A stretch of DNA of 64,000 nt. It comes from Eledone cirrhosa (taxonomy: Eukaryota). Of the stretch, positions 1 to 64,000 are shown piece after piece (within the stretch, counting starts at the first letter, position 1; each line of letters begins with the position of its first letter). The notes beneath the pieces were generated by a model. That model had not been told where the DNA came from, searched no databases, and saw nothing but the letters and a program-made list of their open reading frames with translations. The position numbers were made by a program, and so were the translations under genes. The DNA lies in NCBI GenBank assembly GCA_964016885.1, contig OZ024755.1, forward strand, positions 2,604,001-2,668,000, written 5' to 3'.

Positions 1-29
1 CAGAACCAAGAAAGAATTGGGATAAAATA

Positions 30-1250
30 GCTGAAAACAAAGAGATACTTATTAAATCGCAGAGAATCAGTTGCTATGATCAACGCCAATAATTCTTTAT
101 ACCAAGTAAACAGTTTGACTCCAACCAAAAATGATTTCACTAAGAAGTATGTAAAAATATAATGAAAATGTTTACTTCCAACCTAAAACGATTTTACGAA
201 GAAGTCGGTAAAAATAGAATTGTAATGTTTGACTCCAACCTAAAAAGATTTTAACAACCAACAAATACAATAGAAATAAATTAGTATAGTTAATACTAAA
301 CATTGTGAGATATGTAATATATAACCGATAAGTTAAAGAATGTCACATTCGTTTTACATTTGAAAAGGGAGTTTTAGCCCTGAAATATTACGTTGAAATA
401 TGTTGGGTAAAACATAACTTTATTTTGTTTTATTCATCCTTTGCCCTTTATGTATTTCCACCGCAATGTACCTGATTTTCGACACTTATCATATAGAAAT
501 TGGAAAGGTTTAACTTCAACCTAACATTATTCTACCAAGAAGTTGGTAAAAATAAAATAAAGCTGAATGTGGCACCACCAACCAGAGAATTTGGAGAGTT
601 TAGTAGGAAACTAAAATATCATCAGGTGAAATAAACTAACAAAACAAACGAAATAGCATCTGAACAATTGTAGGAGGCCATAGCAACAGACGAAGTGGCT
701 CACATCCTGAAGAAATCAAACAACTCTAAGGTACTAGAGTATGATAAAATCTCAAATTTCTGCATAGAATTGTAAACAAACACACATTAACTGCTAACAT
801 TGAAGTTTTATGAGATACTATCAACGACGCCAGAGGCAACATTCTCAAGGCCAGAAGATAAAAGAAACCCTTCTAAATGACTGTAAGCCTATAACATACC
901 TTCTTGCAATCTAAGAAGACTTAACTGCAATAAAATGACAGACACTGAATAAATATTTGAAAAAAAAGAAGCTGTTTGCAGAAGAGCAGAAAGGATGTTG
1001 CAAAGTCCTACATGGATGAAAATTTCAATTACTGCTCAACAAAGCCGTAACGGTAGACTGTGGGGGAAGGAAAGGTTTTAGTGTGACATTGATTGACTAC
1101 CAGAAGGTGTTTGACAGTATTCCCTACACGGATATCATAGAGACAGTAGCGTGAGTACGGTAGCATCTATGATATGAAAATACTTGAAATATATGCTGAG
1201 TAAATAATGAATTACCTTACAGATACAGAGAGAAGAGAAGCTGATATAGA
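30..1250 (+). pseudogene. Decayed R4/Dong-like non-LTR retrotransposon reverse transcriptase fragment
   Basis: Manual translation gives QRISCYDQRQ*FFIPSKQFDSNQK, EVAHILKKSNNSKVLEYDKISNF, then KPITYLLAI..LTAI, and LFAEEQKGCCKVLHG*KFQLLLNKAV...FSVTLIDYQKVFDSIP (EEQKGC at 981, IDYQKVFDSIP at 1092, same frame). This matches the R4-clade RT pattern EEQKGC...QLLINKAI...WIDYKKAFDSVPH. Many stops and frameshifts. Confidence 0.85.
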
Positions 1251-1254
1251 TACG

Positions 1255-1286
<32 letters not shown>

Positions 1287-1355
1287 TTCGTGAGTTTTCT
1301 ATCGAAAAATAATAACATTCGATTCGTTTATATGTATATAAACATTTCTCTCTCT

Positions 1356-1405
<50 letters not shown>

Positions 1406-1672
1406 AATAGAGAATGAGGAAGGAAGGAAGAGAGGTGTCTAGGACGGCTCATCTCAACATATCCAGTCGGCTGATAGCTACCACTAACATCCACTAACTC
1501 ACAGTCCTGACATAGAGTGATCTCAAATATTTACACTGTTTTTCTATTGATTCATTTTTTTCCTTTTGTTTTGTTAGCTAAAACTTGTAAACAAATACTC
1601 AAACAGACACTTATAGCTATATACAGTTCAATGTATGTGTGGGTGGGTGTATCTCTCTATGTATGTATGTAC

Positions 1673-1719
<47 letters not shown>

Positions 1720-1810
1720 CTTACATGCATTCAGAAGAATAAGTCAGATATATATATTGTTGGAAACAAAGAGATGAGGGAGAACGTGAGGAAGAAAATA
1801 TATAGCTGGG

Positions 1811-1934
<124 letters not shown>

Positions 1935-1991
1935 GTACCACAATGATAGATTGAAGTGAAATAGCATTGACAATACTGTAGCTGAAATATC

Positions 1992-2106
<115 letters not shown>

Positions 2107-2479
2107 ATATATGTATGTATATATATATATATATATATATACATATATATATAAAATATATATACAGAGAGAGAGTGAAGAAGATATATATATACATATG
2201 TGTGCATGTATGTATATGGGTAATGTAACAGCATATTTTTTTTTTCTTTTTTCCTCATGTGAAATTGTTTCATTTCTCTAGCGGCGTCGTTATAAATGGC
2301 GCTCGTTGTTTTCTTTGAAGGAGTTCTCACCATTTATCTCCCTTGATTGGCTTTCTATTTTTACTTACCATATTTGTTATTCCTAGCTTCCATTTATTTG
2401 TGAATTAGTTTGTGTGCATGTGAGCATATGTATGCATTTGTCTGTGTATGTGTGTTTACGCGAGTGTCTGTGTGTGTGT

Positions 2480-2517
<38 letters not shown>

Positions 2518-2803
2518 TATATTTATGTATGTGTGTATACTTGTACCATACTTGTGTGTTGGTATATGTCGATTATAAATGACGTTTAGAAATGATTTTC
2601 ATAACGAATGTTGAATGTTTCTCTTTACGCTAGTCTTTCTGTCAGTCTCTCATTTTCTCTTGCACGCTGTAAAACACAAACACATCATTTATCTCCCTTG
2701 TTTAGCAATCTGCACTGTGTTCACATGTGTCTTTGTATTTGTCTGTTACGTATAATTTCTTTATACTTTTATCTATATATACAGATACATACCACATATA
2801 CAC

Positions 2804-2861
<58 letters not shown>

Positions 2862-4152
2862 TTGCTTTTCCCTTCTTTACATTTTCTCGTTTGCTTTCTT
2901 CTTCAAAATATTCTAAGTGAATACTATTTATTTTCTTTTTAATTCCATAATTGTTTTTCTTTCCTTTTCTTTCTTTTGTAGCTTATTTCCTATTTTTCAT
3001 TACAACCTCATTCCTAGAGTTGTTCACTGTTAACTGTTCCCACGTGTGCAATGAAATATAATTGTGCCTATCATCAATATCAATTCTAGTACCGCATTCA
3101 AAACATCCACTCCTTAAAGCTACTGCCATCATAAAATATAAGAATACAGATTAATAGAATCTACTACCACCATATTGGTTTCTTTAACTGTTGGATTCAT
3201 TAAACTTCCTTTCAACACTGATGTACTTTACTCTCACTATAAAAGCTCTATCTTATGTTTCTTACGCTTACTGTGAATTCTCCTCCTCCGATCACTACAA
3301 TGTGTGAATGTGTCCTGTAATTCCTGGAGAATTGTAGGGACACCCTATTGACATACAGTGTTTCAAGGACAAATCTAAAACATGTAAACAAAGCCCAATA
3401 CTATCCAAGTCTGAACACAGCAGATTTATTCCAGAGAAGGATAGAGCATTAGAGAAAGGAAGTGTGGAAGAGATATAGAGGAACGATCGACACCGGTACT
3501 TGACTGGTGTTTTTGTATCGGCCTCAAATGGATCCGATCACTACTAGGAAGTATAAACGTTAATGCACATAATTTAATCAATGTTACCACCAAAACGACC
3601 ATAAAGAGCCTAAGTCAATTTTTGAACTATGCTCCTCACAGAGTGCGAAACAGATATAACTTTTAACTTTATTAGTAGTTTCCTTACATACGACGTCGGA
3701 GCAGCTTTTATTATCTCAATGTTATCAAACGTTTATATTTATCAACATATTTGTGCCCTATACACGTTCAGCATATTGTTATATTATCTGCTTAATGCTC
3801 TGAGAGAGTCATTATAATCTAAAGCAGACTCCATTCGAAAGTGATCACAATTAAAATCATCCACTCTATATATTATCAGCTCAGCAATTTAATCTACACG
3901 AAATACCTATCATAACACACACTCGTCAATATCGCAGACATATTTTCGCTGAATTCCAAAATTCCCGTCACACCTTTAAATTGACAGAAATATCGATTCA
4001 CTTACACAATTTCACGTAAACAATTGCAACCCAATAGCAGCACACACACTTCCTAAACTCTGCAACATCAATGTAAAACTATCAGCTAATACACCTTAGC
4101 CACCACAACAATATACATATATTCTTTGCTGAAACTTTAATCTGTTATTTTA

Positions 4153-4226
<74 letters not shown>

Positions 4227-4270
4227 GAAAGAACGAGGTGTTACATCTTCATTATATTTATTGAGGTGAG

Positions 4271-4299
<29 letters not shown>

Positions 4300-4304
<5 letters not shown>

Positions 4305-4470
4305 ACATTTTCTCCAATTCCCCACCGCTCATCCCCTCAATCTATATTATTTCTCACTCTTTCTGCTGATGAAGGACTAGCCTCCTAAACGTTAAGACCC
4401 TCTTCCTGCTATATCAAGCGCTAACCTAATATATACTGTACCGATTGTGTTGTTATTTCTGTTTACCTTT
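4300..4470 (+). mobile_element. (TA)n-flanked Penelope-like element terminus with decayed hammerhead motif
   Basis: CTGATGA-agga-ctagcc-tcct-AAACGTT at 4366-4393 (GAAA core damaged). Insert bounded by (TA)n and (CA)n(TA)n tracts. Confidence 0.45.
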
Positions 4471-4471
4471 T

Positions 4472-4542
<71 letters not shown>

Positions 4543-5130
4543 TGTCACATTACATTACGAAATCTTCATAACAGCCACAGTTCACGTGAACATCATTCGG
4601 TCAAACAGTCGTTTGACCTGCTAGATTGCTAGATATAATAACCAAATCACCAACATATCAGATAGGATGTTCATTTCTCAAATGGACTTAGTGTTGAAGA
4701 ATTAATGAAGGGCCAGCCTCGTCGTTAGAATATCGGTTGCAATGCCGTTCCCAAAAGCTTCTTCTCAGTTTTTGACTAGCTCTACATGTAACAACAACAA
4801 CAACAACAGCACAAAGAGCCACAGCAATAGTATGGAAATGTTGGTTTCTAGAGACTGTAAACTATGCCAGCATCGTGAAATAATCACCAACTAGAGAGAC
4901 ATGAGAAATTCAGAGAAATAATCCAGATATGGCTGGCAAGAATCAACGGGAAAGAAAACTGACTCCTAATCGAAGTATCAATCCCGATAGACTATGGTAT
5001 AACGTTACTGGAAATTAAAATATTATCAAAATAGAAAGATCTGGATAGAGGGATAACCGCAATGGTGGGGATTGAATACAAAGCAAATAAAACAAACGAC
5101 AACATAACAAATAAACATACATCCTTATAA

Positions 5131-5234
5131 TAACTGTTTCTACTTATAGCACAAGGCCAGCAATTACCCAGTGTATTACTGGTACTTTATTTTATCGACC
5201 CCGTAAGGATGAAAGGCAAAGTTAACCTCGGCGG
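5131..5234 (-). mobile_element. SINE family A, 3' part, internally deleted subfamily
   Basis: acaaggccagcaatt...actggtactttattttatcgaccccgtaaggatgaaaggcaaagttaacctcggcgg shared with copies at 7031, 9763, 29805 and 59291. Confidence 0.85.
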
Positions 5235-5629
5235 TTATAATAATAATAATAATAAGAGTCACATTAGGAATGATTTAAAAAAACGTTGACAAATACATAG
5301 CCAAAAACCATAGGAATTACATTGAAGCAGTACAGACACAAGAGTACAGACGCTGAACAGACACTAACCAGTACATAGATACTAAACACTAAATAGTAAA
5401 GTATACTAATCACTATAGACACTAATTGGCAGTGAACACTATATAACATAGTGAAATTTTAAATACAAGAGTAAAAGACAAATCCTAAAGAACATATTCC
5501 ATGTAGACATGCTGTGGAGTGTTCTGGTTGAGTGTGTAGTTAAAATATGGAGTAGGAATAAACCTACTGAGAACTAGTAATATCTCGTGTTTATTTACAT
5601 TGTTATTGTTGTTGTTGTCATTATTGATG

Positions 5630-5687
<58 letters not shown>

Positions 5688-5790
5688 CAATAATGATAAT
5701 AATAATAATACCAACAATAATGATAATAATAATAATAACAATAGTAACAATAATAATAACAATAACAACAATAACAACAATGATATAATA
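5630..5790. repeat. (AAT)n microsatellite
   Basis: Visible trinucleotide run. Confidence 0.95.
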
Positions 5791-5807
5791 ATATTATTAG
5801 TAACGAT

Positions 5808-5840
5808 TCTTTCTTTATTGGCCACAAGGGCCGAAAAAAC
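5808..5840 (-). mobile_element. 3'-terminal stub of a LINE (cccttgtggccaataaagaaa), Tx1-like
   Basis: tttctttattggccacaaggg resembles the end of the Tx1-like fragment at 54008 (tttctttattagccacagggg). A similar stub lies at ~7298-7330. Both abut (TAA)n-rich sequence. Confidence 0.4.
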
Positions 5841-6089
5841 GAAGGATTTATTACTATTATTTTTATCAATAATAATAGTAATAATAATAATAGTTATAAT
5901 AATATAACATTAGGGCCCATCATGATGTTCCTCATCCGGCATTACGTATAATAGTGTTTTCTCTAATGACAACTCTTATCTGCTGCAATTTATTGCATTT
6001 GGCGGTAGAAAGGAGAAACGAACGATAAGCAATATATCAACAGTATAGTAGCAACAAAACATACAACAGCGCTACAAAAATCGAACATC

Positions 6090-6120
6090 ATATATGTATA
6101 TATTTATATATGTAAGTATG

Positions 6121-6153
<33 letters not shown>

Positions 6154-6225
6154 CTGTGTGTTTATATTTATGTATCTGCCTCAATATATACTGTATACAT
6201 AAATGAATATATATGTATGTATAAC

Positions 6226-6294
<69 letters not shown>

Positions 6295-6393
6295 TGTGTG
6301 TGTATATATATGTATGTATATATACTATAACTATATGTATATATATACATATATATATATATACTATGAATATATATATATATACATATACTG

Positions 6394-6428
<35 letters not shown>

Positions 6429-6528
6429 ATGTATATAAATGTATGTATATATATATACTATAAATATATATATATATATATGTATATATGTATATATGTA
6501 TATATATATATATATGTATATATAAATA

Positions 6529-6586
<58 letters not shown>

Positions 6587-6610
6587 ATATGTATATATAT
6601 ACATATATAC
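6090..6610. repeat. Compound (TA)n/(TATG)n microsatellite field
   Basis: Visible. Source of the YIYI ORFs. Confidence 0.95.
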
Positions 6611-6956
6611 ACGCATACCTACATAACACTTTCATGCATACAAGCATACTTACTTACGTACATAAAAAAATATGTATGAGTGTGCTTATGTGAGCGTGCG
6701 CTTATCTGTGTGTCTGTGTGTGGGTTATATACGAATGCGTGCATGCATATGTATTTCTATAAAGAAAAAAAAAAACAATATGGCCGCTCATTTTCTAGAA
6801 TACACATCATTCAATCATGGCTGAGTCATCAACTGTTTTATGTACCATTTATTTCCCAATTTGATGTTATATAGCTGCTTCGCTGTGTATTTAGCAACAG
6901 AACTGCTATAAAATAGCTACATATTGTTTATGAAGATTATGCTTATATCAATAATA

Positions 6957-7030
<74 letters not shown>

Positions 7031-7031
<1 letters not shown>

Positions 7032-7248
7032 GTTTCTTATATAGGCACAAGGCCAGCAATGTTTGGGGAGGGGTAAGTCGATTAAATCGACCCCAGTGCG
7101 AGACTGGTACTTTATTTTGTCGACCCCGTCATGATGAAAGGCAAAGTTAACCTCGGTGGAATTTGAACTCAGAACGTAAAGGGCCGTAACTCTTTTCTTG
7201 CAAAGCATGGCGTCCGACCCTCTACCGGTACTGCCAATCCCCCGCTCT
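7031..7248 (-). mobile_element. SINE family A, full length, within (TAA)n
   Basis: Minus strand has an A-box-like tggcagtaccggtaga and B-box gagttcaaattcc, body gttaactttgcctttcatc...ggggtcga and tail ggccttgtgcc. Flanked by (TAA)n on both sides. Confidence 0.9.
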
Positions 7249-7295
<47 letters not shown>

Positions 7296-7710
7296 TTACC
7301 TATTTGCCACAAGGGCCAGAAAAAGCCCATTATAAACTTGCTACAGTTCTTGTGCGAATGTAGCAATATAAAAGAAAATGGGATATGTTGCCAAAAAAAA
7401 GTTTAGATAAAGTTTCATCAATGTCTATGCTCCAGCATGGCCTCAACCAGTTAGGTAGAACCGTTAAAAGAGTGAAATATTGATGACTGAAGATATAAAC
7501 AATGATAAATATGATCTAAAGCGGTGTGGTTTGCCCAAGTCGACGTTCGTGTGTTTGGGAGCCTTATGTAGCCTCATGTAGCATGTGTCTACTAGATGGG
7601 AATACCGCAGCAGAGTGGTGACCCTATGCGATTGCTCCATGTTCAACCTGTCTCATATATACACACACACACACACACACACAAACAAGAGAACGAAAGA
7701 AAAACAAGTG

Positions 7711-7789
<79 letters not shown>

Positions 7790-8179
7790 GAGATATGAGT
7801 ATTATTTAAATTTTATTTTCCTGCTATGTTGTGTTTAAACATTCCATAATTTTCGTTGTGTTTCTTATTTTTCCTGTGACAAGAAATTCGTTCACTTCAA
7901 CGCTAATTTCTTTATCGACATAAATTCATTTCAAACATTAATTCATATTTATTTCGAGCAAATTTTTCTTCCGCTAGTTTCTAAGAGGTTCAATGTCTTC
8001 TACCGTTTCATGAGTCTGCTCTAAATTATTTCATAGTTCAATAAGTATGACTATATTATTTCCAGAACTTAAAATATTCTTTACAAAGTTAACGGGATTT
8101 TCCCTTAATCCTGCAATAAATGTATTAATTATACACTCTATTACTTGTCAGGTTACCTCTGAGCGTTACTGTACAACCT

Positions 8180-8323
8180 GTGACATGATCGGCCTCATTG
8201 GTGACTAAACTGGCAACCCCACCAAGCTTCCCTGTTGAAGAGGGTCATTTTTGGACACCTTGCCGAATGAAAACGAAAACCTGATAAGGGCGGAGTAACT
8301 CATGAGAGTCAAAGGTCATCCAA
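8180..8323 (+). mobile_element. RTE-type LINE 5'-UTR-like fragment
   Basis: gactaaactggcaaccccaccaag...aaaacctgataagggcggagtaactcatgagagtcaaaggtcatccaa is homologous to the minus-strand 5' end of the element at 34511-35100. Confidence 0.6.
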
Positions 8324-9762
8324 TAGTGTGTACATATGTTTATATTGTGTGGACATGTAAATATATATATGTTAATTTAAGAGTGTGCAGACCTGTAGAA
8401 GCGTTCACTGGTTGACACTAGATGGTCTTTGTGGCGTCCCTGTGAGTCCCAATGTCTGTTCGGCATATCACTCAGCGAACTAATGATGTGCAATATATGC
8501 TCATTTAAGCGATGTCCCTAGCTTCTCTCAGTTCGAAGATCGACATGTGTGGGGGAAGATCCACATTATACTCACTCACACACACACGTGAGTCTGTGAT
8601 AGTTTTAATGTGCTTGTCTGTGTGTCTGTGTGTTTACTTAAAAGTTTTCACTGTATATACACATATGCGTATCATTTATTGTGAGCCAACATGTGTATAT
8701 ACTTGTGTTTCACCATGATTCTATATTTATGTTTGTTAATCGGTGTATATGTAAAGAACTCTGGGTCGTGCTGCAAGTTACAAATATTTCTGATGATTCT
8801 CTACCAAATCTAGGAACATTGTGGATGAAACATCAGCCATTTTAGAAAAATTACTTCTCGAGAAATTCCTTTTTAATTAACGAAGTTTCATCTAATAATA
8901 TCTTTAATTTGGTTTCGAAAAATTTACTGAAAATTGATTTCATTTCTTATTAATTCGGTAATATATTGTGCGATGAGTTTAGTGAAACCCTGAATGCAAG
9001 CAGTCCCTTAAAATTATTCTTTTCTTAATTTGAGATCCAGCCCGCTTCCTTGTTGGCATTGTTAGGTTTCTTTTTATTAATTTGTGAATTATGTTAAAAT
9101 TCATATTTGTTAATTGAATATCGTTTTCAGTAATTTCATCAAAAGCTGCAATATGGCATCCTTTGTTTTTCTGTATATTTACAACATTTGTATGGGGATT
9201 TGACACAAAATGCCTTGTTCATTTTTGCGGTGGTTAGGGAGGAGTTTGAAACTAACACAGAGAAGTTATACTTCTACCATTCAAAAGAATTCGGGAGGAA
9301 ACTGTTAGTTAAAAAATTATAAATTGTGACATATCCGCAGTATGAAAGCATCCAGACCTTCTGGTGTAAATAGAAACTAGCATGTTTATTTAGCAAAAAC
9401 ATTTTGCCTGCTTTGAATTCTAGCAATCTGGCAATAGATATAAAATTTCAGGTTCAAGAAAAACTACTCTTGTTGGAAATGAAATAGAATGTTCGTCTTA
9501 AGAAGTATACATGTACGATGCTTGATAGTGAGGATCTAATAATGTAGTAATAGAATATGTTACGTCCTCTAGAACAGAGTACATTGAATTACTCAAATGT
9601 TTGTAACTATTTTATCTAAGTATGTCATGAAAATATGTATTTATTCTGAACTAATATGATATGTATTATATTTATTATGTGTATACAGTTTAGTATGTAA
9701 ATGTATTCTGTAGTAGTAAGTAGTATAGCAATACTAGTAAATATTATTAGTATCTATCGTAG

Positions 9763-9969
9763 GGTGGTGGATTGGCAGTATCGGTAGAGGGTTGGACGCC
9801 ATGCTTTGCAGCATAGAGTTACGGCTCTTTATGATCTGAGCTCAAATCCCGCCGTGGTTAACTTTGCCTTTCATCCTTATGGGGTCGATAAAATAAAGTA
9901 CCAGTCACGCACTGGGGTCGATTTAATCGACTTTCCCCTCTCCCCAAATTACTGGCCTTGTAAGAAACC
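9763..9969 (+). mobile_element. SINE family A, full length, with 20-bp target-site duplication
   Basis: tRNA-like head tggcagtatcggtaga...gagctcaaatcc. TSD attattagtatctat(c/t)gtag at 9743-9762 and 9970-9989. Confidence 0.92.
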
Positions 9970-10281
9970 ATTATTAGTATCTATTGTAGCTTTTACTAAA
10001 TAATATATTCATTCGTATCTAAAATAAACACAATTAAGTCACTGAAAGAAGATATGGGCTTGTGCTTGAATTTATTTGCTTTTGTTATTTATATGTGTAA
10101 ATGATTTTGGTCTTCGCTGTGTCGCTTAGGTCCTTGTCAGAACTGTTTCAATAGACATATGATATTTCTTCATGTGACCATCTAATTTTTTTTATTTGAC
10201 CACAGTTCATCAAAGATATTTTTATCCCATGTCTTTACTCATTACTGAACCTTTAGTGTTCGATCAGAATGGGGGGGGGGG

Positions 10282-10745
10282 GGTCAGTTTTTCCAAGAGG
10301 TCGATTTTTTTCATTATTTCTACAAACTGTCCCTTTTTTACCATATGATATATATATACCTTCCTTTCCCTTTTATCGTGTACTAAACTCTTCAGTTTTA
10401 TACACACTCTTCCAACATACATATCACTTCTTTAAAAAGAAGTAGAACTTGTAGAAATTACAATAAAAGACGAACCCTCTCCCGAATTCCAGGACTCATG
10501 TCTTCTCTCTGCTAGCTGTTGTGATCAGTAGATGGTATCAGAAATGAAAAGACCAATGGAAACATTGTTACATTGGTCAGTTTTTCCAAGAGGTCGATTT
10601 TCTTCCTTATTTCCACAAACTGTCCCTTTCTTACCATATGATATATATACCTTCCTTTCCTTTTTATCTTGTACTAAACTCTTCAGTTCCATACACAGAT
10701 AGTATCAGCAATGAAAAGACCAATGGAAACAGTTACATTGGTCAG
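10282..10745. repeat. Local tandem duplication with internal deletion (A-X-B / A'-B')
   Basis: 10282-10406 recurs at 10575-10697 and 10530-10580 recurs at 10697-10745. Junctions share ggtcag. Confidence 0.85.
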
Positions 10746-11745
10746 AGTTGACGAGTTCTACCCCACTCGTTAAGTGATTGAGATCTGGGATCTTATCGAT
10801 TGATTAAATAAGAGAAATGTCCTTTCACACCAGGCTAACTAAATAATTTAATAATTATTATTTTTATTACCATTTTACCGTGGAAGAATATCTCTACTTT
10901 CCTCGCAGACTAGTTATATATTCATCTTTAATAATTCATTAAAAACTAAAATGTCGAGAAGCAAAAGAAAACCAAATTTTCAATTGACTGCAAAGTTTAT
11001 TATGTAAATTATATTAGGCCTTATGAGTCAAAATGTATAGGTTTGTTGATATTGTCTGTCTCATATTGCTACTTATAATGTCTGATGTTGAAACTAAATG
11101 TGGTTTTGTTTTTTGTTTGTTTAATTTTTTGTTGCTGTTTTGTTTTTCAATTTGCTTAGCAAAGTATTTGTTGAACACATTAGGAATTCAGTTTCCTACG
11201 TTCAGTGGTTTCTGAGATGTCAATCAGACAAACGAATGCTGCTAAAACATTCGTTATCTCAACTAATTTTTGTTCGTTAGATATGTTTGGATATCGGGAA
11301 TTATGATAGTGGTAAATTCAATAACGAATAAATAAATAAATAAATGATAAAAATAGATAAATAAATAAAATAAATAAATAACAAGTTGTTTGTCACACTA
11401 TGATAAGTAGACATAATATATTCATCAATGTAGAGTCGGCTCCATTTACTAAAAGAGTTAGACACTGTACAAGGTAAAACACTAAGATATGTATATATTC
11501 CCAGCTCCATTAAATAAAAGCTGTACAAAGCAAAGCACTAGTTGTGTGTAAATATTCTTGATGTAAGGTCTACACTGTTTACAATAACAGAGACAGTTAC
11601 TATGAGACTGAAAATCTAGAAAGCTGGATGACGGATTAAGAAACGTTATTATGAAACACGAATTACAAGTAATTCGTATGAAAATATGAACTAAAACAAT
11701 ACAATATACGAAGCTAGAATATAGGTGCCCATTCCATGCTACATC

Positions 11746-12072
11746 AAGGGCCGGATTTAATGGGGGGAGGAAAGGGGGCAATTGCCCCGGGCCTTCTGCA
11801 GTGGTGGGGGACCCCGCCAGCGACAGTTGTAGCAATTTATTTGTGCCCTCAGCTGGGTTTTTTTAGTTTTAGGGTGGTTAGAATGTTTTAATTTAATACC
11901 CGTATGTATAACTTCTCAATTCCAATTATTTGCACCAAGCAAAATTTGATATGTAAAATTAGGGGTTTGCTGTGTGTGGAGGGGGGGGGGGGGGGGATTC
12001 TAATTTTTTTTTTGTATGACCACACACACACATGAAGTGCTCCGAGTCCCCCAAGGTCTAATTCCAACTTTG
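11746..12072. mobile_element. hAT-type MITE
   Basis: Left end (a)agggccggattta, degenerate right end taattccaactttg, 8-bp TSD gctacatc / actacatc, GC-rich subterminal gggggcaattgccccggg. Confidence 0.65.
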
Positions 12073-12080
12073 ACTACATC

Positions 12081-12119
<39 letters not shown>

Positions 12120-12592
12120 GTGTGTGAAATAATGCAACATTGGCTAAAGTTATCCTGAAGAAGATTTCGCAATCATCGAAGCATAATTCTTTCCTAGAAC
12201 TTCAGTTAGGTTTTACTGATTAGGCAACAGATGGACAGATCGAACAGCACTCAGTCGATGTGTAATATGTGCGATGACAAAACAAGAAAGATTATACAGG
12301 AACCTTTACGAATATATTTCTACAAAAAGGGTACGTAGGTGAAAATATACGACAAAAATTGAAGGAGAAAAATATATTGTACATGTAAATATGTAACTCA
12401 AAATGCCAGAAGCAAGGGAAATTGACTTTCGTCGATGAAATGTGGTGGAGAAGAACGAAGTGAATAAATTTATGTCCTTGCTTAACAGTGCTAGAGGCCG
12501 AAAGGGCAAATCAATTGCCTGGCGACAGGAAGAAGCAGTAGAAGTAGTAGTGGCGGTGGTGGTGTAGGGGTTTTTGTTGGTGGTTGTAACAT

Positions 12593-12672
<80 letters not shown>

Positions 12673-12818
12673 CTAGAAATGACAAACTGTTTATCCATTT
12701 ATAATTTCAGTTCTCTTTTCACCCCCGAGAGCAACACAAACTTACATCTCTCACACCTCTTTCTTTTTCACATAACATCCGAAAATAGCAATTGCTTTCC
12801 CACCTATCTCTCTCTCTC

Positions 12819-12909
<91 letters not shown>

Positions 12910-13100
12910 CTCTCTCTCTCTCTCCCTCTCTCTCTCTCTCTCTTTACCTACTTATCTATCTATCTATGTATCTTTACAAAACATTAGTCATCGCTACTAA
13001 ATGGTTTCGTTGGACTTTTCCCTTTTTGACATTCAAGAATTCTTTATGGCCGATCTGCTTCAATTTAAGTATATGTATGTTTAAGAGGATATATATATAT

Positions 13101-13203
<103 letters not shown>

Positions 13204-13385
13204 TATATTGGTGTATGAATGCATTTGTTTGCAAGTGTATGGAGGGAATGGCACGTTCATGTGTCTCTCTATTTGCATTAGTAAGAGTCGGCGAGTGGCT
13301 GTACTTATGTTGAAATGGTTGTGCCTAAGCTTCTCAGTCTTTTGTGTGGGTTTCTTGTGTATATATATATATATATTTATTTATT

Positions 13386-13417
<32 letters not shown>

Positions 13418-13892
13418 TGCTACCATTTCATATCCGTTTCTGACCATATGAATTTCTCTGTATGTGTATGTAATTGCGTGTTTTTCTATGTATGTATGTA
13501 TGTATGTATGTATGTATGTATGTATGTATGTATGTATGTATGTATGTATGTATGTATGTGAATATGTATGTATATGTATGTATATATGTGTGTAACTATC
13601 TATGTGAATTGATGAATACCTTACATATATTTGTCTGGATATTCTGATGTATATATAAGTGTGTTTGTTTGAAAATATTCTATAGAATCGTTAAGTTTGA
13701 TATGTATTTACTTTTGTCTATGAGTGAGATAAATATGTTGTACAAAAACGTTGTATGTTTTGTATGAGAGGAGAGAGATATCTGGTGCGCCTGCGTAGAG
13801 TATCTTTTTTATTGGGTTTAACAGCTAAGACGTAGCATATGATTAATGTATGTGAGTCTCCATCTATAGGTAGGTATAATAGTGTACACTCA

Positions 13893-13980
13893 GTGTTGTG
13901 GGCGGATCAAGAAGTTTGCTTTGCCATCATAAAGTCCCGGGTTCAACACCACGCCGTTACATCTGGGACAAATTTCTTCT
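13893..13980 (+). mobile_element. Degenerate tRNA-derived SINE head
   Basis: aagaagtttgctttgccatcataaagtcccgggttcaacaccacg...ctgggacaaatttcttc has a B-box-like ggttcaacacc followed by a CORE-like segment. Confidence 0.4.
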
Positions 13981-14059
13981 TTTTCTACTTATTTCTTCAT
14001 TTTCTTATTTTCTTCTTTCAATGTATGTTTGTATGTATGCACGTATGTAGATACTTATA

Positions 14060-14105
<46 letters not shown>

Positions 14106-14263
14106 GGGAGTGTAACTTGGAGTTACACATTTTTCCATTACGGATTACGGAGTCGGGCTAGATCGATACAGATCGAACCTTGAGCTGATCAGTTGCGAAA
14201 CGCGCGTCACCAACCGTTAAACGTAATGAAAGTGTAACCAATGGTCTTTGTTTTATTTTATTT

Positions 14264-14321
<58 letters not shown>

Positions 14322-14490
14322 ATGTATGTGCCAGTATGTGTGTATGTGCATGAGTGAATTCACTGACATTTCATTTATCCTAAAAGTGTTTAAGCTAGCA
14401 CAACAACAACAGAAACAGCAGCCATTTCTGTAGCTGGGGTTGATTGGGTTAGGTAGGTTTTGTGGGGGGGGGGTATCAGCGAGTGTGTGT

Positions 14491-14735
14491 GTGTGGAGCG
14501 AGGGACGAGGGAGTGTATGTGTATGGTGCAAAGGACCAGGGAGTGTATATGTGTGGTGCGAGGGACGAGGGAATGTATGTGTGTGGTGCGAGGGACCAGG
14601 GAGTGTATGTGTATGGTGCGAGGGACCAGGGAGTGTATATGTGTGGTGCGAGGGACGAGGGAATGTATGTGTGTGGTGCGAGGGACCAGGGAGTGTATGT
14701 ATGTGGTGCGAGGGACCAGGGAGTGTATGTATATG
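14491..14735. repeat. 30-bp G-rich minisatellite, 8 units
   Basis: Unit gtgtggtgcgagggac(c/g)agggagtgtatgt repeated at exact 30-bp spacing from 14491. Confidence 0.95.
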
Positions 14736-15297
14736 TAGTTCAACTGCCACCAGAGGAATTAAGATAGAATAAGCAACTGCAACAGGCATGTATGATATTA
14801 TCATAACAAATGGTTCTGATAGCAGCGACAACAGCAGCATAAATAATACTAATAATAATACTAATAATAATACTAATAATAATACTAATAATAATAATAC
14901 TAATAATAATGCTAATAATAATAATACTAATAATATTATAATAATAATACTAATGATCAACAAGCTACAACAACAGACGTAAAAAAGAGCAGACATAACA
15001 ACAACAAGAACTGTGGAAAGAACATTATCAGAAATGATCAGCTCAGTCAGCCATATTGATATTATCAACAGCAACAGCAGCAACGGCAGCAGTAATAACA
15101 ATGTTTTCAGCAACAGCAACAGCGGTAACAAACAAAACAACAGCAAGAGTAAAAGTTCTGGTAGCAGCAGCAACAGTAGCAGCAGCAGCAACAGTAGCAG
15201 CAGCAGCAACAGTAGCAGCAGCAACAGTAAGAAGAAAAACAACGGAAGCAGCAACAACTGTAGTAAGAGAAATAACATCAACCGCAATAAACAACAA

Positions 15298-15329
<32 letters not shown>

Positions 15330-15519
15330 ACAACAGCAGCAGCAGCAGCAATAGCGACAAGAGTAGCAGTAACAAATAAAAAAACATTAATTTTGCAGCA
15401 ACCTTAACATTAACAACAGCAACAACAACATAAACATAAACATTACCAGCAATTTTACTAGCAACACTAATAGAAACATCAAAAGTGGGGAGGTAGAGGG
15501 GGGGATCAGCCATCACGGA

Positions 15520-15760
15520 CAATGGAGGATGATTTGGTAGGATTTGCCAAGCTTTCTTTGTGCAATTGTTAGTATAGACATAGAGAATCGTTCGACACTC
15601 CCATCCAGCCCCTACATATATTGATCCAGCAGAACTTTGAGGGTGTGACAGCTGGAAGGTGAGAGGTTCCAGTTCTTTCTTTATATCCTGATTAATAGAG
15701 ATAAAATACAAACAACGCCAGCCAGAGAAGCAGCACGTGGATCAAATTTCGGATGAATAG
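15520..15760 (-). pseudogene. Possible decayed CR1/L2-group LINE 3' fragment
   Basis: Minus-strand translation KKELEPL...CRTILYVYTNNCTKKAWQILPNH loosely resembles the C-terminal EL..L...RT..Y..SFFP.T...WN.LP pattern. Weak. Confidence 0.3.
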
Positions 15761-16417
15761 TGTTCTGCATATGAGAGGAACATTTGCTGAGCAGTTGAGG
15801 ATCTGGGAAAACTGTGAGATAATATGCATAACGAGAAAATATAGATAGATGGGTAGACGTGCAATGAAACTAGATATATAAACTAATCAAAAATTGTGGA
15901 AGCCACCAAAGTGCTGTCTTTCGTTTCTTTCTTAGGATTCCTGTATGAAGAATTCAGTGGATCAATATCATACCAATTATTCGTAGTTTTGCAATAAAAC
16001 AATTGTGCATGCTGTAAACTCTGCTTCCCCGAAACATGTGCGGGCGCTGAAATACGTTTTGCAATTAATGCGCTCAAAAAAGTAAGATTCTCAGAACATT
16101 CTTGATTTCGTTCATACTTTTGGCGAAAGAAATATTTTACACTATGCGAGGTTTGGGGGTTAATTTGACTATCGAAGAATTGAAATAAACATATGTATGA
16201 TTGAATATCGAAATCTTTACCTAGAACTGCCTCAGCCAATATCTTCCAAGTGGTAATTGTTCATGTTCTCTCAATCACACATTTTATTTATAAGTTAATA
16301 GCTGTAACAATTCATCTACTGGTATTGGCTTGAGAATAAGCGCGGATGTGATGTGTGTATGGTATCGTAACTACTGGGGGATATGTAGGGCTTCTTATTG
16401 ACATAAGGCGTTTCTAG

Positions 16418-16420
16418 GGC

Positions 16421-16451
<31 letters not shown>

Positions 16452-16503
16452 TGTATGTATGTATGTATGGTACCTAACTCCCGAGAGAGTCGCAGGGACG
16501 CCA
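16418..16503 (-). mobile_element. Extremely 5'-truncated retroposon with (CATA)n tail and 22-bp TSD
   Basis: tattgacata(a/c)ggcgtttctag at 16396-16417 and 16504-16525 brackets tggcgtccctgcgactctctcgggagttaggtac(cata)n on the minus strand. Confidence 0.75.
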
Positions 16504-16591
16504 TATTGACATACGGCGTTTCTAGAGAAATGTTTTAAACCTAGTGGAGACCATCTTCTCATCAGGTCTGAATACAACAGATTTGTTCCAG

Positions 16592-16709
<118 letters not shown>

Positions 16710-18289
16710 CGATATAGAGGAAGAATGTTTCTCAATACAAGACTGGTACTTTCTTTATCGGCCTTGAAAAAGATCAAAGTAGCAAGCGAAACATTAGTTG
16801 CTAATACGATACAAGGTTATCAGTAGGTTACAAATTCTTAATGTGATATTGGTTCGTAGTGAGATTCTGGATATTCATGTAATACTTGTGAATAATATGA
16901 TATCAGTTATCAGTGAGGTAGCAGCTGTTTAACTTAATGTGTCAGAGTGATATAGAGATATATGTGTGATATTATTTGTATGTGTCAGAGTGATACAGAG
17001 ATAACTGTGTGATATTAATTGTATGTCCTTAAATATATAGTTTCGTGTGCATTAACAACGACAAATATTATTATGGCAGTGCACATAACAATGTGATAAA
17101 GCAGAGATAATATAATAGTTTAGTATTACCTCAATAGATGTATCCATTAACATATGCAGTAGGGGGTAGCAAGTTAAATAGGAATAAATAACCTTACGGC
17201 TTTCTAAAGTATATTGACAGCTTGTGGGCTAATATACATACAATTAAGAATTGAAACTGAATTTCCGATGGCAATATACTTTGAGTATCAAAATAATTGC
17301 TATTTCCATCTGTTAAATATTTTTTTTTCTGTTTATATAGCATTTATGTAGGTTGATCAGTTTAATAACAACTCTTAGGTCTTGGTTGGATTCACTTGGC
17401 TACACTCTGTTGCAATGATTCAGGCTAGGTATCCTGATACTCCTAGAGGCCCTGGGAAGGTCGTGGATACTGCACTTCCTCCTTAGAATGAGCCTTTAAA
17501 ACACGATAGGGACTAAATATTTAAGAATATTTAATCCCGATCCCAGTTCGTCCTCAAATTCCTACAAAGCTGAAAATATATTCTATCCGTATTATAAAGC
17601 AAAAGCAAATGTATTTTCTTGACGTTGTTTAGCCTCAAGTGAAACCTTCATCGAACAGATCTATTCAAAAGTTTTACAGACATGACAAACATATCACTTT
17701 CCTAATCACAGTGACTTCATGAGCACATTGTTCAATGTGTTGTTATTTTCTTAGACGATAACGCTAAGACTTGAAAGAATTTGGTTGTCATTCTAAGCAG
17801 GTCGAATAAACCAAAGCATAGATAACCTCTTTTAGATCTCTGTGGCTATTACCAACATAACAAATCATTTATTAGCTTATAAAATCCGTATTTCTAGTAA
17901 GATTCAATTTTTCAATAAAGAAGCTTGAGAATTTGGAAACGAATAAAAATGTTGAATCCGTGATGCAATCGCTATCCTCTTCACTTTAAACCTCTCACCA
18001 TCTACTTCGACTGAGTACAGACACTTTTTGAACAGATAAAAAGAAAATACATATGAGAAGGATATCAATATAACTGGCACCAGAAGCAAGATTTGGCAGT
18101 GGAAATTTGGTTATCACACCTATAGCAAAGGAAGAAACTGAAAAGAACTGAGAGACCAACTAATAGAGATTTACTGAGCTGCCTTTGATTTCCATGGTAA
18201 TATTGAAAGTAAAAGCATCAAAATCATCACCAACAGAATTAACAGAGAAATTTGTGAGAACTTGTACGTGCGTTCGTAGTGTGTGTGTG

Positions 18290-18303
18290 TATATATATAT
18301 ATC

Positions 18304-18357
<54 letters not shown>

Positions 18358-18396
18358 CATATATATACATATATATACATATATATATTTATATAC

Positions 18397-18433
<37 letters not shown>

Positions 18434-18562
18434 AATATATACATATATATACATATATATACATATATATACATATATATATACATATATACATATATAT
18501 ACATATATACATATATATATATATACATATATATATACATATATATATACATATATATATAC

Positions 18563-18644
<82 letters not shown>

Positions 18645-18655
18645 GTATATATATT
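18290..18655. repeat. (TA)n/(TACATA)n microsatellite field
   Basis: Visible. Confidence 0.95.
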
Positions 18656-19103
18656 TGTCATATGTAAGGTAAACATGCTTTCATATCAGATTCTAAACAC
18701 TTCTAACGCAAGGAGTATATATTAGGGACTTTTATGTTTTTATACCGTCAAATAAGGATGTATATACATTTGTGTCTATGTATATTTGTATGTGTGTTTG
18801 TGAGTATGTTTGTGTGTGTGTATGTGAGTATGTTTGTGTGTGTGTATGTGATTGTGTGAGAAATATACGCCAACATGAAACAGATATTCAAATACGTAAT
18901 GCACACAGAGGACCTTTTGTATACACACGAATATTGCGTATATATGTATATGTGTGTGTGTATATATATATATATATATACACACACATTATATATATAT
19001 CGAGAGAGAGAGATTTATAAATAGATGTATATCTATATATTCATTTAAATATACATGTACTTATATATATATGTGTATGTACTTATATATATGTACATGT
19101 ACT

Positions 19104-19145
<42 letters not shown>

Positions 19146-19183
19146 CATACATACATTTAAATATATATAAATATATGGAGTGG

Positions 19184-19230
<47 letters not shown>

Positions 19231-19249
19231 CACTCTATATATATATCCA

Positions 19250-19310
<61 letters not shown>

Positions 19311-19331
19311 CACTCTATATATATATCCACT

Positions 19332-19384
<53 letters not shown>

Positions 19385-19849
19385 TCCACCTCAACACCCA
19401 ACTATAATGTTCCACCACACGTATACCTTCCAGCACACACACTTTCACATTCCTATATACAAATGCATGCGTATATGCAACACATCCCTGCATAGAACCA
19501 CTCATTTTATTAAACATTCCGATACACACACACATCCCTACATCGAAGCAGACATTCCGATACACACAGCCGACACCGACAGAACAGCCTAGCAATGCTT
19601 TCAATACACATCCCACAGCGCCATTCAAACATTAACCAGCGGCCATGTTAACTAAATTTTCTGCCGGGCTTCACAAACACAACATCATCTATGTCGTTTC
19701 TACCGCCCACCCACCCCCTCTGCATCATCAGCTGTGGGAGGGTGGTAAGCTTTAATAGACAAAATAAATTTAAAAAATACCCTACTGAAGGGGCGTCGTA
19801 GCTATAGTTGATGTTGTTATTGGTGGGGGGTGCTTGCGGTAATGGTCGA

Positions 19850-20230
19850 GGTAGTGGTGGAGGTGGTGGTTGTTGTGGTGGTGGTGGTGGTGGTGAAGAT
19901 GCTTGTGGTGCTAGTTGTGTTGGTGGTGGTATTAGCGGTGGTGGTGGTGTTGGTGCTGGTAGTGGTGGTGGTGGTGGTTGTTGTGGTGGTGGTGGTGAAG
20001 ATACTTGTGGTGCTAGTTGTGTTGGTGGTGGTATTAGCGGTGGTGGTGGTGTTGATGCTGGTAGTGGTGGTGGTGGTGGTGGTGGTGGTGGTTGTTGTTG
20101 TGGTGGTGGTGGTGAAGATGCTTGTGGTGCTAGTTGTGTTGGTGGTGGCATTAGCGGTGGTGGTGGTGTTGGTGCTGGTAGTGGTGGTGGTGGTGGTTGT
20201 TGTTGTGGTGGTGGTGGTGCTGATGCTGGT
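19850..20230. repeat. ~100-115-bp tandem repeat x3 built from (GGT)n
   Basis: gaagat(g/a)cttgtggtgctagttgtgttggtggtgg(t/c)attagcggtgg occurs three times. Confidence 0.9.
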
Positions 20231-20581
20231 AAATTGGTACTAGTGGTTCTGGTGGTTGTGCTGCTGGTAGTTCTGGTGGTGCTAGTGTTGGTGGTGGTGG
20301 TGGTGGTGGTACTGCTGTTGTTGGTGTTGTATTTATCAATAAATGATTTATCATATATATATATATATGTGTGTGTGTGTGTCTGTGTGTGTGTGTGTGC
20401 GCGCATGCGTGTGTGTGTTTAGGGAAACACGCTATATCGACTCTGTAACTTGTGTACATCCTTCGACCGGTGTCTACCAAAAAACATCAAATCCTGAAAG
20501 CATTACCTTCATGAATCTACCAATAAAAGTTACATTGAGTTCTATCAACATTATCTTCCCCGCCTTATATAGGTGTATACC

Positions 20582-20690
<109 letters not shown>

Positions 20691-20814
20691 TAAACACAAG
20701 TCAGCAATGTAAAAAAGATACAGCACAAAAGAACAAGACTACAATATTGGTTTGACGCTTAAAAAGGTAATAAAGGAGGATATATACACACATGCATATA
20801 TATATGTGCGTGTG

Positions 20815-20911
<97 letters not shown>

Positions 20912-21374
20912 ACAGGCGAATGTTGTTGTGTGTGCGTCAACATAGGTTTGAGTAGTGGAATTAGGGAGAAGGTGAAATGACATAAAGGCTCTTCTTAAGT
21001 AGATTTAAGCATAATAGGCGGGTATATGTAATGGAAATGGCCGTGCTACTGTTAAGAGCATAGTTGGTGAGGTGAGGAAGGGTTGAGGATGGGCTGAAGA
21101 CTGAGTGTTGGGCTGGAATAGAAACAGATGGATAGAAACACGAATGACGTGAAGAAGTGGAACCAAATTAAAAAGGCCATATATATATATGGGAGGTTGC
21201 AAGAGACTACAACAAGATCCTGTCTATAATATAAAGACAACTGTAAAGTGTAGTGAAATATAATCGCATCTGTTCTACTAAATATATTAAGGCGTAGTTG
21301 TCAATAGGTTCTTGTTGGTGATTTTCTTGGTGCTTTTCCTTGGGGTTTATTTTATTTTATATATTTTATGTATT

Positions 21375-21420
21375 ATTGTTGCTGTTATTGTTGCTGCTGT
21401 TGTTTGTATTGTTGGTGTGC

Positions 21421-21484
<64 letters not shown>

Positions 21485-21830
21485 GCTGTTGTTGCTGTTG
21501 TCTGTGTTGTTGTTTTTGCTGTTGCTGTTGTTGTCTGTTGTTGTTGTTGGTGGTGGTGGTGGTGGTGTTGTTGTTGGTGGTGGTGGTGTTGTTGTTGTTG
21601 CTGCTGTTGCTGTTATCTCTGTTGTTGGTGGTGGTGGTGGTGGTGTTGTTGTTGTTGGTGGTGGTGTTGTCGTTGGTGGTGGTGTTGTTGTTGGTGTTGT
21701 TGGGGTGTTGTTGGTGGTGGTGTTGTTGTTGGTGTTGTTGGGGGTGTTGTTGTTGTTGTCTCTGTTGTCTGTGTTGTTGTTGGTGGTGTTGGTGTTGTTG
21801 GGTGTGTTATTGTTGTTGTTGTCTGTGTTG
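21375..21830. repeat. (TTG)n/(TGG)n low-complexity field
   Basis: Visible. Confidence 0.95.
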
Positions 21831-22050
21831 ATGTACCTAATTTCCTCGATATTGTATAGTTTTCATATGTTTTTATTAGATTAAATGAAATGCAAATAGG
21901 AAAAAAAAAATGTTACAAATAAATCTATAGATATATACATTATATATCTATATATCTATATATATATACATACATAATATATATATGTACATTATATATA
22001 TATAGAGAGAGAGAGAAGGAACACCCACTCTCTCTCGCGCACGCACACAC

Positions 22051-22085
<35 letters not shown>

Positions 22086-22142
22086 TGTGTGTTTTCTTGA
22101 GTTCTAGAAAAGCATAGTTTTAGTTTAGATTTGTTTACGTTC

Positions 22143-22217
<75 letters not shown>

Positions 22218-22572
22218 AGCAATATTTAAATATAAATATGTTAACTATGTGTAGAAATTTAGATTAAGTCTGTCTTCACTGGGCTGCTTTTTAACGTTCC
22301 CTTCCCTGAAGAAATTAAAAGAAGGAATTTTGATGGAATCTCGTTTACTGATGCGCGCGCACACACACACACACACACACACATACTCACATACACATAC
22401 ATACACACACACACTCACACATGCACTCACACGTACACGCACTCACACACACCACACACACATAAATATGCATTATCTATTTTCCTTTCTTTCCAACTGT
22501 CCTTCTCCCCCCGCCACCCTACTCACACACACACAGTCACATACCCCCACACACATATACATATCTCCCTCA

Positions 22573-22609
<37 letters not shown>

Positions 22610-23049
22610 AGTGTAACACTTTCTTTCTTAAACATTTAATACATTTTCTCAGTAAGTAGAATAAAAATAATATGAAAAGAAAGATGAACGACTTTGGGGC
22701 AGAAACAAAGAGAGAAAGAGAGGGCGAGGAGAGGATGAGAGAGACAGAGACAAAGTGAGTAGAGAGAGAGAGATAGTGGGAGAAAGAGAGAGTAAGTAAG
22801 AAAGTTAAATATAACCATCACCATCACCACCATAACTCCTCAATTCTAAGCAAAATACTTTGGAAATAGAATCTCTTTAGGATTTTTATAGGTCTCCAGT
22901 GGTAGCAGAAAACACACTGGTGTATGTTGAAAAAGTCATGCTATGACAAATACAACCAGATCCTGACTCACTATTATAAATCTACACTTGGTAGCTTTCA
23001 TCTAATCTATACATTATTCACTTTAACAATTTCGGATATTAAGTGTACG

Positions 23050-23117
<68 letters not shown>

Positions 23118-23189
23118 ATGTATGCAATTCTAAACACACACACAGATAAATAGGTAGATAGCTAGATACTGATTAATATTAGTATACAC

Positions 23190-23494
23190 TGAGGATGAAA
23201 AACTCAGAGCTGTACGGGAGCCTCCCAGAAGTCAGCTCAAAAGTGACACAGAGGAGACTGACGTTAGCTGGACATGCTCACTGACATCCAGAGTTGACAT
23301 TGCACTCAGTGCTACTGTGGGAGCCCCTACATGGACACACTAGAAGAGGAAGACCAAGGTTAATGTATGTTGATGCCCTAAGGACAGACACTGGTCTGTT
23401 GGAGACGCAGGACATGGCAGCGATAATGAGGGACAGAGACCGCTGGAGAGAACTCGTCCATGGATCTCGGGAATTTTACCCGCCCTAGATAGAT

Positions 23495-23589
<95 letters not shown>

Positions 23590-23590
23590 T
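23190..23590 (+). mobile_element. RTE-clade LINE 3' end with (GATA)n tail
   Basis: ELYGSLPEVSSKVTQRRLTLAGHAH*HPELTLHSVLLWEPLHGHTRRGRPRLMYVDALRTDTG...MRDRDRWRELV is the typical RTE C-terminus (RRL..AGH...GRP...D...M.DR..WR). The stop runs into (AGAT)n. Confidence 0.92.
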
Positions 23591-23742
23591 GGTTTTATAG
23601 GTTTCAGTCAATGGACATAGGAGATGCTAGGCCACCACCTTTATTTAGTCGTATATACTGAGTTTTTCATGTTCGCTACTTTTTGTCTAGTTCTTTCTTG
23701 TCCAATGTTTAAGACATGGGACATAAAATCACACACACACAC

Positions 23743-23793
<51 letters not shown>

Positions 23794-25940
23794 ATATATG
23801 CGAAGACTAAAATCCAAAGATAAGGATAAATATATATCAAATATATAAGAACCCTAGAGCAGATATTTATTAAAATAACAGAAGAATCGCTTATATACAT
23901 ACAAAGATATAGTTGCAATGGGCTTATAAACCAAAAATTAAAAGTTCAAGATATTAAAATGCTTTGAACTTCGTCGATTCTTCCCCGAATTGAGAGATCA
24001 CAGCTCAGATACTATAGAACTGTGGTGAGAAAGTGTGAGGACATAATCGCTGGACAGACATTACAGACAAAAGCAACTGGTGGGAAACCCATGGGTTGAA
24101 CCTGAACAAGATGTTTGGATAAATTTCATAAGCTTGGCTGGTCTCGCATGGTGATGAAGCCGGATCAGTTGGAGATTGTTGCTTTTTACAGGACTTTGGT
24201 TCCATATTCTGATTTAAAGATTGGCTCATTCCTTTCCCTTTTCCCTTAATTATGATTCCCGTGGTCACATATGGGGAAATTAGGTATCGGTGGAGGCGGT
24301 TGGAGTATCGAGGGTTAATTTTGTAAGTGATGGTTGTTACAATGGCCGCGGTGACTGCTAAGTTAATGTTCGCGGTAATGAAGGATAGTTTGTTTGATGG
24401 GTCGCTGATTTCGTGGCTTTAAGTTCCTGTCAAGAAATAATAGTTTATTTCGCGGTTGACTTTACACTGAAAATATCTCCTGCTAATCTCTACCTGCCTT
24501 CCCCGTTCCCTAGATATTCTCTCAACAAGTTTAGTGGAAATAAAATAAAAACATGTGACCAGATACCAGACCAATCATCACCACTAACAACAACAGCAAT
24601 GACAACAACAGCGATAATATCCTCTGCATAATTGACGTTAAATATAACGAGAAACAAATAAACAAATAATATTAACAATAGGAAAATCAAATAACTGGAA
24701 TAGAATATAAGGAGACGTGGAATTTGTTAGTATTCTTGTTTATGTATTTATTATCTCTTGGTAGCCATTAATGCATGTAGAAAAACATGCTGTGGAAAAT
24801 AATGCTGATGAGAATGCATAAAAGAATAAGCACTACTGTGAGTGAACCAATATCTCTTGTATTATGTATCAGTCATACTGCATAATTTTTCTACACAGCT
24901 TCCTGAGGGACAAGCAAACTGTATTGAGTTAGTATTACTGTGACAGATGATGTTGATGATGATGTTATCTATTATTGTTCTTGATGTTGTTGCTTTCGTT
25001 GCTTTAGTTTTTGTTTTATTGGAAGTGTGTTTGTGTTGTTTCGATTGTTGATTTAGCCCTTGTTGTATAATCATTGTTGCCATCGGCTATATCAGTTCTA
25101 TGGAAACCTCCTATCGTAAATTCCAGTTTCATTTAAAATCGTTTTATAAGAGCTGTCTCTAAAACATGTAATCCAGAGAAGAATAACTATTTACGTAAGA
25201 GTAGTATTAGATAAATCAGGATTAATTTTCTGCTCTACCAGCATATGTCTATCTAGTAACATAATGCATGCGTATCATGGTTTCCTAAATTAGTATAGAG
25301 CTGCATATGCCTAGGGAATAACGAAAGAGAAAGAGAAAAGAGAAGACAAAGGGAAAAGTAGACATATATACGGGACTGAATCTATCCCAATTTATGACAG
25401 ATAATTATTTTATCAAACATGGAATTTTGACTCTGAAAGTAAAAATACGAGACAAAATGGTTTTCGATTTTTATAGAACGCAAGTTATTTCAGGTTGGAT
25501 AGGGTTCGTATAATCCAACCCAATAATCAAAGGTTCGAATCATATTAAACATAGAAATATGAACAAAAATATCAGTAGTTCTGTATTTTACATAGAACTG
25601 GATCTTGGATTAACTTGTGTCATATTCCCAGCAGTATCATCTTAGTTTCTACCCATGTTAGCCTATGAATCTAATTAAACTTCTTCAAAATATATATTTA
25701 CAATAGGAAAAAATCAAAGTTGATATATGTTTGCTAGCTACCCTGTGACAAATGCCCTATACAAAGAAATGCAGAGAGAATCCATTGCTATACTGACACT
25801 ATTTACCAAGTCATTATATTTTATCTACAAAGTTGTTCTGTATTTGTTTGATACTTCCAAGATTTGGAGATGATTCTTATTTTCTTCTTTAATTCGAAGC
25901 CAGAGAAAGAAAAAAGATGAGATCTTGGCAAGAATGTGAA

Positions 25941-26037
<97 letters not shown>

Positions 26038-26039
26038 CA

Positions 26040-26170
26040 TAGAATTACAAGGAACGAAGTGAGCTGTGTGGTTACTGTGAACAAAGTTTAGGATGGTAGT
26101 ATGGACGAAACAAGAGAAGAAATCCTTCATCAGCTGTAAACCGCAGATCATAGATGTTTCCGGGCTCAAT
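26040..26170 (-). mobile_element. (TA)n-flanked insert, probable Penelope-like terminus
   Basis: ~130 bp unique insert between TA tracts. Minus strand has gagcccgGAAACatc and acagCTGATGAagga, i.e. hammerhead half-motifs. Confidence 0.35.
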
Positions 26171-27112
26171 ATATATATATACACACCGCAATAATGAGAA
26201 GCTATGTGCCTCTGTCTGCAACATAATTCTGCAGTAGAAACTGGTCGTGAAAACAAACCTGGGCACCGCTGCCTGCAATGCAGAGGATAACTAAATACAG
26301 GAGCTTGCCCGACCATTTACTTTTCGTACCAGTTGCTTTAGAGACCTTGGGTTTCGTATGTTCCCCCACTGCTGATTTCCTTCAGAAAATCGGAATGACA
26401 ACAGACCAATTAAGAAAGAAACCACGTGAGGTGGTGTAACCGCTGCTGTGTGTGTTCTACGTGGCAATATATTTGCTATTTTATCTACGGGGTAAATCTG
26501 AAACCTCGCTCAGACTGGAGTGTAGAGTCTGTCCCTCTCACTTCTCCCTTTCTTTGCTTAATTCCTTTGTTCTCTCTTTTTTTTCCTCATTTTCTTTTGT
26601 TGTAATTTTTTTTTTTTTTTTGTTGGGGCGGTCAATATATATTTCAAATATTAACAAAAGCCAGTATTCTCAAATAAATATATTTAACCATTTCGACTAA
26701 TTAATTGCCTTAGCACTAAATGAACCTCTTCTGATTAGAAAATCTTTCATGCGTGAACAGCCGAAAACTGGACATCTCTTTAGCATGAAAATAATTCGAA
26801 CAGACCATATGTCTATCATTGAATACATAAAAACTAAGAATATTTCAGCCGTGACTCATGTTTTTTTTACCTCTGAACGGCTTCTAAGTATATTTCTAAA
26901 CTCTGAATACTTTCTGACTTTCTATAAGGCTATACGTTCGAACATACAACACCAAAAGAGGAATGTCGTTCTTCATAGGGGAGGCAAGTTAGACATAATT
27001 CTGACAAGTTTACAGTACTTAGGGTAAAGCCTTAAATGCTACGAACTATAATCTCAATCATTATACTGTGTAAATATGAATAAAGTAAAACTCAATATAC
27101 ACACACACGCGC

Positions 27113-27200
<88 letters not shown>

Positions 27201-28154
27201 CTTAGTTTTTTTGTTTATATATATATATATATACGTTGAAGTATAATAGAGGTGTATATGAAAACATAAACCTATATAATATCCTTATATATGTATATGT
27301 GTGTGTGTGTGTGTATTTGTTTGATTGGGTGTGTATACTGCAAAGAAATGTATTGAAACGATTGTATATTTTGATATAGTTACTGGTCACCCAAAACTGG
27401 TTCAGGTACGAATAATATTGCATGACAAGTGCAAGAAACGATATTAACATAAAGAATATATCTATAGAGTGTAGTAAACCTATTAACATGGTACATCTAT
27501 CTATTAACCATGAAAAGAAAGCATTCGATATTTATAGATCAGGTAAACAGAATTGCAAGTTGCAAACTTAACTGCATCTATATCTTAACGTTAGAAGCTT
27601 TGTTCAAAAACATTTCTTTCATTACTATCTAATTATATTCTACGTTTTGTATCTACTTTTCCCTCAAACTCAATCTGCGTAAACTTGTTTATGTTGTTTG
27701 AATACTTCCATTTTTATTTGTGGGCGGGGTGTTCGGGGAATGAGTAGTGAGCTAGGAGAAGAGTGCTGAAGAAAATACGATGCAGTATACAGCTTCGTCA
27801 TTTGAAAATCTCTGGCCTGACCCTCAGTCGAATATGGTGTTTCATCTTAGTAGGATCGATAAAAAAAATATATATTTCCAACAATGTAGTGTAGAATATT
27901 CAATCGACTGAACCACATATCTTGTAAATGTGGGCCTTTCGCCAAGTCAAACGAAGCGAGGCCAACTTCTGTGTATTATTGTTCTCTATGTAAATATATA
28001 TTTATCTGCTTGTTTTATTTTGTATTTTATGATAATAGCAAAAAACCTATGCATACATACATAGATATATATATGTGTTTGTGTGTCTGTCTGTGTGTAT
28101 GGGTGTGTGTATAAATGTGTGCGTGTGTGTATATATATATATATATACATAGTG

Positions 28155-28397
28155 ATGGCGCGTACTTTAGATGTTAGAGAATTGGATTCACCATCGTGAG
28201 GTTGTAAGTTCGATTACCGGACCAGGCAATGCGTTATGTCCTTGAGCAAGAGACTTCATGTCACGTTGTTGGATTTGCGGCAGGTAGAGAGTATTAGAAA
28301 TTGGAAAGACCAATGGAAACGTTGTTTCCTTGGTCCGATTTGACGAGCTCCATCCCACTCGTTAAGCGAATGAAGTCTGGGATCTTGTCGATTGAAT
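28155..28397 (+). mobile_element. SINE family B head/CORE-like part joined to a second repeat also seen at 10700-10805
   Basis: B-box gttcgattacc and tgtccttgagcaagagactt, followed by aaagaccaatggaaac...gacgag...ccactcgttaag...ctgggatctt, which also occurs at 10715-10803. Confidence 0.7.
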
Positions 28398-28401
28398 CGT
28401 A

Positions 28402-28471
<70 letters not shown>

Positions 28472-28926
28472 CATCGGCACATATATACACATGTATATAT
28501 ACACATATTCATATATATATGTACGTTTACGTACGCAATATATTATAGTACTATTTCTTCATTTGAGTAACTACATTTTAGCCTAATACGAGACAAAAAG
28601 TTAATACATGAATATATGCGTAGGAATATGTGTGTTCGTTTAATTAATCCACAAAAGACACACAAAATGAAGAAATGGTATTTTGAATATTGGGTCGAAA
28701 TAGTCTTCCTAAATAATAGTTTCTGATTTAGACACAAAACCAGAAACGCGTTGGCAGTTGTTCCCCCTTTACTGCTGCTGGAATCCGCTAGACGGTGCTA
28801 GCCGTCAGCTTTTCAATATTCAGAGCTAGATGGCTATCCAAATGTTTATTCGCAAACATACCGTACATCATTAGATATACGAAATTCACATATTTGAATA
28901 TATACACCTATGTCGGATCGAAAACC

Positions 28927-29003
<77 letters not shown>

Positions 29004-29083
29004 AAGAGTGTGTGTGTATGTGTGTGTGTACAGAGTGAAAATGGCCGTGGGAAGAAAAAGCAAAAAAGCGCTCTAAAAAGAAA

Positions 29084-29122
<39 letters not shown>

Positions 29123-29129
29123 CTCTCGC

Positions 29130-29201
<72 letters not shown>

Positions 29202-29804
29202 ACCTATGTATCTGCGTACGTGTTTATGTGCGTATGTAATTATATAATCATATATAAATATAAGTGTGTCTCAACGTGTGGGTATCTGTGTATAACGGTA
29301 TATATTATACATCATATATGCATGCATACAGACATATATGCGTTCGTTATAACAACAGCAACAACAACATCGATATCAAAAACATACATGTGCATATAAC
29401 ATAAACTTATTACTCTGTCCGCTTCTAAAAGAACATTTCACTGCATCAGTAGCCATGAAAGAAAATTTAGAACTATTTACCATTTCGCTAAAAGCATCAA
29501 AGAATATCAGTCAACGATAGAATGACGAGAGGGAAGGAAAAAATAGGAAAAAAACAACAAGAACAACAGCCAGCAGTAAAAAAAATAAATAAACAACAAT
29601 AAAACTATAGAAAACAATAACAAGACAAACTAACAACAGTAAAACTAGGCAACAACAACACAAGCTAACAACAGTAAAACTAAGGAACAACAACACAAGC
29701 TAACAACACTAAAACTATAGACAACAATAACCACACAAACTAACAACAGTAAGACTACGGACAACAACACAAACAATAAGAACACAAACTAAGGACAGTA
29801 TACT

Positions 29805-29990
29805 GATTTAGGCACAAGGCCAATAATTTGTGGAGAGGGGAAAAGTCGATTAAATCGACCCCAGTGTGTTACTGGTACTTTATTTTATCGACCCTATAAG
29901 GATGAAAGGCAAAGTTAACCTCAAGCCGTAAAGGGCTGTAACTCTATGCTGCAAAGCATGGCGTCCGACCCTCTACCGATACTGCCAATA
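29805..29990 (-). mobile_element. SINE family A
   Basis: High similarity to the 7031 and 9763 copies, with a small deletion over the B-box. Confidence 0.9.
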
Positions 29991-30432
29991 ATGACTAATG
30001 GATATTAATAAAGAAAAAAGTCAAAAAGCTAAAATATAACAACACCGCACGACTCGCCTCCATTTTGTTAGTGTTGTGAGGGAGTGTGTGGGTGTTTATG
30101 TCTGGGTGTATGTGTGTGAGAATGTGGGTACATGAGTATTAGTGTATGTGAGTATGTGGATATTAGTATGTGTGTGTTTGTGTACATGCATGAGTATCCG
30201 TGTTTATGTATGTGTGTGTGTGTGTATGTGTGAGCATGTGGTCATATGTGTGTGTTTGTGTGAGTATTTATTTGTGTGGCTGTATGAATGTATGTTTGTG
30301 TGTGTGTGTGTATGTGTGTCTGTGTGTGTGTATGTGCGCATGCGTTTTTTTGTGTTGGTGTGTGTTTGTGTGTCTATTTGTGTGTTTGTTTGTGTGTATA
30401 TGTTTATATGTCTGTTTGAGTGTGCCTGTATA

Positions 30433-30466
<34 letters not shown>

Positions 30467-30804
30467 AGAGTGTGTGAGTGTTTGCACTAAATGTTTATTT
30501 CTTTGGTAAATTTAATTTTTTGGTGTTGGTTTTTGTGTAGCACAGCATCTTTTAGAGGTAGGTGTGTTTTGTTGTTACTCTTCTTTCATTCTACCCCCCC
30601 CCCCACCCCCACCCCCGCTACACTACCGCCCTCTACAATCTCAATGATCTTCGTAATTACTTTGAGAAAGAACACTAAAGAATGATTTCTAACCGGCATC
30701 ACTAATGTAGTACACACACACACACACACACTCACATACACACACACATACTCACATACACACACACACATACTCACACATAAATGTATCTCTCTCTCTC
30801 TCTG

Positions 30805-30868
<64 letters not shown>

Positions 30869-30920
30869 CACGGACACACACACCCAGATAGACAGGCAGA
30901 CAGGCAAACGCAGACACACA

Positions 30921-30997
<77 letters not shown>

Positions 30998-31671
30998 GTA
31001 TGTATATATATATATATATATATATTTGTTTGTGTGCGTGTACATATACATATGTAAATTTATACATGTGTATATATATATTCATATATATGTGTGTGTG
31101 TGTAGGTGTATGTTGATGTAGGTGTCTATGTGAGTATGTATATTAGTAGAATATGTATTTATACAGGCACACATACCATATAATTTACACACCGATCACA
31201 GAAATACATATATTTAGTAAGAACCAGCTGATTATTCCATCCATTGCTATTCGGAGCTTTACAGCGTCTATATAAATGAATTATGTTGGTCAAGCCTCAG
31301 TGATTGAATTGATACTCACTCGACCGGAACGATCAAGTTGAACCGTACTTCATTTGAATTATTTTCAGAACACCGGAAAGTTTTCCAATTCGGAAACATC
31401 AGATCATTTCGGACACAACCTCTTCCTCCAGCTCTTACACGTGATGGTCGAATCTGAGTGTTCTACACAACATATACATTTGTTTCCAGTTGAGCGCACA
31501 CAAAGAATAGCCTACTCTTGAAATTGTGGTGGAAGTGACTGAGTATTTCGCAGACACATGTAAACCTTAAAGTAATTCTCAGTGAGATATAGCGTGACAT
31601 ATTGTGTCTGATAAGTTTGACACAGCGTGCAGAAATTGGGAACTTATAATTGTGAATTAAACACTCTAAAC

Positions 31672-31821
31672 CAGTCATGGGCAATCTGCAACCCACGAGA
31701 CGCGTGTGTCTCGTTTGGTCTTCTGAATGGCACACCTAATTTCAAAGTTGCTTGTGAGGCCCGCTTTATGATGAGCCACATCTTATGCGGCCCACTGCTT
31801 CAAAAGAGTTGTTCATGCGTC
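31672..31821. mobile_element. hAT (Charlie-like) MITE
   Basis: Ends cagtcatgggcaa / ttgttcatgcgtc, subterminal gcggccc motif, flanks ctctaaac / ccctaaag. Confidence 0.55.
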
Positions 31822-31849
31822 CCCTAAAGCCTAAACAACGCGCCTACAC

Positions 31850-32185
31850 TAGGGGTCTCAGACTGAAGGACACAAAAGTGCCAATACGGCTTATGACCTG
31901 GGAATGGGACACAGAGAGCCAAAAGTAAGATGAGATGGATGAGCAGGTTTTCTGTCAGCTATATTGCAGAGAGGCTGTTATTTGTGTGTGTGTGTGTGTG
32001 TGCCCCCCCCCCCTTCCCCATCAAAATAAAGACGTGTGGGATAAGTGAATTGGTACAAACTTTAAGGGATCAAATTTTATGTTTTAAATTTTCCTTAAAT
32101 AGTCACGAACATTTTTCTGTCGCCGACCCTAGAAGAGTAGTTTATGGCGGTATGCGGGGCGCTGGCCGTGTATTTCAGACTCCTG
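31850..32185. mobile_element. hAT (Charlie-like) MITE
   Basis: Ends taggggtctcaga / tttcagactcctg with 8-bp TSD gcctacac (31842-31849) / gtctacac (32186-32193). Confidence 0.65.
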
Positions 32186-32733
32186 GTCTACACGATGTCT
32201 TTGTAGTGAACACACACACACAAATCCAATATTTTCACAATGTTTATAACCAGTAACTCTCTCTCTCTATGAATCCACCACTCCCTCTCTCTGAAAAAAA
32301 AAATCAACTTCAAAACAGGTTGTAACTTATAGCAAAATAAATTGCTTGACATGGCGTGTGTTACTTGTTGCTATCAAATCAACAAGCGCCACCTACACAG
32401 ACTATATCTTCACAGATTGAAACTCAACCGATCGGAATCAACATCAACAACAACGATCTCCACACTTTACTATAATAGACATATGAACAAATACACCTAA
32501 AAAAGAAAAAGAAAACACGCAAAATCATCTAAACAAAGAAAATGTTCAACAAAGAAAATCTGCAATTTGTGATGAAATACTTTACGAAGCTTTTAGCTCT
32601 ATCAGACATCTTAATTTCTAGTTTAGTGTCTCCAGAGCAATCTCAGGGATTCTAAACTTCTCTACAGCCTTTGGAATTTCACCACTTAATTCTAGCTTCC
32701 ATGAAATTCGCTCTACGTATGTATGTGTGTTTA

Positions 32734-32799
<66 letters not shown>

Positions 32800-33237
32800 T
32801 ACTCTATCGCACACACATACATACGCACTGATACTCAATAAAAACATCAGAACGTAAACGAATTTTCCTCGTTTTTTTATTTCTTGTTATATATATATAT
32901 ATATATATTTCAAAGAAACAACAAACAGTGGTACAGAGTCTTGTTAGTTTCACGCTTTATATGGAAAAGAGGAAAGAAAGTTCGACGTGTCTTCAGGAGT
33001 ACAAATTGCCTGTACAGGTACTCAAATTGTGCATACATTTTTTGGGAATATCCTAGATATATATATATATATGGTATACCTATGGCCATATCCCTATGGT
33101 CGCTTTTCTTGGTGTCAAACTTTATTCACTCTGGAGGAAAATGTCTTAATTTTCGAACCATTGAGTGCTTTGTGACTGCCTCACACAATTCCATTTTTAT
33201 CTGCTATATTGCGGCTACAACTTCGATACATACATAT

Positions 33238-33304
<67 letters not shown>

Positions 33305-33557
33305 AAAGAATAGAGATGTAACACACGAGTTGTAAAAAGAAAAGAAAATGCTGACAAATTGTTCCCAGTGAAAAATAGTTTAATTAGGAATATGTAAAAA
33401 TGAGTAATAAGTATTGGTTAGTATTCAGTTTTAGTTTTAAGTTTTTACCGGTTGCGCATTTCTAATGCTTTTCAAAAGTAATTTAGAGATAGAGCGCCCG
33501 TGATGTTTGCTCTAATCAGATTAGAGCAAACATCACGGGCGTTCTATCTCAAAAGCC

Positions 33558-34510
<953 letters not shown>

Positions 34511-34511
<1 letters not shown>

Positions 34512-35100
34512 GGTGGCTGCCAACTCGTTTTCGAGTACGGCCACTACTTTACATCCATGTAGGATAACCCCTACCGAAGCGCTGAACGAGTGTGACTTTT
34601 TAGTCCAGCCAGCGACTTGAAACCTCTGGTACAAACACTACACCTGTGACAATTATTGACACATAGTGCTAGGCCCATGGTAGGACAATTATTGACACAT
34701 AGTGCTGGGCCCATGTGAGGACAAGTGCAGAGAGATCTCCAGATATAAAGCAATGCCTGTGCCGTGAAGCTTTTATAGTGAGCAAAGGCACTGCACAAAG
34801 CCAGTCCCACTCTCTTAACCAAGATGCTATTTACCAAAAAGAAGAACAAGTCAACATCATTGGATACCATCAGGGTTGCAGGTGTTATATCAGAGTTTTC
34901 CTTCTCCTAGAATTCTGCCTTGACTAAGGCTAAAGGGGTCATCTCTCCCGGTGATTTTGGATGGCCATTGACTCTTAAGAGCTCCTTTGCCCTTTGACAG
35001 GTTTTGTTTTTAGTCCTGCAGGATGTCCAAAGTCACCCTCCTCACCAAGAAACCTTGGTGGGGTTGCCAGTTTAGTCGCCAACGACCCGACCATGAGACA
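34511..35100 (-). mobile_element. Internally deleted (bipartite) non-autonomous RTE-like element inside the (TA)n array
   Basis: Minus strand: 5'-UTR-like block (shared with 8180-8323), then a C-terminal C2H2-like motif [20 protein letters not shown], a short 3' UTR and a TA tail. Internal 36-bp tandem duplication at 34648/34684. Confidence 0.7.
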
Positions 35101-35153
35101 TGTATATATATACATATATATATACATACATATATATATATATACATATATAT

Positions 35154-35194
<41 letters not shown>

Positions 35195-35233
35195 TATATA
35201 CATACATATATATATATATATATACATATATAT

Positions 35234-35313
<80 letters not shown>

Positions 35314-35785
35314 GTGGTTGTATGCTCTCATATATTCATGTGTGTATATGTGTGAATGTTCATTATGTGTATAATAATGATGATGATGATGATGATTATG
35401 ATGGTGATAGTGGTAATAGTGGTGGTGGTAGGGCTGAGGAGGAGGAAGAGGTGTATAAGGATAACTCTAATGATACATAAACAATAGAAACCCACGAACA
35501 CAAAAAATAAAACATAAGACAAAACGAGAAGAAGCCAAAAAAGAGAGAATTTAAAGAAACGTTGACTGCACGTAGTGTATGTCTTTATTGTTGTTGTTGT
35601 TGTTAACGTTGTTGTATTGTTGTTATTGTTAACGTTGTTGTTGTCATTGTTGGTGTTATAGTAACAGTGGTGTTGTGTTATGATATCGATTCTGTTGTTG
35701 TTGTTGTTGTTGTTGTTATTGTTATTGTTGGTGTTGAAAAAAAAAATTATGAAATAATTAGAAAGCATTATTTTATTATTATTAT

Positions 35786-35859
<74 letters not shown>

Positions 35860-35864
35860 TGGTG

Positions 35865-35935
<71 letters not shown>

Positions 35936-35942
35936 GGTGGTG

Positions 35943-35982
<40 letters not shown>

Positions 35983-36295
35983 CAGCAGCAGCAGTTGTAA
36001 TAATTGTAGCAGCAGCAGCAGTAACAGTAACAGCAGCAATATCCCAAGCATTTTCTTGTAATATGTGTGTGCAGGAGGTAGATTCGATTTCTTGCTTGAC
36101 TGACCAACTGAGAGAATATAGTCAATGACTAAAGGAGGAAAAAAAACTAATGACGGAAAATATCTTGATAACGGCCTTGAATTATTAGATTTCGTAGCCA
36201 TTTTATTTCTATCTTCATACGCCATTTTGTCATCTCAACTTTTGCATGATATTTCAATTTATTTATATATACATATGTGTGTGTGTGTTTGTGTG

Positions 36296-36403
<108 letters not shown>

Positions 36404-36584
36404 GTATATATGTATGTATATATATATATATATGTATGTATATATATATATGTGTGTGTGTATATATATATGCATGTGTGTATGTGTGTGGGATAGCAGA
36501 AGTGTATTGTATTCTATTGGGTTTAGTGGGAGATCATAAATTCCTTATCTCCTTTATTGATATTTAAACGATTACTGAAGAAAC

Positions 36585-36746
36585 GAAGAAGAAGAAGAAG
36601 AAGAAGAAGAAGAAGAAGAAGAAGAAGAAGAAGAAGAAGAAGAAGAAGAAGAAGAAGAAGAAGAAGAAGAAGAAGAAGAAGAAGAAGAAGAAGAAGAAGA
36701 AGAAGAAGAAGAAGAAGAAGAAGAAGAAGAAGAAGAAGAAGAAGAA
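36585..36746. repeat. Pure (GAA)n tract, ~54 units
   Basis: Uninterrupted run. Confidence 0.97.
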
Positions 36747-37139
36747 GGGAATTACTAGGGCGTATATGAAGGAGGGGTAAGGGAAAGAAATAAAGGAGAT
36801 AAAGGTCATATATGTAGGCGGAGCAAGTGGGTAAATCTGGAGAAATTTGTGACTGGATCTGTTAGCAAGAGACACATCTTGGTGATGCCTCACCAAGATG
36901 TGTTTTGTATGTCTTTATCTTGATTTTTTTTCATATTTATTTTCCTCTTCGTTATCTTTCTTATCTTCCTTGTTTGTAGTTTTTCGTTATGGAAGCAAAT
37001 GCAATTTTTCGGGGCTTATTTTGCTGTATGGAAGCAAATACAATGCCTAATCAAATGTGTGTGAGAGACAAATGAGAAAAAGATTGTTGGGGGAAAATAA
37101 TAAGGGAGATGCTGAAAGATACATATACATAGACCATGG

Positions 37140-37470
37140 AGACCTCAGAGTGTCACTCGTTGAAGAAACCTACAAAAGACCACGGTCACCCTGACCACAG
37201 GGACAATTTCGCACTCCCATTTGTCCTCCTCCAATCTGCCGCCATATACTCAGGACGGACCCATTCACTCGGACCATGCACGCCACTCTCGCCCACCTCT
37301 CAAGAAACGCGTTGGAAGGCACCACTTACCTCTCCACCATCATTTTCGTCTTCAAGTGAAACCTGAAAAAGTTAATCAGGGCTTCACCGAAGAGGAAAGT
37401 GCTTGTCTTGAAACCTTTCAGACGTGTCTGACACAAGACAGATAAAAACTGTCTGCCCTTCTTGGATAAT
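37140..37470 (-). pseudogene. Tx1/L1-clade LINE ORF2 C-terminal fragment
   Basis: Minus-strand TRLKGFKTSTFLFGEALINFFRFHLKTKMMVER*VVPSNAFLERWARVACMVRVNG is homologous to the fragment at 54008-54390. The clade call rests on the ER......F..RW ending. Confidence 0.65.
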
Positions 37471-37916
37471 AATAAATGCAATGGCTAGTCAAATTCTAAG
37501 CCCTTGGCTAGAGATAGAGTAGAATAAACATCATCATCGTCATCTCCAATTGTAATCAGATCTCAGCCAGTTGAATACACTGGGTCGGTATTCCACTCTT
37601 AAACATTCACTGTATTTTAAACCTCTCTAATTCTTGAGCTTTATCTAGCCACATCATTCTTAGTTTGTCACTTTCTAGCTTCCAACTCATTTTGTTTTTT
37701 ATTATTAATACTGTCAGTTCACCACAAGCAGTACGGGTTGCTGATTGGCAAAGAGAGGGAGCAACTGGGTGTAAGAGAGAGGAGAGAGAAGTAGATTGGT
37801 AGTGATGAGAGTGTGTAAGAGAAGGGGAGAGAGAAGCAGATTGGGAGAGAGAGGGAGAAAGTGAGTGTAAGAGAGGGAGAGAGAGAAGCATATTGGTAGA
37901 GAGAGAGAGAGAGAGC

Positions 37917-37993
<77 letters not shown>

Positions 37994-39153
37994 AAGCGAG
38001 AGAGTGTAAGATAAGGGAAGAGAGAAGCAGATTGGTAGTGAAGTGAAAACAGGAGAAATATAAAGAGAACGTGAAAAAGAAAGCGAGAGAGAGAGGGGGG
38101 AGAATGAACTAAGAGAGGAGAAGGAAAGAAATACCAAGGGAAAGAGGGAGAGAGAGAGAGAGAGAAAGAGAGAAGCAATGAAATAAGAGAGGAGAAGGAA
38201 AGAAATATAGAGGGAAAGAGAGAAAGAAACTGATAAAAATATTTAAGTAAAGAAGAAACAATAAAGAAAAAATAAGCCCCAGAAAAAAATCTGTATTATT
38301 TATACCTTAGGGTGGTGGTCTATATTTTATGTTTTGTCTTTTTATCGTTAACACTGTTTCTTTTTTGTTATTGTTGATTCTAAGAATTCCGAAGGATGTA
38401 TGCTAACGTTTCAAAACCCCCAAAACAGAGCCTGGATCGTAGAGATCAATAAAGGAGGCACGCTAGCTCGCTCAGACCTTCTTAAGAACAAGCAATCACC
38501 GTATACACATATATACATACATACATACATACATATGAATATATATACACGTGTAACGACCCATCCCCTTTTCTACTCATAACGTGGTCCCTCGTCTCCA
38601 GAGCAGCAGTCATCAGCCCCCCCTCCCCCCTCCCCCCCCCCCCCAACACACACATACACGTACAGACACTGATACCACACGCGCACTTATACCTCTCACA
38701 CACGCTTATACCTCTCACACACACTTATACCCCACACACACTTATACCTCTCACACACACTTATACCTCTCACACACACTTATACCACACACACACCAGA
38801 CCTCTCACTCACTCACACCTCACACACTTACAAATATATCTACTTAAGTGCATAAACCCATAAATTCTTCTTCACTTCACAAATATATGTATATGTATAC
38901 ACAAATACATATACAAGCCCTTCATCTTTCTATTCGATACATAATTCTCCCCCAGCCTCTTCAACACAGCCGACCATTGCTGATGTTGTTGTTGTTGTTG
39001 TTGTTGTTTGTGTTTATGTTGTTGCTGATGTTGTTTTGTTACATTTTGCTGTTGCTGTTGTTGTTAGTGATCTCAAAGATGGATAGACAAAAAAAAATGC
39101 TCGTTTAATTTCCTCCACCAAATTTATGTGTATAATGTATTTATTTATATATA

Positions 39154-39199
<46 letters not shown>

Positions 39200-39201
<2 letters not shown>

Positions 39202-39283
39202 CATTCTGATGAACGATTTTAGACGTCTGTGTCGAGCTATCTTCGTGGTAAATGAAATAATTGTCTTATGTTTTTTTATTACA

Positions 39284-39288
<5 letters not shown>
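39200..39288 (+). mobile_element. (TA)n-flanked insert with deleted hammerhead motif
   Basis: CTGATGA-acg-attttaga-cgt-ctgt-GTC at 39206-39233: stem II intact, GAAAC missing. Confidence 0.35.
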
Positions 39289-39322
<34 letters not shown>

Positions 39323-40167
39323 TCATTTAAATGATTGGTCAATTAATTTAAAGTGTTGTGTTTACGCTACAATTCTACCGAGATTCTATATTCTTGCTTT
39401 TCTCTCAATGCTGCTATTAAGCGTAGTGTTGTTGTAGATGAAAACAGCACCAACAATGTAGGGTTATTTGAAGGCAAACCCTTTTAGAGGGTATTTTCAA
39501 GGGTTATCGCGATGCAACGCCTGGGGCGGCAAAAACAAACATGGAAGATAGTAATAGGTATTAGCGTTAATGTTGGCTAACAGTGAAGTCATTTTTGACA
39601 CAGTTTTACATTTATATTGTTGAATATTGTGTGGGATAATACTTGTCAGAAAAATTCATTTTTTAAACGAGTAAAAAAACGTGCCAGCTATGTTTAGTGC
39701 CCTAAGACAAAGGGTTTACACCATTATACTCTGTGTCTTGTTATTTTGGAAGGAATTGCGTTGATGGTGGTATTTTGATTTGAAGCAGTTCAATATAATC
39801 ACCTTATTCTAATACTGAGGCACGATAATAAACACTGCCTCGTCTAAGTAAAACCCCAATGGCAATGTACTAATGTAGGGCCAAGGCAGGATTCTCATCC
39901 TGTATGCATTGGTTAAAGAGGAATATATATTTTATATGTATTTATTCAAAAGCAACAAAAAAATCGGACAATTTAATGTTGCAGAAACGCTATAGGTATT
40001 TCGATGACCATATTACATCATCTATACTAGCTAAGTAATTATCCTTATTCTACATATATGTCGTCATAGACTACAGCTTTATATTTGGAAAATAGAATTG
40101 CATCATTGTTCATTGATCGGTGTGTTGCATATGTAACCCTGATTACTCAACATATTTACCGTAAGTC

Positions 40168-40199
<32 letters not shown>

Positions 40200-40545
40200 T
40201 ATATATAACCACATATATACACATATATACACATATATATAACCTCATATATACACATATATATACACATATATACATATTTATACATATATACATATTT
40301 ATACATATTTATACATATAAATACATATATTATATATATATATACATATATACATATTTATACATATATATACATATATTATATACATAAATATATAATC
40401 AAATATATATATATAGATATATATATATATATATACACACATTTATACATATATAAAATCAAATATATAGATGGAAAAATTAGTTTTTAAATCATGTTTA
40501 ATTCTCTACACATGTTTCAATAATTCTCTACATACAGTTGAGCTT

Positions 40546-40724
<179 letters not shown>

Positions 40725-40798
40725 ACCTTTGTTATATAATTATGTATATATTTACCTTTGCTATATAATTATATATATATGTGTTATCTATGTATAAA

Positions 40799-40965
<167 letters not shown>

Positions 40966-41211
40966 TACATGATAGCTTACTGTAGCTTTTCGTTACCACA
41001 TTTAAAAGAAAGACACCATCTGATTTTCATATTTTGGAAATAATCAAAAATTGAAAGGATTTTATATATACTAAATATTTTCTTTATTTCTTTCTTTGTT
41101 TCTTTCTTCTACCTTTCATCGTTCTTACTTTCTCTCTTCCTCTCTCTCTCTCTCTCTCTTTACACTCAAACACACACACATAGACATATACACATACATT
41201 CACATACAAAC

Positions 41212-41301
<90 letters not shown>

Positions 41302-41302
41302 T

Positions 41303-41349
<47 letters not shown>

Positions 41350-41529
41350 TTGCATATATATATACATATACATACGCACATCTGTACATGTATACAGGCA
41401 TATGTTTAGGAAATGCATAAGAGAATCGAATATATTCAACCCTTTTCATATAGACACATATACATGCATATAACGTATGTACACACACACACAACACACA
41501 CACAAACACACAAACGGACACACACACAC

Positions 41530-41568
<39 letters not shown>

Positions 41569-42474
41569 CACACACACAAACACACAAACACACACACCTA
41601 TACATACGCACATATACATGCTGTTCCTTTATTCAAAAGAATTGGTCCCTAATGTTGCTTCAGCTTCCAAAACATGGAGTGTATACATGAGTCATAGGTC
41701 TCTATGCTTCTTGTACAAAATAGGGCTGGGGGGGGGAGATGGCAGCGCATTTCTTTGGTGTTTTGTAGTTTTCCTGGTAATGTCGATGGCGGTGGTAGTG
41801 GTGGAGACATTGGCGTTATTCTTGTTGTTAGGGTTAGAAGTGCTGGTTCTAGTGTCAGTGCCAGTAGCAGAGGCGAAGTGGAGGCTTACCATTTTCTCAT
41901 CATCGTTATATTGGTGTTGGAGTTGGTGTTGATGTTGGTGTTGATGTTAGTGTTAGTGTTGATGACGGTGGTGGCAACTGTGGTAGCGGGGGTGGGCTGA
42001 TGATTTGGGGGATTTGGGTAGAGGTAAAGGTGGTAGTTATGGTGGTGGTGGTCGTGGTGGTGGTGGTTGTTGGTGGTTTATAGTGGTGGTGGTGAAGGTG
42101 TTAGAGTTGGTGGTAGTGCTGGGGTTTTTTAGTAGTGGTCGTGGCGATGGTAATACATGTGGTTTATAAAAGAAAGGGGCGTTACGGTTATTATACATAA
42201 TTTTGGCGGTTGCAGTGGCTGCAATATTACTGCAACTGTTGCTTTTGTTGATTCTTTAGCCCAAGATAAGCCCTCCCTCAGTTGTCCCATGGTCGAAAGC
42301 CTATAAGCTGCTATTTCTAGAATATAAAGCCCTCCCGTAGAGACAGCTGATATGAAATATTCTTAAACAACTGCAAAAATTTGATCAAGCAATCCTACGT
42401 TCAAAAGATTCCAGTTTGTTTTATCCTGGGTTTATCCTGGGGTTTATCCTGGAGTTAATTCTGGGGGTTTCCTT

Positions 42475-42569
<95 letters not shown>

Positions 42570-42599
42570 CAACTCACACCTATGCAAGTTTAGCTGGCC

Positions 42600-42809
42600 T
42601 CCTCCAAGGTATATCTCGTTGGAGGTGTCTTGGGGTAATCTAATGATAGGGACCCCAGTCCTATCATCTCATTTCTACAGCTGAATAAACTGGAGCAACG
42701 TGGAATAAAGTGTTTTGCTCAAGGAAACAACACATCACTCGGTCCGAGAATTAAACTCACAACTTTCGATTGCAAGCCCAATGCTCTAACCACTAAGCCA
42801 TGCGCCTTC
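42600..42809 (-). mobile_element. SINE family B (tRNA head + CORE-like domain)
   Basis: Minus strand ggcgcatggcttagtggttagagc...ttgtttccttgagcaaaacactttattccacgttgctccag. Confidence 0.85.
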
Positions 42810-43658
42810 GCGTATATATATGGAGCCCAGGAACACAGTTAACGTATTTTAAGATGTTAGATTGTGTTTTGAGCAAGATTTAGTTGCTATTTCTAGCAGA
42901 CTGACTCTACAGTGGGTTTCCCTATGGTTTGCTGTAGTCGAGAAAACGGTAGGGATAGCTTTAGTGTTACTAGCACAATTACTCAACCCACCTTTGGTAA
43001 GATATCATCAATCTCTTCACTCAGACCACTCACAACCAGAAATAGACTACCATCACCATCACCATCACCATCGCCATCACCATCGCCATCGCCATCACCA
43101 TCACCATCACCAAATTCATATTTCCATCTACACCACCGCCGCCACCATTCCTCAGATTACACACTCTTCCACAACCATTAACATCACCACCATCACTACC
43201 GCCTCCATCAATTCCACCACTCTTTAAAATCCTAGCGCCGCGCCACCACCGCCACTAAAATAGCTCACCTTGATGCCACAACACCACCACCACCACACCA
43301 CCAACAATAACAACAACTACAACATCGCCCCCCCCCCCACCAAAAAAAAAATTCCCTCCCCCACTATGAATGCCACCACCATCACCATCACCACTGCCGC
43401 CATAACCACACTGAAACCACTACCACTACCACCACCACCACCACCACCATTACTACCCCACACCACCACCACCACCACTACCATTACTACCCCACACCAC
43501 CACCACCACCACCACCACAGTCTATTCATCTCCAAACAGTGAACCAATCCAATTGGTTCATTGCACCTTCTGCACTGTTAACTCAATTTCTATTACTTTA
43601 CAACATAATCTAATTTTACATGTACAATAGGTGGGGGTAGTAATATTATTATTATTAA

Positions 43659-44195
<537 letters not shown>

Positions 44196-44661
44196 CACTA
44201 GCAACAGTAGCAGTAAGCTATTTGCAAATATATGGTTATGGTGGTAGCAATGTGAAATAAAGTGATTTTACTGAAGAACACAAGGCAACATTCTCAGTGT
44301 GGATAGAAAGAGGTTCCTTGCTCTCTGATGAATCTCCAACTACAACTGAAACTAGCTACACCAACTGCAATATCTTCATGTCCATGTACAGATCTAAGAT
44401 ATGTGTGAGCATTTGTTTACTTTTTGCTGCGGAGCTTATAATTTAAGATATTTAAATTATCTTATATACGCAGTGTTGTGCAACAAATGTTTAATTCATT
44501 AATTAACCATTTGAATAATTAAGAATGTTGCCAACGAATGCATCATTATGCAAATAACAGTGGCCATTACGGCTGAAATCTAGATTATCTTTCTTATAAA
44601 TATATGTAATCAGTCAATCTCTCAATGTAGAGAGTGTTCGATATATGGTGTAGTATGCATA

Positions 44662-44730
<69 letters not shown>

Positions 44731-44732
<2 letters not shown>

Positions 44733-44925
44733 ACGAAGGAGTTGTGGTAAGGAACCAGGTGGACCATAACGCACCAGAGTACTCAATACTTAGGGTAATA
44801 GAGTGGGTAATAGGAAAAAGTATGACCCCGACGGCAGAGCTCAAGCCGTTTCGACTGCTATTTCAGTCCAGAAATAGCAGTCGAAACGGCTTGAGCTCTG
44901 CCGTCGGGGTCATACTTTTTCCTAT
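44731..44925. mobile_element. Asymmetric hairpin element copy 1, in (TA)n
   Basis: 79-nt unpaired extension, then perfect 55-bp inverted arms 44810-44864 / 44871-44925 with loop agtcca. Confidence 0.9.
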
Positions 44926-45110
44926 ATATATATATATATATATATAAATGTACGTGTGTGTGTGTGTGTGTGTATGATGATGATGATGATGGGGAGGGGA
45001 GGGGGAGGGGGAGGGGGGACGTCTCATCCAGTTCCCATGTGCTCATAAAAGAGGACCACATTATCCAAGTATCCAATTCTAAAACGGTAGAGTTTGTTTG
45101 GAAGGTGCAG

Positions 45111-45490
45111 GCAGGTGACCCCGTGGTAAGGGTGTTGGACTTACGATCTTAATGTCGTGTGTTCGATTCCTGGGCTGAGCTGTGTGTTGTGTTCTTGATG
45201 AGCAAAACATTTCATTTATCACATTACTCCAGTATACTCAGCTATAATTGAGTACCAGCAATAGCTGGAGGGGGGTTAACCCTCTGATGGACTGGCGTCT
45301 TGCCCAGGTTGTGTGGAAGGATCTTGTGCTCTCAGTCTTCATGCCACAGAAGCCGGGATAAACAGCAGCTCGAGACATACTTTAACCCTGAGATGGACTG
45401 GCGTCCTGTCCAGGGGGATGTCATGTACTCTCAGTTGCCTAATGGCATGAAAATCGGGATAAGCTTAATGAACTTCCAGGCTCTTTTAGA
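45111..45490 (+). mobile_element. SINE family B variant with tandemly duplicated 3' body
   Basis: tRNA head (gttcgattcc) and CORE-like segment, then aaccct..gatggactggcgtc...cgggataa twice at ~106-bp spacing (45276, 45382). Confidence 0.8.
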
Positions 45491-45744
45491 CTTGTTTCAA
45501 CATAAATTTTACTGCTATTTTTAGCAGTTTGAACGTCTATATAGATATTCCCTTCTTGACTGGTTGTGGGTGAGTGGTTGTGTTTGAGGGTGATCACGAG
45601 TAGAGGTACTGCAGCGGACTACTAATTTAATGAGTGCAGGTGCATCTGTCAGTCTCTGTGTAACATTAAGCGAATCTTGCTCCTTCGCCGCCATTTCTAT
45701 CCACTACATCGTCAGTTCCACCTGATGCTGCTCTGTGTATATAA

Positions 45745-46170
45745 GTGTATATATGTGTATATATGTGTATATATGTGTGTGTGTGTCCATGCTTTATATC
45801 ATAAGTGTGTATATGTGTATATAAGTATGTTGTTCTGTGTGTTTATGGTTGTATATGTATATGTATGTATATGTAGATGTATGTGTGTGTATGTGTGTGT
45901 GTGTCCATGCTTTATATCATAAGTGTGTATATGTGTATATAAGTATGTTGTTCTGTGTGTTTATGGTTGTATATGTATATGAATGTGTATGTATATGTAT
46001 ATGTATGTGTGTGTACGTGTGTGTGTCCGTGCTTTATATCATAAGTGTGTATATATGTATATAAGTATGTTGTTCTGTGTGTGTATGGTTGTGTATCTAT
46101 ATGTATATGTGTGTTTGTGGTCGTGTTTTCTAGGATAAGTGTGTATATATGTATATAAGTATGTTCTGTG
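45745..46170. repeat. ~120-bp tandem repeat x3+
   Basis: gtgtcc(a/g)tgctttatatcataagtgtgtat...ataagtatgttgttctgtgtgt occurs three times. Confidence 0.9.
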
Positions 46171-46278
46171 CGTATTTGTGGTCGCGTGTGTATATGTATA
46201 TATGTGTATGTGTGTGTTGTATGCATATTTAATATATGGTAGCATATATACGATGGATTCCTGTATTCTCAGGCAGAT

Positions 46279-46501
46279 AATATAATATCTACATATATAT
46301 ATATATATATATATATGTAGATATTATATTCTACATATATATATATGTAGATATTATATTCTACATATATATATATGTACATATTATATTCTATATATAT
46401 ATATATATATGTAGATATTATATTCTACATATATATATATATATGTACATATTATAGTCTACATATATATATATATATATATATATGTAGATATTATATT
46501 C

Positions 46502-46535
<34 letters not shown>

Positions 46536-46572
46536 GATATTATATTCTACATATATATATATACATATATTC

Positions 46573-46580
<8 letters not shown>
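46279..46580. repeat. Palindrome-derived satellite within (TA)n
   Basis: 52-bp perfect palindrome 46279-46330, then the unit atgta(g/c)atattatattctacat about 7 times separated by (AT)n. Confidence 0.85.
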
Positions 46581-46631
<51 letters not shown>

Positions 46632-46698
46632 GTGTATCTGTCTGTTCCTGTATATATGTATTTATATACTTCAATATATGTATAATATGCTTTATTGA

Positions 46699-46751
<53 letters not shown>

Positions 46752-46832
46752 GATATTCGTATTATATATTTGTATGTCAATAACTGTATACCTGATATAC
46801 AAATATATTTAAGTATTTACAACTCACACACT

Positions 46833-46992
<160 letters not shown>

Positions 46993-47284
46993 AGTGTGTC
47001 TGTATGTGTGTGTATGTGTGTGTATGTGTGTGTATGTGTGAATGTTATCTGCTCTTTGTTATCTAAAATCAAATCTTTTGGAGACCAGTTATCTCAGGTT
47101 AAACCAACGAGATAATAATACAAATGTCATGTGTTCCAGTCCTATCCTCCTCACTTTTATAATTTCTTCTTTTTTGTTAAAGTTTTAACTCAGTTCACTT
47201 ATTTAAGTTATGTTTCTGTCACCCGTCGAGATCGATTTATTATGCAAACATATCAAGGACCTATGACTAAGATTTGGCAGAGTC

Positions 47285-47400
47285 GTTCGAATGTCGGAGA
47301 GAATGCTTTGGACACATGGTTAGAATGTCTCAGGAAAGAATGGCTGGGCAGATGTTTACGGGCAAAACCAACCGGCAGGAGAGCTAGGGGTAGACCCCGA
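47285..47400 (+). pseudogene. RTE-clade LINE C-terminal fragment
   Basis: FGHMVRMSQERMA / RCLRAKPTGRRARGRPR across a frameshift. Confidence 0.7.
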
Positions 47401-47552
47401 TCAAATATATACTTGTTTATACCTCTTCAGGTAAAATCTCAATTATTGTACCTGCTAAGGTGTTGTCGTGACCCTGTTGGGAAATCATAAGGTGATGGTT
47501 TCTGACCTATTATTATACAGGTGTTATTCATTCCAATACTTAATGGCTTTTC

Positions 47553-47834
47553 TATGAGAGTGGGCTGAACAGTTCAGCGGCTGATTATGAAAGAGTGATG
47601 TTAGGGCTGTGAAATCTTGCATGCATTAATTTCAACTCTTCTTAGTAATAATTTAATTGTTTTTTTGCCAAGTAAACTGCTATCTGACTATTCAAAGACT
47701 TTGAAAGTAACAAATAGCGACTTAGTAATAAATGGAATGTCTCTTTTTATGGACTATGTTGAAAATAAACCCTCTTTGGTCATTCCATGAGAGTATCTTG
47801 ATCAGCCAATGAACTTTTTCAGCTGACTCTCGTA
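47553..47834. mobile_element. Mariner-type MITE
   Basis: TA-bounded TIRs ta-tgagagtgggctgaacagttca..gctga / tcagccaatgaactttttcagctgactctcg-ta. Second copy at 60849. Confidence 0.8.
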
Positions 47835-48930
47835 TATTGTTTCAAATAATGTACTTGGCCAGTGTATTTCAATCTGTGACACGACTGTGTGCTCTGACTT
47901 CTACACGTTAGCAACATGATATTCTTTCAATTTGATTCACCAACCGACATTGTGGCTTCTAATAATGTTTGAAATTCAATTAAGTATTGAATTATTTCAA
48001 GAAAAAAAAGATAATTCATGTTTAATAATAATTTAGAATTAATTAAACCTCTTTTCATTTTCATTCGATAAACTACTGTTTTTTATTTGCGTGATCTTAA
48101 CCTTTACTTCTATCTATTTCTTCTTTATTCCTCTCCCTCTCCCTCTCTCTCCCTCTCTCTCTCTTACACACACTTTCACCCTCTTCCTCACGCTTCTCGT
48201 TTCTCTCCCTCTCGTTCCATCGTCTTCTTCTTCCCAAGTTCTTTCAGTCCAAACTTTAGTCTGTCATATCTTAAAAACAATAGATGGCAGAACTTGCTCT
48301 GTTACGTTTCACCACCCAACACAATTCCTTTGACGAAAGTCCAATTTTTTCGTTTATTTTTCCAGCGTCTACATATTGCACATTACATTGTAGGTCTGCT
48401 GTCTATATAATTATAGTCGTAATATTTTTTATGTATTCATCTGGGGGGAAGTTCTTTTGTTCTTTTTCTTGTTTTCTTTTTCCTTTCTTTGTTTTTGTCG
48501 AAAGACACTCATAAATTTTCCTGTCCATTCTATGTATTATTATGGTCTCAGCGGCCTTGAAATGAATTTGACAGTCAAAATAGAAAAAAAAAAAAAAAGA
48601 ATCGTGTTTTACTGGATAATGATGAGAATCTAGTTTCTTCTCCTGAGAACCGGAGACAATTTGTCAGCTGCTTAACCACCTACAGATAGTTTATCCCAAG
48701 AGGTGTCTAATATAGTCAGGTATCACACTGAATTTCTTCAGTGTTTATGTCTTGGAGACATCCCAAGAAATCATATTTTTGCTTATCCGAACTTTTTTCT
48801 TTATTCCTATATTCAAATCAGTCTTTAAGCTACATAATAAGCCTGCTGTGTTTACCTTTCTAATATTTCTATTACACACAAACATCAGATACGCATGCGC
48901 ACACATGTATATATACACACAATATTATAT

Positions 48931-48985
<55 letters not shown>

Positions 48986-48996
48986 GTGTGTGTATA

Positions 48997-49206
48997 CCCT
49001 TAACGTAGTTCTCAGGGAGATTCAGCGTGACACAGAGTGTGACAAGGCTAGCCCTGCGAATTACAGGTACAACTGATTTTTGTCAGCTGAGTGGACTGTG
49101 AAATAAAGTGTGTTGCTCAAGGACACAACACACCGCCGTGGATCGAACTCATAACCTTACGATTGTAAGCCAAACATTCTAACCACAAAGCCACAGTGCA
49201 TCTTCA
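48997..49206 (-). mobile_element. SINE family B
   Basis: Minus strand tggctttgtggttagaatg...gagttcgatcc...ttgtgtccttgagcaacacactttatttcac. Its tail also appears at ~31562-31615. Confidence 0.85.
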
Positions 49207-49282
49207 TACACACATACATATACATATACATATATATATAAGTAAATGTATATATATATATAATGTATATATATATAAGTAA

Positions 49283-49373
<91 letters not shown>

Positions 49374-49395
49374 TAAATGTATATATATATATATA

Positions 49396-49461
<66 letters not shown>

Positions 49462-50014
49462 CAAACGCACAGGATCTCTCGTTGAATAAAGCTTTATTTC
49501 GTTTCTTTTTATTTTAATATACGCAATATCATTTTTTAATCCTTATTTAAAAGACTGAAAAGACAGATAATATAAACAGCAAAAAATATATACATAGGAA
49601 AGAAATATATAAAAACACACAATCTGAACAGTCACGTGATTATCTTTCGATATCGTAAAAGAAGAGAGAAATGGTGGGATGTAGAGAATTGGCGGAACAG
49701 CCGGAATAGAAAATCAAATAAGCAGACAATGTGTTTTATAAATCAGGAAAAAAAAGTAAGTAAAATTATAATGGAAGATTATTTGAATAAATGAAGCATT
49801 TAAGTTTACTAATGACTAAATATTGAGTCAATTTCTATGAGAGGTTTTGAACTACGTTAACAAGGAACAAAAGATGAAAGTTCAGGTCATTAGAACAACT
49901 TAGCTTGGAGGAGAATATAGATGTTTGTATAAAGTAGATCGACGTACGTGAACCATTTTCTTATTTGTCTATTTTATCTCGTCTCTTCTCTCGCTCCCTC
50001 TCCCTCTCCCTCTC

Positions 50015-50097
<83 letters not shown>

Positions 50098-50478
50098 TGT
50101 TCTTGCTTTTGTTTCTTAATTATAACGGGTATTAGATACCATTCGCAGTCTGTCATGGTTTACCAGCTCTACGCGGACATTTAAATTGATTAAATAATTG
50201 AATTAATAAACAGTGTAATTATAGACTATCCTAACTAGATACGTAATTGCTGAGAGTGTACAACGATTCAACAGGTAGTCGGTGCTATGGGAGTTATATA
50301 AATAAGATTCCAGCTATCAGCACCATCATCATCATTACCTAACCATCATCATCAACATCATTCCCGTCACCATCATCATCACCATCATTCCAGCCATCAT
50401 CATCATCATTATCATTCCAACCACCATCATCATCACCATCATCATCAACAACATTCCCGCCGCCATCATCATCATACA

Positions 50479-50544
<66 letters not shown>

Positions 50545-50850
50545 TACCATATTAGCCATCATATTATACAGTACATACAGTTATGTAATAACAGATATTT
50601 TTAGACTGTGATTCATATCAACTTTTGCTAATATTGGTTTCGTTAGTTAGTCTTGTTGTTGTTGTAGCAGTTTATATACACTTTAATGATATAGTTGTTA
50701 TTGGTGCTGTGGTAGATATTTTTTGTTGTTGTTTATATAAGTTTTGTTGTAATGATATAGTTGTTGTTGGTGTTGTGGCAATTGTTTGACCCAAAGAGAT
50801 GTGAAACAAAAGGTCAGTAAAATCACATCTGGAACCCATAAATATCCCAT

Positions 50851-51008
50851 TGTGGGTTTAAGTGATATACGATATATGGGGTGTGATATGTGACCACTAG
50901 ATATTTATATAACTGTGTGAATTGGACCGTGTGGGTTTAATTGATATACGATATATGGGGTGTGATATGTGACCACTAGATATTTATATAACTGTGTGAA
51001 TTGGACCG
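50851..51008. repeat. 79-bp tandem duplication
   Basis: 50851-50929 and 50930-51008 differ at one base. Confidence 0.95.
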
Positions 51009-51998
51009 ATTCCTCCACAGAATGTCATCACTGAAGATGGAATTCGATCCAAGGCTTTTTGTTTTGTTTTGTGCTTTTGTTTTCTATTGGCAACTGGTTA
51101 ATCTATAAAACTTAGCGAAAGTCAGATCTTTAGTAGTGTTGAGCAGGATTTGCTAAAAACATTGGATGTTGGTAGTGTTAGAATGGTGGCACAGCGATTT
51201 TATAGTGGCTCTGGTGGCTGTGGTGGTTGAACTGGCAGTAGAGGCATTTTAAGTCGTAGTTGTTGCTTGAAGACAATCGATTCCACTGCGGTATGGAATT
51301 TGGTAGTTCTGCTGTAAAATTGCAGACGTTTTGTCTGTTCTATGTTCTTCTGATGCTTGTTTACAATAATAACTGGATGACGGATGTGGGTGGGTGGGTG
51401 GAAGTTATGAAGAAATTAATGGAATGGATGGAAGGATTGATGGAAAGACTGGTGGAATGGTGGATGGTTGGATGGAGAGATGGAAAAAAGGAGAGGAAGA
51501 GTGTAAACAATTGGTGTTAGGGTGGGAAAGAATTGTGGATAAAAGGTATTTAGTTATGGGAAGAAGTGATAGTGGCAATGATGAGAAATAGACAGTGGTA
51601 AGTTGAAATAGAAAGAAGTATGGAGACATTAGTGGTGAGAGGTGGTAGGAGGAAGTGGAGAAGATAGAGTGGTTGTAAAGAGGTGGAAAGAGACAACGAT
51701 AGAGAAAGAAGCTAAAGAAAAATAATATGAGCCATATTGTTTTATGGATTATATATATATATGTGTGTGTGTGTGTGTACGTGTGCGTGTGTGTGTGATT
51801 GTGTCTGTGTGGGGTGTGTCTGTGTGTGTTTGTGGTGTGTGTGTCTGCGTGTGTTTATGTGTACAAAGAGAAAGAGAGAGGTCAAAGAATCATTTTTTTT
51901 AATGGAAATAAATAAATTACCAAATATAGAAACGAAAAAGTCAGTGAGAAGTTATCTATGTTCAGCTATATATATATATATTTCTATGCATGTATGTA

Positions 51999-52030
<32 letters not shown>

Positions 52031-52033
<3 letters not shown>

Positions 52034-52204
52034 CAAAGGAATTGTGGTAAGGAACCAGATGGACCATAACGCACCAGAGTACTCAATACTTAGGGCAGTA
52101 GAGTGGGAAATAGGAAAAAGTATGACCTCGACGGCAGAGCTCAAGCAGTTTCCAGAAATCGCCGTCGAAATGGCTTGAGCTCTGCCGTCGGGGTCATACT
52201 TTTT

Positions 52205-52209
<5 letters not shown>
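52031..52209. mobile_element. Asymmetric hairpin element copy 2, in (TA)n
   Basis: Same extension as copy 1. 43-bp arms 52110-52152 / 52167-52209 with 3 mismatches. Confidence 0.9.
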
Positions 52210-52243
<34 letters not shown>

Positions 52244-52256
<13 letters not shown>

Positions 52257-52503
52257 CATATATACACATACATTATGTTCTTCTGTTAATACATATCTCG
52301 TTCATATATGATCCATCAAATACGCACATATGCCTTACATATACATCAAATACGCATATATTTATATATGTATATATTATATACGCACATATACATTCAA
52401 ACTCACGTACATAACACAAACACATAGAAATATATATACATAGAGAAATATATATACATAGAAATATATATGTACATAGAAATATATATATATATATACA
52501 TAG

Positions 52504-52545
<42 letters not shown>

Positions 52546-52805
52546 CTATGTATATATATATATATATTTCTATGTACATATATATTTCTATGTATATATA
52601 TTTCTCTATGTATATATATTTCTATGTGTTTGTGTTATGTACGTGAGTTTGAATGTATATGTGCGTATATAATATATACATATATAAATATATGCGTATT
52701 TGATGTATATGTAAGGCATATGTGCGTATTTGATGGATCATATATGAACGAGATATGTATTAACAGAAGAACATAATGTATGTGTATATATGTATGTATA
52801 TATAT
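52244..52805. repeat. 562-bp perfect palindrome centred on (TA)n
   Basis: Axis at 52524/52525. g52503 pairs with c52546 and c52271 with g52778 in constant register. Confidence 0.92.
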
Positions 52806-52968
52806 GCATATGTGTATATATATATATACATATATGTATATATGTATATATGTGTGTAGGGGGTGTTATATCTGAAAGGGAGATCGTGATAGAGAGAGGG
52901 GGAGAAAAGAAGGCAGTGATATTTAAAGGATTCAGAATATATCAACGTAACTGTGTCTCTTTGTTGAA

Positions 52969-53083
52969 AGGACGTGGCTTAGTGGTTAGAGTATTGGATA
53001 CATTATATTGAGGTTGTCAGTTCGATTCCTCAACCGGGCGATAAGTTATGTCCTTCAGCAATACACTTTATTTCACGTTCAGC
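52969..53083 (+). mobile_element. SINE family B 5' part
   Basis: gtggcttagtggttagag...gttcgattcc...tgtccttcagcaatacactttatttcacgtt. Confidence 0.8.
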
Positions 53084-53091
53084 TTTCTGTC

Positions 53092-53120
53092 AGTAGTAGT
53101 AGTAGTAGTAGTAGTAGTGC

Positions 53121-53212
<92 letters not shown>

Positions 53213-53213
53213 C

Positions 53214-53279
<66 letters not shown>

Positions 53280-53443
53280 AAGTAGTACTAGTAGTAGTAG
53301 TAGTAGTAGTATAGTAGTAGTATAGTAGTAGTGGTGGTGTGGTGGTGGTGGTGGTGGTGGTGGTGGTGGTGGTGGTGGTGGTGGTGGTGGTGGTGGTGGT
53401 GGTGGTGGTGGTGGTGGTGGTGGTGGTGGTGGTGGTGGTGGTA

Positions 53444-53513
<70 letters not shown>

Positions 53514-53521
53514 TATCAGTG

Positions 53522-53578
<57 letters not shown>
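53092..53578. repeat. (GTA)n/(GTG)n field
   Basis: Visible. Confidence 0.95.
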
Positions 53579-54007
53579 TAGAGGTGGCTGTAGTTATGGT
53601 GGTAGCAAGAGATTGGTTGCCTGACGGTGATTACAATAAATCTGCTGTTTGCTGTCACGAAACAAACATATATATATATGGAGGAGGTTATAGTTCACTT
53701 GAAGCATTGTGTAATGAGGTATAAACGTTTGAATATGTATAATAAAGCCAAAACAATGCAGGTATGGACATAGAAAAAAGAATGCAATTGCAAAAGATAT
53801 TGTTGACAATTCGTCTTTTACCTTAGATTTAAATGTCCTTAATTTTCGAGATAACATCTCTTCTTCAGAGGGAAATAAAGGTCTCAAACCAGCGTTCTAA
53901 ATATCTTGCCAAGCCATGCTGACAGGAAATGTATATGTATAAATATATATACTGTATATATATATACTGTATAAATATATATACTGTATATATAGACAGA
54001 TAGATAT

Positions 54008-54390
54008 GTTTCTTTATTAGCCACAGGGGCACAAAAGAAGGGGACAAATACAAAGGGGGGAAGTTTACATACAATAAAAACATGTAAAATACTATCACAA
54101 ATGCAATTTAAAAATTAGTCGATTTTCCCCAATAGGGGGAGACAGTTCATATGGGTAACACATACCCCCCGAAAAAATGTGCAACCGTCATCTCCAGGAG
54201 TACGAAGAGTGAGTACCCTTTCCTCTCTTCCTCTTTTTCCTCAACCTACAGGCTGATATAGAGAGAAGGCCCATTCACTGGGGCCATTCTCGCCACTTTC
54301 ACCCACCTTTCATAAAACTTGCTGGGGTACAGCACCTCTCTCTCCATCCTGACTCTTCTTCCAAAGTGGTACTTGAAAAAAAGAATCAGT
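54008..54390 (-). mobile_element. Tx1/L1-clade LINE 3' end in (GATA)n
   Basis: Minus strand LILFFKYHFGRRVRMEREVLYPSKFYERWVKVARMAPVNGPSL, then a 3' UTR ending gtggctaataaagaaac. GATA repeats on both sides. Confidence 0.7.
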
Positions 54391-54391
54391 T

Positions 54392-54474
<83 letters not shown>

Positions 54475-54912
54475 TGCATATAGACACACACACAGTCACA
54501 CATATATATGTGCGTGTGTGTGTAGCTGTGTGTATGTGTGTGTAGCTGTGTGTATGTGTGTGTAGAAACCTATTAGGTTAAAGCTCAGATAATTATCTCA
54601 ATATTTTGATGGACAAATGAGGAAATGATTTTACAATAATGTTACTTCTCTCTCTCTCTCTCTTTCTCTCTCCCTTCTTTCTCTCTCTCTCTCTCTCTCC
54701 CTCTGTCTCCCCCTTCTTTCTCTCTCGTTCCCTTCTTTCTCCTGTTTTCTCTCTCTCACCATTCTCTCTCTCCTCTTTCTCTCTCACCCACCTCTCTGTC
54801 TCTCCCCTCCTTCGCCCATCTCCTCTCTTTCTCACCCTCTCTCCTCCAGCCATCTCTCTTTCTCCCCCTCTCTCCTCCACCTTTCTCTCTCTCATTCCCT
54901 CTCAAACTCTCA

Positions 54913-54966
<54 letters not shown>

Positions 54967-55034
54967 TCTCCCTCCCTCTTCCTTTCCCTCTCTCTCCCCC
55001 TCCAGTATACTCAAGCCCTTATATATATATATAT

Positions 55035-55312
55035 ATGTAAATATGTAAGTATGTATACGCACATACATATATGTATACAGACGTACAGTAGTATGTATAT
55101 ATATACATACATGCACACATATATATATGTACGTATCGGTTTACCGAACATTTATTATAATGCTCGGTTTGTTTGTAAACATTATAATAAATGTTCGGTA
55201 AACCGATACGTACATATATATATATGTGTGCATGTATGTATATATATATATACATACTACTGTACGTCTGCATACATATATGTATTACGTATACATACTT
55301 ACATATTTACAT
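55035..55312. repeat. Inverted repeat, ~130-bp arms, 17-nt spacer
   Basis: 55035-55162 vs 55180-55312, few mismatches and indels. Confidence 0.9.
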
Positions 55313-55624
55313 TTAACTAACTGCTGTACTAAGAGTGAGAAATGAAATTTCGTTTCATTCTATTCCATTTTTATATATAGTTTCCTATTTGATTAGTCAG
55401 GATATTCTTACCAATTTCTCCTCCACTGGTGTCTACGACAATTCTGAGAAATGGTGTCACATTTCTCTGATGCTTCCATCCGAGATTACAAACTTTAACT
55501 AAATACTTTTTTACTTCTTGACTTACATATACACACACAGACACACAGACACAATCAGTCAGAGGTACATGCACACACAGACACACACAGACGAATGTAT
55601 ATGTATACACACACACACACACAT

Positions 55625-55684
<60 letters not shown>

Positions 55685-55975
55685 GCGATGTGTTTCTGTC
55701 AGTGTGTTCTAACTTAATATATACACTCGAGACCCAAATCTAAATATCTCGATGCAGATAGCATCCTATACAATGAGCAACGTTGCAGCTTTAAAGAATG
55801 GTGCTACAAGAATAGTTTAATATACCGTATACATTCAAAAGCCAGAGGAATGTGAAGAAAATATGAGATATGAATAATGACAGCTACCAGATTACGTAAG
55901 GACTCTCCCAATATACTTTATATAACACCCTTTAACCCAACAATTAAATTATACTTAATATAATTAGGATTGTAC

Positions 55976-56213
55976 AAAGTTGACACAGAGGAGACTGAGG
56001 TTAGCTGGACATGCTCACCGACATCCAGAGTTGACATTGCACTCAGTGCCCCTACATGGACACACTGGAAGAGGAAGATCAAGGTTAACGTATGTTGATG
56101 CCCTAAGGACAGACACTGGTCTGTTGGAGACGCGGGACATGGCAGCGATAATGAGGGACAGAGACCGCTGGAGAGAACTCGTTCATGGATCTCGGGAATT
56201 TTCCTGCCCTAGA
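55976..56213 (+). mobile_element. RTE-clade LINE 3' end, same family as 23190
   Basis: TQRRLRLAGHAHRHPELTLHSV..HGHTGRGRSRLTYVDALRTDTG...RDRDRWRELV. Confidence 0.92.
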
Positions 56214-56228
56214 TATTTATATATATAT

Positions 56229-56550
56229 ATAGGAAAAGGTTCAGGAACCCGACGGCAGAGCTCAAGCCGTTTCGACGGCTATATCTGGGCCTCTAAAGTC
56301 AACTTTACCCTTTCTAATCCCTGGATCGATATCTAATCTATCTGTCTTCTACTGATGGATAATTATTCTTTTTCACTCACCACTTCTCTCATATTCTCTC
56401 TGAAAAAGAGATCCCCACTATAAGACTGTTAAGGGAGTCCAGATATAGCCCTCGAAACGGCTTGAGCTCTGTCGTCGGGGTCCTGAACATTTTCCTATTA
56501 CTCTGGTGCGTTATGGTCCACCTGGTTCCTTACCACACTTCCTTCGCTAT
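56229..56550. mobile_element. Asymmetric hairpin element copy 4 (opposite orientation) with 150-nt loop
   Basis: ~60-bp arms 56229-56288 / 56439-56498 (4 mismatches) and ~50-nt extension on the right. Loop matches the reverse complement of 58053-58181. Confidence 0.88.
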
Positions 56551-57611
56551 ATATATATATATATATATATATAAATATATAATAAGGAAAATGCGATGTT
56601 CAGTGTAGAGGTTAAAAAGTCCTTTATTAATAAAGCTGTGATACATATTTCCATGACCATTGTGGCTACGTGATTGTTCAACCACGTAACCTGTCACGTG
56701 ATATCATCAAACATCATCTTTATGTAATAAGATTACGTTTCCGAGGTCAACCAATCTAAAGACAAGGGCACAGACAGAAATCATGTTTTCAAAGCTGAAG
56801 TCCGTTTCCTCATTACATTGCATATATTATACTCTTGCTTCCAATGTATATTATACTCAAAGAATGACTCTCTGCGCTGTTATTCAATGTTCTGAAATGA
56901 GGTGCCAAATCTTAAACATTTATGAATATACTGGATACAGTAATTATGTAAAGTTGACAAAGATAAACGTGTTTAGCATGTGGACAGTATGTGAAAATAA
57001 TGACTAACCCCTAAAGCTGTAAGGTTTATTTTCCCAAATATACAAATATAATGCAATAGTATTGTTTAACAATACTTCACGTTGAAACACATTACAGAAA
57101 CAAGAAATATAATAATGACAACAATAAGCCAAGATTATTGGTAATAATAGAAACTAACGTTATCTCTGTTGTTCACTCCACATGCAAAAGTAAGTCATGT
57201 AAACATAACAGAGAAATATTTTATGTGCAATATAACAGTAACGGCTTAAAGGAGAACGCGTTGGTGGAATTAAAATAATATTGTCATCTCATATGACATT
57301 CACGTCAGCATAGTTTTTGAAATAGTACCAAACAACAATATAGGAGAACAAGCGTATTTAATGATATTCCGATAAGTTTTGACAGGTCTTATAACCTTCA
57401 TAAAGTTAAGCATCCGGTAGATAAACACTATAAATGTCATCCATTAAATATAAACCGCAGAGGACAATCAAAGAGAGGTGAAAACATAGAAAGAATGAAG
57501 AAAAGGGATGGGTCCATTGTTTAATGTGGCACTAAATACAACACTAGACTCAGCCATTGACAATTAGGATCGGAAGGACAAACATATTCATATATTTACC
57601 ACTCACACACA

Positions 57612-57648
<37 letters not shown>

Positions 57649-57651
<3 letters not shown>

Positions 57652-57855
57652 CGAAGGAAATATGGTAAGGAACCAGATGGACCATAACGCACCAAAGTAC
57701 TCAATACTTAGGGTAGTAGAGTGGGTAATAGGAACAAGTATGACCCCGACGGCAGAGCTCAAGCCGTTTCGACGGCTAATTCTGGACTCAGAAGTAGTGA
57801 GTTCAGAATTAGCCGTCGAAACGGCTTGAGCTCTGCCGTCGGGGTCATACTTGTT

Positions 57856-57860
<5 letters not shown>
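57649..57860. mobile_element. Asymmetric hairpin element copy 3, in (TA)n
   Basis: 63-bp arms 57728-57790 / 57798-57860, one mismatch, loop gaagtag. Confidence 0.9.
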
Positions 57861-57923
<63 letters not shown>

Positions 57924-57943
57924 CACTGTTTGTACTGCGATCT

Positions 57944-57977
<34 letters not shown>

Positions 57978-57979
57978 AA

Positions 57980-58034
<55 letters not shown>

Positions 58035-58134
58035 GAAGCAAGTTTGTTTTGAAACAGTCTTATAGTGGGAATCTCTCTTTGAGAGAGAGAGGTGGTATGT
58101 GAAAAAGAATAAGTATCCATCAATAGAAGACAGA

Positions 58135-58392
58135 TTCGATATCGACCCAAGGAGTAGAAAAGGTAAAGTTGCCTTTAGAGGTTATTGAACTCAAAGCATG
58201 GATAACCGAAACAAACAACGGTATCCCTGTTACGTGGCCACCTTCTAGATACATGTAGCATGGTAAACTTTGTAGTAGATCCTTTTACAGTCCCTAACAT
58301 AAAGTAGTACTGAAGAACTGAGGTTGCTTTAATCAATTTTTCACTTCCCTCAAATTTGCTGACCTTGTGCCTCAACTGGAAATCAATATTAG
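58135..58392. mobile_element. Two old head-to-head SINE family A relics
   Basis: atcgacccaagg..aaaggtaaagttgcc..ttgaactca (minus) and gaccttgtgcctcaactggaaatcaatatt (plus). Confidence 0.5.
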
Positions 58393-59290
58393 AAGTAAAT
58401 ATACTATTACACCTATGAACTCAAGAGTAGAATTTGAGTTCAAATTTGCAGTAGGCGTTTCGTTGTGTAGTTTAGGCAGAGCCAATGTCCCATAGTACAC
58501 TATCGATATGGTTCATTTCCGGTTGTAGTTAAAATGGAAAAATAGTTGAAGCACACACTTCACGAGAAACAAAACAAAAAAAAAAAGAACATAACATAAA
58601 ACAAAAACGTTACCTCTCTTATAGAACACAACTGCACAGTATTCTGCACTATTGCACAATTTCCTACGATGTATTGGTGCGGTGCACCATAGCAAAGTTC
58701 CATAATCGAGGACAAACGAATCAGCGATATGTTAGTCATTCAATCATGACCAACATGGCGTATTGAAAGGTTAAGTTTTCGCTGCCACTCTTCTAACGTT
58801 TGCAGCATATTTCTGCAGTCCTGCACAACAACAAATCACTCATGCGATCTATACATTCACATCATTTATCCATTCATTTATTATTCATTCAGTTTTATAT
58901 TCTTGCCTGCTTTCTTGATAAACTTAGCGTCTATTTTTTCTACCTTCTTTGCATTATTTCTTTCTTACTTCCGTTTCTCTTTCTTCCTCCTTTCCTCCCT
59001 TCTCTTCTTCCTTCTATTTATCTGTATCTATCTTTTTAGTTTTTCTTCCTGACTTCATTTCCTTCTATCTTTCTTACTAGTGAACACTTATTTTTATGTG
59101 CAAACCCTGTCTTCGTCATAAATATATATACACATGTATGTATGAGTGTGTGTATGTATGTGTATGTATCTGTGTGTGTATGTGTGTGTAACTGGTTGTA
59201 CATATGCACGCATGTATTTGTGTGTGTTCGTGTGTTTGTGTATAAAATTAAAGCAGGACAGAGCGTATATTTGAAGATGTAATATATATA

Positions 59291-59421
59291 TAACTGTTTC
59301 TACTTTCGGCACAAGGCCAGCAATTATCCAGTACATTACTGGTACTTTATTTTATCCCGTAAGGATGAAAGGCAAAGTTGACCTTGGCGGGATTTGAACT
59401 CAGAATAGACGGGGCCGTAAT
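59291..59421 (-). mobile_element. SINE family A, internally deleted subfamily
   Basis: Shares the taactgtttctact end and the gccagcaatta(c/t)ccagt deletion junction with 5131-5234. Confidence 0.85.
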
Positions 59422-59619
59422 AGAGGTAATATAAATATAACAGAGATCAGATATAACTACAGTTGAAACCTCAATTAGAAACCTCAATGTAGAAAGGATG
59501 TTTAAACTTACTTTCAACGAGGAAAATATCTTCTGTTTTCTCTGTAGAAAAGTGTTTATTACATTTTGTTTTTGAAACATTTTGTGTTTTATTTTATTTG
59601 TAAAATATATCTAAAATCC

Positions 59620-59935
59620 ACATCTAAAATCCAGGGCTTTCTCCCTCATGTTGAAGAAACCCCTCCCTGGTTAACCTCCTCCATTTCCTATCACTGGCCA
59701 CATGGGACCATGTGGGGTCGAGGTATCGGGTCAGATTATCGTGCCATCTGCCCTTTGGCTGACCTCTGGTTCTTCCCCATTACATTGGTTTGTCTACTTT
59801 GTCTCTCTAGTAGTCCACTTGTTGTCTCTGAAACAAGGGATGTAGCCAACTCATCTATGTTTCCCTTCCTGATGCTCTCAGTCATATCCTTTTGTTTGCT
59901 GTCGAATCCAGGTGCTGCTCTTCCTGACACATAAC
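59620..59935 (-). pseudogene. Decayed RTE-clade LINE 3' fragment
   Basis: Minus strand DMTESIRK / KHR*VGYI ... GKNQR / PKDRWHDNL across frameshifts resembles the RTE ending IR.RK..W.GHI...G.R.RGRP..RW.D. Confidence 0.5.
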
Positions 59936-59964
59936 GTGATTCTGACCAGGATTCACTCCATCAA

Positions 59965-60307
<343 letters not shown>

Positions 60308-60315
60308 TATATATA

Positions 60316-60351
60316 TAAGGGTTAAGGTTAGGGTTAGGTGTTAGGGTTAAG
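60316..60351 (+). repeat. Short degenerate interstitial TTAGGG array
   Basis: taagggttaaggttagggttaggtgttagggttaag. Confidence 0.8.
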
Positions 60352-60848
60352 CACAGAGTTCAATTATCTGTAAAGTCTGCCGGTCGCATGTTTCCATCTA
60401 TTCGCGTATCTTATGAAATTTTCTAAGCTATTATTCACAGCAATCGACTGTTTTTGCATTTAATTTCTGGGTTTGGTATTCCTACATTTTTCAAGTATCA
60501 AACCATCTACCGCTTCAATACTTCATATGAAATATATATATATATATAAATATATATAAATATATACCATATATATATAATAAAACGTTGATAATATCAA
60601 AACCCTGTGTAATTATAATTGCTTCTTTTAAAAAATTGAAAATATTAATTATCTGAATTTTCTAAATTTGTTGTTGTTGTTTTTATGTTTTATTTTAAAT
60701 TGAAAGAATGTATGTCAGCAAACATTTCCCAATAATTAAAGAAAATTACTTCCTTATTACTATATTTGGTATCAACTAACTATACTAATGATGTAAGTTG
60801 AGCAGATACAACATATTCGATTTTATTTATAAACGATATTCACATATT

Positions 60849-61062
60849 TACGAGGATAGACGGAAATGTGCAGAAGCTAACTATGAAAGAGTGATGCTAG
60901 AGCTGTGAAATCTTGCATGCATTAATTTCAACTCCTTTTATTAATAACTGTAATTTTTTTTTGATTTTGCTTTTTCTGGGACTATGTAGAAAAACAAACC
61001 TCATTTGGTCATTGCATGAGAGTATCTTGGTCAGCTTATGAACTTTTCAGCCGACACACGTA
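60849..61062. mobile_element. Mariner-type MITE, second copy
   Basis: tatgaaagagtgatg...gctgtgaaatcttgcatgcattaatttcaactc shared with 47553. Right TIR tcagcttatgaacttttcagccgacacacg-ta. Confidence 0.8.
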
Positions 61063-61090
61063 TGTATACACATTTATATACATACATACA

Positions 61091-61199
<109 letters not shown>

Positions 61200-61629
61200 C
61201 CCTCTCAGCTGGTGTTGTACGTGTGTTTATGTACGTACATGTAGAAATTCCTATACATTCCTATACACCCCTTTACGTCGGTCAGGGGCTGTGTTGTGTG
61301 TACATACAATAAACATATATATATACACATAGTTACGGTTATATAATCATATGTACAGACTTTAGTGTGAGTGTTATGTTTTTGCAACAGTGACCTTTTG
61401 TATGTTTGTATATCCATGTATGTTTGTTTGTATTTCTAATATATTTCATATATCGATCGTCTTTCACTTCTCTGACTCTACCAATAACACCAATCTGAAT
61501 ATATAAATTTAGTCCGAGAATTCTTAGTCGCTTATATGTAATTAACAATATGTTTCAAAAACAATTCTAACATTAGACAATACACTATTACATTGTAGAG
61601 ACGTTCTTGAAATGATTCTTTATAAAGAA

Positions 61630-61885
61630 TACTTCCTGGATCCTAAATTGCTTTATTTGATACTTATATACCTCATCACCATAGCAATGGCTTGGAACAT
61701 CTTAAAATTCAACAAAATCCCCGAAACACCATCTTAAAATTTAACGAGGAAGTTTCTCTGCCTATGATCGACATGCTAGAACTAGCAGCCAGAATTCTCA
61801 AATTACATAATACCACTTTAACAATGAGATATACAGGACATATGTTATGAGTTGTACAAAGCAATAGCAGTGTTTTCCCCGTAAT
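61630..61885 (+). pseudogene. Probable decayed Penelope-like element RT fragment
   Basis: Across frameshifts YIPHHHSNGLEHLK...PET...KFNEE...DMLELAARILKLHN / YHFNNEIYR resembles PLE RT LYTNIPH..GLEA.....LEL...IL.NN.F.FN...Y.Q. Recognition by eye only. Confidence 0.45.
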
Positions 61886-62479
61886 AAATCTAGTTGAATA
61901 TTTAAATGTATATTTGATACACATACATACAAATATCATCTTTCATGAATACAACATAAACGCGCATATGGTTATAGTTATTGTTGATGTTGTTCTTGTA
62001 GCCCTTAGTCGTACTAATCAAACGATTATTATACATTCCTGTCATCATTTTAATGTCTTTTGAATATCTAAGTTTACATTATCCAGTGTGTAGCACCGTT
62101 CTTGAATCATTATAATCTGATCCGAAGCAGATGTTTCTCATTTCTTTTGTAACTTAAATGACATTTATATTACATATGTGTGTTTACCATTCTACCGTTC
62201 TTTGTAAAATGAATTCCATAGGGTACGCACAAATGTATTTATATAAAAATATTTATTTACATATTCTGATTTTGAAAATATAAACGGAATGTTTCGTACT
62301 TCTTTGCCGATGTACTTTATTAAATATTTATTTATATAACTAACTTTCCATGCAAATAGCACAAAACGGAGTAAAATGCATTCATAGTTTTCCAGTACCG
62401 TAAAATTGTCCCACTCACAAGATGGTATTTTTTGGATACTCTGAATATGTTATAGACTCAACAAGTGATTCTAGCTGAA

Positions 62480-62530
<51 letters not shown>

Positions 62531-62594
62531 ATCTTTATGTCTTCAGTGTGTTGATATCGTTCTTCTGCAGCACTGTATTATACACATAAACATG

Positions 62595-62630
<36 letters not shown>

Positions 62631-62703
62631 CCGCTCCTGATTATTACTGGAATTCTATAAGAATCCAGCTTCTATAATTTTCGGCGAACGCAGGGGAGTA
62701 CGT

Positions 62704-62745
62704 AGCTCTGATGAACACCAACCAGCGTGAAACAGACTGTCAGCT
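62704..62745 (+). ncRNA. Minimal type I hammerhead ribozyme
   Basis: agct-CTGATGA-acaccaaccagcgt-GAAAC-agact-GTC-agct: full catalytic core, stem I agct/agct, stem III ac/gt, short stem II, GUC cleavage triplet at 62739-62741. Confidence 0.75.
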
Positions 62746-62875
62746 TCTCTTCCTTCTTTCGCCAAAAATAAGTAAGTGACATAGTCACTACTTTAAAACT
62801 GATAGCGTAAGGTCTTCTAAATGTTTTTAATTTTAATTAAACATACGGTATAATGCCAAATATACTATACATACA

Positions 62876-62932
<57 letters not shown>

Positions 62933-63828
62933 GATGTGTGCGTATAGAAAAGTATATTTTGTATTCAGTCAAGTAGGATAAGCCAGTGACTATGTTCCTT
63001 TTTTAGAGCCTCCAGTAATCGGGACACTGTCTGATTTCTTACGATAGAGAAAACCCACTAAACGAACACATGACACAGCTGAGGAAATTAAACCGAATGA
63101 TGATTTATATATTTGTGTTTGAATATATGCAAATAAGCCTTGATGATTTTTGGTAAATCTAAAAATAATCATGATTATGGCCAACGACCAAACCCCATCC
63201 ATAGGTATAAAAAATAATTTAATAGTGACAGTTATGGGAAATAATTTTTCTTCTAACCAGAAAGAATTCTTTGTTTTGTTGAAAATCAAACAGTCTCACT
63301 TAAATTTATTCTGACTGAAGAGAAGAAACATTTTCTTGAGAAGAACCACCATAAATAAATTTTATGTGCTTATGTATGTATATTTATTGGCAAAATGACA
63401 ATTACTCACTGACCTATAAAATCAATTAACCGAGCTATTAATCCATATTTATAGCCACACCAAAAGTGTCACACACATCAAAAAGTCAATAAGAAGATAA
63501 GTCAATAAGAAGATAAACAGCATTATGCTTTCTTGCATACTTTAAGATGGCTGAATTAAGTTAGAACTAAGAATCGCGAACATAATTTTCTCACATACAT
63601 TTCATTATTATTCCCTGGTCGTCAATTTCTTTTAAGATAGTCAATGTAAGAAAAGTCAAGTCACCCAGTAAATAAGAAATAAAAACCACACCTTCTGATT
63701 ACATGTCGACGACTGCAGACAAGATATGGGAAGGAATGCCAGCAGTTCATGTCTCTCAGATGAAAGGACATTGTGAAATAATTCGAGTGAAACTTGAGAT
63801 AATGAACACTGACTAAATATAGAGGAGG

Positions 63829-63971
63829 AATCGACCTCGGTTCTAGACTGGTATTTTTTTATCGACCTCGAAATGATGACGTCGGCGAGATTGGAACTGA
63901 GAATGCAGAGAGCGGGGACGAATATTACAAAGCTTTTTATCTGACTTTCTAACAACTCTGTCAATTCGCCG
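63829..63971 (-). mobile_element. Old SINE family A-related copy
   Basis: atcgacc..gactggtattttttttatcgacc...ggaactgagaa...ctaacaactctgtcaattcgccg. Confidence 0.6.
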
Positions 63972-64000
63972 TGAAGATATATCATCTTAGCTATGTTAAC

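What the first reader, a model, noticed from the sequence alone, without database searches (positions are those of the whole stretch)
56229..58181. Hairpin retroelement whose loop holds a captured, inverted copy of neighbouring chromosomal DNA
Seen: in copies 1-3 of the hairpin family the loop is 6-14 nt, but in copy 4 it is ~150 nt. Bases 56290-56430 (cctctaaagtcaactttacc...gatggataattattctttttcac...cccactataagactgtt) are the reverse complement of 58053-58181, ~1.6 kb away (by eye ~13 substitutions in ~125 aligned bases plus two indels). The match runs from an old SINE relic into unrelated flanking sequence, so it looks like a copy of this locus rather than of a repeat consensus. Arm-to-arm divergence (4/60) is of similar order to loop-to-donor divergence, compatible with capture at insertion. 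Inference: at the fold-back step the RT or a repair polymerase switched template to nearby DNA or a local transcript and then returned, so these elements may act as local sequence-capture devices.
Basis: partly seen in the sequence, partly recalled or inferred. Interest (0 to 1): 0.8.

Follow-up and report, generated by a model that had tools for sequence, protein, structure and literature searches.

The report
Neighbouring DNA copied into retroelement joint
A small hairpin-shaped jumping-gene insertion holds at its centre a reversed 141-base copy of chromosomal DNA lying 1.5 kb away, likely a one-off scar left when DNA repair joined the element's two newly made halves, a kind of event already known for human L1 elements.

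Summary
Observation confirmed. Bases 56290-56430 are the reverse complement of 58053-58181 (13 substitutions in 129 aligned bases, 12 gap bases, E 5e-36). It is a copy of this locus, not family consensus. In three runs of this organism, the only contig matching the loop interior at 80% or more is the donor's own. Loop and donor share 24 differences from the window's SINE-like copies. The donor's homology runs on past the match, so it is the source. Caveat: the loop has no contig of its own in those runs, and no genome was held. Arm and loop divergences are compatible (4/60 vs 13/129, p=0.59), so capture at insertion is allowed, not proven. Best model: two Penelope-like cDNAs primed at a cut (TA)n; one end snapped back onto its own resected strand, copied about 130 bases, then joined the other. 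Analogous templated insertions are published for L1 and R2. 'Capture device' is unsupported: 1 of 4 window copies, no spread seen. The scan noted this twin-arm element type many times in this genome, and mirrored neighbouring DNA twice, but no distant loop capture came up.

The parts
56218..56231 (.). left (TA)n target tract, directly behind the 3' end of a LINE-like repeat
   Evidence: sequence
56229..56289 (-). short arm of hairpin copy 4 (element sense on the minus strand); ends at the same base as the short arms of copies 1-3
56290..56430 (-). loop: 141-bp inverted copy of 58053-58181
56431..56434 (.). 4-nt filler of unassigned origin between loop and long arm
   Evidence: junction print-out
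56435..56498 (+). long arm; carries only the second half of a hammerhead-like core (motif recalled), no first half
   Evidence: no Rfam hammerhead hit
56499..56546 (+). one-sided tail of the long arm (48 bp; 28 bp shorter than in copies 1-3)
56548..56581 (.). right (TA)n target tract
   Evidence: sequence
57651..57860 (-). hairpin copy 3, between copy 4 and the donor; arms differ at 1 of 63, so likely younger than the capture
58053..58181 (+). donor: flank plus part of a decayed SINE-like relic whose homology continues to about 58212
   Evidence: present without differences in one contig per run

Best explanation
The loop is a reversed copy of a stretch of chromosome 1.5 kb to the right, likely written in by repair synthesis while the two halves of a Penelope-like insertion were being joined. 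Shown: the copy, its orientation, its direction (donor to loop), the two-arm layout in (TA)n, and the single matching contig in sequencing runs. Inferred steps: (1) the element's enzyme cut a (TA)n tract, and both DNA ends primed reverse transcription of the element RNA from two fixed start points, giving a long arm with tail and a short arm, both stopping near the ribozyme-like core. (2) The top strand of the right-hand chromosome end was resected by more than 1.3 kb. (3) The 3' end of the right-hand cDNA, which lies on the bottom strand, folded back onto that same exposed strand and was extended for about 130-140 bases; this gives an inverted copy from the same side, as seen. (4) The new end came off and annealed to the left-hand cDNA end, perhaps by a 2-base overlap, and the gaps were filled. 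The polymerase (polymerase theta, a replicative polymerase, or the element's own RT on DNA) cannot be told. The product is a passive scar.
For: Copy of this locus: E 5e-36, next best score at chance level. In 3 of 3 runs of sample S13, exactly one contig lies on the loop interior at 80% or more, and by length and depth (1160/9.26, 1164/7.38, 562/2.6) it is the donor contig. Of 70 scored columns, 24 are shared by loop and donor against the majority of five window SINE-like copies; 3 are private to each and 1 differs in all. Direction: donor homology to those repeats continues past 58181, where the loop stops. Not consensus: 140, 153 and 153 contigs leave the left arm at 56288 with only 0.44-0.46 agreement. 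Timing compatible: 4/60 vs 13/129, Fisher p=0.59; private changes are symmetric, 3:3. Two fixed starts: short arms end at one base in 4 of 4 copies, and copy 4 passes an earlier 5-nt TA match; 92, 78 and 99 contigs show (TA)n before that base. A PLE RT starts at two internal sites that bound the tail (PMC11167929). Left joint fits a 2-nt overlap with one later transition. Precedent: L1 templated insertions (10.1101/2024.08.27.596794; PMC11702581 Figs S9C and S10B); R2 snap-back onto nearby DNA (PMC11371274). In snap-back repair the primer repeats are inverted (PMC5728401).
Against: The loop has no contig of its own in the three runs (depth 0 at 56298-56337). These contigs therefore missed one of the two known copies, and other copies buried in repeats could be missed too. 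No genome was held. The timing intervals are wide (arms 1.8-16%, loop 5.5-17%), so a later repair is not excluded. The LINE-like end beside copy 4 differs from its window sibling at only 10 of 235, less than loop vs donor (p=0.04); this sits awkwardly if copy 4 must be younger than that LINE end, but the order is not known. No priming homology is visible at the right joint, and the 2-base overlap needs one assumed mutation. Published L1 templates typically lie within 15 bp of the site, far closer than 1.5 kb. Penelope membership of this ORF-less family was not shown here.
Confidence: 0.55

Rival explanations
1. Later repair: the element first inserted as a short-loop hairpin; its tip later broke, and the break was patched with a copy of nearby DNA. 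The retroelement only made the fragile site.
For: Near-perfect palindromes are break-prone (own knowledge; one search found nothing specific). Timing intervals overlap widely. Fold-back templated insertions form at ordinary breaks (PMC11724301, abstract).
Against: Both arms still reach the family's usual truncation point, with at most a few bases lost, whereas a later break would often trim them. Loop-donor divergence (10%) is not lower than arm-arm divergence (6.7%), though a later event predicts lower.
Confidence: 0.15
2. Single-strand fold-back with a detour: one cDNA copied the donor, then returned to its own end, copied itself to make the second arm, and joined the left (TA)n.
For: Gives the same layout and uses the same 2-nt overlap. 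cDNA snap-back onto itself is a common R2 junction class (PMC11371274). Self-priming was proposed for PLE palindromes (PMC3846280).
Against: The short arm ends at a fixed base in 4 of 4 copies, and in copy 4 it passes a 5-nt match to the TA repeat where such a strand could have joined. Two fixed RT starts are shown in vitro for another PLE.
Confidence: 0.12
3. RNA template jump: the element's RT jumped from its own RNA to a host transcript crossing the donor.
For: Non-LTR RTs jump to other RNAs, and R2 junctions with U6 are seen. The 4-nt filler could be untemplated addition before a jump. Template jumps were proposed for PLE inserts.
Against: A jump to RNA has no strong reason to pick a locus 1.5 kb away. 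The SINE-sense strand has a 5-T run inside the copied stretch in both loop and donor, which would end a polymerase III transcript early (own knowledge). Transcription here was not tested.
Confidence: 0.07
4. The loop is a piece of a low-copy or old dispersed repeat, and the nearby match is one family member.
For: Part of the stretch is SINE-like, and the 24 shared differences could mark another subfamily. Contigs drop sequences and missed the loop itself. The SINE-like half draws some extra contigs (depth 27-33 vs 3-9).
Against: One matching contig per run among 16-17 million. Near single-contig depth over 58048-58120, while the arms reach 1e5-1e6. A lone partner within 2 kb has a chance near 1e-6 for an assumed 2-2.7 Gb genome.
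Confidence: 0.06
5. A loose fragment cut from the resected neighbourhood was ligated between the two cDNA ends and the donor was refilled from the sister chromatid; or the loop is an assembly error.
For: Capture of cleaved single-stranded pieces is inferred for L1 (PMC11702581 Fig S10A). The loop is absent from three runs' contigs.
Against: 13 substitutions, with changes private to both copies, are unlike a chimeric read or a mis-join. Fragment capture needs an extra repair step.
Confidence: 0.05

Closest known systems
Templated insertions at L1 retrotransposition junctions (10.1101/2024.08.27.596794, passages; PMC11702581, passages and legends of Figs S9-S10)
   Same: A short genomic segment (<250 bp) duplicated into a new insertion, with the donor kept. 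Fig S9C is an inverted duplication explained by resection, fold-back, displacement and ligation to the RT end. Fig S10B labels pieces about 0.5 and 1 kb from the site (my reading of the extracted labels).
   Different: Those are fresh somatic or cell-line L1 events, typically templated within 15 bp. Here the piece sits between two element arms of an old copy in a non-L1 family, and the donor is 1.5 kb away.
R2 'snap-back' 5' junctions in PRINT (PMC11371274, passages)
   Same: The cDNA 3' end primes extra synthesis on the cDNA or, less often, on nearby target DNA before the junction forms.
   Different: R2 makes one cDNA at a fixed rDNA site; here two element-derived ends meet.
EN+ Penelope-like elements with inverted 5'-truncated copy and one-sided tail; Hydra clade in (TA)n (PMC8557442, passages and section 11; PMC11167929, part 2 of 4; PMC3846280, passages)
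   Same: Head-to-head arms with 3' ends outward, a tail on one arm, (TA)n target, part of a hammerhead core. Unrelated DNA captured between pLTRs is reported in Adineta.
   Different: No ORF here, the tail is 48-76 bp rather than 30-40, and there is no complete hammerhead. The Adineta passages read do not trace captured DNA to the insertion's neighbourhood.
Synthesis-dependent microhomology-mediated end joining, snap-back mode (PMC5728401, passages); yeast fold-back insertions (PMC11724301, abstract)
   Same: Resection, intramolecular priming, short synthesis and re-annealing give an inverted insertion from the same side of the break.
   Different: Those templates lie within tens of bases, and the yeast inserts are mostly 5-34 bp. 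This one is 129 bp from at least 1.3 kb away.

Membership tests
Templated insertion at a retrotransposon junction | non-element genomic segment duplicated inside the insertion, donor retained | tested here: met
   donor intact in contigs
Templated insertion at a retrotransposon junction | donor is a specific nearby locus, not a dispersed repeat | tested here: met
   one matching contig per run in 3 of 3 runs; shared differences; caveat: loop's own contig missing, no assembly search
Templated insertion at a retrotransposon junction | template under 250 bp | tested here: met
   129 bp donor; criterion
Templated insertion at a retrotransposon junction | template typically within 15 bp of the site (L1 tumour set; typical, not defining) | tested here: not met
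   1506 bp, or 1296 bp without copy 3; kb-range pieces appear in PMC11702581 Fig S10B
Templated insertion at a retrotransposon junction | formed during the insertion event | tested here: inconclusive
   4/60 vs 13/129, p=0.59, wide intervals
Snap-back SD-MMEJ | inverted primer repeat at the priming joint and microhomology at the closing joint | tested here: inconclusive
   none visible at the right joint; 2 nt with one assumed change at the left
EN+ Penelope-like element (Hydra clade) | PLE-type RT with C-terminal GIY-YIG endonuclease in the parent element | not testable with these tools
   copies are ORF-less ends; no genome held; pattern scans of metagenome and viral contigs found no copy
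EN+ Penelope-like element (Hydra clade) | inverted 5'-truncated copy adjoining the 5' end | tested here: met
   4 of 4 window copies
EN+ Penelope-like element (Hydra clade) | one-sided 30-40 bp tail | tested here: inconclusive
   one-sided tail present in 4 of 4, but 48 bp in copy 4 and about 76 bp in copies 1-3
EN+ Penelope-like element (Hydra clade) | insertion into (TA)n | tested here: met
   both ends of 4 of 4 copies
EN+ Penelope-like element (Hydra clade) | canonical hammerhead ribozyme | tested here: not met
   second half of the core (recalled motif) matches 8 of 8 arms, copy 4's long arm only by a shorter variant; first half in 0 of 4 copies; no Rfam hammerhead hit. Truncation could explain it, so the family is called Penelope-like, not filed as Hydra.
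Independent dispersed repeat | many full-length copies | tested here: not met
   (contigs show presence, not absence)

The most novel reading that the evidence does not exclude
Twin-arm Penelope-like insertions regularly close their central joint by copying DNA from kilobases away on the long-arm side. The many thousands of hairpins in this genome would then be a datable fossil record of germline end resection and repair at retrotransposition sites, and a steady source of small local inverted duplications.
Probability: 0.25. Interest if true: 0.6.

Novelty: new member of a known kind. Interest (0 to 1): 0.34.

Why it matters
How Penelope-like elements finish an insertion and make their inverted ends is stated as open in PMC8557442 and PMC11167929. 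A chromosomal filler between the two arms shows that the centre was once an open joint with access to DNA more than a kilobase away. Its side and orientation predict which end was extended. One case is only a clue, and the event type is known from L1 and R2. A family-wide count of such loops would test twin priming and host repair directly. I found no report of a locally templated centre in a PLE hairpin (searches, open-access library only).

Tried and rejected
No whole genome is held, so the whole-genome BLASTN and the family-wide test could not be run. Pattern scans of metagenome contigs for the loop and the arm, and of viral contigs for the arm, gave 0 loci; these collections need not hold this animal, so this is no evidence. 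Look-ups of earlier notes by sequence for the donor and copy 3 found nothing, nor by place or words. The loop's absence from three runs' contigs is a hole that the tool says proves nothing; contig cleaning may drop a short thin path between very deep repeats (own knowledge), or the sample may lack the allele. RAD run X18 did not cover the loop interior or the spacer, and the donor barely. Run X1 (another organism) gave only a 37-nt piece with 7 differences on the SINE-like part. Runs with small word shares were not used. The 7-nt filler of copy 3 has only chance-level 7-8-mer matches nearby. Copy 4 as a rearranged duplicate of copy 3 plus donor was rejected: both its arms share letters and a 2-base insertion that copies 1 and 3 lack. 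The 4-nt filler as a second templated piece from the donor needs extra changes and was dropped (by eye). Rfam gave no hit at gathering score and 28 sub-threshold hits, mostly generic hairpin models. Pfam gave nothing on the LINE-like frame. The 135 ORFs were only read by eye. PMC2912911, PMC7025897 and 10.64898/2026.07.22.740005 were searched for passages without bearing. Searches gave listings only, apart from the papers cited.

Full report
Setting. The window is microsatellite-rich animal DNA (205 tandem-repeat rows). Earlier notes call the genome octopus-like; I did not test that. No assembly is held. Four copies of a hairpin family lie near 44733-44925, 52033-52209, 56229-56546 and 57651-57860, each with (TA)n on both sides.

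The observation. The loop of copy 4 (56290-56430) matches 58181-58053 at 81.6% over 141 columns, E 5e-36, its only other hit in the window. A global alignment gives 13 substitutions in 129 aligned bases and 12 extra bases in the loop. The local score is 154, against 30 for the next best place and 24-29 for 12 of 12 shuffles. The arms differ at 4 of 60. The centres of copies 1-3 are 6, 14 and 7 nt; in copies 1 and 2 they are unequal truncation of element sequence, not foreign DNA.

This locus or a repeat? I laid public runs found. Over 56150-58330 at 80% likeness, summed contig depth is 1e5-1e6 on the arms, 3.7-7.5 on the plain spacer bins, 6-11 on 58048-58120 and 27-33 on the SINE-like half of the donor. 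The tool warns that depth is no copy number, so I use only the contrast. On the loop alone, each of three runs of one sample (16.3, 16.5 and 17.1 million contigs) lays exactly one contig on the interior. By length and depth it is the donor contig. Against five SINE-like copies in the window, 24 of 70 scored columns are shared by loop and donor but differ from the majority; 39 are common to all, 3 are private to the donor, 3 to the loop and 1 differs in all. Another subfamily could also give shared differences, so the contig result carries more weight.

Direction and consensus. The donor's homology to those repeats continues beyond 58181, while the loop stops there, so the donor is the original. 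The loop is not family consensus: 140, 153 and 153 contigs leave the left arm at 56288 into sequences that agree only 0.44-0.46. The 12 of 110 filler rows shown are 1-18 letters long.

Against this reading. The loop has no contig of its own in these runs (depth 0 at 56298-56337). The test therefore missed one of two known copies, and a few hidden copies, polymorphism or an assembly error are not excluded. An error is unlikely, because both copies carry private changes.

Timing. 4/60 against 13/129 gives Fisher p=0.59, with intervals of 1.8-16% and 5.5-17%. That is compatible with one event but does not prove it. Copy 3, between element and donor, has arms differing at 1 of 63 and is likely younger, so the distance at capture was perhaps 1.3 kb rather than 1506 bp. 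The LINE-like end just left of copy 4 differs from its window sibling at 10 of 235 (p=0.04 against 13/129). This is a mild tension if copy 4 must postdate it, but the order of the two insertions into the shared (TA)n is unknown.

The element. Each copy has two arms whose presumed 3' ends point outward, and one arm carries an extra tail. The short arm ends at the same base in 4 of 4 copies. In copy 4 it passes an earlier 5-nt match to the TA repeat, and 92, 78 and 99 contigs show (TA)n before that base. This is the layout described for endonuclease-bearing Penelope-like elements, and (TA)n targeting is typical of the Hydra clade (PMC8557442, passages and section 11). A PLE RT starts at two internal sites that bound the tail (PMC11167929, part 2 of 4). 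The arms hold only the second half of a hammerhead-like core (motif recalled), with no Rfam hit, and there is no ORF. So it works like a PLE end, but membership is not shown. Earlier notes reached the same twin-priming reading for this kind of family and pointed me to the Hydra paper; they are leads, not support.

Mechanism (inferred). The long arm is attached to the right chromosome end on the bottom strand. Read along that strand, the loop equals the donor's top strand, so its template would be the donor's bottom strand: the same strand, 1.3-1.5 kb back. Resection of the top strand would expose it, and a snap-back then gives an inverted copy from the same side, as seen; snap-back repair uses inverted primer repeats (PMC5728401, passages). 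The left joint fits annealing by 2 bases shared by the family's end and the donor, if one later transition is allowed. The right joint has 4 unassigned bases and no visible priming homology. Extension from the left arm on the donor's top strand is not excluded. A transcript of the SINE relic is a poor template, since a 5-T run lies inside the copied stretch on its sense strand in both copies (sense inferred from a B-box-like motif, and termination at T runs, both recalled). I give this model 0.55, later repair of a broken hairpin tip 0.15, a single-strand fold-back with a detour 0.12, an RNA jump 0.07, a hidden repeat family 0.06, and fragment capture or artefact 0.05. That the loop is a copy of this locus I put near 0.9.

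Comparison with what is known. Tumour L1 insertions include 22 templated insertions, in an analysis whose figure legend gives 3,598 insertions; they are typically under 250 bp and within 15 bp of the site (10.1101/2024.08.27.596794, passages; its supplement not seen). Cell-line L1 insertions include an inverted duplication explained by resection and fold-back, and a junction with pieces labelled about 0.5 and 1 kb from the site (PMC11702581, supplement legends). R2 cDNA ends snap back onto cDNA or nearby rDNA (PMC11371274, passages). Rotifer PLEs capture unrelated DNA between pLTRs (PMC3846280, passages). Two searches found no report of a locally templated centre in a PLE hairpin. Two earlier notes in this genome describe mirror copies of neighbouring DNA at PLE insertions; I did not check them.

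Verdict. A real, locus-specific templated insertion at the centre of a twin-arm, Penelope-like insertion: a new member of a known kind of event. The claim of a capture device is unsupported: 1 of 4 window copies, other fillers short, and no sign that the piece spread. Its value is as a mechanistic clue and as the seed of a simple family-wide test. Interest 0.34.

Noticed in passing
window 60065-60307: A second, unrelated two-arm hairpin in (TA)n with the same layout: identical arms (0 substitutions in 96 aligned bases, 12 gap bases), a tail of about 30 bp on one arm, and a centre that repeats a few bases of the adjoining arm, as if self-templated. No hammerhead core motif.
   Followed up: partly
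window 52409-52640: Mirror image of low-complexity flank around a (TA)n centre, 0 substitutions in 112 aligned bases: a recent fold-back duplication, about 200 bp from hairpin copy 2.
   Followed up: partly
window 55043-55297: Another mirror of about 250 bp that extends into low-complexity flanks, 2 substitutions in 112 aligned bases with several gaps.
   Followed up: partly
window 55975-56209 and 23238-23485: 3' end of a very abundant LINE-like repeat. The frame resembles the C-terminus of RTE-clade proteins (recalled; no Pfam hit). Copy 4 sits directly behind its tail.
   Followed up: partly
window 56590-56800: An older moderate-copy repeat (about 15% differences to other contigs) abuts the right (TA)n of copy 4; not identified.
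   Followed up: no
window 56436 and 57788 (loose ends): Many contigs continue the arm's 5' side into a recurring AT-rich sequence, also seen in run X1 of another organism: probably the upstream body of the longer parent element.
   Followed up: no
window 33482-33554 and 36872-36903: Short near-perfect palindromes; the first abuts a long (TA)n tract.
   Followed up: no
window 58262-58410: A second decayed SINE-like relic in the opposite orientation, right of the donor (64-71% to window copies).
   Followed up: no
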